In this document: piece by piece, positions 1-6,432 of the stretch
How positions within the stretch are numbered: the stretch's first letter is position 1
How the letters are laid out: each line of letters begins with the position of its first letter
DNA from: a virus
Taxonomy: Duplodnaviria; Heunggongvirae; Uroviricota; Caudoviricetes
Virus record (IMG/VR): IMGVR_UViG_2526164634_000019
Length of the DNA: 6,432 nt
Strand: one strand, 5' to 3'
Program-made: the position numbers and the translations under genes
The notes under the pieces: model-generated
What the model saw: only the letters and a program-made list of their open reading frames with translations
The model's database searches: none
What the model was told of the DNA's origin: nothing

Positions 1-1
1 T

Positions 2-1461
2 GTCACCTGCCCGTCAAAATACCACGCCACAACAGAGAACGGTCATCCGAATCCCAAATGGAACGGGGCCACCATGCGCGACTCCAGCGATTACCTGGTT
101 AACACGTTTTTTGCGGCTGTCCGCAAAAAACTGAACCGCGACGGTCTGCGCTGGTATGGCATCCGCACGGTGGAGCCTCACCATGACGGCACCGTGCACT
201 GGCATATGATGGTCTTTGCTCATCCGGAAGAAATCGACACCATTGTGTCCCACACCCGCGATATTGCCATTCAGGAAGACCGCCACGAGCTGGGCGATGA
301 CATAACTCCGCGCTTTAAGGCGGAGTACGTCGACGGCTCAAAAGGCACACCAACCAGCTACATCGCCACCTACATCGGAAGAACCTGGACAGCCACGCCG
401 TGGATGGCATCGACCCGAAAACGGGCAAGCCACGCGTTGACCACGAAACCGGAAAATCAATGGCCGAGAGCGTGGAGCGCGCCATCGGCTGGGCGCGCCT
501 TCACCGGGTCCGCCAGTTCCAGTTCTTTGGCATCCCCTCCCGTCAGGTGTGGCGTGAACTGCGCCGCCTTGCCAGCCAGATGGCACGCAACCCGGAAGGC
601 CCGCAACGACTGAAGGACGACGCAATGGATGCGGTACTCGCTGCCGCTGATGCCGGGTGTTTTGCCTCCTACATTGAAAAACAGGGTGGCGTACTTGTTC
701 CACGCAAAGACTACCTGATTCGCACCGCCTACGACCTCGCAGATGAGCTGAACGATTACGGCGAACAGAGCGTACAGATTTACGGGATCTGGTCACCACT
801 CATCGGGGAGTCCTCCCGTGTGTGCACGCATCCGGATAACTGGAAGCTGGTAAGACGTAAACCGGAAGCGGAAGACAGCGCCCGCGAAAATGGTTTTGAC
901 CTTCAGGGCGGCCCTGCCGCCCCTTGGACTCGTGGCAATAACTGTCCCCGTGTACAGGAAACAGGCAACAACGGGACAGAACAGCCGGAAGAACGGCCAG
1001 CACCGTGGCCGCAGCTTCCTGACGGCGTTGAAGTAAATGAATGGATGCGCTCACTGAAACGGCACGAACGCCGGGCGCTGATGCGTTCGCTTCGTGACAA
1101 ACAGGCAAAAAACAGCAGCGATGAAATGCAGAACTGGACACAGAGCCGCAAACAGCAGCGGCCTTTGCCTGATAACCACGAGTTACTCGCTAAAGAATGG
1201 CGGGAGTCTGCTGAATCTCTCGGCCTGCATATCGGTGAACAACAGATGCAGCACCTGTTACGGGGCGGCAGCCTGTACGTTGACGGCAGCATCATTGCAC
1301 CGCAGGGATTTGAAATTGTACGCAAACCGGATACCCGCCCGGACAGCCGAATCACGCAGCTCTGGCAGCGTCTGAGCCGTAATCATGGCGTAAGCAGCAC
1401 GGAGATCCGCCATAACCCGGTCGCCAGCTATCTGGCACAGCTGGGGGCGATCAGACCCTGA
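2..1461 (+). pseudogene. HUH rolling-circle replication endonuclease (phage P2 gpA family); 5' end outside window; apparent 1-bp frameshift near 377-381
   Basis: Frame 2 is open from the window edge and gives ...TCPSKYHATTENGHP...GIRTVEPHHDGTVHWHMMVF (HUH motif HWH) ...GTPTSYIATYIG (paired catalytic Tyr, YxxxY). At GGAAG (377-381) this frame becomes low-complexity Ala/Ser/Arg-rich and stops at 613. Frame 1, closed by a TAA at 316-318, takes over at 379 with protein-like KNLDSHAVDGIDPKTGKPRVDHETGK... and runs to TGA at 1459-1461. Restoring one A (GGAAAG) would give a continuous YIATYIGKNLDS, analogous to phiX174 gpA YVAKYVNKK. ORF track pieces are 74..613 and 400..1461. Confidence 0.75.
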
Positions 1462-1507
1462 AGCCGCCGCACGCCTGGCATCCACACTTCAGCAGGACCA
1501 GAACACC

Positions 1508-1711
1508 ATGAAAACACCCGTTACCGTGCTTTCTGACATGCTGCGCGCCATCCGCGACGCAGAGCACGCACAGAGAATCAGTGAAACCACTGAACGCGCC
1601 AGCCGCAAAGCAGACCTGCTGCGGGGTGGCCTGACCAGTGGAAACAAAAAACAGACAGAAACGGGACTCACGAATCCCGTAAATGAGCAAAAAACGCGCA
1701 GTGATATATGA
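1508..1711 (+). CDS. hypothetical small protein (67 aa), basic/hydrophilic, downstream of gene A
   Basis: ATG at 1508 with a weak AGGA 12 nt upstream. Occupies the position of small ORFs that follow A in P2-like phages. Its 3' end overlaps the first palindromic site. No recognisable domain; could be non-coding. Confidence 0.3.
   Translation: MKTPVTVLSDMLRAIRDAEHAQRISETTERASRKADLLRGGLTSGNKKQTETGLTNPVNEQKTRSDI
1661..1680. promoter_or_regulatory. 20-bp palindromic operator-like site ACGGGACT-CACG-AATCCCGT (one mismatch)
   Basis: Inverted repeat read directly: 8-bp arms separated by 4 bp. Near-identical to the site at 1734-1753 and 73 bp (about 7 helical turns) away from it. Confidence 0.5.
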
Positions 1712-1733
1712 AGCGCGCACAAAACAGGCAAAA

Positions 1734-1753
1734 ACGGGATTTCAGAATCCCGT
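1734..1753. promoter_or_regulatory. 20-bp perfect palindromic operator-like site ACGGGATT-TCAG-AATCCCGT overlapping the putative stbA promoter
   Basis: Perfect 8-bp inverted arms with 4-bp spacer, 35 bp upstream of the stbA ATG. Flanked by a possible -35 TTCAGA and an AT-rich -10 (TAATTAAT). Candidate binding site for the StbB/ParR-like protein (autoregulation or centromere) or for another repressor. Confidence 0.5.
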
Positions 1754-1787
1754 AAACGATTAATTAATCAACATAAGGAAAATCGAC

Positions 1788-2747
1788 ATGAAAATTTGTA
1801 TCGACGACGGCTCCACCAACATCAAGCTGGCATGGACTGAGAACGGCGAACGCCGCAACGCCATCAGCCCGAACAGCTTCAAGTCGGAATGGTCTGCGCC
1901 GTTCGGTGGCACGCAGCCCGCGAACTACATGCTTGATGGCGTGCGCTATGGTTTTGATCCGGTCAGCGATCGCTTTGTCCAGACGACCGACACGCAATAC
2001 CAGTACAGCGATGTGAATGTCATTGCCATTCATCACGCGCTGGTCAAATCAGGCATCACACCACAGGAGGTGGATGTGGTTGTCACCCTGCCACTGAGCG
2101 AGTATTTCGACACAAACGCACAGCCGGACATGGCCAACATCAACCGCAAAAAAGCGAACGTTATGCGCCCGGTGGAATACCAGAACGGCGAAGCATTCAC
2201 TATCCGTAATGTACGGGTTATGCCTGAATCCATTCCGGCTGGCTTTAAAGCACTGGCTGACATGAGTCCGTTTGAATCCCTGCTGATTGTGGATTTAGGT
2301 GGAACCACGCTGGATGTGGCAAAGGTTCAGGGACAACTGGCAGGTATCAGCCAGGTGTTTTGCGATCCACACGTAGGCGTTTCCCTGATGGCCGATGCAG
2401 TACTGTCGGTGATGGCCACTAACGGTATGCGTACCAGTCACCACATCGCCAATACCATTATCGAACATCGCCATGATGAAGCCTGGCTGCGCCAGCACAT
2501 CCACAATGACGCGCATTACGCCAGCCTGATGGCGGTTATTCGTGAAAAGGAAGAAACACTGAAACAACGCGTGATCCGCGCGCTGGCGGGTTTTTCGGGT
2601 TACGGGCGGGTGATGCTTGTCGGTGGAGGGGCGGAGATTGTGGCACCCGCTATCCGCGAAGTCTGCGGAGTTAATGCGACTTTCATCGCGGACGGGGTGC
2701 CACAGTTTGCTCTGGTTAATGGGCTGTACGCAATGGACAAGGAGTAA
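1788..2747 (+). CDS. stbA: actin-like ATPase of type II plasmid partition systems (StbA/ParM family)
   Basis: 319-aa ORF with SD AAGGA 8 nt upstream of the ATG. N-terminus MKICIDDGSTNIKLAW and motifs VMPESIPAG, LIVDLGGTTLD, VMLVGGGAE, LVNG match the actin-fold phosphate/adenosine motifs and my recollection of R100 StbA (MLVFIDDGSTNIKLQW...). Not verified by database search. Confidence 0.85.
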   Translation: MKICIDDGSTNIKLAWTENGERRNAISPNSFKSEWSAPFGGTQPANYMLDGVRYGFDPVSDRFVQTTDTQYQYSDVNVIAIHHALVKSGITPQEVDVVVTLPLSEYFDTNAQPDMANINRKKANVMRPVEYQNGEAFTIRNVRVMPESIPAGFKALADMSPFESLLIVDLGGTTLDVAKVQGQLAGISQVFCDPHVGVSLMADAVLSVMATNGMRTSHHIANTIIEHRHDEAWLRQHIHNDAHYASLMAVIREKEETLKQRVIRALAGFSGYGRVMLVGGGAEIVAPAIREVCGVNATFIADGVPQFALVNGLYAMDKE

Positions 2748-2751
2748 ACCA

Positions 2752-3066
2752 ATGACGACACCAACCAGACGGATAAGTTTCTATCTGAAGCCCGCCGCCG
2801 TCAAGAGTGAACAGGAGGCGTGCAATTACCTCGATAGCCTGCCAGCCTCCGAACGCAGCCGCGCGCAACGCGCGGCCTTTCTGGCTGGGCTAGCGCTCAT
2901 AAAGCGCAACCCAGCATTTACCTACTGGATGGCCGAATGGCCAGAGGACAACCTCCCCTTCAATACCGTTAGCATCAAGGAAACATACCAGGATAATCAG
3001 CCTAGCGGAGTTGAATGCAATTTTTATAAAATAAAAAAGAATATTCAGACCTTATTCCCAGAATAA
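2752..3066 (+). CDS. stbB: StbB/ParR-like partition adaptor (likely ribbon-helix-helix DNA-binding protein), 104 aa
   Basis: ATG at 2752 preceded by SD AAGGAG (2739-2744), 4 bp after the stbA stop, so translationally coupled. The track ORF 2617..3066 uses an unlikely TTG start inside stbA. Sequence MTTPTRRISFYLKPAAV...SLPASERSRAQRAAFLAGLALIK resembles StbB/ParR N-terminal regions as I recall them. The last 25 or so codons lie in AT-rich DNA. Confidence 0.75.
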   Translation: MTTPTRRISFYLKPAAVKSEQEACNYLDSLPASERSRAQRAAFLAGLALIKRNPAFTYWMAEWPEDNLPFNTVSIKETYQDNQPSGVECNFYKIKKNIQTLFPE

Positions 3067-3114
3067 TCTGATAATTGTATGTGAACTAATAAAATACAGA
3101 CCAACACATCATTC

Positions 3115-3139
3115 TGGCACCCTTGCTAACAGGGTGCCA
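3115..3139. terminator. hairpin between convergent genes (9-bp stem TGGCACCCT/AGGGTGCCA, 7-nt loop), probable bidirectional terminator
   Basis: Perfect inverted repeat read directly, followed on the plus strand by TGTTTC. Located 49 bp after the stbB stop and 10 bp after the stop of the minus-strand gene ending at 3150. Confidence 0.5.
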
Positions 3140-3149
3140 ATGTTTCAAA

Positions 3150-3992
3150 TCATGATGAAATTGCCGAAGTTTTTTTATCGTGCTGAAGTACCGCAAATGC
3201 CATTAAAACCTCAAGAGAATAGCGGCGATAATACTTAACAAAACCATAATAAAATACTCGGGATGCAGCAATACAAAACAAGAGAAGAAAACAAAAAGGT
3301 AACAGTCTGATATTTATATCTATTAAAAAGGATAGAAGGAGCAGGAACATAAGCAACCAGACTGAAGCGAGAAAAACAAATGTAATGTTTCTACAAAAAC
3401 CATACAAAGCAACATAGTTTTGCATTTTCACCTGATGATTTTTAGAATGTTCATACACATAATGATAAGCAAGGCGAAAAAGATCGCCCCTCAAGCCCTT
3501 ACGTCGATATAGCGTAGATACAGAAAAAACATTTATATAACCATCTCGTATTTGCGGCCAAAAGACTTTAATAAGTATAGAATGCAGTGTGGTTTTATGA
3601 TGTTCTGCTTTATCAAAAGCTGATACAGGAAATAAAAAAACTCCACGAATAAAATTAACTATACTGAACTTAGTATTATGTCGTTTTATTTTCAGGGAGC
3701 TTCTTTTAGAAAACAGATAAATTGAAGGATACCCAAGTTTACTGTTCATGTATTTTTCAATTAAACAGGATGATAGAATAGATATGAAGTGACCTGAAAT
3801 ATATGATAGAACGATTAATACCACATATATAAATACACTTATTATTTCTTTATATTTCAGGATATGGTTAAGAATACCTTCTATATAAACAGGGTTAATT
3901 TCAATAGAAAACAAAAAAAGGATAAACAGGAATAACCCACCTGGAATTAGATAGCCCAAAAAGTCATAAAATGAAAACGGATTCTGTGTCAC
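3150..3992 (-). CDS. hypothetical polytopic membrane protein (280 aa; about 4 predicted TM helices flanking a roughly 125-aa basic central domain)
   Basis: Long minus-strand ORF in AT-rich DNA with a GTG start at 3992 preceded by SD-like AGGGGGAA. Strongly hydrophobic segments at roughly aa 9-29, 49-73, 205-227 and 233-255. Starts 39 bp downstream of the preceding gene stop, so it looks operonic. No recognisable catalytic motif by eye. Confidence 0.7.
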   Translation of the reverse strand: MTQNPFSFYDFLGYLIPGGLFLFILFLFSIEINPVYIEGILNHILKYKEIISVFIYVVLIVLSYISGHFISILSSCLIEKYMNSKLGYPSIYLFSKRSSLKIKRHNTKFSIVNFIRGVFLFPVSAFDKAEHHKTTLHSILIKVFWPQIRDGYINVFSVSTLYRRKGLRGDLFRLAYHYVYEHSKNHQVKMQNYVALYGFCRNITFVFLASVWLLMFLLLLSFLIDINIRLLPFCFLLLFCIAASRVFYYGFVKYYRRYSLEVLMAFAVLQHDKKTSAISS

Positions 3993-4031
3993 ACTTCCCC
4001 CTGTGTTACTTGTAAATTAAAGGGTAAAACA

Positions 4032-4529
4032 TTATTTGTTTTTCCGTAAAGGATTAGCTTTCCATCTTCTTACTAACCATTCGAATTCTTGATATGTAGT
4101 ATCCGAATTAATGCTTTCTCTGATTGCTTTAATTAATGGCTCGGCAATATCATATGTCTCTACAACTGTTGTGTAAGATGTTCTTTTTATCATTTTTTCA
4201 TCATAAATACCTTCACGAATACTTACAGCAACTCGCTCGTAAAAATTTAAAATATATTGAAATTTTCGACGCTCGGCCATTTCTTCATCTGTTATTATGC
4301 AACCATCACAAGGAAAAACATAAGAACGAAATGATTTGCCTGAACGATGCACTTGTTTCAGGGTATGCAATGACTCTATATATTGCATATCTTGCCGACT
4401 CTCAAAAAGAAAGTTGGCCGTTTGAGTTTTTTTTGCGGTACGCACATTGTAGATAATGGTTCCAATGGCAACCAAAACGCCAAGCAGAACAATAGCATTG
4501 CTGATGATTTGTAGTGTTATTGGGTTCAT
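4032..4529 (-). CDS. hypothetical single-pass membrane protein (165 aa; N-terminal TM helix plus about 135-aa soluble domain)
   Basis: ATG at 4529. N-terminal ITLQIISNAIVLLGVLVAIGTIIY is a clear TM/signal-anchor segment, followed by a charged soluble domain. AT-rich and co-oriented with the downstream polytopic membrane protein gene. Confidence 0.7.
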   Translation of the reverse strand: MNPITLQIISNAIVLLGVLVAIGTIIYNVRTAKKTQTANFLFESRQDMQYIESLHTLKQVHRSGKSFRSYVFPCDGCIITDEEMAERRKFQYILNFYERVAVSIREGIYDEKMIKRTSYTTVVETYDIAEPLIKAIRESINSDTTYQEFEWLVRRWKANPLRKNK

Positions 4530-4549
4530 CCTATTTCATCCATAAAAAA

Positions 4550-4570
4550 GGCGGGGAGCAAATCCCCGCC
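4550..4570 (-). terminator. intrinsic-terminator-like hairpin (8-bp GC-rich stem GGCGGGGA/TCCCCGCC, 5-nt loop) followed on the minus strand by T6
   Basis: Read directly. On the minus strand the hairpin is followed by TTTTTT (plus 4544-4549) and lies only about 14 nt upstream of the ATG at 4529, which leaves no room for a promoter between terminator and gene. Confidence 0.55.
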
Positions 4571-4590
4571 TCATTAGAGGTCAACGTAGC

Positions 4591-4626
4591 TTAGAAACCA
4601 TCAAATTCATCATACATTTTTTTCAT
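4591..4626 (-). other. candidate 11-codon leader ORF (MKKMYDEFDGF) with strong SD, upstream of the terminator hairpin
   Basis: Minus-strand ATG at 4626-4624 preceded by GAGGGGG with a 5-nt spacer; stop TAA at 4593-4591, 20 nt before the hairpin. The arrangement promoter, leader ORF, terminator, structural genes resembles an attenuator. Could be coincidental. Confidence 0.25.
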
Positions 4627-4678
4627 ATCAACCCCCTCATAGAAATCATAACCACGTTTTGTGGTTTTTGTGACGTAT

Positions 4679-4707
4679 AAACTACATCAAAGGCAAGCCA
4701 CGGTCAA
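4679..4707 (-). promoter_or_regulatory. candidate sigma70 promoter for the leader and membrane-protein operon (-35 TTGACC, 17-bp spacer, -10 TAGTTT)
   Basis: Minus-strand TTGACC (plus 4707-4702) and TAGTTT (plus 4684-4679) with a 17-bp spacer; the -10 keeps the conserved T1, A2, T6. Predicted from sequence only. Confidence 0.35.
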
Positions 4708-4726
4708 ATATATAGGCATGCTTACC

Positions 4727-4756
4727 TGCACAAAAGTGCACAAATTTGCACAATTT
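4727..4756. repeat. three tandem 10-bp direct repeats TGCACAA(A)nn at the right edge of the AT-rich island
   Basis: TGCACAAAAG / TGCACAAATT / TGCACAATTT in helical phase, read directly. The middle copy contains the palindrome GTGCAC. Confidence 0.5.
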
Positions 4757-5127
4757 TTTTGAACGACTTTTTACCCTTCCGGCCCGCATGGCGGCTGGAT
4801 CCGTCAAGGATCCGTGCGTGCACAAAAAAACGCGCTTTTTCTGCGCGCAGGTGACGGGGGAACAGCCCGCGTTTCAGGGGGTAAATAGCATTCCCTGAAC
4901 GATGTCGCAGAGATAGAACAGAATGGCTGTATTTCTCACGCTGAGCGTGAAAAAGACGTGAGGGCTTTTGATTTGATGGGGTGAAAGGTAAGGCCGTCAA
5001 AATCGCACTGAGACGGCGAGAACATGCAGTCAACGCGGTGGGATTGCGTAAGAGTCTGACTGTCGATGATGGCAATCAGCAGGAAAGCGTCGTGAAATTA
5101 TCTGACTGATACAGGAGCTGGAGAGTC

Positions 5128-5150
5128 GGGGCATAAATTTTTTATGCCCC
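5128..5150. terminator. inverted repeat GGGGCATAAA-TTT-TTTATGCCCC, 28 bp downstream of the portal gene stop
   Basis: 10-bp stem with 3-nt loop read directly. No flanking U-tract on either strand, so it may be a terminator for the leftward late operon or a protein-binding or packaging site. Confidence 0.4.
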
Positions 5151-5177
5151 GGCGAAGCAGCAGACAAGCGAAGCGCG

Positions 5178-5747
5178 TCAGGATGTGGGCTGGGTGTCTA
5201 ACAGTGCGTAAGGGTTAAAGCGGATCACCTCTTCGCCAAGCCAGTCATTGATGTGCTTCATGGCCTCCATGACGGGCATCAGCTCGTTAATTGCGTAAAC
5301 CCGCGCGGCCTTCTCCACATCACCAAACGCACTTTTTTCGCCCGGCATCGCCCCCATCAGTTGCGGCGGAACGCGGTGCGCAGCCAGCACATCATCACGG
5401 GATGCCGCCTTAACATTCATGAACTCATCCTTTGCGGTGATCTGCTGGAACGGCAAAATTTGCACCCCTTCTTTGCCCCCGTTGGGCGCATGAATGAGCA
5501 CGTTTTTAAATGCACCACCACCACGCGCACCCTGTAACGTTTCTTTCAGGGAGTCCATGCTTTCGCGGTTTACCTGCGCTGCACCGATGTAGATGATGCA
5601 CCCGGCGTGGGATCCGTTGTCGTAGTACAGTTTTCTGAACATGTCCGCCGAATGAGAAAGGCTGGCCGAGAGTAATGCGCCAAGATATTCCGGCATGCCG
5701 TAGATTTCCTGGTTAATATCCGGATTCATCAGGTGGCACACTTTGCC
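5178..5747 (-). CDS. phage portal protein (P2 gpQ-like), C-terminal part only; 5' portion separated by IS10 insertion
   Basis: Minus-strand ORF ending at the stop at 5180-5178. Translation ...HRVPPQLMGAMPGEKSAFGDVEKAARVYAINEL...WLGEEVIRFNPYALLDT resembles the C-terminus of P2-family portal proteins (from memory). The frame runs straight into the IS10 terminal repeat at 5748 and hits a stop inside IS10 at 5760-5762, so the gene is interrupted. Confidence 0.7.
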   Translation of the reverse strand, partial: GKVCHLMNPDINQEIYGMPEYLGALLSASLSHSADMFRKLYYDNGSHAGCIIYIGAAQVNRESMDSLKETLQGARGGGAFKNVLIHAPNGGKEGVQILPFQQITAKDEFMNVKAASRDDVLAAHRVPPQLMGAMPGEKSAFGDVEKAARVYAINELMPVMEAMKHINDWLGEEVIRFNPYALLDTQPTS

Positions 5748-5770
5748 CTGATGAATCCCCTAATGATTTT
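5748..5770. repeat. IS10 outside-end terminal inverted repeat
   Basis: Exact match to the 23-bp IS10 outside end as remembered. Confidence 0.85.
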
Positions 5771-5793
5771 TATCAAAATCATTAAGTTAAGGT

Positions 5794-5862
5794 AGATACA
5801 CATCTTGTCATATGATCAAATGGTTTCGCCAAAAATCAATAATCAGACAACAAAATGTGCGA
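5794..5862 (-). ncRNA. IS10 RNA-OUT antisense RNA (predicted position)
   Basis: Placed from established IS10 biology: pOUT starts near element position 115 and RNA-OUT runs about 69 nt outward, overlapping the transposase start (RNA-IN). The Dam site GATC at 5814-5817 lies in the pIN region. Not verified independently. Confidence 0.4.
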
Positions 5863-6432
5863 ACTCGATATTTTACACGACTCTCTTTACCAATTCTGCC
5901 CCGAATTACACTTAAAACGACTCAACAGCTTAACGTTGGCTTGCCACGCCTTACTTGACTGTAAAACTCTCACTCTTACCGAACTTGGCCGTAACCTGCC
6001 AACCAAAGCGAGAACAAAACATAACATCAAACGAATCGACCGATTGTTAGGTAATCGTCACCTCCACAAAGAGCGACTCGCTGTATACCGTTGGCATGCT
6101 AGCTTTATCTGTTCGGGCAATACGATGCCCATTGTACTTGTTGACTGGTCTGATATCCGTGAGCAAAAACGGCTTATGGTATTGCGAGCTTCAGTCGCAC
6201 TACACGGTCGTTCTGTTACTCTTTATGAGAAAGCGTTCCCGCTTTCAGAGCAATGTTCAAAGAAAGCTCATGACCAATTTCTAGCCGACCTTGCGAGCAT
6301 TCTACCGAGTAACACCACACCGCTCATTGTCAGTGATGCTGGCTTTAAAGTGCCATGGTATAAATCCGTTGAGAAGCTGGGTTGGTACTGGTTAAGTCGA
6401 GTAAGAGGAAAAGTACAATATGCAGACCTAGG
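5855..6432 (+). CDS. IS10 transposase, N-terminal 192 codons; 3' end beyond window
   Basis: ATG at 5855; frame open to the window end. Translation MCELDILHDSLYQFCPELHLKRLNSLTLACHALLDCKTLTLTELGRNLPTKARTKHNIKRIDRLLGNRHLHKERLAVYRWHASF... matches IS10 transposase. Absent from the ORF track because no stop falls in the window. Confidence 0.9.
   Translation, partial: MCELDILHDSLYQFCPELHLKRLNSLTLACHALLDCKTLTLTELGRNLPTKARTKHNIKRIDRLLGNRHLHKERLAVYRWHASFICSGNTMPIVLVDWSDIREQKRLMVLRASVALHGRSVTLYEKAFPLSEQCSKKAHDQFLADLASILPSNTTPLIVSDAGFKVPWYKSVEKLGWYWLSRVRGKVQYADL

Follow-up and report, generated by a model that had tools for sequence, protein, structure and literature searches.

Two private single-base indels in replication gene A of a defective P88-like prophage in Escherichia coli DEC12D: pseudogene or assembly error

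Does the replication gene A of a P2-like prophage in E. coli DEC12D carry a genuine frameshift directly behind its catalytic tyrosines, or is the break a mistake in the assembled sequence? The question arises from a stretch of 6,432 bp (the window), which is the entire draft WGS contig AIHD01000044.1 of assembly GCA_000250275.2, dated 2012; the contig is bounded by repeats. An initial annotation, made from the sequence letters, had described the frame break, combined it with an IS10 insertion in the portal gene into a picture of a cryptic prophage, and kept a sequencing error as a caveat. The features of the window are collected in Table 1.

Table 1. Features of contig AIHD01000044.1 with their coordinates in the window
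Feature	Position	Strand	Remarks
Gene A, 3' 60%	1..1711	+	Replication endonuclease, HUH rolling-circle initiator, P88-like prophage
HUH motif codons His-Trp-His (CAC TGG CAT)	197..205	+	Aligned to HWH of P2 A
Active-site pair Y491-I-A-T-Y495 (P88 numbering), TAC 359-361 and 371-373	359..373	+	Aligned to P2 Y450/Y454
Out-of-frame tail, 77 codons and stop TGA 611-613	380..613	+	Frame-2 translation
Frame-1 ORF, homologous to the middle part of GpA	400..1461	+	EHX44538.1 (353 aa), separately annotated
Candidate replication origin within gene A	904..953	+	50-nt island conserved across Peduoviridae; P2 ori alignment
Second private indel, extra G at 1449, one base past a G5 run (GGGGGC^ATC to GGGGGCGATC)	1443..1449	+	Alignments
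Final 87 GpA codons, frame 2 again	1450..1711	+	From ATG 1508 annotated as 67-aa ORF EHX44539.1
parM	1788-2747
Plasmid_stab_B partition gene	2752-3066
Two cargo genes	3150-3992 and 4032-4529	-
Non-coding DNA, about 650 nt	Between cargo genes and portal gene
Portal gene, 3' 190 codons	5178..5747	-	PF04860 on product; IS truncates gene
IS10/ISVsa5 element, left 685 nt	5748..6432	+	Continues past contig end

Gene A and its two indels

The nucleotide sequence of gene A in phages P88, vB_EcoM-569R5 and P88_4B11 is 96-97% identical to that of the window. In these phages the gene is a CDS of 2,823 nt without joins that ends at the window equivalent of 1711, the normal gene A stop; its 5' 1,111 nt, counted from the P88-type start, lie off the contig. 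Over positions 189-316 of its 321, the Pfam profile PF05840 (Phage_GPA) matched the frame-2 product with 195.5 bits, against a cut-off of 31.4. For an intact relative of 946 aa the match reached 435 bits over positions 1-321, the domain occupying residues 185-509, and the deletion site lies five profile positions short of the domain end. After the YxxxY pair, I-x-K-N comes next in both P2 A and the P88-type protein according to the protein alignment. The two tyrosines of P2 A are reportedly its nicking and joining residues. The assignment of the gene to the P2 family was borne out by the profile match and the alignment with P2 A; a sequence search of the PDB found no relative of the GpA protein.

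The window reads G377 G378 A379 A380 G381 where the relatives read GGAAAG, which shortens an A3 run to A2. Alignment with P88, vB_EcoM-569R5 and P88_4B11 showed exactly one A to be absent at 378-380. The deletion was confirmed by a pairwise alignment over bases 1-5747 with a prophage in the complete genome of E. coli 13KWH46, which is collinear with these bases and 98.6% identical; only two gaps occur in the 5,747 nt. Frame 2 (2-613, ...GTPTSYIATYIGRTWTATP...) is protein-like through ...SYIATYIG and then continues as RTWTATPW... to the TGA, while frame 1 (...KNLDSHAVDGIDPKTGK...) takes over from about position 380 and stays open to 1461. The frame is lost directly after Y491-x3-Y495-I-G497: the deletion destroys the codon of the motif lysine, K498, which becomes AGA (Arg) in the written frame, and both tyrosines are retained. 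The frame 2 to frame 1 switch at 377-381 and the unrelated C-terminus ending at 613, both noticed in the initial annotation, were thus seen again in the sequence and in the alignments with relatives. Its prediction that one restored A would give a continuous active-site region also held; the restored sequence is YIATYIGKNLDSHAVDG, in which the H corresponds to R in all five relatives aligned.

It had been considered that intact homologues might genuinely end near this site. They do not: P2 A runs for 307 residues past the second tyrosine and P88 A for 445. The two proteins share blocks past the shift (W..R..QF..G.P...RELR.L and AAADxGxFAxYI..QGG..VPR), which suggests that the lost part matters.

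The deletion was then sought in other genomes. A 40-nt probe over the deletion site was covered to at least 80% by 1,387 complete E. coli records, and none of them gave a gap-free 40/40 match; the best full-length matches spanned 41 nt with 97.6% identity and one gap. Strings of 24-27 nt carrying the deletion did not occur in GTDB species genomes, IMG/VR or JGI metagenome contigs, where the intact string, as a positive control, matched at least 120 IMG/VR loci. At the site the run is AAA or longer in every one of the 137 other loci examined; 120 of these, from IMG/VR, had been chosen by the intact string, and only the other 17 form an independent test. The deletion is far beyond chance.

A second 1-bp indel is an addition to the single frameshift observed earlier. 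In the same alignments, the relatives have GGGGGC-ATC where the window has GGGGGCGATC at 1443-1452, the extra G sitting 1,071 nt downstream of the A deletion. None of 1,354 complete E. coli records has this insertion, nor does any of the 121 other loci spanning the site; GTDB representatives and IMG/VR lack it as well. The homologous frame path runs in frame 2 to 379, in frame 1 from 380 to 1448, and in frame 2 again from 1450 to 1711. The two indels explain the split annotation of the depositors, in which a 353-aa ORF ("bacteriophage replication protein") ends at 1461 and a 67-aa ORF at 1711; the TGA at 1461 is reached only through the extra G. Functionally, neither indel makes up for the other, since frame 2 has already ended at 613. 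When both were corrected, an open ORF of 569 codons with no stops was obtained, which differs from the closest relative by 21 synonymous and 5 non-synonymous codons. Judged by this pattern, the corrected gene A shows no decay and looks fully selected.

Gene A probably also contains the replication origin of the prophage. The island at 904-953 aligns with the annotated ori nick site of the P2 record (29892), which lies within P2 gene A, and the homologue of the P2 nick position falls at about 926/927. Among the matches listed, it is the only segment of the window matched in distant Peduoviridae (Klebsiella, Salmonella, Yersinia and Escherichia phages), with about 90% identity. Given this alignment and conservation, the origin inside the coding sequence is probably intact and downstream of the frameshift.

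Portal insertion, variable region and lesions in relatives

The IS10 insertion in the portal gene was found as the initial annotation had described it. An IS10/ISVsa5-type end lies at 5748 inside the gene, with the terminal repeat CTGATGAATCCCCTAATG... and a transposase ORF from 5855; over its 685 nt the IS matches reference IS copies exactly, without a single indel. The truncated portal is collinear with the intact 348-aa portal of the 13KWH46 prophage. The prophage is therefore defective through this insertion, independently of gene A. Nine portal-defective relatives were found among the matches listed. Eight of them have a full-length gene A (940-946 aa); the ninth is a metagenome scaffold with several fragmented genes, in which gene A is broken as well. 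The truncated portal ORF was also tried as a pointer to sister assemblies of the same prophage, and it led to unrelated prophages with portal frameshifts of their own.

Portal lesions of another kind occur in the family. In five relatives (L136-L139 and L142) the portal gene, at locus coordinates of about 9504-10552, is broken into two ORFs, one of 164-165 aa and one of 183 aa. Four different small indels in GC-rich, non-homopolymer contexts account for this: +GC, -C, -G (common to L137 and L142) and another -G. Since these indels differ, portal inactivation has recurred independently in the P88-like prophage family. Frameshifted essential genes were seen in read-based (Logan) assemblies of relatives too.

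In the window, the cargo pair occupies a variable slot that separates the partition genes from the cos/portal region. The first cargo product is a 280-aa multi-pass membrane protein with a weak PADLOC match to Csx27 (E=1e-5), which probably reflects transmembrane similarity only; the second is a DUF4760 protein. The exact sequences of both are present on more than 1,000 contigs. The pair could be a putative defence or lysogenic-conversion module. In the non-coding DNA adjoining the portal gene, GGTGACGGGGGAACAGCCC at 4850-4868 agrees with the 19-nt cohesive end of P2 at 13 of 19 positions and is a weak cos candidate. From about 2750 on, across cargo, cos region and portal, the window shows only five mismatches to one complete genome (13KWH46).

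The gene A and parM region (1-3100) is highly polymorphic: among about 125 relatives, 554 sites vary in 1,711 nt. It is also finely mosaic, common blocks measuring about 130 nt, a pattern that indicates intense recombination among P88-like prophages in this region. Relative to 125 relatives, the first 3.1 kb of the window form a mosaic of 19 segments. When every locus was analysed in this way, the window had 20 segments and four private sites, and 13-21 segments were normal for family members with a nearest neighbour at about 98% identity. Nine of the 125 other public loci have 1-bp indels of their own here, nearly all of them homopolymer length changes and mostly in A6 runs. Two such runs near the 3' end of gene A (1646-1651 and 1689-1694) differ by one base in length in six other public assemblies, and the window has the common length at both; these two runs are hot spots for slippage or sequencing error.

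Compared with 137 relatives, the window holds three private substitutions in 5.7 kb (118, 618 and 2616), against two private indels. The substitutions at 118 and 618 are synonymous and lie in gene A. The one at 2616 (C in the window, G in 93 of 93 relatives) is non-synonymous and changes V277 of ParM to L, so that this ParM sequence is unique to the contig in a collection of 15 billion proteins. Exact look-ups of ParM and of the 353-aa fragment found both on AIHD01000044.1 alone.

Genuine lesion or consensus error

Gene A is best explained, with a probability of roughly one half, as a recently inactivated pseudogene in an already defective P88-like (Xuanwuvirus) prophage of DEC12D. An intact GpA, as an HUH rolling-circle initiator, would nick the origin within its own coding sequence and become linked to the 5' end via one of its two tyrosines, so starting replication of the phage DNA. 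The loss of one A from the AAA run would shift the frame one codon past G497. The written product would then begin with about 497 native residues, among them the HUH motif, both tyrosines and almost all of the Pfam GPA nuclease domain, and end in 77 unrelated ones, and a C-terminal region of about 443 residues with the blocks conserved to P2 would be lost. Such a truncated GpA is probably inactive, its function being abolished by the C-terminal loss. The extra G at 1449 would fall in a part already untranslated. With the portal cut by IS10 and gene A broken, the element would neither replicate nor package its DNA, while parM, its partner gene and the cargo genes would remain intact.

The two indels, their uniqueness, the layout of the domains and the IS insertion are observations; that the indels exist in the DNA of the cell, and not in the assembly only, is inferred on this reading. 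The stop at 613 and the deletion are present in the sequence, and the conserved P2/P88-type blocks behind the shift suggest that the missing part is of importance to the protein. The prophage was already defective through the insertion at 5748, and independent single-base frameshifts in essential genes are frequent in this prophage family. Slippage ordinarily produces mutations such as A3 to A2. As a consensus error this change would be unusual, because all 48 homopolymers of at least 5 nt in bases 1-5747 have the same length as in the closest complete genome, and because the IS is free of errors. On the other hand, both indels are private to one draft contig of 2012. Two private indels against three private substitutions are far above the ratio of about 1:10 at which indels and substitutions arise in spontaneous E. 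coli mutation. The 21:5 codon pattern without stops is that of a gene under full selection, and eight of the nine portal-defective relatives among the matches listed have kept gene A at full length. Moreover, the extra G lies one base past the G5 run and is not a simple expansion of it; an extra G one flow past a homopolymer resembles a carry-over artefact of pyrosequencing.

The sequencing-error caveat accordingly carries about as much weight as real decay, with chances somewhat short of even. One or both indels would then be consensus errors in the WGS contig, and the actual prophage of DEC12D would have an intact gene A. One A of the A3 run would have been missed and a surplus G read one flow cycle past the G5 run, so that the real sequence would read GGAAAG and GGGGGCATC, whereas a pseudogene would read GGAAG and GGGGGCGATC. 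The prophage would be defective solely via the portal insertion. Many observations are in line with this. The source is a 6.4-kb draft contig between repeats, from which alone the split 353-aa product is recorded, and neither indel occurs in some 1,350-1,390 complete E. coli genomes or three other collections. The excess of private indels over what the three private substitutions would lead one to expect fits errors as well. Both corrections together yield a perfect ORF with a purifying-selection pattern, and both indels touch homopolymers, A3 in one case and, one base away, G5 in the other. The nine indel-bearing loci among 125 indicate that such discrepancies are common in public assemblies. 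DEC12D sequencing may have involved 454 reads, an assumption to which little weight is attached.

The error explanation has its own difficulties. Runs of at least 6 nt, the favoured sites of homopolymer errors, were miscalled in none of 19 cases. The under-call of a 3-mer in a consensus would need very low coverage, and two errors within 1.1 kb, with none in the other 4 kb, would call for locally frequent errors. A mixed case, with one real indel and one error, is also possible. The earlier picture of a defective prophage is partly supported: the portal insertion is present, and the frameshift, private to a draft contig and in a gene otherwise undecayed, is about as likely to be an error as a real lesion.

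A chimeric consensus, in which reads of two paralogous P2-like prophages of DEC12D were joined during assembly and so gave rise to both the mosaic and the indels, is very improbable. The contig begins in the middle of gene A, its exact ParM and 353-aa fragment are recorded from AIHD01000044.1 alone, and its first 3.1 kb are finely mosaic with 19 segments against 125 relatives, all of which would fit a merger. However, 13-21 segments are normal for family members with a nearest neighbour at about 98%, and the merging of two real copies would not yield alleles absent from every other copy. The mosaic (20 segments, four private sites) is typical of the family, and the chimera was not supported.

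It is least credible of all that the arrangement is functional, either by programmed frameshifting or recoding at 377-381 or as a deliberately split or truncated initiator. In its favour, the break lies five profile positions from the GPA end and leaves the catalytic domain nearly complete, and the new frame happens by chance to replace the motif lysine with arginine. Yet the shift occurs in none of about 1,390 complete E. coli records, AAA or longer is found in 137 of 137 other loci (17 of them independent), and the stop at 611-613 and the second indel at 1449 rule out a restoration of the frame. A programmed ribosomal frameshift was rejected: the site lacks conservation, 371-385, including ATC GGA AGA ACC, holds no X XXY YYZ heptamer, and the frame is broken again at 1449. 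In the split-initiator version, a nuclease-only N-terminal protein with the HUH motif and both tyrosines would be retained for another role, for instance to nick the origin of incoming related phages. It is very improbable that both indels are real and that the host has retained the nuclease-only GpA fragment, with K498R and its new tail of 77 residues, as a trans-acting nickase which, in a non-packaging prophage, would interfere at the origin of incoming P2-like phages in company with the intact partition and cargo genes. A variant private to one contig gives no evidence of selective retention. P2 A acts in cis.

If the pseudogene is real, DEC12D carries one more P2-family prophage that lost its cis-acting replication initiator after an IS insertion in the portal gene and kept its partition and accessory genes intact, which is the expected route of prophage decay. 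If the indels are artefacts, split phage replication entries of the EHX44538.1 and EHX44539.1 type in older drafts should not be taken for biology. Either reading is ordinary and matters little; frameshifted prophage genes are well known from draft assemblies, whether through decay or through error, and GenBank already lists the split ORFs. The practical gain is a corrected anatomy of the gene, with two indels in place of one and a probable origin at 904-953.

Relation to P2, P88 and decaying prophages

By nucleotide identity and by synteny over the replication, partition and portal region, the prophage is a member of Xuanwuvirus (P88-like) in the Peduoviridae. Bases 1-1500 are 96-97% identical to P88 and other Xuanwuvirus phages. 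P88, Xuanwuvirus and prophage relatives share with the window the order gene A, parM, Plasmid_stab_B gene, variable cargo, cos region and portal. Over 1-1711, the P88 replication endonuclease gene (YP_009113059.1, 940 aa) and its Xuanwuvirus and prophage relatives are 96-98% identical to the window. They have an uninterrupted gene A of 940-946 codons, whereas the window has one A fewer at 378-380 and an extra G at 1449.

Decay of gene A is seen elsewhere in this group: it is truncated or deleted in four P88-like prophages of other E. coli assemblies. In decaying P2-like prophages elsewhere each lesion is different, and none has the two indels or the IS10 insertion site of the window.

The protein of P2 gene A (NP_046795.1, 761 aa) is the founding member of PF05840 and a cis-acting HUH rolling-circle initiator. 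Its HUH motif, YxxxY pair, downstream blocks and in-gene origin nick region all align with the window. The P88-type protein exceeds it by about 180 residues, with extensions at both termini, and its overall protein similarity to P2 A is moderate only; the window copy, unlike P2 A, is frame-disrupted. Judged by its profile match, HUH motif, both tyrosines and internal origin, gene A is a gpA of the P88/P2 type; the lysine expected after the tyrosines reads Arg in the written frame, and an intact ORF is lacking. As written, it is a pseudogene or a mis-sequenced copy of a Phage_GPA family member, and not an intact member.

Follow-up and report, generated by a model that had tools for sequence, protein, structure and literature searches.

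Two nearly identical 20-bp palindromes stand directly upstream of the parM–parR gene pair of a P2-like phage, and comparison with related loci indicates that they are probably bound by ParR and serve the cassette as operator and as a reduced centromere (parC). We would class the locus as an architecturally new form of ParMRC, in a phage cassette that is known but uncharacterised. The sequences of the two sites, their uniqueness, their position and spacing across clades, their linkage to the cassette and the identities of ParM and ParR are established here. All positions refer to the window, the whole 6,432-bp stretch of DNA that was analysed, in which the relevant features are as follows.

1508–1711, plus strand: the last 67 codons, at the C-terminal end, of the replication endonuclease gene A, cut off from the remainder of gene A by a frameshift; not a gene in its own right.
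1645–1686, plus strand: repeat unit 1 (42-nt repeat family D1), consisting of the A-rich leader CAAAAAACAGACAGAA, site 1 and TAAATGA.
1661–1680, no strand assigned: site 1, a 20-bp palindrome, ACGGGACT-CACG-AATCCCGT, with one arm mismatch (C1667), within the last codons of gene A.
1718–1759, plus strand: repeat unit 2, consisting of the leader CACAAAACAGGCAAAA, site 2 and TAAACGA.
1734–1753, no strand assigned: site 2, a perfect 20-bp palindrome (8+8), ACGGGATT-TCAG-AATCCCGT, 35–54 bp upstream of the parM ATG.
1763–1771, plus strand: ATTAATCAA, a candidate −10 element that the promoter scan did not call, invariant in the alignment of three clade A lineages and almost so among P88-like copies.
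1775–1779, plus strand: Shine–Dalgarno sequence AAGGA of parM, read from the sequence and conserved in the cross-clade alignment.
1788–2747, plus strand: parM (stbA), actin-like partition ATPase of 319 amino acids (PF06406, E = 1.8e-82; PF21523, E = 3.7e-68).
2752–3066, plus strand: parR (stbB), predicted ribbon-helix-helix adaptor of 104 amino acids (PF10784, E = 2.8e-28), the presumed binder of sites 1 and 2.

Read from the window, site 1 (ACGGGACTCACGAATCCCGT) stands in ...GAAACGGGACTCACGAATCCCGTAAAT... and site 2 (ACGGGATTTCAGAATCCCGT) in ...AAAACGGGATTTCAGAATCCCGTAAAC..., at −127 to −108 and −54 to −35 relative to parM, respectively. The centres are 73 bp apart (about seven helical turns), which confirms the positions and spacing in the original prediction of two near-identical inverted repeats, one perfect and one with a single mismatch. 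The pattern ACGGGATT-N4-AATCCCGT, with up to two mismatches allowed, matched the 6,432-bp window at sites 1 and 2 only, and a match was found in 0 of 200 dinucleotide-preserving shuffles. A search for the palindrome elsewhere in the prophage, as had been proposed with that prediction, was run on the complete 35.8-kb genome of Escherichia phage P88 with up to three mismatches, and the same two places were the sole matches. Each palindrome forms the core of a 42-nt direct repeat that the original prediction lacked (copies 81% identical, spacing 73, located with a repeat finder), and the two units together constitute a repeated, parC-like cis site directly upstream of parM. The half-sites themselves are inverted, and a repeat search of the window found no direct 10–11-bp iteron array of the kind that makes up R1-type parC; the earlier remark that the arrangement departs from the usual direct-repeat ParR centromere was correct. 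Besides the inverted half-sites, weak degenerate A-rich boxes are present (AAAACAGAC, AAAACGCGC and AAAACAGGC), roughly in helical phase (AAA periodicity, p ~0.04; 36 of 1,000 shuffles). A-tract phasing was also considered as a sign of R1-like intrinsic curvature and was rejected, being marginal here and absent in the related loci of Plesiomonas and Hafnia.

The genes downstream of the palindromes encode recognizable ParMRC components. ParM matched R1 ParM structures (PDB 1mwk) with E = 3.2e-92, identifying it as an actin-like ATPase, and the adaptor gene parR follows immediately, its start lying 4 nt past the parM stop. ParR gave a weak match to pB171 ParR/StbB (PDB 2jd3; E = 0.012); its N-terminal strand TRRISFYLKP and C-terminal KKNIQTLFPE motif are conserved, and the C-terminal K-x-N-x-x-x-L-F-P was kept in the eight diverse homologues examined. 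This C-terminal motif matches the tail with which R1 ParR docks on ParM (PDB 4a62), and the analogy suggests that the phage ParR may still couple DNA to ParM filaments.

Positions 1–2806 of the window are 98% identical to P88 (Xuanwuvirus, Peduoviridae, P2-like), which integrates in the conventional P2 manner and encodes integrase, C and Cox. Genes are ordered gene A (PF05840), parM, parR, low-GC cargo genes and a truncated portal gene (PF04860), which places the cassette in the gpA–gpQ accessory hotspot between gene A and the portal gene Q. Further along the window, IS10 RNA-OUT at 5793–5862 was the only match in an Rfam search. The gene A–parM–parR segment was present in 1,371 of 5,426 complete E. 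coli genomes. About one quarter of E. coli P2-like phages have been described as carrying 'a putative plasmid partitioning system' in the gpA–gpQ hotspot, which was not analysed further in that study (Rousset et al. 2022, PMC9122126), and our literature search returned no description of these sites or of the function of P88 ParMR.

Site 1 overlaps the small open reading frame at 1508–1711, which the original prediction regarded as possibly non-coding. It is instead the last 67 codons of gene A, ending at the same stop as in P88, where gene A is annotated as a 940-amino-acid protein with its stop 77 bp before parM (window 1709–1711); by translation comparison, the 67 residues are identical to the end of the P88 protein. 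The frame looks separate because two 1-base indels break gene A in the window (compared with P88 and three further relatives, one base is deleted near 378/379 and one inserted near 1449). An independent small gene at this place was ruled out, given that the frame has no Pfam match and equals the C-terminal end of P88 gene A.

A recombinant locus (L093) separates the palindromes from gene A. In this locus gene A ends ~460 bp earlier and an unrelated 155-amino-acid open reading frame enters the cassette instead, gaining the identical last 17 residues (ending in KQTKTGFTNPVNEQKTRSDI and the stop). Nucleotide homology between L093 and the window sets in where repeat unit 1 starts, which assigns both sites to the parMR cassette and not to gene A; the translation of site 1 is therefore incidental, and the final ~17 codons are a read-in tail acquired by any upstream open reading frame. 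The gene A tail also tolerates non-synonymous changes in the population (L/F, V/A, S/R and alternative endings). In the phage collection searched, no phage had a P88-type gene A 3′ end without parMR, and the boundary of the cassette was taken from L093 instead.

The recombination junction of L093 coincides with repeat unit 1, which also suits a reading in which the sites are recombination hot spots at the cassette boundary or are bound by a protein other than ParR (a phage regulator such as C, Cox or an Ogr-like protein, or a host factor). This reading gains from the characterised ParR proteins of R1 and pB171, which bind direct and not inverted repeats (PMC9426499). We nevertheless judge it unlikely: unlike the operators of global phage regulators, the palindromes occur nowhere else in the P88 genome, and they accompany parMR in phages that are otherwise different in gene content. 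The dyad of P2 late promoters is TGT-N12-ACA, which the motif does not resemble. As for hot spots, the right edge of the cassette, where divergence starts within parR, carries no matching repeat.

The main evidence for reading the palindromes as putative ParR sites is the conservation of their position and spacing across clades. In Plesiomonas (L059) and Hafnia (L056), P2-like prophages encode ParM homologues with 62% identity; synteny from gene A to the portal gene is kept there, and the upstream DNA is otherwise unalignable with that of P88. Pairs of GGG-N10-CCC nevertheless occur at −125 and −52 in P88 (spacing 73), at −131 and −59 in Plesiomonas (72) and at −128 and −55 in Hafnia (73). The Plesiomonas elements (GCGGGACAACAAAAACCCG at −131 and GCGGGACAACACTAACCCA at −59) were found independently as a 26-nt direct repeat with a spacing of 72, and those of Hafnia are TGGGATTGAGGAAACCCA at −128 and CGGGTTCATTAAATCCCA at −55. 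Because GGG-N10-CCC is rare in these loci (~1 per 5–7 kb, or 3–5 per ~7-kb locus with the sites themselves counted), the matching positions in three clades are not a product of chance. MAFFT aligned both sites in register with no gap between them, and the invariant columns comprised the GGG and CCC triplets, the ATTAATCAA box and the Shine–Dalgarno sequence. The three clades also share the ParR strand TRR(I/V)SFYL; ParR as the binder is supported because this strand type and the cis box differ together between the phage clades and their plasmid relatives.

Conservation of the palindromes in related elements, one of the conditions set with the original prediction, held for the position and spacing of GGG-N10-CCC and failed for the hairpins and the flanking DNA: in Plesiomonas and Hafnia the hairpins are not preserved and only the GGG and CCC triplets persist across the 10-nt gap. 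Viral-contig searches with the Hafnia and Plesiomonas ParM queries added no further members of those clades, so that each rests on one or two loci. In clade B phages (Serratia/Enterobacter type; ParM 53–58%), AAAACGGGAAC is kept as a long-range inverted repeat with 19-bp arms. Because this arrangement is quite different, the paired-site architecture is not universal, and the cis architecture is plastic within the ParMR family.

The absence of the hairpins in Plesiomonas and Hafnia bears on two readings in which the palindromes act through the folding of RNA. On the minus strand both sites look like intrinsic Rho-independent terminators, for example for an antisense RNA starting within parM, each with an 8-bp hairpin and a T-rich run (ACGGGATTCTGAAATCCCGT TTTTGCCTGT and ACGGGATTCGTGAGTCCCGT TTCTGTCTGT); the hairpins fold at −10.2 kcal/mol, and the A-rich leaders, which give the minus-strand T-runs, are nearly invariant among P88-like copies. 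Such a function is highly improbable, as no minus-strand gene or promoter-like site converges on the palindromes and two tandem terminators 73 bp apart that are copies of each other would be unusual. The hairpin with its T-run is lost at Plesiomonas site 1 and at both Hafnia sites, where minus-strand folds were no better than shuffles (z = +0.26 for Plesiomonas site 1; z = −0.78 and −1.31 for the Hafnia sites), and at Plesiomonas site 2 (z = −2.21) most of the low energy is contributed by pairing of the flanks around a 10-nt loop. Plesiomonas and Hafnia lack the A/T-run, yet carry GGG-N10-CCC at the same positions.

On the plus strand, the palindromes could form hairpins in a read-through transcript from gene A to parM, with a role in processing, stability or attenuation. 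The predicted folds are favourable (−9.0 and −11.4 kcal/mol; z = −2.95 and −2.32), and co-transcription from the early promoter is plausible given the 77-bp gap between gene A and parM and the lack of a detected promoter. We consider this reading very unlikely, since Plesiomonas and Hafnia have not kept the hairpins and Rfam, searched with the whole window under a permissive threshold, gave no match at the sites. Arm substitutions among the 68 unique P88-like sequences are transitions, some of which keep G–U pairing on the plus strand and others only on the minus strand, a pattern with no strand-consistent signal.

Variation within the P88-like population was assessed in 146 copies, which comprised 68 unique 150-bp upstream sequences. 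Both palindromes were at the same positions in all 146. The commonest form of site 1 is the perfect palindrome ACGGGATTCACAAATCCCGT, so that the mismatch in the window is a minority allele; one common allele of site 2 has a broken arm (AATCCTGT). Among the classes of columns, the 4-bp centres varied most (mean heterozygosity 0.164 versus 0.062 overall, p = 0.013) and the CGGGA/TCCCG cores least (0.032). The 150-bp region is well conserved as a whole, and neither the arms (p = 0.32) nor the cores (p = 0.09) fell significantly below it in variability, so that the population test of constraint gives little support to the sites.

The original prediction placed the second palindrome over the likely stbA promoter, which was not upheld: a sigma-70 consensus scan of 1400–3200 found no promoter near or between the palindromes. 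Manual inspection found only a weak ATTAAT at 1763–1768, a candidate −10 element; if it is used, site 2 would cover the −35/spacer region. Transcription of parM by read-through from gene A and transcription from its own promoter at ATTAAT are equally possible. With no consensus promoter found at or between the sites, the operator role is unanchored.

In the ParR-site model, the ParR encoded 1 kb downstream would bind each 20-bp palindrome through the core CGGGA-N8-TCCCG. Each palindrome would take two ribbon-helix-helix ParR dimers on one helical face, the inverted half-sites being ~12 bp apart centre to centre, and the result would be two ParR complexes 73 bp apart, about seven turns, a short way upstream of parM. 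If R1 parC is a guide, ParR bound there may have an operator role, repressing parMR transcription, and a centromere role, offering its C-terminal tails to ParM filament ends. The layout is a reduced palindromic parC, with four half-sites as compared with ten direct 11-bp iterons in R1, a number that may not suffice for assembly of a segrosome. The comparative evidence fits the operator and centromere pair for a StbB/ParR-like protein that was originally proposed, as the layout, the distance to parM and the spacing are kept, the sites move with the cassette in L093, and ParR retains both its predicted ribbon-helix-helix N terminus and its ParM-docking motif.

The small number of half-sites also lends itself to a reading in which the sites are operator-only relics, through which ParR autoregulates while the cassette no longer serves the integrated prophage as a centromere and the half-sites are what is left of a decayed iteron array. 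Only four strong half-sites stand against the ten iterons of R1, the weak degenerate boxes lie roughly in helical phase (AAA periodicity, p ~0.04), and 1,532 of the 1,534 E. coli copies of the segment are on the chromosome. We find this distinctly unlikely. Across clades, ParM is well conserved, as is the ParM-docking tail of ParR; that the two-site layout persists where ParM identity is down to 62% points to a selected architecture rather than to ongoing decay. Moreover, at least one complete P88-like genome has been deposited as a 34.5-kb circular 'plasmid'; this fits the idea of an episomal state in which a centromere would matter, and is not proof of it.

Taken further, the ParR-site model would have P2-like phages carry a streamlined ParMRC whose two-palindrome centromere serves to position or segregate the non-integrated phage genome, whether this is an episome, excised or not yet integrated (a carrier state or facultative phage-plasmid), or replicating DNA, as with CGP3 AlpAC. 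We regard this extension as conceivable but doubtful. If true, the module, carried by about one in four complete E. coli genomes, would be a common and so far overlooked factor determining how prophages are inherited and the partition-based incompatibility of P2-like phages that share a host. Among actin-like segregation machines ParMRC is the textbook case, and its characterised enterobacterial centromeres are direct iteron arrays. A ParM and a ParR with both functional ends, combined with two short palindromes, would help to define the minimal ParR scaffold for filament capture or autoregulation, and a lineage with paired palindromes would show how ribbon-helix-helix adaptors retarget. With the cis sites located, the purpose of this common prophage cassette becomes directly testable.

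Among known systems, R1 is one of the closest. Its parC, located upstream of parM–parR as in other ParMRC systems (PMC2241845, PMC9426499), consists of two sets of five direct 11-bp iterons with a 39-bp promoter core between them, and each iteron takes up about one ParR dimer; the bound ParR shuts down the promoter and also forms the partition complex, acting as autorepressor and centromere binder alike (PMC2241845). Many iterons are needed for full function (PMC9426499, PMC2241845), and all ParR proteins characterised up to a 2022 study bind direct repeats (PMC9426499). The phage cassette shares with R1/NR1 stb the order of cis site, parM and parR, a homologous ParM, a ParR of PF10784 with a similar C-terminal tail, and, with R1, an A-tract-rich cis region in two blocks several helical turns apart. 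It differs in that each block is a single 20-bp palindrome (four half-sites in total) instead of five head-to-tail 11-bp iterons (ten), in that no recognisable promoter lies between the blocks and site 1 is inside the coding tail of the upstream gene, and in that the host element is an integrative P2-like phage and not a plasmid.

Plasmid relatives from Apirhabdus (L050), Erwinia (L006) and Rouxiella (L046) encode ParM proteins 42–62% identical to that of the phage and ParR proteins of the same family, but carry the box TTCTCAAAT where the phages have CGGGATT, together with the ParR strand RRK(L/V/I)(T/Q)(Y/F)Y. The Apirhabdus plasmid has the canonical R1 layout, with 3+3 direct 11-bp iterons (TAGTTCTCAAA) around TTGTTA-N17-TATAAT. 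In the Erwinia and Rouxiella plasmids the plasmid-type box is arranged as palindromes; because the Erwinia plasmid has two of them upstream of parM (TTGCTCTCAATTTGAGAACAA and CATTCTCAATTTGAGACTG, ~41 bp apart), inverted arrangements of ParR boxes exist in the family.

Precedents outside these relatives differ in kind. The chromosomal cParCMR of C. botulinum, reported after that 2022 study, has a cParC with three palindromic repeats, to which cParR binds in EMSA (PMC12270681). It resembles the phage cassette in its ParMR genes, chromosomal context and palindromic parC, and is thus a precedent for ParR on palindromes; it belongs to a distant Firmicute, its cparC is described after cParR, it has three palindromes and not two, and it is likened here by description. 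The omega repressor/ParB of pSM19035 is a ribbon-helix-helix centromere binder and autorepressor that acts on 7-bp heptads in direct or inverted orientation. That a ribbon-helix-helix protein accepts both direct and inverted sub-sites gives a rationale for a ParR lineage switching from iterons to palindromes, although omega is part of a type Ib system (with a ParA Walker ATPase), belongs to a sequence-unrelated family and uses 7-bp units. Finally, AlpA, AlpC and alpS of the Corynebacterium prophage CGP3 have been implicated in the positioning and replication of phage DNA and not in plasmid inheritance (PMC4446434, PMC5539076). CGP3 and the phage cassette alike combine an actin-like filament protein, a DNA-binding adaptor and cis sites in an integrated prophage; the actin-like and adaptor families are unrelated and the phage type is different, so that the likeness is one of functional analogy.

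The prophage copy in the window is defective, because its portal gene is truncated by IS10: insertion of the element has cut the gene to 187 amino acids (5178–5741), and the IS10 outside end (CTGATGAATCCCCTAATGATTTT...) extends from 5748 on, with a match to RNA-OUT (97 bits, E=4.8e-20). Gene A, which encodes the replication endonuclease, differs from its counterparts in Escherichia phage P88 and three other relatives (L219, L060 and L002) by a 1-base deletion near 378/379 and a 1-base insertion near 1449. These indels place ~1070 nt out of frame, which points either to a pseudogene or to sequencing errors.

Features of the window
1–1711: gene A, doubly frameshifted (indels near 378/379 and 1449)
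~904–953: conserved island GGGCGGCCCTGCCGCCCCTTGGACTCGTGGCAATAACTGTCCCCG in gene A
3150–3992, minus strand: multi-pass membrane protein, 280 aa
4032–4529, minus strand: DUF4760 protein (PF15956, E=1.8e-34)
5748–6432: IS10 outside end (RNA-OUT at 5793–5862, minus strand)

In 70 Klebsiella, Salmonella and Yersinia phages of the P2-like group, which are otherwise unalignable, the island inside gene A (~45 bp) retains ~91% identity; it is probably the replication origin or gpA nick site; the replication origin and gpA nick site of P2 lie inside gene A.

Sequence comparison with the parR genes of P88 and L093 (a recombinant with a different ORF before parMR) revealed a mosaic ParR (2752–3066): all P88-like phages have the first ~48 residues (RHH) in common, the middle part occurs as two types (that of the window and that of P88/L093), and the C-terminal ...N-I-x-x-L-F-P-E is kept. 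The cis layout upstream of parM in P2-like phages of the Serratia/Enterobacter type (L146 (2380–2500), L215, L217, L005, L144 and L145) is unlike that of the window: 19-bp arms (GGGAACGATATAGAAAAAT ... ATTTTTCTGTTTCGTTCCC), ~30 bp apart, flank a small central hairpin (for example, AGCCGGACGGCT) with compensatory changes from locus to locus, and a GCCGTTTAAACGGC-like palindrome is situated closer to parM. The contigs L003, L030 and L031, whose labels are Vagococcus, Streptomyces morookaense and 'uncultured Clostridiales', contain parM loci of enterobacterial type that fall into the 97% and 46% identity classes; assembly contamination is the most likely explanation.

One complete P88-like phage genome (L221; NZ_CP148288.1, 1–34461) has the full set of structural genes together with gene A, parMR, hok/gef and the genes for integrase, Cox and repressor. 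Its database entry, from an E. coli strain, is a circular 'plasmid' of 34.5 kb, possibly an episomal form. P88 itself also carries a Hok/Gef-family toxin gene (L220, 34928–35068), a second plasmid-type maintenance module in one integrative phage.

Downstream of parR, low-GC (34%) minus-strand cargo occupies 3100–4600. The DUF4760 and membrane-protein genes are situated in the gpA–gpQ hotspot, a position tied to anti-phage systems (Rousset et al. 2022, PMC9122126), where P88 itself has other genes.

Follow-up and report, generated by a model that had tools for sequence, protein, structure and literature searches.

Among the closest described relatives of the cassette treated here are the ParMRC (type II) partition loci of the IncFII plasmids R1 and R100, where 5+5 direct 11-bp iterons make up parC and lie directly upstream of parM, which is tightly coupled to a downstream parR. 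Type II partition also occurs in elements that integrate. The srpMRC locus of the SXT/R391 ICEs reduces loss of the element, the excised circle of which is copied by a relaxase/rolling-circle initiator; between SrpM and R1 ParM there is only a distant relationship (PMC4489591). In the Corynebacterium glutamicum prophage CGP3 the AlpAC/alpS system pairs the actin-like AlpC with an adaptor, AlpA, that binds sites upstream of the operon; the system is induced early and is required for efficient replication of the phage DNA (PMC4446434). Finally, the 91-kb phage-plasmid D6, a true plasmid prophage, encodes an StbA-type ParM followed by a small partition protein, and in addition a ParA-like gene.

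Among P2-like phages the genes are not new. In P88 and in other Xuanwuvirus, e.g., Citrobacter phage phiSM, they already bear the annotations 'plasmid segregation protein ParM' and 'partition protein', as they do in RefSeq genomes, and about a quarter of P2-like phages were reported to carry a ParM/ParR system, for which plasmid maintenance was speculated (Rousset et al., 2022; PMC9122126). Because of these annotations and that report, both the observation made in an earlier note on the present DNA, an stbA-stbB pair directly following a P2-type gene A, and its main interpretation, maintenance of the element as an episome, were already in print. A literature search on ParM in P2-like phages, Peduovirinae, P88 and Xuanwuvirus found bare annotation and no functional study. 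The cassette is a genuine ParMRC of the ordinary kind, and its presence in P88-like prophages was known; the contributions made here are that it is backbone and not cargo, that all three of its parts are under selection, that it is common to very distant P2-like phages and that a stable plasmid state finds hardly any support in database records. The role of a partition machine in an integrating phage is a modest question; about a quarter of complete E. coli genomes have the cassette in a chromosomal prophage, where it is under strong purifying selection.

The window and its prophage

The window, i.e., the whole stretch of 6,432 nucleotides that was analysed (IMG/VR record IMGVR_UViG_2526164634_000019), comes from a P88-like prophage (Xuanwuvirus, P2 family) that is defective. 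Its best whole-window DNA matches were chromosomal E. coli P88-like prophages, with ~98.6% identity across positions 1-5747, and its phage matches were P88, phiSM and other Xuanwuvirus. The following features are used below:

1-1711, + strand: 3' part of gene A, P2-type HUH rolling-circle initiator, a pseudogene here (Pfam Phage_GPA, E 1.8e-42 on 74-613)
904-953, strand not given: probable gpA nick site/origin inside gene A, proposed from a 50-bp conserved island
1645-1686, + strand: parC-like repeat 1, with the palindrome ACGGGACTCACGAATCCCGT at 1661-1680, inside the 3' end of gene A
1718-1759, + strand: parC-like repeat 2, with the perfect 8+4+8 palindrome ACGGGATTTCAGAATCCCGT at 1734-1753, in the A-parM spacer
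1788-2747, + strand: parM/stbA, actin-fold segregation ATPase of 319 aa (Pfam, structure and R100 matches)
2752-3066, + strand: parR/stbB, adaptor of 104 aa with an N-terminal DNA-binding domain, a variable linker and the C-terminal tail KKNIQTLFPE (PF10784)
3116-3138: GC-rich hairpin (GGCACCCT...AGGGTGCC) between parR and the convergent minus-strand cargo gene
3150-3992 and 4032-4529, - strand: two AT-rich cargo genes, 3' of parR
5178-5747, - strand: 3' half of the portal gene, beyond a spacer after the cargo genes and cut by IS10
5748 to the window end: IS10 copy, 99.6% identical to the IS10 of R100

Gene A ends with a stop codon at 1709-1711, 76 nt before parM, and the ORF at 1508-1711, which holds its last 67 codons, matches the C-terminus of a gpA PHROG with 855 positions. 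Compared with P88 the gene has a 1-bp deletion (-1) near 375-378 and a 1-bp insertion (+1) at 1449. Both changes are private to the window: the deletion was seen in none of 51 scoreable related loci and the insertion in none of the commonest relatives. The IS10 copy, within which Rfam places RNA-OUT at 5793-5862, interrupts the portal gene. The two frameshifts and the interrupted portal gene make the window prophage defective and, as the broken gene A and portal block both, the cassette has no role linked to replication or packaging in this particular copy.

In P2 the origin of replication is located within gene A. The 50-bp island at 904-953 is shared at ~90% identity with gene A of P2-like phages from Klebsiella, Salmonella and Yersinia and of the Fels-2 type, which otherwise have no DNA match to the window, and it is probable that this island contains the gpA nick site and origin.

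The parM-parR pair and its upstream sites

Judged from its sequence, the 319-aa protein is a ParM/StbA ATPase of the actin fold, present at full length. It matches StbA_N (PF06406, E 1.8e-82) and the ParM C-terminal domain (PF21523, E 3.7e-68) in Pfam as well as solved structures of R1 ParM (1mwk, E 3e-92), and it is 46% identical to R100 ParM over its full length (318 aa aligned). P2-context ParM homologues show no variation in the nucleotide-binding motifs D6-D7-G8-S9-T10, E147, D169-L-G-G-T-T and G279-G-G-A, and the phosphate-binding and adenosine-binding motifs are all kept in the window ParM, so that the ATPase of a type II partition locus is present with both domains and with its nucleotide-binding motifs intact. 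Selection was assessed on 85 P88-type loci that were retrieved by similarity to parM, mostly from IMG/VR. In all 85 the gene encodes an uninterrupted protein of 319 aa; 144 of the 200 variable sites fall at third codon positions and the mean pairwise dN/dS is 0.05. parM is under strong purifying selection.

The small adaptor gene expected of a type II locus lies directly downstream, and its product has the N-terminal DNA-binding domain. ParR matches PF10784 (Plasmid_stab_B, E 2.8e-28, residues 6-75), is 41% identical to R100 ParR across residues 6-63, i.e., the first 58 aligned aa, which form the DNA-binding domain, and gives a weak match to the pB171 ParR structure 2jd3. With 104 aa it is shorter than R100 ParR (116 aa), the middle helix region being largely absent. 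Its tail, KKNIQTLFPE, lines up with the R100 C-terminus KKNAMKLIN, the two sharing a K-K-N-x-x-x-L pattern, and is kept in all P2-context ParRs as (K/R)(K/Q)N-x-x-x-LFP. Within each of the two allele classes described below, pN/pS is 0.14-0.15 in the N-terminal domain, 0.5-0.64 in the linker and 0.04-0.17 in the last ten residues. ParR is under purifying selection in its DNA-binding domain and tail and not in its linker. In ParR proteins a flexible linker joins the DNA-binding domain to a tail that binds ParM, and a constrained N-terminal domain and tail around a free linker fit this layout.

These profile and homology comparisons of both proteins, by Pfam, R1 structures and identity to R100, bear out the claim of the earlier note that a genuine StbA/ParM and StbB/ParR type II pair follows a P2-type gene A. 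Its coordinates and the palindromes it marked at 1661-1753 were also correct, as two conserved 20-bp sites do lie upstream of parM. The parM stop codon (TAA, 2745-2747) and the parR ATG at 2752 are separated by a gap of 4 nt, read from the sequence, and the GGAG Shine-Dalgarno of parR (2741-2744) is located inside the end of parM, which makes the genes tightly coupled, but they do not overlap. In gene order, in this tight coupling and in having repeated sites directly upstream of parM the cassette is like that of R1 and R100.

In type II loci parC is a series of repeats to which ParR binds, and it overlaps the parM promoter. The sites found here differ from the R1/R100 arrangement. They are contained in a 42-nt direct repeat, the two copies of which (1645-1686 and 1718-1759) are 73 bp apart and each hold one 20-bp palindrome with the arms ACGGGATT and AATCCCGT. 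As the stop codon of gene A is at 1709-1711, palindrome 1 is within the coding 3' end of gene A and not in the intergenic spacer, unlike the sites of R1/R100. The candidate centromere thus has two palindromes (four half-sites) in place of the 10 direct iterons of R100 parC, and no consensus promoter is found between them, again unlike R1/R100. The motif CGGGAYT-N4-AATCCCG occurs exactly twice in the window, at 1661-1680 and 1734-1753, where 0.01 sites are expected by chance, and in the complete 34.5-kb phage genome of a relative it is confined to this locus. Neither palindrome is missing from any of 83 related loci, in which the arms are conserved and the central 4 nt vary, and the two-site arrangement upstream of parM recurs in distant P2-like relatives. 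Among the viral-contig matches listed, sites paired 73 bp apart were found only in loci that carry ParM. Satellites or other elements that borrow the centromere were considered and rejected, since the single matches among those listed were flanked by unrelated DNA or lay at truncated ends of P88-like contigs.

A crude consensus scan of positions 1400-1790 gave no sigma-70 promoter. By eye, a weak promoter candidate (ATTTCA-18-ATTAAT) overlaps palindrome 2. As such a weak promoter could exist and the scan was crude, expression of parMR in lysogens is possible. Downstream of parR, the hairpin at 3116-3138 is likely to be the end of the parMR transcript; the segment 3060-3150 folds with -19.7 kcal/mol (z -2.1), but because the T-run is weak and a terminator scan made no call at the hairpin, this end is only what we infer.

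With two palindromes instead of 5+5 iterons, the putative sites could be mainly an operator. It has to be considered whether ParR and its sites act chiefly as a transcriptional switch, or serve incompatibility against superinfecting relatives or ParMRC plasmids. Two sites that look like operators would agree with this, as would the position of the cassette between gpA and gpQ at the edge of an anti-phage hotspot (PMC9122126). A further argument comes from parR, of which there are two diverged allele classes, ~51% identical past residue 18, and a recombination break falls 18 codons from the start of the gene; the window has the rarer class, and its ParR is only 51% identical to that of P88 beyond residue 18. 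On the other hand, a pure regulator would not need a ParM with every ATPase motif intact and a dN/dS as low as that found here, neither ParM nor ParR had a match in PADLOC, and the presence of the cassette is fixed, unlike that of the variable hotspot cargo. The sites and ParR are also so far from R100 parC and ParR that cross-incompatibility with IncF plasmids is unlikely. Taken together, a function directed at competitors or at regulation is improbable.

A backbone module at the border of a hotspot

Partition genes had been regarded in the earlier note as atypical of integrative P2-like phages. In the P88 group the opposite is the case. All 14 phage records with a P88-type gene A have parM, and among 5426 complete E. 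coli genomes, with parM counted at >= 95% DNA identity, it was found in 1303, at 1441 chromosomal and 2 plasmid places, in phages that encode an integrase. P88 and other Xuanwuvirus such as phiSM have the same module, which likewise follows gene A and has identical palindromes and a ParM of 99% identity, the window differing from P88 in its ParR allele class, its downstream cargo and its defective state. The parM-parR cassette is a conserved backbone module of the P88/Xuanwuvirus group.

The cassette does lie between gpA and the portal gene gpQ, an interval known as a defence hotspot of P2 (PMC9122126). Among relatives the stretch from parR to the portal gene ranges in length from ~1 to 4.2 kb, while the cassette is constant. 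Its GC content (parM 0.55, parR 0.50) is that of the phage backbone (gene A 0.58) and not that of the downstream cargo (0.32-0.35), so the variable presence among close phages and the foreign composition that mark hotspot cargo are both lacking. As it is constant, has a backbone-like GC and is under selection, the cassette is better seen as the fixed left border of the gpA-gpQ hotspot than as part of its variable content.

In other P2-like genomes, where the earlier note had suggested looking for it, the pair was found at this locus well beyond the P88 group. In the inspected contigs of P2-like prophages of Hafnia, Plesiomonas, Serratia and Enterobacter the order is gpA-parM-parR-variable cargo-portal, sometimes with one or two small genes between gpA and parM, and with portal and terminase on the opposite strand. 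Compared with P88 these distant relatives have 30-47% identity in the portal protein, 35-43% in terminase and 29-55% in gpA, yet 54-63% in ParM; the ParMs found by protein search had 53-62% identity. The cassette either evolves slowly within the P2 family or has moved among P2-like phages. In a neighbour-joining tree the ParMs of P88, Hafnia and Plesiomonas phages formed a clade with a bootstrap of 100/100, and this clade was joined with the Serratia/Enterobacter group with only 40/100. A single origin of all P2-context ParMs was not retained, as this grouping had only 40/100 bootstrap and the relationships of the ParMs do not agree with those of the portal proteins; the cassette may have been acquired once or twice, or exchanged between P2-like phages. 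The retention of the cassette at the same position across the P2 family favours a function linked to the phage over chance cargo.

It could nevertheless be argued that the cassette was captured from a plasmid recently and has no function in the phage; hotspot cargo of plasmid origin was one possibility in the earlier note. The location in a recombination hotspot and the fact that homologues are overwhelmingly plasmid genes, with ParM on more than 5000 plasmid records, point in this direction. The nearest genuine plasmid-borne ParM is however <= 52% identical, the P88/Hafnia/Plesiomonas ParMs form a phage clade of their own, the GC content equals that of the backbone, the cassette stays constant beside cargo that varies, and the reading frames are intact and under strong purifying selection, which together make a recent capture highly improbable. 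Nor does anything point to a satellite-like replicon, the other form of episome that had been proposed; the element belongs to a full-size P2-like phage.

The remaining proposal, that of a phage-plasmid, deserves a closer look. It would imply that the phage can persist facultatively at low copy number over generations, with gpA to replicate it and ParMRC to partition it, e.g., where the host offers no free attachment site. Besides the published speculation (PMC9122126) there are three observations in its favour. First, and as the only direct hint, one circular 'plasmid' record of 34,461 bp comprises the whole of a P88-like genome, its int-ogr junction reconstituted and its integrase kept. Second, the 32-kb contig of the Plesiomonas relative stops 142 nt from int. 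Third, the sole ParM homologue found beyond the P88 group among 50,697 phage records is that of the P1-like phage-plasmid D6, which is 47.5% identical, although D6 ParM falls among plasmid ParMs in the tree. Against these stand the facts that 1441 of the 1443 E. coli copies are chromosomal, and that the plasmid copy that was inspected is a prophage integrated next to an integrase in a 129-kb plasmid. As extrachromosomal prophage there is only the one 34.5-kb circular record, and a circular contig can also be excised DNA from spontaneous induction. PLSDB records were considered as evidence of an episome and set aside, because 6 of the 7 matches were replicons of very large size, copies that are integrated or a linear fragment riddled with IS elements. 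In place of a plasmid-type replication module that does without an integrase, P88 and the circular 34.5-kb relative both encode a tyrosine integrase, which is conserved, together with C and Cox, and no replication initiator other than gpA is annotated or called in those stretches of P88 and its relatives that were examined. P2-type gpA belongs to the lytic early operon, which is shut off by the immunity repressor, and a quiescent plasmid state would therefore have no obvious drive for replication. A stable plasmid state has almost no support in the database records, and a facultative phage-plasmid is decidedly unlikely.

Possible roles in an integrating phage

The reading that we tentatively prefer is that the cassette is a functional type II (ParMRC) module in a P88-like phage backbone, and that it segregates or positions the free, circular, gpA-replicated genome during transient episomal phases. 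A free circular genome is the likely substrate because the phages integrate, because the cassette, which is directly downstream of the early/replication operon and in the same orientation, is distal in that operon and ~0.8 kb from the probable origin, and because no consensus promoter of its own was detected. After infection or excision the genome is present as a free circle, which is copied by gpA rolling-circle replication from the probable origin ~0.8 kb upstream of the cassette, and parMR would be expressed at this time, probably by read-through from the early operon. ParR dimers would then occupy the conserved pair of 20-bp palindromes, one on each side of the gene A stop codon, and the conserved C-terminal tail of ParR would capture filaments of ATP-ParM. 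As these filaments grow they would drive parC-bearing DNA circles apart, so that copies may reach both cell halves, or both daughters, ahead of integration or lysis. The binding of ParR to the sites, the timing of expression and the biological role of the phage cassette are what we infer by reading genes and sites against known systems. The lists in the supplements of an O157:H7 proteome and a ciprofloxacin transcriptome study do not contain the prophage ParM, and are for this reason uninformative on its expression.

Two precedents with experimental support are known from integrating elements, namely srpMRC of SXT/R391, which stabilises the excised form of the ICE, and AlpAC of CGP3. Of the two, srpMRC offers the best functional analogy, as here too type II partition serves an element that integrates, and P88-type phages likewise encode both an integrase and an HUH initiator, gpA. 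The analogy has its bounds in that SXT/R391, for which stabilisation was shown, are ICEs and not phages. In the same way R1 and R100 are plasmids, while the host of the present cassette is an integrating phage. If the transient free form is indeed partitioned, P2-like phages would, like the SXT/R391 ICEs, be integrating elements that depend on inheritance functions of the plasmid type, and this would bear on the establishment of lysogeny and on prophage stability.

AlpAC suggests a different role. Like the present phages, CGP3 is an integrated prophage with an actin-like ATPase, a DNA-binding adaptor and sites upstream of the operon. By this analogy ParR-coupled ParM filaments could move or space replicating monomeric circles in the lytic cycle, with no role in inheritance, and the cassette would serve to make gpA replication or packaging efficient. 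P2 packages monomeric circles, which would suit such a role, and so would the position of the cassette at the distal end of the early/replication operon, adjoining gene A and with no consensus promoter of its own found. A benefit from heritable partition is not obvious in a cell that is committed to lysis, which favours a lytic role, and P88 and phiSM are active phages, inducible or spontaneously released (PMC6456863). The early induction of AlpC/AlpA and their need in CGP3 replication (PMC4446434) count in the same direction. However, AlpAC belongs to a Gram-positive host, has the adaptor gene first and a distant actin-like family, and the phage ParM is close to true plasmid partition ParMs rather than to AlpC. 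P2, 186 and most P2-like phages moreover replicate and package well without ParMR. We consider an organiser of the lytic cycle, and with it a gain in replication or packaging, somewhat unlikely. Ranked by probability, transient partition of the free genome thus comes first, a lytic role like that of AlpAC second and a plasmid lifestyle third. All three are weakened by the site with its two palindromes, which is unlike R100 parC and may chiefly be an operator.

Transient partition, the preferred reading, can be extended to a longer episomal phase. It is tempting to speculate that an unintegrated P88-like genome, copied by gpA at a low level and partitioned by ParMRC over many divisions, forms a facultative plasmid-like carrier state. 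We regard this as quite unlikely; if true, a widespread group of 'integrative' coliphages would be conditional phage-plasmids. In a weaker form of the idea, ParMRC may raise the frequency of lysogenisation by bringing copies to both daughters before integration takes place. ParMR pairs in chromosomes are not confined to P2-like prophages, as others were found in an ICE-like region in Dickeya and in an integrated plasmid-like region in Mangrovibacter.

Gene A and the portal gene

Within gene A, a 50-bp island (904-953) is about 90% identical in P2-like phages of Klebsiella, Salmonella and Yersinia and of the Fels-2 type, and outside this island the A genes of the same phages have no DNA match to the window. 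The conserved stretch probably serves as the nick site of gpA, or as the origin. The gene itself carries two frameshifts that are private to the window, a -1 at about 375-378 and a +1 at 1449, which leave the codons from about 380 to 1449 out of phase, and translation would therefore end at 611-613. The replication initiator is lost from this prophage.

The portal gene Q is also interrupted. Its match to P88 ends at 5747, and the following insertion begins at the next nucleotide:

5748-6432: end of IS10, inserted in portal gene Q

One end only of IS10 lies in the window, and RNA-OUT was found in it at 5793-5862 (Rfam). At about 4850-4868, GGTGACGGGGGAACAGCCC appears to resemble the P2 cohesive-end sequence, and it lies where one would be expected, in the DNA that separates the cargo from portal gene Q.

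parR alleles and the hotspot cargo

Across the window and loci L012-L091, parM is about 99% identical throughout, unlike ParR, which falls into two allele classes and has a hypervariable linker. With most P88-type phages the DNA match is lost 18 codons into parR, leaving 2806-3066 of the window beyond the break, and exchanges of hotspot cargo by recombination may terminate within the gene.

The cargo itself consists of two AT-rich genes (GC 0.32-0.35) within the P2 gpA-gpQ defence hotspot:

3150-3992, minus strand: first gene of the cargo pair
4032-4529, minus strand: second gene of the cargo pair

One of the two encodes a multi-pass membrane protein of 280 aa, which belongs to PHROG 12528 and has a weak PADLOC match to Csx27 (E 1e-5). 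The other encodes a DUF4760 protein of 165 aa (PF15956, E 2e-34), which, as read from its translation, seems to have a transmembrane segment at its N-terminus. In the literature covered, DUF4760 is mentioned in one paper, a survey of genomic islands. This arrangement of membrane protein and DUF4760 genes was found in 279 complete E. coli genomes, and the pair (3150-4529) is a candidate for an uncharacterised exclusion or defence pair.

ParMR outside the P88-type coliphages

In Plesiomonas shigelloides, a P2-like element with ParMR is found on a contig of 32,167 bp (WEKF01000002.1), half of which was covered and which ends 142 nt past int. In length and in its ends the contig is consistent with a complete phage genome that was assembled alone, and it could be an excised circle or could result from an assembly break at att.

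More distant ParMR pairs are chromosomal:

L097 (Dickeya), 9001-10373: ParMR pair adjoining TraG_N/TraU and an integrase; ICE-like
L096 (Mangrovibacter), 9001-10361: ParMR pair adjoining Rep3, ParAB and anti-restriction genes; integrated plasmid-like region

As both pairs reside in chromosomal elements, type II partition genes in integrated elements extend beyond the P2-like phages.

A parM sharing 97% identity with the E. coli phage gene was also retrieved from a contig labelled 'Vagococcus sp.', a Gram-positive (NZ_JBQPOM010000071.1); most likely the assembly is contaminated by enterobacterial DNA or mislabelled.

Follow-up and report, generated by a model that had tools for sequence, protein, structure and literature searches.

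An exchangeable AT-rich cassette at the gpA-gpQ hotspot of a P88-like prophage, with a left boundary that probably lies within the partition gene stbB

The AT-rich island between the partition genes and the portal gene of a P88-like Escherichia coli prophage is an exchangeable accessory-gene cassette at an already described hotspot, and as such is an ordinary hotspot mosaic. It was probably acquired by cassette exchange in which the left boundary is nested within stbB and the AT-rich 3' tail of that gene travels with the cargo. The window, which is the whole stretch of 6,432 nucleotides that was analysed, is, to judge from nucleotide identity, part of a P88-like (Xuanwuvirus, P2-family) E. coli prophage. 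Positions 1-5747 share 98.4% identity with phages of the P88 group and with 279 E. coli genomes (megablast), and homology to every relative stops at 5747, where IS10 cuts the portal gene. The relatives are classified as Peduoviridae, Xuanwuvirus, and the gene order annotated in them is A, ParM, StbB, hypothetical, DUF4760 and portal. The features of the window are listed below with their coordinates and strand, where a dot stands for no strand.

1..1461, +: 3' part of gene A, P2-type replication endonuclease, backbone (open reading frame; annotation in near-identical prophages)
1645..1759, +: two 42-nt direct repeats upstream of parM, candidate parC centromere/promoter region
1788..2747, +: stbA/parM, actin-like partition ATPase, backbone (PF06406, E 1.8e-82; PF21523, E 3.7e-68)
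2752..2885, +: stbB codons 1-45, backbone-like, N-terminal half of the ParR ribbon-helix-helix domain (PF10784)
2886..2949, +: stbB codons 46-66, AFLAGLAL block, likely crossover zone (protein conserved, DNA anciently diverged)
2950..3030, +: stbB codons 67-93, hypervariable linker, in which the GC drop falls (about 2990-3011)
3031..3066, +: stbB codons 94-104 and stop, motif KKNIQTLFPE in AT-rich DNA, putative ParM-binding helix
3116..3138,.: hairpin with a perfect 8-bp stem, in the gap separating stbB from ORF280, which converge (read from the sequence)
3150..3992, -: ORF280, cargo gene 2, a 280-aa multi-pass membrane protein that belongs to no Pfam family
4032..4529, -: DUF4760 protein, N-terminal TM helix and all-helical domain, cargo gene 1 (PF15956, E 1.8e-34)
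4548..4572, -: intrinsic terminator hairpin, 18 nt ahead of the start codon of DUF4760 (10-bp stem, 7 G-C pairs, TTTTTT)
4591..4626, -: micro-ORF MKKMYDEFDGF*, candidate leader peptide (strong Shine-Dalgarno GAGGGGG)
4677..4705, -: candidate cargo promoter, TTGACC, 17 nt, TAGTTT, island-specific and inside the right junction (read from the sequence)
4727..4770, +: backbone element, GCACAA x3 at 10-nt spacing followed by a T-run (TRF array 4727-4753)
4771..5177,.: conserved non-coding backbone from the hotspot to the portal gene, expected cos region (sequence conservation)
5178..5747, -: 3' part of portal gene Q, cut by IS10 (open reading frame; portal annotation in relatives)

The island is flanked by replication gene A and stbA/stbB on one side and by the cos/portal region on the other. 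It therefore lies between the replication endonuclease gene A and the portal gene Q, the position of the gpA-gpQ hotspot of P2-like phages described by Rousset et al. 2022 (PMC9122126). As at that hotspot (old/tin; PMC9122126 and the 2026 follow-up PMC13586616), the locus sits by cos between conserved flanks, the cargo is variable and often AT-rich, and stbA/stbB is present, partition systems being found in about a quarter of P2-like phages (PMC9122126). WP_001068329, WP_000193205 and WP_000211283 all appear in Table S5 of PMC9122126, and the exact arrangement has thus already been catalogued; the cassette is not among the systems tested or cloned by Rousset et al. and has no match in their Table S2 (PMC9122126). 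Among 95 loci of related phages there are 26 cargo clusters, with flanks that are 95–99% identical. Gene A is 93–98% identical and stbA/parM 96–99% identical across phages with different cargo (P88-like phages in the case of gene A). Because related phages share near-identical flanks and carry unrelated cargo, the likeliest route of exchange would be homologous recombination with a co-resident relative, the crossovers falling in the conserved flanks. Whilst the published hotspot is delimited by whole genes, with StbA/StbB counted as variable content, the boundaries have here been mapped at base level, with a right end fixed at the GCACAA-repeat element and a left end that is able to fall inside stbB.

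Cargo exchange at a described prophage hotspot is routine and changes little. The value lies in the base-level boundaries for the P88-type hotspot, of which the right is invariant and the left may sit inside stbB, at the block encoding AFLAGLAL. These boundaries bear on an open question raised in the 2026 NAR study, namely by what kind of recombination defence loci are exchanged so rapidly (PMC13586616).

The change in base composition is sharp. A sliding GC profile stays at about 0.56 up to 2900-3000, falls to 0.25–0.40 over 2901-4800 and is at least 0.51 from 4701-4900. A two-change-point likelihood fit covering 1788-5747 places the breaks at 3011 (2-lnL interval 2948-3023) and 4774 (4760-4781) with a lnL gain of 89, and the three fitted segments have a GC content of 0.549, 0.335 and 0.541. 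Codon usage follows the same pattern, with a GC3 in stbB of 0.67 for codons 1-79 versus 0.32 for codons 80-104, and of 0.26–0.27 in the two cargo genes versus 0.63–0.66 in parM, gpA and the portal gene. Positions 3021-3050, which encode FYKIKKNIQT, are only 13% GC. The sequence-only reading, which had proposed a GC drop at about 2990 inside stbB with recovery at about 4760, was right as far as composition is concerned, and the discontinuity proved to be real in both sliding GC and GC3. The tandem repeat array that it placed by the right edge is real too, but small, with 2.7 copies of a 10-nt unit with a GCACAA core at 4727-4753. The comparative junctions lie elsewhere: 2806, about 2886 and 2950 mark the left side, and 4726|4727 the right.

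The right junction is exact, with homology resuming at 4727, and it is common to all cargo types. The GC change point at 4774 lies some 45 nt to the right of it because the element at 4727-4770 is itself AT-rich. Beyond this, positions 4771-5177 are 95–98% identical in P88-like phages. A search of the window for the P2 cohesive-end sequence found no match even with 3 mismatches, and cos was not located. The triple GCACAA was considered as an Ogr-type late-promoter site (TGT-N12-ACA) and rejected, as it matches only in part and has the wrong spacing to the candidate promoter.

The left boundary has to be read against the structure of stbB (2752-3066), which is assigned as stbB/parR by PF10784 (E 2.8e-28, residues 6-75). 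Residues 6-57 of the protein also align to the ParR of pB171 (2JD3, 'StbB protein', E 0.012). The gene begins directly downstream of the end of parM at 2747, which is the gene order of ParMRC loci. The Plasmid_stab_B domain and the location downstream of parM are shared with the ParR/StbB of type II ParMRC plasmids (R1/NR1, pB171; 2JD3), whereas the StbB described here is prophage-borne and shorter (104 aa), and its linker, of about 28 residues, is hypervariable. The two 42-nt repeats (family D1) are 81% identical at a 73-nt spacing, unlike the 10-iteron parC layout of R1, and they are a candidate parC in view of a position that matches that in ParMRC loci. The basic and hydrophobic C-terminal end of StbB presumably resembles the ParM-binding end of R1 ParR. 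We know of no description of intragenic allelic mosaicism of the kind reported here for plasmid ParR.

Along stbB, identity to P88-type alleles stops at 2806, and relative to the nearest type-2 alleles there are only 1–7 mismatches up to about 2885. From 2886 a mismatch occurs at nearly every third position, giving 73–83% identity over 2886-2949, and over 2950-3030 the ungapped identity to all other allele types is 26–35%, which is the random level. Homology is regained in the last 12 codons, where 3031-3066 is 75–83% identical in DNA to type-2 alleles. The GC drop falls within the already divergent segment 2950-3030. That variable, cargo-linked DNA starts inside stbB, and not in intergenic DNA, is borne out by the lack of alignable homology to other alleles from 2950. 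The proposed recombination breakpoint within the gene holds in that respect, but it is not at 2990, since the phylogenetic breaks are at 2806/2807 (P88-type) and about 2886 (nearest alleles), and it involves no insertion fusion. Judged by the alleles at hand, crossovers inside stbB do occur, because the mosaic alleles P0046 and P0056 exist, and both switch type at the AFLAGLAL block. It is probable, then, that the left block of this cassette starts inside stbB, with backbone identity ending at about 2886 and all homology at 2950, and that the AT-rich tail of StbB, made up of a disordered linker and the terminal motif, would have travelled along with the AT-rich cargo.

In length the tail does not differ from those of other alleles, and it closes with the family-wide motif [KR]xNI[QR]xxFPE (NIxxLFPE here), which stands at the end of nearly all full-length StbB homologues and is conserved in about 60 of them. 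Conservation of this motif across alleles suggests that it is functional, and by analogy it probably contacts ParM. Compared with the other alleles, the AT-rich tail is a homologous full-length allelic C-terminus that came by allelic exchange and not by insertion or read-through fusion. The idea of a novel chimeric C-terminus created by insertion is hence at odds with both the normal length of the tail and its family-wide ending. The StbB family has more than 25 distinct linker sequences, and the partition adaptor would appear to tolerate wholesale replacement of its linker, provided that the terminal motif is kept.

The AT-rich tail occurs only with the ORF280/DUF4760 cargo or with IS-truncated remnants of it. 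The linkage extends to 289 of 289 genomes, with ORF280 and the segment 2900-4800 each present in 289, and the tail is without the cargo solely at loci truncated by an IS (O157 strains, L017). An O111 variant of the island, 6–11% diverged, keeps the linkage; the differences cluster in ORF280 and give no finer placing of the junction. Searches for the AT-rich tail in StbB outside Escherichia/Shigella found none and identified no donor, and likewise found no donor with the AT-rich tail and a different N-terminal half of stbB. No unrelated element carries the tail, a check that leaves the earlier claim unrefuted. In the wider phage group the pattern is different, as at least 8 cargo compositions are found with the P88-type StbB tail and three with the EEGAAPAKNN tail; cargo is therefore usually exchanged 3' of the stop codon. 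As a general rule an intragenic breakpoint is thus the opposite of what is found in this group. The DUF4760 gene of Shae_phiSM, for instance, lies beside a GC-rich P88-type StbB tail. For the present cassette we infer the co-transfer of tail and cargo from their linkage within one lineage and from composition.

A possible, if unlikely, alternative is that the junction is the stop codon of stbB, with a clean intergenic swap of cargo. The tail would then be one variant of a hypervariable, weakly constrained linker, and its low GC would come from its amino-acid content or from local mutation bias. The tail is indeed rich in K, N, I, F and Y, for which AT-rich codons are needed, and the linker is wholly different among all allele types, whatever the cargo. 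Several StbB tails pair with multiple cargos, yet for this tail the linkage is complete in the 289 genomes and holds in the O111 variant as well. The terminal motif is conserved, such that the end of the gene behaves as gene and not as cargo, whereas the anciently diverged synonymous sites from 2886 point to a distinct lineage for the 3' part of stbB. With regard to composition, other tails too are below backbone GC (0.36–0.47), and over the whole variable part of stbB the GC3 contrast is modest (0.45 versus 0.67; Fisher p 0.04); however, the GC3 of the last 25 codons fits the cargo and not stbB, and tail GC correlates with downstream GC across the stbB allele types (rho 0.46, p 0.005). Finally, the 83 nt after the stop codon are without homology to other cargo types, while among P88-type alleles about 70 nt of this stretch are held in common. 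An exchange nested in stbB is the reading that is followed below.

The cargo consists of two co-directional genes, 39 nt apart, that are transcribed away from cos. In the proposed arrangement the DUF4760 gene would come first, preceded by a promoter of its own, a leader ORF of 11 codons and a terminator, and ORF280 would be second. The hairpin that separates ORF280 from stbB, GGCACCCT-TGCTAAC-AGGGTGCC, has no T-run and was not called by a terminator scan. Both cargo genes have a GC content below that of their flanks in every host examined. In other genera, P2-like prophages likewise carry DUF4760 homologues in this cos-proximal slot, and the nearest relatives of ORF280 are only 42–49% identical to it. 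A search of PADLOC-DB gave no significant match, with weak ones only to Csx27 (1e-5, ORF280) and PDC-S35 (0.014, DUF4760), and a literature search for DUF4760 returned no reported function, the name turning up solely in one unrelated paper. Small membrane proteins in accessory slots, AT-rich relative to their surroundings, are typical of prophage morons and superinfection-exclusion proteins, and the cargo genes also share with morons a promoter, here a candidate one, and a terminator of their own, and their single occurrence in unrelated prophage types. Examples of exclusion proteins are SieA/SieB of P22, Imm/Sp of T4 and Tin/Old of P2. The cargo proteins have no sequence or profile similarity to any of these, nor to PADLOC models. 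Their function would plausibly be phage exclusion at the membrane.

DUF4760 and ORF280 most likely represent two independent lysogen-expressed functions, because each gene also occurs alone as a prophage moron. ORF280 homologues are found without DUF4760 in lambdoid prophages, and DUF4760 is found without ORF280 in Citrobacter, Klebsiella, Pectobacterium, Xenorhabdus, Providencia and Rahnella. It is rather doubtful that the two form a single defence operon, a two-component system of sensor and membrane effector. Such a system would account for their close co-directional spacing, their one promoter region with a terminator-gated leader upstream and their constant association in E. coli (289 genomes), but it sits poorly with the separate occurrence of each gene in other prophages and with the very unequal divergence of the two proteins between E. 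coli variants (13% versus under 1%).

A self-mobile element (transposon, integron-like cassette or integrative element) inserted in the 3' end of stbB is hardly credible as an account of the island: the sharp change in composition, the IS10 nearby in the portal gene and the IS629/IS1203 beside the same tail in O157 strains would invite this view, but there are no bracketing direct or inverted repeats and no transposase or integrase ORF inside, all other cargo types stop at the same right end, an insertion would truncate StbB, which keeps its normal length and terminal motif, and the IS elements are later, strain-specific events. A transposon or integrative-element origin was rejected for want of bracketing repeats and a recombinase. 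The searches behind this found no direct or inverted repeats linking 2950-3011 with 4727-4774, and no recombinase or transposase gene among the ORFs of the island, of which only two are supported, both encoding membrane proteins. An Rfam scan gave no match within the island, and only the RNA-OUT of IS10 passed the threshold.

The AF2 model of DUF4760 has a pLDDT of 94, and its best structural matches are the EP domains of EDS1, PAD4 and SAG101, consistent with an EP-domain fold. To our knowledge the EP domain is regarded as plant-specific. The EP domain of EDS1, PAD4 and SAG101 is fused to a lipase-like N-terminal domain and works with nucleotide signals made by TIR proteins, whereas DUF4760 (165 aa) has a TM helix in front instead. 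No sequence homology between DUF4760 and EDS1 was found: a PDB search with a profile of 47 DUF4760 homologues returned no EDS1, PAD4 or SAG101, and at E up to 10 none of these homologues was matched by EDS1_EP of Pfam. In the eight gene contexts inspected, DUF4760 had neither a TIR neighbour nor any other that generates signals.

The region upstream of DUF4760 has the layout of an attenuator, in which a short ORF with a Shine-Dalgarno sequence is followed by an intrinsic terminator and then by the DUF4760 gene, and this layout is conserved across homologues. The terminator is kept in 10 aligned leaders, with one compensatory pair. At 15 or more Enterobacterales loci the micro-ORF ends in the same DEFDGF*, although its codons vary synonymously. 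A consensus promoter scan gave a candidate other than the one listed above, at 4674-4645. In the minimum-free-energy fold, the Shine-Dalgarno of the leader pairs with an invariant ACCUCU and the terminator is kept (z -2.0); covariation in the leader is almost nil, as both bases have changed in 3 of 16 pairs. Leader-peptide attenuators such as tnaC, speFL, erm and cat have the same order, with a terminator within about 20 nt of the ORF and an invariant peptide end, but in contrast to these no convincing antiterminator was found in the present leader, only the conserved pairing of ACCUCU with the Shine-Dalgarno.

Taken to its furthest, the structural model would make DUF4760, which many P2-like prophages across Enterobacterales carry next to cos, a membrane-anchored bacterial or phage counterpart of the EP domain, acting as a small-molecule-sensing exclusion protein whose synthesis is gated by a new leader peptide (xxxxDEFDGF-stop) and the terminator, a proposal that must be called a long shot. 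If confirmed, the resemblance of DUF4760 to the EP fold would tie an orphan gene that is widespread in prophages to a fold of plant immune proteins, and the family of DEFDGF micro-ORFs found in accessory slots of phages would define a new small regulatory or bioactive peptide; both could then matter more than the cargo exchange.

In a genome-wide scan for DEFDGF*, about 69 of the 91 matches are expected by chance, given how much information the pattern contains, and only the Enterobacterales short-ORF subset was used. The DEFDGF* micro-ORF is also present at the 3' end of other cargo operons, a placement that does not fit a simple leader role.

The AT-rich island is catalogued cargo of a known prophage hotspot, an ordinary finding with useful mechanistic detail. 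Positions 1-5747 of the window are 98.4-98.6% identical to phages of the P88 group (genus Xuanwuvirus, Peduoviridae, P2 family), and prophages at the same level of identity occur in 279 complete E. coli genomes. The annotated gene order in these relatives is replication endonuclease, ParM, plasmid partitioning/stability protein, hypothetical protein, DUF4760 protein and portal, and the island has gene A and stbA/stbB on one side and the cos/portal region on the other. This location is the gpA-gpQ hotspot, for which 1,650 gene arrangements have been counted, and a putative partition system was reported in about one quarter of P2-like phages (Rousset et al. 2022, PMC9122126). The ORF280/DUF4760 cassette is absent from the table of tested systems in that study (PMC9122126). 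Two further leads lie within the island, namely the fold of the DUF4760 protein and the leader of its gene. The features concerned are as follows.

2752-3066, plus strand: stbB (PF10784, E 2.8e-28), encoding the partition adaptor StbB
3150-3992, minus strand: ORF280, which has no Pfam family and matches phrog_12528
4032-4529, minus strand: DUF4760 gene (PF15956, E 1.8e-34), whose product has a single hydrophobic helix at its N-terminus plus a helical domain
4572-4548, minus strand: intrinsic terminator ending 18 nt ahead of the DUF4760 start codon
4626-4591, minus strand: micro-ORF MKKMYDEFDGF-stop, 11 codons, with a strong Shine-Dalgarno sequence
5748-6432: IS10, matching an IS10 record, with RNA-OUT at 5793-5862 (97 bits)

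As IS10 occupies 5748-6432, with its junction at 5747/5748, the portal gene is interrupted in this prophage copy, which is probably defective for packaging. No such insertion in the portal gene was seen among the listed E. coli genomes with the same island or the listed phage records, every listed match stopping at 5747. The same cargo is also found, at 99.8-100% identity, on two large E. coli plasmid records (NZ_MK439959.1, 46329-47988; CP054248.1, 521198-522853). These copies may represent a P88-like element residing on, or as, a plasmid, consistent with its partition genes. Upstream of parM a candidate parC centromere consists of two 42-nt direct repeats (1645-1686 and 1718-1759) that are 81% identical, and an 18-mer related to these repeats is located at 959-976.

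The compositional island proposed from the sequence alone is real. In 200-nt windows the GC content is 0.54-0.59 up to about 2900, 0.25-0.40 over 2901-4800 and 0.49-0.58 beyond. A two-change-point likelihood fit over 1788-5747 (log-likelihood gain 89) places the breaks at 3011 (2-lnL interval 2948-3023) and 4774 (4760-4781), with a segment GC of 0.549, 0.335 and 0.541 for the left flank, the island and the right flank, respectively. Within stbB, GC3 is 0.67 in codons 1-79 versus 0.32 in codons 80-104; values are 0.26-0.27 for the two island genes and 0.63-0.66 for parM, gene A and the portal gene. DUF4760 and ORF280 are 4-18 GC points below their flanks in every context examined, the one exception being the DUF4760 relative of a Providencia siphophage, at about 1 point below. 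Since both genes lie below their flanks wherever they are found, low GC is a trait of DUF4760 and ORF280 and not the fingerprint of a single donor.

The tandem repeat array noted at the right edge is present as 2.7 copies of a 10-nt unit at 4727-4753. When positions 2900-4800 were compared by megablast with 5,426 E. coli genomes, phages with other cargo regained homology at query base 1827/1828, which corresponds to the boundary between window positions 4726 and 4727. A set of 95 related loci was also compared, taken from IMG/VR, E. coli genomes and annotated phages; their cargo groups into 26 sequence clusters, and homology resumes at 4727 in essentially all of them. Direct alignment at 4727 shows a wholly different left side and a right side that reads GCACAA[A/T]AGTGCACAAATTTGCACAATTTTTTTGAAC. 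Because homology resumes at this shared point, the repeat belongs to the backbone and delimits the hotspot at a fixed position on the right, and because the element is itself AT-rich the GC change point falls about 45 nt to the right of the true junction. The backbone element (4727-4770) comprises three GCACAA units at 10-nt phasing, a small palindrome (GTGCACAAATTTGCAC) and then a T-run, and it directly adjoins every cargo type. Candidate roles are termination of rightward transcription, operator function and anchoring of recombination.

The left boundary is graded. P88-type alleles of stbB match at 95-100% as far as 2806, beyond which identity drops to 55-65%. The nearest alleles, termed type-2, come from strains 2013C-3492, STEC313 and TUM9812 and from IMG/VR loci, and differ at only 1-7 positions as far as about 2885. 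Starting at 2886, nearly every third codon position is changed with the protein kept; identity is 73-83% over 2872-2949, falls to 26-35% (ungapped, the random level) over 2950-3030, and is regained at 75-83% in the last 36 nt of the gene. Homology is lost altogether at codon 67. Across all compared P88-type and type-2 loci parM and gene A remain 93-99% identical. This identity profile indicates that the lineage-specific segment starts at about 2886, in the DNA for the invariant AFLAGLAL block. The GC drop at about 2990-3011 falls inside a linker that is already unalignable. The sequence-only reading was right that variable DNA reaches into stbB, but the phylogenetic breakpoint is not 2990; boundaries are nested at 2806, about 2886 and 2950, and the GC drop comes 40-185 nt downstream of the true breakpoints.

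The suggested chimeric StbB C-terminus was not borne out. All full-length StbB homologues share a conserved N-terminal domain, a linker and a terminal motif, [KR]xNI[QR]xxFPE. Over residues 6-57 the N-terminal domain can be aligned with the pB171 ParR ribbon-helix-helix domain (PDB 2JD3, E 0.012). The linker is about 25-45 residues long and comes in more than 25 unrelated versions. The StbB of the window has the standard 104 residues and ends in KKNIQTLFPE; the C-terminus is thus an allelic StbB tail rather than a fortuitous fusion with inserted DNA. If the tail was imported, its donor was another stbB gene. The C-terminal end of R1 ParR binds ParM, and by analogy we infer that the StbB terminal motif is a putative ParM contact. 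Two mosaic alleles, P0056 (type-1 N-terminal half, type-2 tail) and P0046 (the reverse), both switch type at the AFLAGLAL block, and crossovers within stbB thus do occur.

The AT-rich tail is linked to its cargo. Each occurrence is followed by this cargo or by its IS-truncated remnant, the latter in O157:H7 strains, with IS629/IS1203 at 3098 or 3106 after the tail, and in the comparison loci L017 and L021. ORF280 and segment 2900-4800 are each found in 289 genomes at a coverage of at least 80%. The sequence-only reading had named the same tail in unrelated elements as a refutation; no StbB with this tail was found outside its present context in IMG/VR or 5.8 billion proteins. The synonymous-site composition of the tail agrees with that of the cargo, and among allele types there is a correlation between tail GC and the GC of the following 300 nt (rho 0.46, p 0.005, from points that are not independent). 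Other tails are less exclusive: the P88-type tail is seen with eight or more cargo compositions and one further tail with three, and in P88-type alleles homology runs up to about 70 nt beyond the stop codon before cargo-specific DNA begins. The left crossover in this phage group is therefore usually at or after the stop codon, and this cassette is a case where the linked block takes in the 3' part of stbB. The sole cargo of Citrobacter phage Shae_phiSM is a DUF4760 gene (78% amino acid identity), and its tail is GC-rich and of the P88 type. The AT-rich tail is associated with the ORF280 side of the island rather than with DUF4760. In E. coli O157:H7 strains EDL933 and 9234 (loci L009 and L010) IS629/IS1203 lies 30-40 nt past the stop codon of the same AT-rich stbB allele and is followed by tail genes. 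Deletion of cargo, cos and head genes has left a prophage remnant, a form seen in about 260 genomes.

Neither bracketing repeats around the island nor a recombinase gene inside it were found. The patterns suggest that cargo would be exchanged by homologous recombination between related phages, with the conserved flanks acting as crossover sites, which would fit the fixed right end, the divergence gradient on the left and the mosaic alleles. A 2026 study of P2/P4 hotspots likewise leaves the exchange mechanism open (PMC13586616).

Both cargo genes are transcribed from the minus strand, away from cos. DUF4760 homologues of 60-88% identity occur across Enterobacterales. In Xenorhabdus, Providencia, Klebsiella, Pectobacterium and Citrobacter they are likewise located in P2-like prophages, in this slot just beyond the portal gene, with varied neighbours and no stbAB; the Rahnella gene is chromosomal, and a Providencia siphophage carries a relative at 47% identity as a moron. 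ORF280 has two hydrophobic regions (about residues 8-78 and 198-252), each with room for about two membrane spans, and its relatives (42-49% identical) are single genes by xis/int in lambdoid prophages of E. coli, Salmonella and Enterobacter. The two genes are distributed like independent prophage morons. Between island variants ORF280 is far more diverged than the adjacent DUF4760 gene, suggesting that it is either fast-evolving or separately replaced; against locus L014 (E. coli O111:H8 strain 9662) ORF280 has 8-21 mismatches per 100 nt over 3200-3900 (87% amino acid identity) and the DUF4760 gene 0-3. No convincing PADLOC model match was obtained for either protein, and the most plausible guess at the role of the cargo, judged from the hotspot, is phage exclusion at the membrane. 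The AlphaFold model of DUF4760 is of high confidence, with a pLDDT of 94 and a pTM of 0.81. Its likeness to the EP domain of the EDS1 family, in a structural alignment that may take in the membrane helix, comes without a sequence or profile signal, a lipase-like domain or a TIR neighbour, and is a resemblance of predicted fold that offers a lead and is not evidence of homology.

Three features lie between the candidate promoter and the DUF4760 gene: the micro-ORF, then an invariant ACCTCT, then the terminator. At least 15 loci of many genera keep this arrangement ahead of DUF4760. The N-terminal residues of the peptide vary, and [FYLH]DEFDGF-stop is invariant with synonymous codon changes. The simplest reading of the locus would be a leader-peptide attenuator, although no clear antiterminator was found in the leader. 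No mention of the DEFDGF peptide was found in a literature search. Further micro-ORFs with the DEFDGF-stop ending are found ahead of other cargo in P88-like loci. The P2-like hotspots of Enterobacter and Citrobacter have one behind a Doc-like gene, and in Xenorhabdus and Photorhabdus prophages others separate the Q antiterminator from the lysis genes. In P88-like cargo one such ORF and the end of a ClpX-zinc-finger-like gene overlap at an A-run. These additional settings suggest that the peptide could act in its own right. The occurrences are listed here by comparison locus.

Leader micro-ORF, window 4548-4626 (minus strand) and L003, L103, L104, L106, L107, L113, L114, L119, L129
Leader micro-ORF, further loci: L136, L142, L158, L170, L177, L188, L202, L207, L208
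Other DEFDGF-stop sites: L089-L092, about 4690-4730 (plus strand); L145, 362-382; L167, 2228-2248
Other DEFDGF-stop loci: L140, L169, L131, L160, L174, L181
Peptide examples at accessory positions: MKKKRMNDEFDGF-stop, MTMKKTIFN...DEFDGF-stop, MKDEFEWCDEFDGF-stop

A five-codon ORF, ATG GAT GAA ATA GGA TGA (MDEIG-stop; 4530-4545, minus strand), starts at the end of the terminator U-tract and terminates in a stop codon that shares bases with the start codon of DUF4760 (ATGA). Several homologues have the same layout, and the recurrence of this overlap suggests translational coupling.

Follow-up and report, generated by a model that had tools for sequence, protein, structure and literature searches.

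Membrane proteins that serve prophage exclusion or abortive infection include SieA and SieB of P22, gp15 of HK97, RexB of lambda, and Imm of T4. Control of a gene by a leader peptide is known from the trpL and pheL attenuators and from the arrest peptides of the TnaC, ErmCL, and Cat leaders. Relatives of Csx27, an accessory protein of type VI-B1 CRISPR-Cas systems, have reportedly been proposed as ssDNA channels tied to competence. Rousset et al. (2022) defined the interval between gpA and gpQ as a hotspot of P2-like phages, in which the phage AC1 carries a system of 2TM, 1TM, and TIR proteins. The same authors found partition cassettes of the ParM/ParR kind in about one-quarter of P2-like phages and reported that the hotspot also holds nondefense cargo, a cytolethal distending toxin and partition systems among it.

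Here we analyze a stretch of 6,432 nt from the viral record IMGVR_UViG_2526164634_000019 (hereafter the window), in which a P2-like prophage carries, at this hotspot, the genes of a 165-aa protein of the Pfam family DUF4760 and of a 280-aa membrane protein (table 1). A preliminary description had presented the two as an uncharacterized operon and a candidate novel antiphage or exclusion system. The exact arrangement appears about 160 times in Table S5A of Rousset et al. (2022), and this cargo ranks among the commonest uncharacterized arrangements in a hotspot known for antiphage systems; neither the DUF4760 label nor the two accessions occur among the tested systems of their Table S2. We propose that positions 3067-4726 are probably two independent accessory cassettes, placed head to tail in the gpA-cos hotspot, a reading that would call for a different cloning and testing design than a single system.

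Setting and Composition of the Locus

Upstream of an AT-rich insert lie gpA (1-1461) and the ParM/ParR-like genes (1788-3066); downstream of it lie the cos region and portal gene Q, and the location at the P2 cargo hotspot given in the preliminary description therefore stands. GC content is 0.27-0.39 across about 3000-4700 and 0.52-0.63 in the backbone, in agreement with the earlier view of the insert as foreign DNA. The P2 backbone common to phage PhiR44_2 stops near 4727. The cassette had been taken to end at 4640; it reaches about 4726 and includes a promoter-like site, a micro-ORF (4626-4591), and a terminator (4572-4548). An IS10 end truncates the portal gene, and the P2-like prophage is defective in this window.

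The two cargo genes were confirmed as co-oriented minus-strand ORFs with an intergenic gap of 39 bp. Each has hundreds of homologs, and dN/dS against the diverged copy L128 is 0.07 and 0.28 for the two genes, from which we conclude that both are real. The hairpin between the 280-aa gene and the convergent ParR-like gene lacks a clear T run on the minus strand and is a possible terminator for both.

Table 1. Coordinates of the Features Identified in the Window
Feature	Position	Strand	Remarks
ParM gene, partition cassette	1788-2747	+	Pfam StbA_N, 1.8e-82; ParM C-terminal domain, 3.7e-68
ParR-like Plasmid_stab_B gene, partition cassette	2752-3066	+	Pfam Plasmid_stab_B, 6.8e-28
Hairpin	3115-3139		TGGCACCC-N9-GGGTGCCA; between convergent 280-aa and ParR-like genes
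280-aa gene	3150-3992	-	GTG start; GGGGGAAG 5′ of start
DUF4760 gene, 165 aa	4032-4529	-	ATG start
Intrinsic terminator	about 4542-4572	-	GAGGCGGGGAUUUGCUCCCCGCCUUUUUU; 10 pairs, 7 G-C, T run; ends about 13 nt 5′ of DUF4760 start
Micro-ORF	4591-4626	-	MKKMYDEFDGF, 11 codons plus stop; Shine-Dalgarno GAGGGGG at 4638-4632
Palindrome, 5′ untranslated region	4650-4666	-	AACCAC-N5-GTGGTT; candidate operator-like site or small hairpin
Promoter-like site of DUF4760 cassette	4679-4707	-	TTGACC (4707-4702), 17-nt spacer, TAGTTT (4684-4679)
Portal gene Q fragment	5178-5741	-	Portal match ends at 5747
IS10 end, truncating portal gene Q	5748-6432		Rfam RNA-OUT at 5793-5862(-), 97 bits

A Conserved Leader Precedes DUF4760

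Judged by sequence comparison, the only constant partners of DUF4760 appear to be the micro-ORF and the terminator, both of which the preliminary description had overlooked. An ORF ending in [DE]EF[DE]GF and a stop lies 5′ of DUF4760 in 37/47 scanned loci, and variant endings were present in all eight loci inspected out of the other ten. A micro-ORF precedes every DUF4760 locus that was examined closely (31-100% identity), and micro-ORF, hairpin, and gene order are retained together at DUF4760 identities down to 31-40%. The micro-ORF varies at third codon positions, by synonymous changes that keep the peptide constant, and the DNA pattern for DEFDGF plus stop was found in 116 viral stretches versus 3 for the reversed control.

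Related micro-ORFs are present in more than 100 other phage contigs, and DUF4760 is missing at about 70% of micro-ORF sites. Elsewhere the micro-ORF also occurs as the last gene of operons. The encoded peptides range from 8 to 21 residues, contain an acidic-aromatic hexapeptide once, twice, or three times, with D-E-F-[DE]-[GW]-[FV] at the C-terminus, and occur in enterobacterial phages of the T4-like, lambdoid, and P2-like groups. A tblastn search with the 21-aa peptide gave no match, probably owing to low-complexity masking. No DEFDGF-type micro-ORF was found near homologs of the 280-aa protein. A 174-aa protein encoded downstream of the micro-ORF in other P2-like phages was considered as kin of DUF4760 and ruled out by comparison. 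The literature searched gave nothing relevant on DUF4760, the two WP accessions, or the peptide motif; conserved across unrelated phages and with a motif absent from that literature, the micro-ORF offers a concrete and cheaply testable handle.

The promoter-like site has counterparts of the form TTGAC[CT]-N16/17-TA[AG][AT]TT at the equivalent place in related cassettes (L011, L023, L026, and L030), and where the window has its palindrome these cassettes have one or two that differ in sequence (TTCAC-N6-GTGAA). A GC-rich hairpin occupies the terminator position in 19/19 distinct leaders, formed from several unrelated stem sequences and followed by a T run in all except L053. Among the variant leaders four of eight keep the terminator and those of the EGWDG type have none; at three distant loci, also with no terminator, the DUF4760 start adjoins the stop of the micro-ORF or overlaps it. 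The spacing from micro-ORF stop to hairpin ranges from 2 to 37 nt. The Shine-Dalgarno of the micro-ORF is strong and the ribosome-binding site of DUF4760 weak. In some E. coli genomes IS421 is inserted within the terminator hairpin.

The architecture of an attenuator, a short ORF followed by an intrinsic terminator 5′ of the gene, is thus present, and this order is kept in 19 leaders. In the minimum-energy fold of the leader in the window the Shine-Dalgarno region pairs with a downstream ACCUCU, at a z-score of only -1.8. No antiterminator pairing conserved among the leaders was found. For 18 leaders aligned with MAFFT, RNAalifold returned no consensus structure because the divergent hairpins were left out of register, and the hairpins were judged from per-sequence folds rather than from this alignment. 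A search of Rfam assigned the leader to no family, the best match being SorX at 19 bits, a merely terminator-like similarity. With no conserved antiterminator and three loci devoid of a terminator, classical attenuation is only a candidate mechanism.

The DUF4760 Protein and the Micropeptide

The 165-aa protein belongs to Pfam DUF4760 (PF15956), scoring 119.3 bits (cut-off 25; E 1.8e-34) over positions 2-141 of the 141-position profile. As previously described, a single TM segment (8-26) is followed by a soluble C-terminal part, here of 139 aa, and the protein is probably a single-pass inner-membrane protein with a helical domain facing the cytoplasm. Conserved motifs lie on the inferred cytoplasmic side, and the basic residues K34, R45, R68, R99, K115, and R137 are invariant. 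A Pfam scan at E up to 1 otherwise gave one chance match and no EP domain family. Profile searches of PDB sequences found a solved relative of neither DUF4760 nor the 280-aa family, and a BFVD structure search yielded no informative viral match. A relationship between DUF4760 and the 280-aa protein was ruled out (hhalign probability 0.15%).

It is possible, although we consider it unlikely, that micropeptide and DUF4760 constitute a toxin-antitoxin-like or ligand-receptor module, in which the acidic-aromatic peptide would bind the basic helical domain and inactivate or activate it, and infection would switch on a membrane effect by altering, or competing for, the peptide level. The layout is consistent with such a module, the peptide gene coming first, with its strong Shine-Dalgarno and before the terminator, and DUF4760 after it with the weaker site; antitoxin-toxin operons typically have this antitoxin-first order and stoichiometry. 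The association in every closely examined DUF4760 locus and the invariant basic residues point the same way, the tandem hexapeptide copies in other phages would suit a binding motif, and the stop/start overlap (TAATG) of distant clades suggests translational coupling. Peptide variants also vary with DUF4760 clade (DEFEGF, EEFDGF, DEFEWV, and EGWDGF), but the co-variation is not clean because canonical DEFDGF recurs in the clade of 39-41% identity. Moreover, the peptide mostly occurs without DUF4760, which argues for another role or target.

The predicted fold of DUF4760 may resemble the EP domain of the plant EDS1 family (Foldseek E 0.26-0.9 at 7-10% identity, with a predicted model), in an alignment that probably takes in the DUF4760 TM helix. 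No EDS1-family chain appeared in the profile search of PDB sequences with DUF4760. To our knowledge, the EP domain is considered confined to the plant EDS1 family; were the likeness borne out by experiment, DUF4760 would be its relative in prokaryotes or phages. We hold it to be distinctly unlikely that micro-ORF and DUF4760 are a real two-part unit, the peptide serving as ligand or gate of a membrane-anchored receptor whose fold would be a bacterial or phage counterpart of the EP domain. Such a unit would add a new kind of peptide-sensing module to phage conflict or communication, and a peptide receptor of this kind would give a clue to how the EP domain arose.

The 280-aa Protein and Its Likeness to Csx27

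In the 280-aa protein a 120-aa loop with 20 K+R versus 6 D+E is flanked by two pairs of TM helices (about 12-30 and 50-72; about 200-250), in line with the earlier account of about four TM helices around a basic center. The family comprises 1114 representatives, and its invariant polar motifs lie near the inferred cytoplasmic face. The protein matches phrog_12528, of unknown function, at E 1e-71, and a Pfam search found no family for it. Its AlphaFold2 model was dropped as a structure query (pLDDT 57.5).

Two independent Csx27 models were the sole recurrent matches of the family. The PADLOC model (PDLC01605) matched the 280-aa protein at E 1.1e-5 (23.9 bits, model positions 4-179 of 206) and 44/59 diverse members; the NCBIfam model CAS_Csx27 (NF040557) matched 10/59, and the 280-aa protein itself, with no match at E up to 1, falls short of the curated Csx27 threshold. 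The best E among these matches is a weak 1.3e-8, and 13/59 members matched tm_4. These sequence matches weakly suggest that the 280-aa protein is a distant relative of Csx27.

Applied to the cargo of the window, PADLOC found no known defense model above noise, giving only weak matches to Csx27, PprPIWI, and PDC-S35, and neither protein matched Abi/CPBP, KwaA, or RexB in Pfam. In the profile searches neither protein matched a characterized nondefense function. Of the statement that the pair resembles no known family, the part on defense systems is thus upheld, and the rest gives way to the DUF4760 assignment and the weak Csx27 matches.

Lambdoid prophages carry homologs of the 280-aa protein too, as do variable regions of genomes from many phyla, and their neighbors are mostly mobile-element, restriction-modification, PIN_8, and AIPR-type genes. 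None of 74 genomic loci of the family showed the competence, ubiquitin-like, and WYL neighbors reported for Csx27 relatives. It seems decidedly improbable that the cargo genes are nondefense morons of lysogenic conversion or housekeeping, engaged in envelope modification, lysis timing, or, as for Csx27 relatives, modulation of DNA uptake. Some members of the 280-aa family do adjoin glycosyltransferase or polysaccharide genes, Makarova et al. (2019) reportedly proposed competence-tied ssDNA channels for Csx27 relatives, and the partition and toxin cargo of the hotspot (Rousset et al. 2022) would be in keeping with such morons; the Gtr, holin, spanin, and CPBP families, however, were unmatched, and the prevailing neighbors of the family are of the mobile-element and restriction-modification kinds named above. 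A holin or lysis role was set aside, its sole hint being that a holin family was matched weakly in BFVD (probability 0.51), with a TM-score of 0.30.

Independent Occurrence of the Two Genes

Among viral DUF4760 loci the 280-aa gene is present in 8/53, solely in those at 99% identity or more, and in 0/45 outside one E. coli lineage. Conversely, 7/60 viral loci with a 280-aa homolog have DUF4760, all of them the same element, and outside it the count is 0/53. No conserved neighbor of the 280-aa family was found in 74 genomes across many phyla. A DUF4760 gene of 88% identity stands alone in the gpA-gpQ hotspot in Xenorhabdus, and many P2-like contigs carry DUF4760 alone. In lambdoid prophages of E. 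coli and Enterobacter, homologs of the 280-aa gene are solitary and lie immediately upstream of xis/int, each with its own upstream region of 100-150 nt. The divergence of the two genes is also discordant, dS in L128 being 0.039 for DUF4760 and 0.276 for the 280-aa gene. Co-occurrence conserved across lineages, as an obligate two-gene system demands, was not found. From these sequence data we infer that DUF4760 and the 280-aa gene are not a dedicated pair and that their co-occurrence is limited to one E. coli P2-like lineage, contrary to the operon previously proposed to act as one system.

Within that lineage, the pair with its 39-bp gap and no terminator between the genes is present in 289/5426 complete E. 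coli genomes (about 5%, ST131 included), and a second allele of 87% identity has the identical layout, so that cooperation within the E. coli lineage is possible. An obligate two-component membrane system, a sensor with an effector or pore that would block superinfection by depolarization or by barring DNA entry, is very improbable: co-orientation, the uninterrupted short gap, persistence in both alleles, a hotspot rich in defense cargo, and the precedent of membrane proteins as defense effectors (Rousset et al. 2022) speak for it, but the families were not found together outside one lineage in either direction, neither family neighbors the other across 74 genomes and some 100 viral loci, the two genes diverge discordantly, and neither protein matches a known defense system.

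In the two-cassette reading that we prefer, cassette 1 (4726 to 4032, minus strand) consists of the conserved promoter-like site, the micro-ORF, the intrinsic terminator, and the DUF4760 gene. Most of its transcripts would end at the terminator, so that the peptide would be in excess and DUF4760 made only by read-through; the micropeptide may be a cis-acting gate of DUF4760 or its binding partner. Cassette 2 (3992 to 3150) encodes a four-helix inner-membrane protein, a putative distant Csx27 relative that is a stand-alone gene elsewhere; the AT-rich upstream region that it has there appears to have been lost here, and the gene is probably read through from cassette 1. Location and precedent are what suggest that both products may take part, each by itself, in conflict between phages or between phage and host, working on the cytoplasmic side of the inner membrane in exclusion or abortive infection. 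The searches, having given no known-defense match above noise and no characterized nondefense match, leave room for such a role, and a defense or exclusion function is plausible.

Comparison with Known Systems

The DUF4760 leader is like the trpL and pheL attenuators and the TnaC, ErmCL, and Cat leaders in its succession of a short ORF with a strong Shine-Dalgarno, a terminator, and a putatively regulated gene, and like the arrest peptides in the conservation of its peptide sequence. In contrast to attenuators of the trpL/pheL type, it has neither a series of codons specifying one amino acid nor a conserved antiterminator, and it departs from leader-peptide systems in its variable stop-hairpin spacing and the occasional lack of a terminator. 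EDS1, PAD4, and SAG101 have an N-terminal lipase-like domain, whereas DUF4760 consists of a membrane anchor and a helical domain only; EDS1-family proteins form heterodimers that bind TIR-made nucleotides, and the window has no TIR gene.

Csx27 has about four TM helices, as does the 280-aa protein, which is longer than the 206-position model and has the 120-aa basic insert. Csx27 genes adjoin cas13b and a CRISPR array, whereas the 280-aa gene is prophage-borne and adjoins neither; PADLOC found no Cas effector among the cargo and partition proteins of the window, and an Rfam scan found no CRISPR family.

The old and tin genes of P2 occupy the same gpA-gpQ hotspot, and PADLOC detected no similarity to Old or Tin in either protein. 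The AC1 system uses small membrane proteins, as seen here, but the window has no TIR or other enzyme partner, and DUF4760 was ruled out as a relative of the AC1 1TM protein (hhalign probability 0.4%). Neither protein is related in sequence to SieA/SieB, HK97 gp15, RexB, or Imm, but like these, both would be small inner-membrane proteins encoded by AT-rich morons in prophage variable regions. Homologs of the 280-aa protein also share with prophage exclusion genes a place at the xis/int end of the early-left region, and compared with those exclusion proteins, both proteins have conserved motifs on the inferred cytoplasmic side.

Locus organization

The insert is real, common and already catalogued P2-like cargo, and comprises two independent membrane-protein cassettes. 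Two minus-strand membrane-protein genes 39 bp apart, as first described, are present in the ORF list, and the ribosome-binding site GGGGGAAG lies 5' of the GTG start of the 280-aa gene. The AT-rich composition also holds, with a GC content of 0.27–0.39 over ~3000–4700 against 0.52–0.63 in the flanks, and the flanking genes place the insert at the gpA–gpQ hotspot of Rousset et al. 2022 (PMC9122126), in agreement with the proposed P2 gpA–cos position. The partition cassette 3' of gpA (1788–3066) is of the ParM/ParR kind carried by about one-quarter of P2-like phages (Rousset et al. 2022).

Features of the gpA–gpQ insert and its flanks
Feature	Position	Strand	Remarks
P2 replication protein A, C-terminal part	1–1461		flank
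ParM	1788–2747		flank
ParR-like Plasmid_stab_B protein	2752–3066		flank
280-aa gene	3150–3992	-	GTG start
165-aa gene (DUF4760)	4032–4529	-	ATG start
Intrinsic terminator	4572–4548 plus T run	-
Micro-ORF, 11 codons	4626–4591	-	MKKMYDEFDGF
Strong Shine-Dalgarno site	between palindrome and micro-ORF	-
Palindrome AACCAC-N5-GTGGTT	4666–4650	-	5' untranslated region
Promoter-like site	4707–4679	-
cos region and portal protein Q fragment	fragment 5178–5741		far side of insert
IS10 end	5748–6432
Rfam RNA-OUT	5793–5862	-	97 bits

P2-like phages vB_EcoM-705R2 and a P88-like ST131 prophage share window positions 3000–4800 at 100% identity, and 289 of the 5426 complete E. coli genomes have this stretch at ≥80% coverage. 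The IS10 end truncates portal gene Q at ~5747, and ~632 bp of the ST131 prophage (gene WP_000236495 and the last portal codons) are absent; the prophage is therefore defective, its cargo being intact. Table S2 of Rousset et al. 2022 lists no system with a DUF4760 label or the locus accessions (including WP_000193205), and we found no discussion of the two proteins in the literature searched, in line with the preliminary description of them as uncharacterised. In GenBank record ON470623 the DUF4760 gene is overlaid by a pair of "hypothetical proteins" annotated on the opposite strand (L001, a comparison contig, 7137–7546; window ~4136–4545, plus strand) and is itself absent from the annotation, apparently through a mistake in gene calling.

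Two separable cassettes

Among 53 viral DUF4760 loci (31–100% identity), a 280-aa homologue occurs within 6 kb in only eight, all at ≥99% identity; conversely, 60 viral loci have a 280-aa homologue, and only 7 of these, all from the window's element, carry DUF4760. Other P2-like prophages have DUF4760 as a lone gene, with cos/portal on one side and opposite-strand genes on the other, and in Serratia it is placed in a different prophage region. Homologues of the 280-aa protein at 44–47% identity stand alone just upstream of xis/int in lambdoid prophages of E. coli, Salmonella, Enterobacter and Citrobacter, each stand-alone copy having its own AT-rich upstream region of 100–150 nt. Others lie in nin-type regions of enterobacterial phages (L113, L114), beside genes that by eye, from N-terminal sequence, are PIN-like (447 aa) or AIPR-like (566 aa). 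Across 74 genomes from Proteobacteria, Bacteroidota, Firmicutes, Verrucomicrobiota and other phyla, the sole recurrent neighbours are a PIN_8 protein and a 92-aa protein, in five to six Bacteroidales loci (L183, L187, L189, L203 and others).

Even in L128, the only diverged copy of the pair, the genes have separate histories, because dS is 0.039 in DUF4760 against 0.276 in the 280-aa gene. Both are under purifying selection (dN/dS 0.07 and 0.28 for the two genes). The counts show no conserved pairing, and the two genes are probably not an obligate pair as in the proposed two-gene system.

A P2-like locus (L030, 2779–6814) has DUF4760 followed by 578-aa ATPase-like and 477-aa UvrD-like genes that resemble Gabija, judged by eye from N-terminal sequences, an indication that defence-type genes and DUF4760 can be cargo of the hotspot together.

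The DUF4760 leader and its micro-ORF

The micro-ORF, terminator and gene order are conserved. DUF4760 starts ~13 nt past the terminator T run, and an ORF ending [DE]EF[DE]GF-stop precedes it in 37 of 47 loci scanned. Eight of the remaining ten were read closely, and all eight have variant endings (DEFEWV, WDENDGF, GGF or EGWDG[FY]); where the ending is EGWDG[FY], the terminator is missing and the stop codon overlaps or adjoins the start of DUF4760. Over 19 distinct leaders the third positions of the last six codons vary and the peptide is constant. All 19 have a GC-rich hairpin, built from several unrelated stem sequences, and with one exception it leads into a T run; no conserved antiterminator was found in the leader. 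Related cassettes have a conserved promoter-like site and palindromes (TTCAC-N6-GTGAA, twice), and this recurrence suggests a putative DNA-binding regulator. IS421 (IS4 family) has inserted inside the terminator hairpin (window ~4550–4560; L324, ~3055; L277, L298) in two viral contigs and at least five complete E. coli genomes, cutting DUF4760 off from its leader.

The DEFDGF-stop DNA pattern matches 116 viral stretches, whereas a control with the pattern reversed matches 3. At 114 sites read, DUF4760 follows in 32 and a terminator-like hairpin in 62. The C-terminal motif D-E-F-[DE]-[GW]-[FV] is present in one to three copies in T4-like, lambdoid and P2-like contigs (L207–L346), for example in MKDEFDGF, MYDEFDGF, MFSLRKFDEEDFEFFDEFDGF and the tandem-motif peptide MLDEFEGFDEFEWV. 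These micro-ORFs often overlap the stop of the upstream gene and precede a hairpin; 8-codon M-x-DEFDGF forms have an ATG or GTG that shares bases with the stop codon of a gene of the gp49/gene-66 family or of a calcineurin-like phosphoesterase gene. Some sites lie downstream of antiterminator Q, and one between a ClpX-zinc-finger-like gene and an uncharacterised 174-aa gene. A 21-aa ORF between a-gt.2 and gene 47 of T4-like Karamvirus is hypothetical protein YP_009005317.1; 21-aa forms match no PHROGs family, and the motif had no match in the literature searched.

A further arrangement recurs in L214, L221, L233, L238 and similar contigs and in L228 and L240. In other P2-like contigs (CTG)NDEFDGF-stop overlaps the end of the ParR-like gene (...RALFPE-stop), and after it come a hairpin and a gene for a 174-aa protein (MKKYEYMLMKEALR...) that matches neither a Pfam nor a PHROG family. 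This module is found elsewhere 3' of a ClpX-zinc-finger-like gene, placing the recombination junction within the micro-ORF.

The association is therefore asymmetric: in the loci read closely DUF4760 always has the micro-ORF, and the micro-ORF often occurs without DUF4760. Either a cis-acting leader that can be reused or a general phage micropeptide needed by DUF4760 would be consistent with this. As a lead only, the acidic stretch ending in a C-terminal Phe resembles the tip of the SSB C-terminus and the tails of T7 gp2.5 and gp4.

Proposed function

Most transcription from the cassette promoter would end at the intrinsic terminator, so that the micropeptide would be in excess and DUF4760 made solely via read-through. 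The 280-aa gene, lacking its usual upstream region here, would be read through from the DUF4760 cassette. Hydropathy and AlphaFold2 secondary structure agree with the topology first proposed, giving a single TM helix (residues 8–26) in the 165-aa protein and four flanking a 120-aa loop (20 K+R vs 6 D+E) in the 280-aa protein. By the positive-inside rule, the large parts of both are predicted to be cytoplasmic, and both may work at the cytoplasmic face of the inner membrane. Because both genes sit in prophage cargo sites, exclusion or abortive infection may be their role; that either gene serves defence or exclusion we rate at slightly under an even chance. Most worth pursuing are the DEFDGF micro-ORF, with its obligate link to DUF4760, and the EP-domain-like predicted fold; the most promising part thus falls outside the gene pair originally singled out.

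Comparison with known families

The 165-aa protein belongs to Pfam PF15956 (DUF4760; 119 bits) and matches phrog_2284, a PHROG of no known function. Its AlphaFold2 model is confident (pLDDT 92.7), and Foldseek ranks EDS1-family chains first (probability up to 0.99; TM-score 0.52–0.58), at E-values of only 0.26–0.9. A Pfam scan and a profile search of PDB sequences gave no sequence-level support, and the long TM helix is probably part of what is matched; for these reasons the model points to a fold-level resemblance to the EP domain of the plant EDS1 family and not to membership of it.

The 280-aa protein has no Pfam or NCBIfam family and matches phrog_12528, also of no known function. Its family (1114 cluster representatives; profile search, E ≤0.001) shares a set of invariant motifs, polar and aromatic, which lie on the side predicted to be cytoplasmic: N-terminal QNPFSxYDFLGYxIPG, GH in TM2, EKYMN..YPS after TM2, H177, E181, H186, K189 and NYVALYGFxR before TM3, and KFYRRY.LE after TM4. 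Of 59 diverse members, 44 match the PADLOC Csx27 model (best E 1.3e-8), 13 tm_4 and 10 NCBIfam CAS_Csx27, with no further recurrent family among them. We read the family as probable distant kin of the four-TM Csx27 superfamily, reportedly described by Makarova et al. 2019. Identity with Csx27 itself was rejected, as scores fall below threshold and, whereas Csx27 is linked to cas13b, the 280-aa gene occurs without it.

Follow-up and report, generated by a model that had tools for sequence, protein, structure and literature searches.

A conserved micro-peptide gene and an intrinsic terminator precede the DUF4760 gene of a P2-type phage cargo cassette

Anatomy of the DUF4760 cassette

The window (the whole stretch of DNA analysed, 6,432 nucleotides) carries a gene for a DUF4760 (PF15956) protein. 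The gene sits in the variable interval bounded by replication gene A and portal gene Q, and Pfam matches to GPA and portal flank the cassette. Backbone homology begins at window position 4727, which marks the cassette boundary; the element is therefore variable cargo and not part of the cos/portal backbone. The portal/terminase operon lies upstream on the same strand as the cassette, and a backbone terminator-like hairpin (GCGCGC..GCGCGT followed by T7, 4848-4830) is located 3' of the portal gene. The cassette was present in 289-301 of 5426 complete E. coli genomes (approximately 5%), including the ST131 lineage. Exactly this cargo, represented by the cassette proteins, appears in Table S5 of PMC9122126, and the interval from gpA to portal has been described as a P2-type defence hotspot (PMC13586616). 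A literature search for DUF4760, DEFDGF or the module returned nothing relevant; the hotspot papers list the cargo without studying it. The features of the cassette, all on the minus strand and given in the order of transcription, are as follows.

4702-4707, minus strand: -35 hexamer TTGACC, read directly in the sequence
4679-4684, minus strand: -10 hexamer TAGTTT, separated from the -35 hexamer by a 17-nt spacer
4650-4666, minus strand: 5'-proximal leader hairpin AACCAC-AAAAC-GTGGTT, retained in the centroid structure
4632-4638, minus strand: Shine-Dalgarno (SD) sequence GAGGGGG, 5 nt ahead of the micro-ORF ATG
4591-4626, minus strand: micro-ORF MKKMYDEFDGF with TAA stop (ATG at 4626), recurring 5' of DUF4760 in loci located via the protein alone
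4587-4600, minus strand: small 5-bp hairpin UGGUU-UCUA-AGCUA predicted by RNAalifold, whose loop contains the final sense codon and the stop
4576-4581, minus strand: ACCUCU spacer element, anti-SD-like and conserved in the main clade (weak evidence)
4544-4572, minus strand: intrinsic terminator with a 10-bp stem, 5-nt loop and U6, the top terminator match in the scan
4536-4542, minus strand: UGGAUGA, SD-like element of the DUF4760 gene, directly 3' of the U tract
4032-4529, minus strand: DUF4760 gene (165 aa), encoding an N-terminal transmembrane helix followed by a helical bundle
3150-3992, minus strand: gene for a 280-aa multi-transmembrane protein (phrog_12528), a lineage-specific passenger downstream of DUF4760

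A preliminary description of this DNA had proposed a promoter, SD, leader ORF and hairpin with T6 ahead of a membrane operon. Each element was found where it had been placed, as was the 14-nt gap between the T run and the DUF4760 ATG (4529). The distance from the micro-ORF stop codon to the hairpin, given as 20 nt, proved to be 18 nt; the figure of 20 nt is recovered if the stem is counted from GGCGGGG. The term 'membrane operon' did not survive comparison with other loci, where DUF4760 is usually the sole downstream gene. Homologues of the 280-aa protein occur only in an E. coli lineage of at least 96% identity, and most DUF4760 loci have no co-directional downstream gene. We therefore rejected this protein as a core operon partner. 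It gave a weak match to Csx27 in PADLOC (E = 1e-5), and no PADLOC model matched DUF4760.

The pairing TTGACY-17-TA(A/G)TTT was the best sigma70-like candidate 5' of the micro-ORF and was present in most homologous loci, at a conserved position 50-75 nt ahead of the micro-ORF ATG. The window's own -10 hexamer retains A2 and T6 and matches the consensus at three of six positions, and so went unlisted in a promoter scan with a threshold of four. A palindrome, ATTACC-N5-GGTAAT, spans the promoter spacer and -10 region in most homologues and is degenerate in the window. The 5'-proximal hairpin occupies an equivalent place in homologues with other stems (TTCAC/GTGAA, GACTAC/GTAGTC and CACC/GGTG), and GGAGG or GGGGG occurs at equal spacing to the ATG in essentially all of them.

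The terminator hairpin of the window, GAGGCGGGGA-TTTGC-TCCCCGCCTT at 4572-4548 with T6 at 4549-4544, has the G+C-rich stem, the loop of 3-8 nt and the U tract directly after the stem that characterise intrinsic terminators. Seven of its ten pairs are G-C, and it was the best of 17 terminator-like sites detected in the window (8.3 +/- 2.7 in shuffled sequences). Its predicted folding energy is -19 kcal/mol, its pairs form with a mean probability of 0.97, and it dominates the leader ensemble. A search of the whole window against Rfam 15 yielded no family at the gathering threshold; a sub-threshold match to SorX (19.3 bits against 46.6) covered essentially just the terminator.

Conservation of the leader and of the encoded peptide

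Homologous loci were retrieved through the DUF4760 protein alone, with 120 loci yielding 69-82 distinct upstream regions. Nearly all of these contained a micro-ORF with a good SD, and the order of promoter, SD, 11-codon ORF, terminator and abutting DUF4760 start was observed in approximately 80 distinct loci. The leader is not a chance arrangement, because it is conserved across some 80 loci rather than seen in a single sequence. In the reciprocal direction, a search that used no more than EENWDV and a stop codon led to distant DUF4760 homologues directly downstream; co-occurrence of peptide and DUF4760 thus holds in both search directions. The small partner always comes first in the conserved order, with a strong SD and a terminator ahead of the putative effector, and the unit accompanies DUF4760 into non-P2 contexts and onto plasmids. 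The promoter, short translated ORF and intrinsic terminator of the preliminary description are therefore real and conserved: the leader ORF recurs in nearly all homologous loci, and the hairpin in those down to approximately 37% protein identity.

Across 28 homologues the terminator stem was 97.6% paired. The stem sequences themselves are wholly different (GGCGGGG/CCCCGCC, ACGGGGCC/GGCCCCGU, UCGGAGG/CCUCCGA, GCGGAG/CUCCGC and UACCCGCC/GGCGGGUA), so that the family contains at least five unrelated stems, each with a T run behind it, whose shape has been kept through compensatory change. Terminators with unrelated stems were retained down to approximately 37% DUF4760 protein identity. In the most distant clade (25-30% identity) the terminator is absent and the peptide present. 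In the EENWDV clade a terminator-like hairpin, judged by eye rather than computed, overlaps the end of the ORF.

The start of DUF4760 lies 14-33 nt past the U tract among homologues, and its ribosome-binding site is found directly behind the U tract in nearly every terminator-bearing homologue. In agreement with the preliminary description, the scan found no promoter-like site in the short interval separating the T run from the DUF4760 ATG. Thus, DUF4760 would be expressed from transcripts that read through the terminator, as had been proposed. The segment TTTTTT-ATGGAT(G)AAA is nearly invariant in homologues as nucleotides, without conservation of a reading frame. A mini-ORF starting just past the U tract (MDEIG*) was considered and rejected, its frame not being conserved.

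The micro-ORF bears the marks of a coding sequence. Conservation of its core reaches 97% at the first two codon positions and 65% at the third, and of the pairwise differences in the DEFDGF codons 1018 are synonymous and 104 non-synonymous. SD, start and stop codons are conserved and variation is concentrated at synonymous sites, while the identity of the stop codon varies (TAA, TAG or TGA) and the register of the motif relative to it shifts (EGWDG* vs EGWDGF*). Conservation of the peptide resides in its C-terminal six or seven residues. This motif drifts with DUF4760 divergence, through YDEFDGF, DEYEGV, DEFEWV, EENWDV and NEGWDG, and is kept while the nucleotide sequence and the remaining leader diverge completely. 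Some peptides carry the motif as a tandem duplication, for example MKNLNEGWNGFVAMEGWDGF and MLDEFEGFDEFDGF. These patterns indicate translation of the micro-ORF, with selection acting on the amino-acid sequence of its peptide. On the evidence of sequence, this acidic-aromatic peptide gene, co-inherited with DUF4760 across the whole family, is more than the by-product of a leader.

We also considered the peptide as a mimic of the most conserved motif of DUF4760. The likeness (YQEFEWL vs YDEFDGF or DEFEWV) is striking in the main clades, but covariation was not consistent and the idea fails in the EENWDV clade, where the proteins carry LKCLALRW.

Two smaller elements of the leader were conserved at the level of RNA. 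In the predicted stop-codon hairpin, 85% of cells were paired and three of five pairs had changed on both sides, including at synonymous third positions. For the ACCUCU element there are two possible partners, the SD region of the micro-ORF and the GAGG at the base of the terminator. A long-range SD:ACCUCU helix is not claimed, as 69% of cells were paired with little covariation.

Intact copies of the peptide gene also occur as orphans without DUF4760, in phage-plasmids, Xenorhabdus prophages and virulent phages, sometimes in arrays. No DUF4760-like ORF was detected in the fetched flanks of these copies, and convergent genes come after the orphan units of phage-plasmids and Xenorhabdus prophages. 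The ORF core of the phage-plasmid copy has a single change in 24 positions, a synonymous one, as against 10 of 29 in the promoter. Virulent phages of the phiEco32-like and T4-like groups encode MYDEFDGF together with arrays of related motifs (EENWG/EENWDV/FDEFDGF), and in several of them the micro-ORF runs into the start of an unrelated gene downstream. Some orphan matches may be chance or alternative-frame occurrences: from the information content of the degenerate pattern, approximately one chance family is expected in the viral collection and approximately four in the genome collection. A lambdoid group (L038 and relatives) may represent an alternative frame of a real 52-aa gene. Matches in unrelated taxa, among them archaeal and soil metagenome-assembled genomes and Staphylococcus, lay inside long ORFs and were discarded as chance.

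Regulatory leader or peptide-plus-effector module

The preliminary description had envisaged conditional expression coupled to translation of the leader. Our observations did not support such attenuation. Among 28 leaders, no antiterminator was predicted and the terminator dominated the ensemble of 24, at a probability of at least 0.95; in truncated leaders the sole alternative partner of the terminator 5' arm was a 4-bp CCUC:GAGG. The micro-ORF contains no regulatory codon runs, and its stop codon lies anywhere from 15 to 60 nt ahead of the hairpin, depending on the homologue. Furthermore, the peptide is conserved in the terminator-less clade of 25-30% identity, and intact ORF-terminator units persist without DUF4760.

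We propose instead that the cassette expresses its peptide gene at a high level, that its terminator is leaky, that the DUF4760 effector is made only by read-through, and that the peptide acts together with DUF4760; we give this reading about an even chance of being correct. Rather than a regulatory leader alone, the region appears to be a module of peptide and effector of a kind not described before. In this scheme, the cassette is a self-contained unit within the P2-type defence hotspot of the gpA-portal interval and would be transcribed from its conserved sigma70 promoter into a short mRNA with a 5' stabilising hairpin, a strong SD, the MKKMYDEFDGF gene and an efficient terminator. Only the minority of transcripts extending past the terminator would yield DUF4760, so that the terminator would serve mainly as a fixed, leaky attenuator that sets the ratio of the products, giving much peptide and little membrane effector. 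The peptide would act in trans with the DUF4760 protein, and the pair would have a putative function in defence. Its most plausible role would be that of a short-lived, antitoxin-like inhibitor or ligand of a toxic membrane effector, and orphan copies in other phages and phage-plasmids may act as decoys. The terminator-less clade, duplicated motifs, intact orphans and virulent-phage copies all point to an importance of the peptide beyond the terminator. To our knowledge, there is little precedent for a functional free cytoplasmic peptide of 8-13 residues.

A serious rival is the strongest form of the earlier idea, in which the micro-ORF encodes a cis-acting leader or arrest peptide and DUF4760 is expressed conditionally. 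The conserved C-terminal residues would make the ribosome pause or stall on reaching the stop codon, perhaps when triggered by a signal, and its position would remodel the leader RNA (stop-codon hairpin, ACCUCU element and terminator foot) and so alter read-through or the initiation of downstream translation. On our analysis this is possible, though we would not call it probable. The ORF is very short and its conservation is concentrated in the residues beside the stop codon, as in known arrest peptides. The stop codon sits in the loop of a conserved hairpin with compensatory changes at synonymous sites, and ACCUCU has alternative partners in the SD and the terminator-foot GAGG. In the EENWDV clade, inspection by eye suggests that the last codons of the ORF form the 5' arm of the hairpin, which a translating ribosome would melt. 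These three features suggest control at the level of RNA or translation over a passive terminator. Additionally, other phages carry an EENWDV micro-ORF and terminator ahead of other genes, and the overlap of the micro-ORF with unrelated gene starts in phiEco32-like, T4-like and lambdoid phages has the look of a portable uORF; a portable cis-acting uORF would fit that overlap as well. Against this stand the failure to predict an antiterminator, a terminator pair probability of at least 0.95 in most leaders, and a distance from stop codon to terminator that mostly falls outside the ribosome footprint. Stop identity and motif register vary, tandem motifs and T4-like arrays of differing variants are unexpected for an arrest peptide, and intact orphan units have convergent genes behind them.

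Much less credible is a small non-coding RNA gene in which a transcript of approximately 125 nt is the functional product, the ORF is of no consequence and DUF4760 just happens to be located downstream. The compact promoter-to-terminator unit with hairpins at both ends, its solitary occurrence on phage-plasmids, and the nucleotide-level conservation of the spacer and stop-codon hairpin are in keeping with such a gene. However, variation at third positions and the excess of synonymous change speak for a coding sequence, as do the conserved start codon, SD and stop codon and a peptide motif that outlasts nucleotide and leader divergence; nor was any Rfam family matched, SorX falling below its gathering score. 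Least credible of all is that the main task of the hairpin is to shield the cargo from late transcription that crosses cos from the portal/terminase operon, with ORF and promoter fortuitous: the terminator does face transcription from the portal side, but the backbone has a hairpin of its own behind the portal gene (4848-4830), a conserved promoter and translated ORF lie between it and the cassette terminator, and the unit travels with DUF4760 to plasmids and other non-P2 settings.

The module of peptide and read-through effector might be extended to a two-part defence system, a proposal that we regard as speculative and on balance doubtful. An excess of rapidly turned-over acidic-aromatic peptide of 8-13 residues would restrain or occupy a membrane-anchored, EP-domain-like DUF4760; shut-off of host expression upon infection would remove the peptide and allow the effector to fire, and phages and phage-plasmids would counter by encoding the same peptide. 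An anonymous hypothetical protein here becomes a concrete and cheaply testable system, because a selected micro-peptide gene and a terminator precede DUF4760, the motif co-evolves with it and virulent phages share the peptides. More generally, a gene of 8-13 codons, which annotation pipelines do not see, can be central to a module carried by a mobile element.

Comparison with known systems

The cassette resembles the trp, his, pheA and pyrBI attenuators in having a promoter, a short translated ORF and a terminator directly 5' of a promoterless structural gene. It differs from attenuators of the trp type in the lack of regulatory codon runs and of a mutually exclusive antiterminator, in the variable spacing between ORF and terminator, and in a peptide of conserved sequence that is still found where the terminator or the downstream gene is missing. 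With tnaC-tnaA, secM-secA and ermCL it shares a short ORF, conserved C-terminal residues by the stop codon and putative control of a downstream gene. In contrast to these systems, an intrinsic hairpin, mostly beyond the ribosome footprint, takes the place of a Rho site or masked ribosome-binding site, the motif occurs in tandem and in arrays, and ribosome stalling is hypothetical.

The prgQ peptide of plasmid pCF10 is hydrophobic, is secreted and inhibits a pheromone, and an antisense RNA governs termination there. The prgQ-IRS1 arrangement is similar in that a peptide ORF is followed by a terminator whose read-through expresses downstream genes, whereas the peptide described here is acidic and devoid of a signal sequence, and no antisense unit was seen in the cassette.

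Toxin-antitoxin and abortive-infection modules in which an unstable antitoxin is encoded first and made in excess offer a likeness in the order, with the putative inhibitor first, in the predicted, strongly differential expression and in the location in a prophage defence hotspot. Phages are known to encode antitoxin mimics such as T4 Dmd and pseudo-ToxI, and the orphan copies of the small partner in competing phages are reminiscent of these. Unlike conventional antitoxins, the putative antitoxin of the cassette has 8-13 residues and no DNA-binding or folded domain, and its partner, whose toxicity is putative, is a transmembrane protein with an EP-like bundle and not a nuclease or kinase. If the peptide does restrain DUF4760, the cassette and its orphan relatives would supply the shortest antitoxin and anti-defence decoys yet known to be genetically encoded.

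Finally, the predicted DUF4760 structure recalls the EP domain of the plant proteins EDS1, PAD4 and SAG101, at an identity of 7-12% and with Foldseek E-values of 0.24 or higher, which are not significant. DUF4760 differs from these proteins in possessing a transmembrane helix and in having no lipase-like domain. The resemblance is offered as a lead only; if confirmed, the link to the EP fold of the EDS1 family would provide another bridge between bacterial and plant immunity.

Anatomy and setting of the cassette

The window covers the right end of a P2-like prophage (P88/Xuanwuvirus-type) that is defective. Pfam matches on the plus strand placed the C-terminal portion of replication gene A ahead of parM and parR. 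On the minus strand, DUF4760 (an uncharacterised membrane protein gene) is followed in ascending coordinates by the element at 4544-4707, the conserved cos/portal backbone and a portal gene. Comparison with an intact portal showed that homology stops at ~5747, where the gene is interrupted by IS10 (5748-6432), identified by its RNA-OUT (97 bits); the prophage is thus defective. A 1-nt deletion near 379, detected against an intact relative, shifts the frame of gene A, leaving two overlapping ORFs (74-613 and 400-1461), and is a second sign of decay.

Homology to P2-like phages with different cargo begins at position 4727. This places the element in the variable cargo of the known gpA-portal defence hotspot (PMC9122126, PMC13586616). 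The cassette, comprising promoter, micro-ORF, terminator and DUF4760 gene, is carried by 289-301 of 5426 complete E. coli genomes. Its features, with those of the neighbouring genes, are as follows.

4707-4702, minus: -35 hexamer TTGACC, read in the sequence, then a 17-nt spacer
4684-4679, minus: -10 hexamer TAGTTT, read in the sequence
4666-4650, minus: 5'-proximal hairpin, absent from the preliminary description
4638-4632, minus: Shine-Dalgarno (SD) sequence GAGGGGG, read in the sequence
4626-4591, minus: micro-ORF MKKMYDEFDGF, stop TAA
4587-4600, minus: conserved 5-bp hairpin whose loop contains the last sense codon and the stop codon
4572-4548, minus: terminator hairpin, with U6 at 4549-4544
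4529, minus: DUF4760 ATG, 14 nt past the U tract
4032-4529, minus: DUF4760 protein, 165 aa
3150-3992, minus: 280-aa multi-TM protein
5793-5862, minus: RNA-OUT of IS10

The promoter, SD, 11-codon ORF, hairpin with T6 and ~14-nt gap to the ATG were all present as the preliminary description had stated, and its argument that no promoter could lie between terminator and start codon was borne out, since none fits there in the window. Among the terminator-like sites that a scan found in the window, the 4572-4548 hairpin (-19 kcal/mol) ranked first, and it dominates the predicted ensemble. The proposed membrane operon did not hold: the 280-aa protein is confined to an E. coli lineage at least 96% identical, and DUF4760 is normally the sole cassette gene.

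Several other features of the surroundings were observed. The partition genes ParM (StbA) and ParR (Plasmid_stab_B) (1788-3066, plus) lie inside a P2-like prophage and adjoin the defence hotspot; the pair is also found in many relatives. Just upstream of the cassette, the conserved backbone carries three direct TTGTGCA repeats (4731-4760, minus), including the palindrome GTGCAAATTTGCAC, and a second terminator-like hairpin with T7 (4830-4848, minus), which probably ends the portal operon. In intact relatives the portal gene and the cos region are separated by an extra hypothetical gene of 175 aa (L001 6154-6678), which is absent from the window.

Conservation of the micro-ORF with DUF4760

The promoter is kept as TTGACY-17-TA(A/G)TTT, 50-75 nt upstream of the micro-ORF, in homologous loci. 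A palindrome, ATTACC-N5-GGTAAT, overlaps its spacer and -10 in most of them (e.g. L091, L129, L131), including loci at 40-50% protein identity; the window retains a decayed, degenerate counterpart at 4685-4701. The palindrome looks like an operator, though the cassette encodes no obvious DNA-binding protein.

Using the element itself as query, the ORF and terminator were found preceding a DUF4760 gene in a Citrobacter P2-like phage, together with a decayed remnant in one STEC prophage (ATG lost, stem broken, gene start mutated). The degenerate pattern [FY]DEFDGF plus stop codon recovered 29 genome and 73 viral loci. Matches in Enterobacterales and Yersinia consist of a 9-11-codon ORF with an SD, a GC hairpin with T run and a DUF4760 homologue. 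Ascertainment by peptide pattern was avoided by using only the DUF4760 protein to retrieve 120 loci (alignment A1) and examining the upstream sequence. The preliminary description had asked whether the leader ORF is conserved: a micro-ORF with a good SD was present in almost all of the 69-82 distinct upstream regions, the exceptions being one IS-disrupted copy and a few missed by the regular expression and visible by eye. The C-terminal motif of the peptide drifts as the DUF4760 protein diverges.

Micro-ORF peptides according to identity of the accompanying DUF4760 protein to that of the window
At least 61%, and again in a Yersinia clade (about 40%): ..[FY]DEFDGF
About 65%: ..DEYDWF
About 52%: MRKFDEYEGV
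42-57%: ..DEFEGF and ..DEFEWV
35-40%: MWDENDGF, MRDVVDGF, MKDVIGGF
25-30%: MKIKFNEGWDG, MKPMHQEGWDGY, MTKLYMEGWDG, MKNLNEGWNGFVAMEGWDGF

In a reciprocal search, EENWDV plus stop codon recovered micro-ORFs, among them MTVRRTYSEENWDV and MLKRHIFNEENWDV, that immediately precede genes for distant DUF4760-like proteins; these proteins fall in phrog_2284 and match an HMM built from the present DUF4760 set at E = 1e-9 to 1e-13. Because both search directions recover the pair, the association of peptide and DUF4760 is ancient and strictly two-way.

Among 28 distinct leaders from loci with DUF4760 at least 61% identical to the window's (alignment A3), the start, SD and stop codon are kept while N-terminal residues vary (MKK, MRK, MTK etc.). 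Positions 1 and 2 of the seven core codons are 97% conserved and position 3 65%. Each of D, E, F, D, G and F is encoded by two to four synonymous codons, and pairwise codon differences within DEFDGF comprise 1018 synonymous against 104 non-synonymous. This codon-position bias and synonymous excess mark the ORF as translated, with purifying selection acting on its peptide.

The most conserved motif of DUF4760 itself, YQEFEWL (residues 146-152, window 4070-4090), resembles the peptide's YDEFDGF (4594-4614), or DEFEWV elsewhere. The resemblance is without covariation and does not extend to the EENWDV clade, the distant loci whose peptide ends in that motif.

Terminator and proposed read-through

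In the main clade the terminator stem is 97.6% paired, and across the family stems of unrelated sequence, each followed by a T run, persist down to about 37% protein identity. Homologues start DUF4760 14-33 nt past the U tract, and TTTTTT-ATGGAT(G)AAA is nearly invariant among the 28 leaders. At so short a distance the gene never has room for its own promoter, and we infer that DUF4760 would be expressed only by terminator read-through, yielding much peptide and little effector.

The conditional, attenuation-like expression originally suggested gained no support from the predicted structures. In 24 of 28 full leaders the terminator is predicted to form with a probability of at least 0.95, and the only competitor, in truncated leaders, is a 4-bp CCUC:GAGG pairing. 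Two further observations argue against regulated attenuation: the gap between stop codon and hairpin varies between 15 and 60 nt across the family, and in the 25-30% identity clade the peptide lies 19-35 nt from the gene without a hairpin. The hairpin at 4587-4600 is 85% paired, with compensatory changes involving synonymous third positions; the SD region has a possible pairing partner in an ACCUCU element (69% paired, weak covariation). The last ORF codons of the EENWDV clade seem by eye to form the 5' arm of a terminator-like hairpin, an overlap that would allow translation-coupled read-through there.

In some E. coli, e.g. MDR_56 and an ST131 strain, the IS4-like IS421 is inserted in the terminator hairpin (loop 4558-4562), between micro-ORF and DUF4760, uncoupling the two (loci L088, L115; matches H17, H18, H24).

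Orphan copies and the possible role of the peptide

Copies at 80% identity to the element occupy a long intergenic region, with convergent genes next, on non-mobilizable plasmids of 46-49 kb from E. coli, E. fergusonii and Klebsiella aerogenes; we regard these plasmids as phage-plasmids. Further orphans occur in Xenorhabdus P2-like prophages (four genome records, three named species, two of the records being contigs of one X. bovienii strain). An HMM search found no DUF4760-like ORF in the fetched flanks of these intact promoter-ORF-terminator units. Relative to the window, the phage-plasmid copy differs at 1/24 positions of the ORF core and stop, the change being synonymous, at 10/29 in the promoter and at 13/52 in the 5' UTR. 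Xenorhabdus ORFs vary only at position 4 and at synonymous or stop sites.

Orphan units and virulent-phage loci
Plasmids of 46-49 kb: L003 3501-3667, L006 3501-3621
Xenorhabdus: L020, L025, L028, L034
MYDEFDGF and stop: L229 814-840 (phage Paul), L096 (phiEco32), L230 715-741 (Klebsiella phage JIPh_Kp122)
MYDEFDGF or motif mini-ORFs, further virulent phages: L248, L250, L235, L079

An unannotated ATG-TAT-GAC-GAA-TTT-GAT-GGN-TTY-stop (MYDEFDGF) is present in phiEco32-like podoviruses and in many T4-like phages of Klebsiella and Enterobacter. It overlaps the stop codon of a tiny ORF that ends in EENWDV; in the Klebsiella phages this second ORF reads MVNEENWGFIDLDEHPDFITSEENWDV. Of the 412 phage records hit with phiEco32 as query, many match over a ~40-nt segment covering this region. 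Jumbo and T4-like contigs carry clustered, overlapping mini-ORFs rich in EE[DN]WG[VFL], EENWDV, FDEFDGF and DEHPDF motifs, which match phrog_6828, a family of unknown function. Stand-alone MNEENWDV or MFNEENWDV micro-ORFs occur in other phages, some with a terminator after them. By our calculation, roughly one family in the viral collection is expected to match the pattern by chance, and some virulent-phage or orphan-type hits could be chance or alternative-frame matches. Chance is unlikely for the phiEco32 and T4-like cases, given the accompanying motif repeats. For the virulent-phage ORFs, a role as peptide decoys or as a shared regulatory uORF is possible.

Comparative sequence analysis thus establishes a conserved promoter, a translated micro-ORF selected for its peptide, a strong conserved intrinsic terminator, a promoterless DUF4760 gene and a two-way association. 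Beyond this, the reading we favour, with about as much belief as doubt, is that the peptide would be a functional partner of DUF4760, antitoxin-like in its action as inhibitor or ligand. In this reading the peptide:effector ratio would be set by the terminator as a fixed attenuator, and orphan copies would be decoys deployed by competing elements. The main alternative, to which we give distinctly less credence, is that the micro-ORF encodes a cis-acting arrest or leader peptide, as its extreme shortness, C-terminal conservation, stop-codon hairpin and, in some phages, overlap with an unrelated gene's start codon would suggest. A pure leader, however, leaves unexplained the peptide without terminator, the orphans, the duplicated motifs and the arrays, all of which the partner model accommodates. 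We find little in favour of the unit being a non-coding RNA, which is very improbable, or of the hairpin being a read-through insulator, which is more improbable still.

In the literature searched, no paper mentions a DUF4760 function or the peptide motif, and the hotspot studies do no more than list the cargo (PMC9122126). The cassette touches two known kinds of system: control by a leader and terminator, and modules that pair a small partner with an effector. A more novel possibility, less likely than not but far from remote, is that the peptide is a micro-peptide antitoxin and that phages encode decoys of it.

Follow-up and report, generated by a model that had tools for sequence, protein, structure and literature searches.

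A portal gene that runs into an insertion sequence and stops there raises two questions: whether the join is a genuine product of transposition, and how much DNA now separates the two halves of the gene. We considered both for a 6432-bp stretch of E. coli DNA (hereafter, the window), which is the whole of draft contig AIHD01000044.1 (assembly GCA_000250275.2). Both of its ends are assembly breaks, and at the right-hand one the contig stops at position 685 of an IS10 element. Everything to the left of the element belongs to the right end of a P88/P2-like prophage. This phage part has the same succession of genes (gpA, ParM, partition protein, cargo, cos and Q) as P88-type prophages, and its 5747 bases were found over their full length, at ~98.5% DNA identity, both in P88-group phages and in complete E. 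coli genomes (279 of 5426). Its ParM allele (EHX44540.1) was found by exact protein look-up on AIHD01000044.1 only.

Table 1. Features of the window, with the strand and the evidence or remark that goes with each
Feature	Position	Strand	Evidence or remark
Replication gene A, C-terminal part	1-1711		Contig begins 1130 nt inside gpA
ParM	1788-2747		
Plasmid_stab_B partner of ParM	2752-3066		
Cargo membrane protein, 280 aa, multi-pass	3150-3992	minus	P2 variable region
Cargo DUF4760 protein	4032-4529	minus	Pfam, E 1.8e-34; P2 variable region
cos region	between cargo genes and Q		
Portal gene Q, 3' part (codons 160-348 and stop; 189 of 348 aa kept)	5178-5747	minus	Pfam and identity to WP_000087812.1
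Native Q sequence CTGATGAATCC (codons L-M-N-P), equal to the first 11 bases of the IS10 end	5722-5732	minus	
9-bp target CACTTTGCC (GGCAAAGTG on the Q sense strand, codons 160-162)	5739-5747		Directly abuts the IS10 terminus
IS10, positions 1-685 of 1329, IS10-Left type, outside end toward Q	5748-6432	plus	Identity to R100
Outside terminal inverted repeat, 23 bp, CTGATGAATCCCCTAATGATTTT	5748-5770	plus	Identical to the outer Tn10 terminus in R100
In-frame TAG bounding the Q frame 5'	5760-5762	minus	Translation of 5178-5900(-): ...KNH*GIHQGKVCHL...
RNA-OUT antisense RNA gene	5793-5862	minus, toward the Q remnant	Rfam RF00240, model positions 1-70, full-length
Dam site GATC	5814-5817		IS positions 67-70
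IS10 transposase, first 192 of 402 codons	5855-6432	plus	ATG at IS position 108

The junction between Q and IS10

The Q fragment matches the Pfam family Phage_portal (PF04860; E 1.6e-11, 44.4 bits against a cut-off of 39.1) over profile positions 116-294 of 321, and its translation, GKVCHLMNPD...DTQPTS*, is 100% identical to residues 160-348 of WP_000087812.1, the intact 348-aa portal protein of E. coli 13KWH46. It belongs to the P2-type portal protein Q family both by sequence and by the place of the gene in intact relatives, where terminase gene P lies directly upstream of Q on the same strand and cos follows Q. The closest known counterpart is portal protein Q of P2-like phages (Escherichia phage P88 group, Xuanwuvirus), and the retained 189 residues match annotated portal proteins without a difference. 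Unlike intact Q, the copy in the window is truncated at codon 160 by the insertion sequence, and its first 159 codons lie off the contig.

All 685 remaining bases of the window are identical to IS10-Left of the Tn10 on plasmid R100 (NC_002134.1) when numbering starts at the outermost base of that transposon, which is fixed by the 9-bp duplication CGCTCTGCC flanking the 9147-bp element. IS10-Left and IS10-Right are told apart by 15 diagnostic positions, eight of which fall within the first 685 bases, the other seven (903-1300) being beyond the contig end; at eight positions (24, 25, 27, 47, 83, 107, 410 and 425 of the IS) the window departs from IS10-Right. From 426 to 902 the two types are identical, the next difference being at 903. 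Judged by its sequence, the element is of the IS10-Left rather than the IS10-Right type over these first 685 bases, which adds precision to an earlier, sequence-only reading of this DNA that had rightly identified an IS10 outside end at 5748.

Four features that mark an IS10 are present: the outside terminus CTGATGAATCCCCTAATGATTTT, a transposase start at nucleotide 108, RNA-OUT, and a target similar to the consensus published for IS10/Tn10, NGCTNAGCN. RNA-OUT scored 97.3 bits (Rfam gathering score, 41) and overlaps the start of the transposase. The 192 residues of the transposase that are encoded in the window are identical to the N-terminus of the R100 IS10 transposase and match Pfam DDE_Tnp_1 (5855-6430, plus strand; E 4.9e-09), the C-terminal 210 codons being off the contig. 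The terminal repeat, RNA-OUT, transposase start and Dam site are all the same as in IS10-Left of the R100 Tn10, with no visible difference in 685 bases. The role of the IS10 terminal repeat and its length of 23 bp are established, as is the function of the GATC Dam site in IS10 biology. NCBI names the element under the IS4-like element ISVsa5 family.

On the plus strand, GGATTCATCAGGTGGCACACTTTGCC passes directly into CTGATGAATCCCCTAATGATTTTTATC, with the break between 5747 and 5748; in the gene, this point separates nucleotide 477 of Q from nucleotide 478, and codon 159 from codon 160. Over the stretch inspected, the window matches the intact 13KWH46 DNA up to 5747 and then diverges. The intact allele runs from CACTTTGCC into AGGGCGAAAC, the window from CACTTTGCC into CTGATGAATCCCC; beyond 5747 the former continues AGGGCGAAACTGG... 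and the latter CTGATGAATCC.... Read upstream, the Q frame stays open for only four codons into the IS before it meets the TAG, so that the 5' boundary of the frame lies inside the IS. Because the switch falls exactly at the terminal base of IS10 and a typical IS10 target lies beside it, we judge the Q/IS10 junction to be a true transposition junction and no chance resemblance. The sequence-only reading had described IS10 as abutting and interrupting the portal gene, with the Q frame entering the element at 5748 and terminating inside it, and these statements are borne out by the position of the switch, the 685/685 identity and the placement of the TAG. Its orientation of the gene, with the N-terminal half toward the right, agrees with the minus-strand position of Q and the location of the frame's 5' boundary in the IS.

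The junction was not seen elsewhere in the collections searched. A 30-mer spanning 5747/5748 had no match in species-representative genomes, IMG/VR viral contigs or JGI metagenome contigs, and BLAST did not find the Q/IS10 junction in the 5426 complete E. coli genomes or in PLSDB plasmids; three BLAST matches with 100% coverage carry IS10 in the cargo region and a Q without insertion. The predicted right junction, in which an inside or outside end of IS10 is followed by CACTTTGCC and Q, had no match in metagenome or viral contigs. The only new fact here is the insertion site: IS10, Q and the disruption of prophage genes by insertion sequences are already known.

The target site and a copy of the IS10 end within Q

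The nine bases that abut the IS10 terminus had been proposed as its target, and their composition supports that proposal. CACTTTGCC agrees with the consensus NGCTNAGCN at four of the six specified positions, a score of at least 4/6 being reached by only 3.8% of the 9-mers in the phage part of the window. For a baseline of real sites we used 57 distinct IS10 outside-end junctions from IMG/VR contigs; 45 of them score 4/6 or better, and 4/6 is the mode. Real IS10 targets close to CACTTTGCC include CACTTAGCC, CACTTAACC, TGCTTTGCA and the CGCTCTGCC of R100, and it is this similarity among sites that causes BLAST alignments to other IS10 copies to run 10-20 bases into the flank. A second copy of CACTTTGCC would be expected on the far side of the element.

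Not far from this target, Q contains a native copy of the first 11 bases of the IS10 end. Together with the real end, CTGATGAATCC forms an 11-bp inverted repeat with a 15-bp spacer; it is the only other copy of the 11-mer in the window, and it is also present in uninterrupted Q alleles. We estimate the chance of landing within ~50 bp of such an 11-mer at ~5e-5 per insertion. IS30 and IS911 choose targets resembling their own ends, and a transposase bound to the pseudo-end CTGATGAATCC might likewise have steered the transpososome to this site in Q, so that more than the target consensus would have decided the site, an idea that we find scarcely credible. As a general rule for IS10, pseudo-end targeting was rejected, as no such tendency emerged from either (i) the 57 IMG/VR junctions, among which no end-like flank was comparable (the best matched at 8 of 11 bases), or (ii) a scan of 185,579 species genomes (596 Gb) for a 9-mer copy of the end at most 31 bp from a true IS10 end, which gave six loci, none of them IS10. 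Six loci are of the order expected by chance (by our estimate, ~2 for 22 specified bases). The 11-base copy beside the IS10 end appears to be a coincidence.

The same part of Q is one at which many assemblies break. Contigs of many independent assemblies end at Q nucleotides 480-482 (ten loci) or begin exactly at nucleotide 499 (ATGAATCC; three loci). These points bracket the insertion site and carry no IS sequence at the contig ends; they appear to reflect sequence variants between co-resident P2-like prophages. A 160-aa Q fragment that ends at the insertion codon was considered as the missing half of the gene and rejected: its contigs stop at Q nucleotides 480-482, with no IS at their ends, most likely on account of such variants.

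Other forms of damage to Q were also encountered. In several assemblies (nine loci) the gene is split by frameshifts or stops, for example into halves of 164 and 183 aa, or, at one locus, by a TAG. From these several broken alleles, portal pseudogenes, or assembly errors, would seem to be common in the P88/P2-like prophage family. A recurrent cryptic P2-like remnant (six loci) is without terminase gene P and the N-terminus of Q, and has O adjoining the Q remnant, with a breakpoint ~70 nt upstream of the IS10 site. This remnant carries a cargo pair consisting of HTH/Peptidase_M78 and DUF3368 and is integrated beside a FecCD gene.

What lies beyond the contig end

We propose that an IS10-Left-type copy (IS4 family) transposed by cut-and-paste into Q of a P88/P2-like E. 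coli prophage. Its point of entry separates codon 159 from codon 160, and the target there, CACTTTGCC, fits the preference of IS10 moderately well. Our preferred reading, to which we assign a probability of roughly 0.65, is that this was a simple insertion that left a solitary 1329-bp IS10 with a 9-bp duplication. Codons 1-159 of Q, followed by terminase gene P, would then be found elsewhere in the draft assembly, on a different contig. More than one IS10 copy in the genome is the most likely reason for the assembler to have stopped inside the IS; the contig end suggests that there are at least two, a point that does not discriminate between the models.

Simple insertion is what most comparable copies display. 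Twenty IMG/VR copies of IS10 had enough sequence for their arrangement to be resolved: 16 (6 of the Left type and 10 of the Right type) stand alone within a perfect 9-bp duplication, and 4 have other arrangements. None of the 20 continues into the interior of Tn10, in a sample that is biased against 9-kb transposons in predicted prophages. Among the 5426 complete E. coli genomes, the IS10 segment is present in 1862 (median, 2 places per genome; maximum, 45), and the junction between IS10-Left and the Tn10 interior in only 356. Another solitary case is a close parallel to the window. Strain KFu014 (NZ_CP091712.1; locus L001, 9003-10331) carries a solitary IS10-Left, identical at 1329 of 1329 positions and flanked by the duplication TACACAACC, in a related P2-like prophage. 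The type of IS10 and the kind of prophage are the same as in the window, but the KFu014 element sits in the variable cargo region, between the ParM/partition genes and cos, and leaves Q intact, whereas that in the window is inside Q. Strains EC22 and E07 gave the same search row as KFu014, the comparison being one of rows rather than of sequences. To judge from the search-result feature list, MDR_56 and MSI001 have an apparent IS421 in this type of prophage.

We also looked for products of the missing half of the gene. Full-length IS10 measures 1329 bp and its inside end is ...GGGGATCTCTCAG; on the sense strand of Q the inside end reads CTGAGAGATCCCC, and the outside end of IS10-Right reads CTGATGAATCCCCTAATGATTTTGGT. 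Read-through proteins predicted from Q codons 1-162 joined to an inside end (176 aa) or to the outside end of IS10-Right or IS10-Left (217 or 177 aa) were absent from the protein collection by exact look-up with two start choices, and a homologue search with the fusion predicted for Tn10 returned no portal fragment that covered the tail. The truncated portal as called from the window (183 aa) and a variant of 172 aa had exact matches in other genomes only.

Instead of standing alone, the IS10 could be the left arm of a complete 9147-bp Tn10, with jemA, tetR, tetA(B), tetC, tetD and IS10-Right preceding the N-terminus of Q. Tn10 has the order IS10-Left, jemA-C, tetR, tetA(B), tetC, tetD and inverted IS10-Right, with IS10-Left the less active of its two copies. 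This arrangement would suit the Left type of all eight diagnostic positions in the window and an outside end that faces the target as it does at the left terminus of the R100 Tn10, and the 356 complete genomes with an IS10-Left/Tn10-interior junction count in its favor. The pair of Left and Right copies, identical over 426-902, would in addition present the assembler with a repeat, and the contig stops at 685. Left-type copies are known, however, as solitary insertions with 9-bp duplications of their own and at many copies per genome, the 20 resolvable prophage-borne copies include none that enters the Tn10 interior, and the 217-aa Q::IS10-Right read-through protein predicted by this arrangement is absent from the protein collection. 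On balance we consider a Tn10 at this site unlikely.

Two further accounts would place the rest of Q differently. IS10 and Tn10 are able to promote adjacent deletions and inversions, and such an event following insertion could have displaced the N-terminus of Q, perhaps with P and further late genes, leaving a remnant of larger scale. We think this quite improbable. The expected N-terminal Q fragment was indeed not found by exact protein look-up, the two frameshifts in gene A (described below) fit a decaying prophage, and E. coli P2-like remnants without P and the Q N-terminus do exist, though with a different breakpoint; but a single amino acid difference, another gene call or a gene cut short by the end of a contig would explain the failed look-ups equally well, 16 of the 20 resolvable copies on prophage contigs are simple insertions, and no direct evidence speaks for a rearrangement. 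The other account, which strikes us as extremely improbable, is that the Q/IS10 junction is a chimera of the draft assembly and that Q is intact in the real chromosome. The contig is short (6432 bp) and broken at both ends, its two single-base indels in gpA could be sequencing errors, and Q contains the 11-base match to the IS10 end. Against this, the first base of IS10 is exactly where the switch falls, and a typical IS10 target lies beside it. A chimera formed through the shared 11-mer would join the N-terminal side of Q to the IS through CTGATGAATCC, an arrangement that is not seen, and a fold-back artefact would run on into the reverse complement of Q, which the window does not.

Consequences for the prophage

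P2 genetics has established Q as the portal, which is needed both to assemble heads and to package DNA. With the portal domain split, a portal would be expected from neither fragment, and no DNA-filled heads from the prophage alone; loss of packaging is a reasonable expectation, and infectious particles should not arise without outside help. Because Q closes the P-Q transcription unit and is followed by cos, a polar effect on other late genes would not be anticipated. What we see, in a single E. coli draft genome, is one P88/P2-like prophage probably disabled by an insertion sequence that is very common; that prophages decay in this way is textbook knowledge, and, as a real but ordinary gene disruption, the event matters little beyond annotation. 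If the element were a Tn10, the prophage would also carry tetracycline resistance, which would be of modest epidemiological interest, though the phage could not package it.

The sequence-only reading had gone on to suggest that the cargo systems would be fixed in the host, and this part of it overreaches. Loss of the portal prevents neither excision nor loss of the prophage, a co-resident P2-like prophage could supply Q, and precise excision of IS10, which occurs at low frequency, would reverse the defect. Integrase and excision functions are absent from AIHD01000044.1, and there is no sign on that contig of damage to them. Disruption of Q may keep the cargo (the ParM partition module, the DUF4760 protein and the membrane protein) in the chromosome for longer.

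Gene A is altered as well, a point on which the sequence-only reading was silent. Relative to intact alleles, an A is missing after 378 (GGAAAGAAC to GGAAGAAC) and an extra G is present at 1449 (GGGGGCATCAG to GGGGGCGATCAG); the native frame is disrupted by both indels, with a premature stop at 611-613. These changes represent either real pseudogenisation or draft-assembly error. If they are real, the prophage would be replication-defective too; if they are errors of the draft, they warn that this contig should not be over-read.

RNA-OUT and its promoter (pOUT) point into the Q remnant. Since Q is set apart from the cargo genes by terminator-like hairpins (minus strand, 4848-4830 and 4572-4548), we do not propose that read-through from pOUT activates the latter. 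As for the cargo itself, none of the defence-system models matched the DUF4760 protein, and the 280-aa membrane protein gave a weak PADLOC match to Csx27 (E 1.1e-05).
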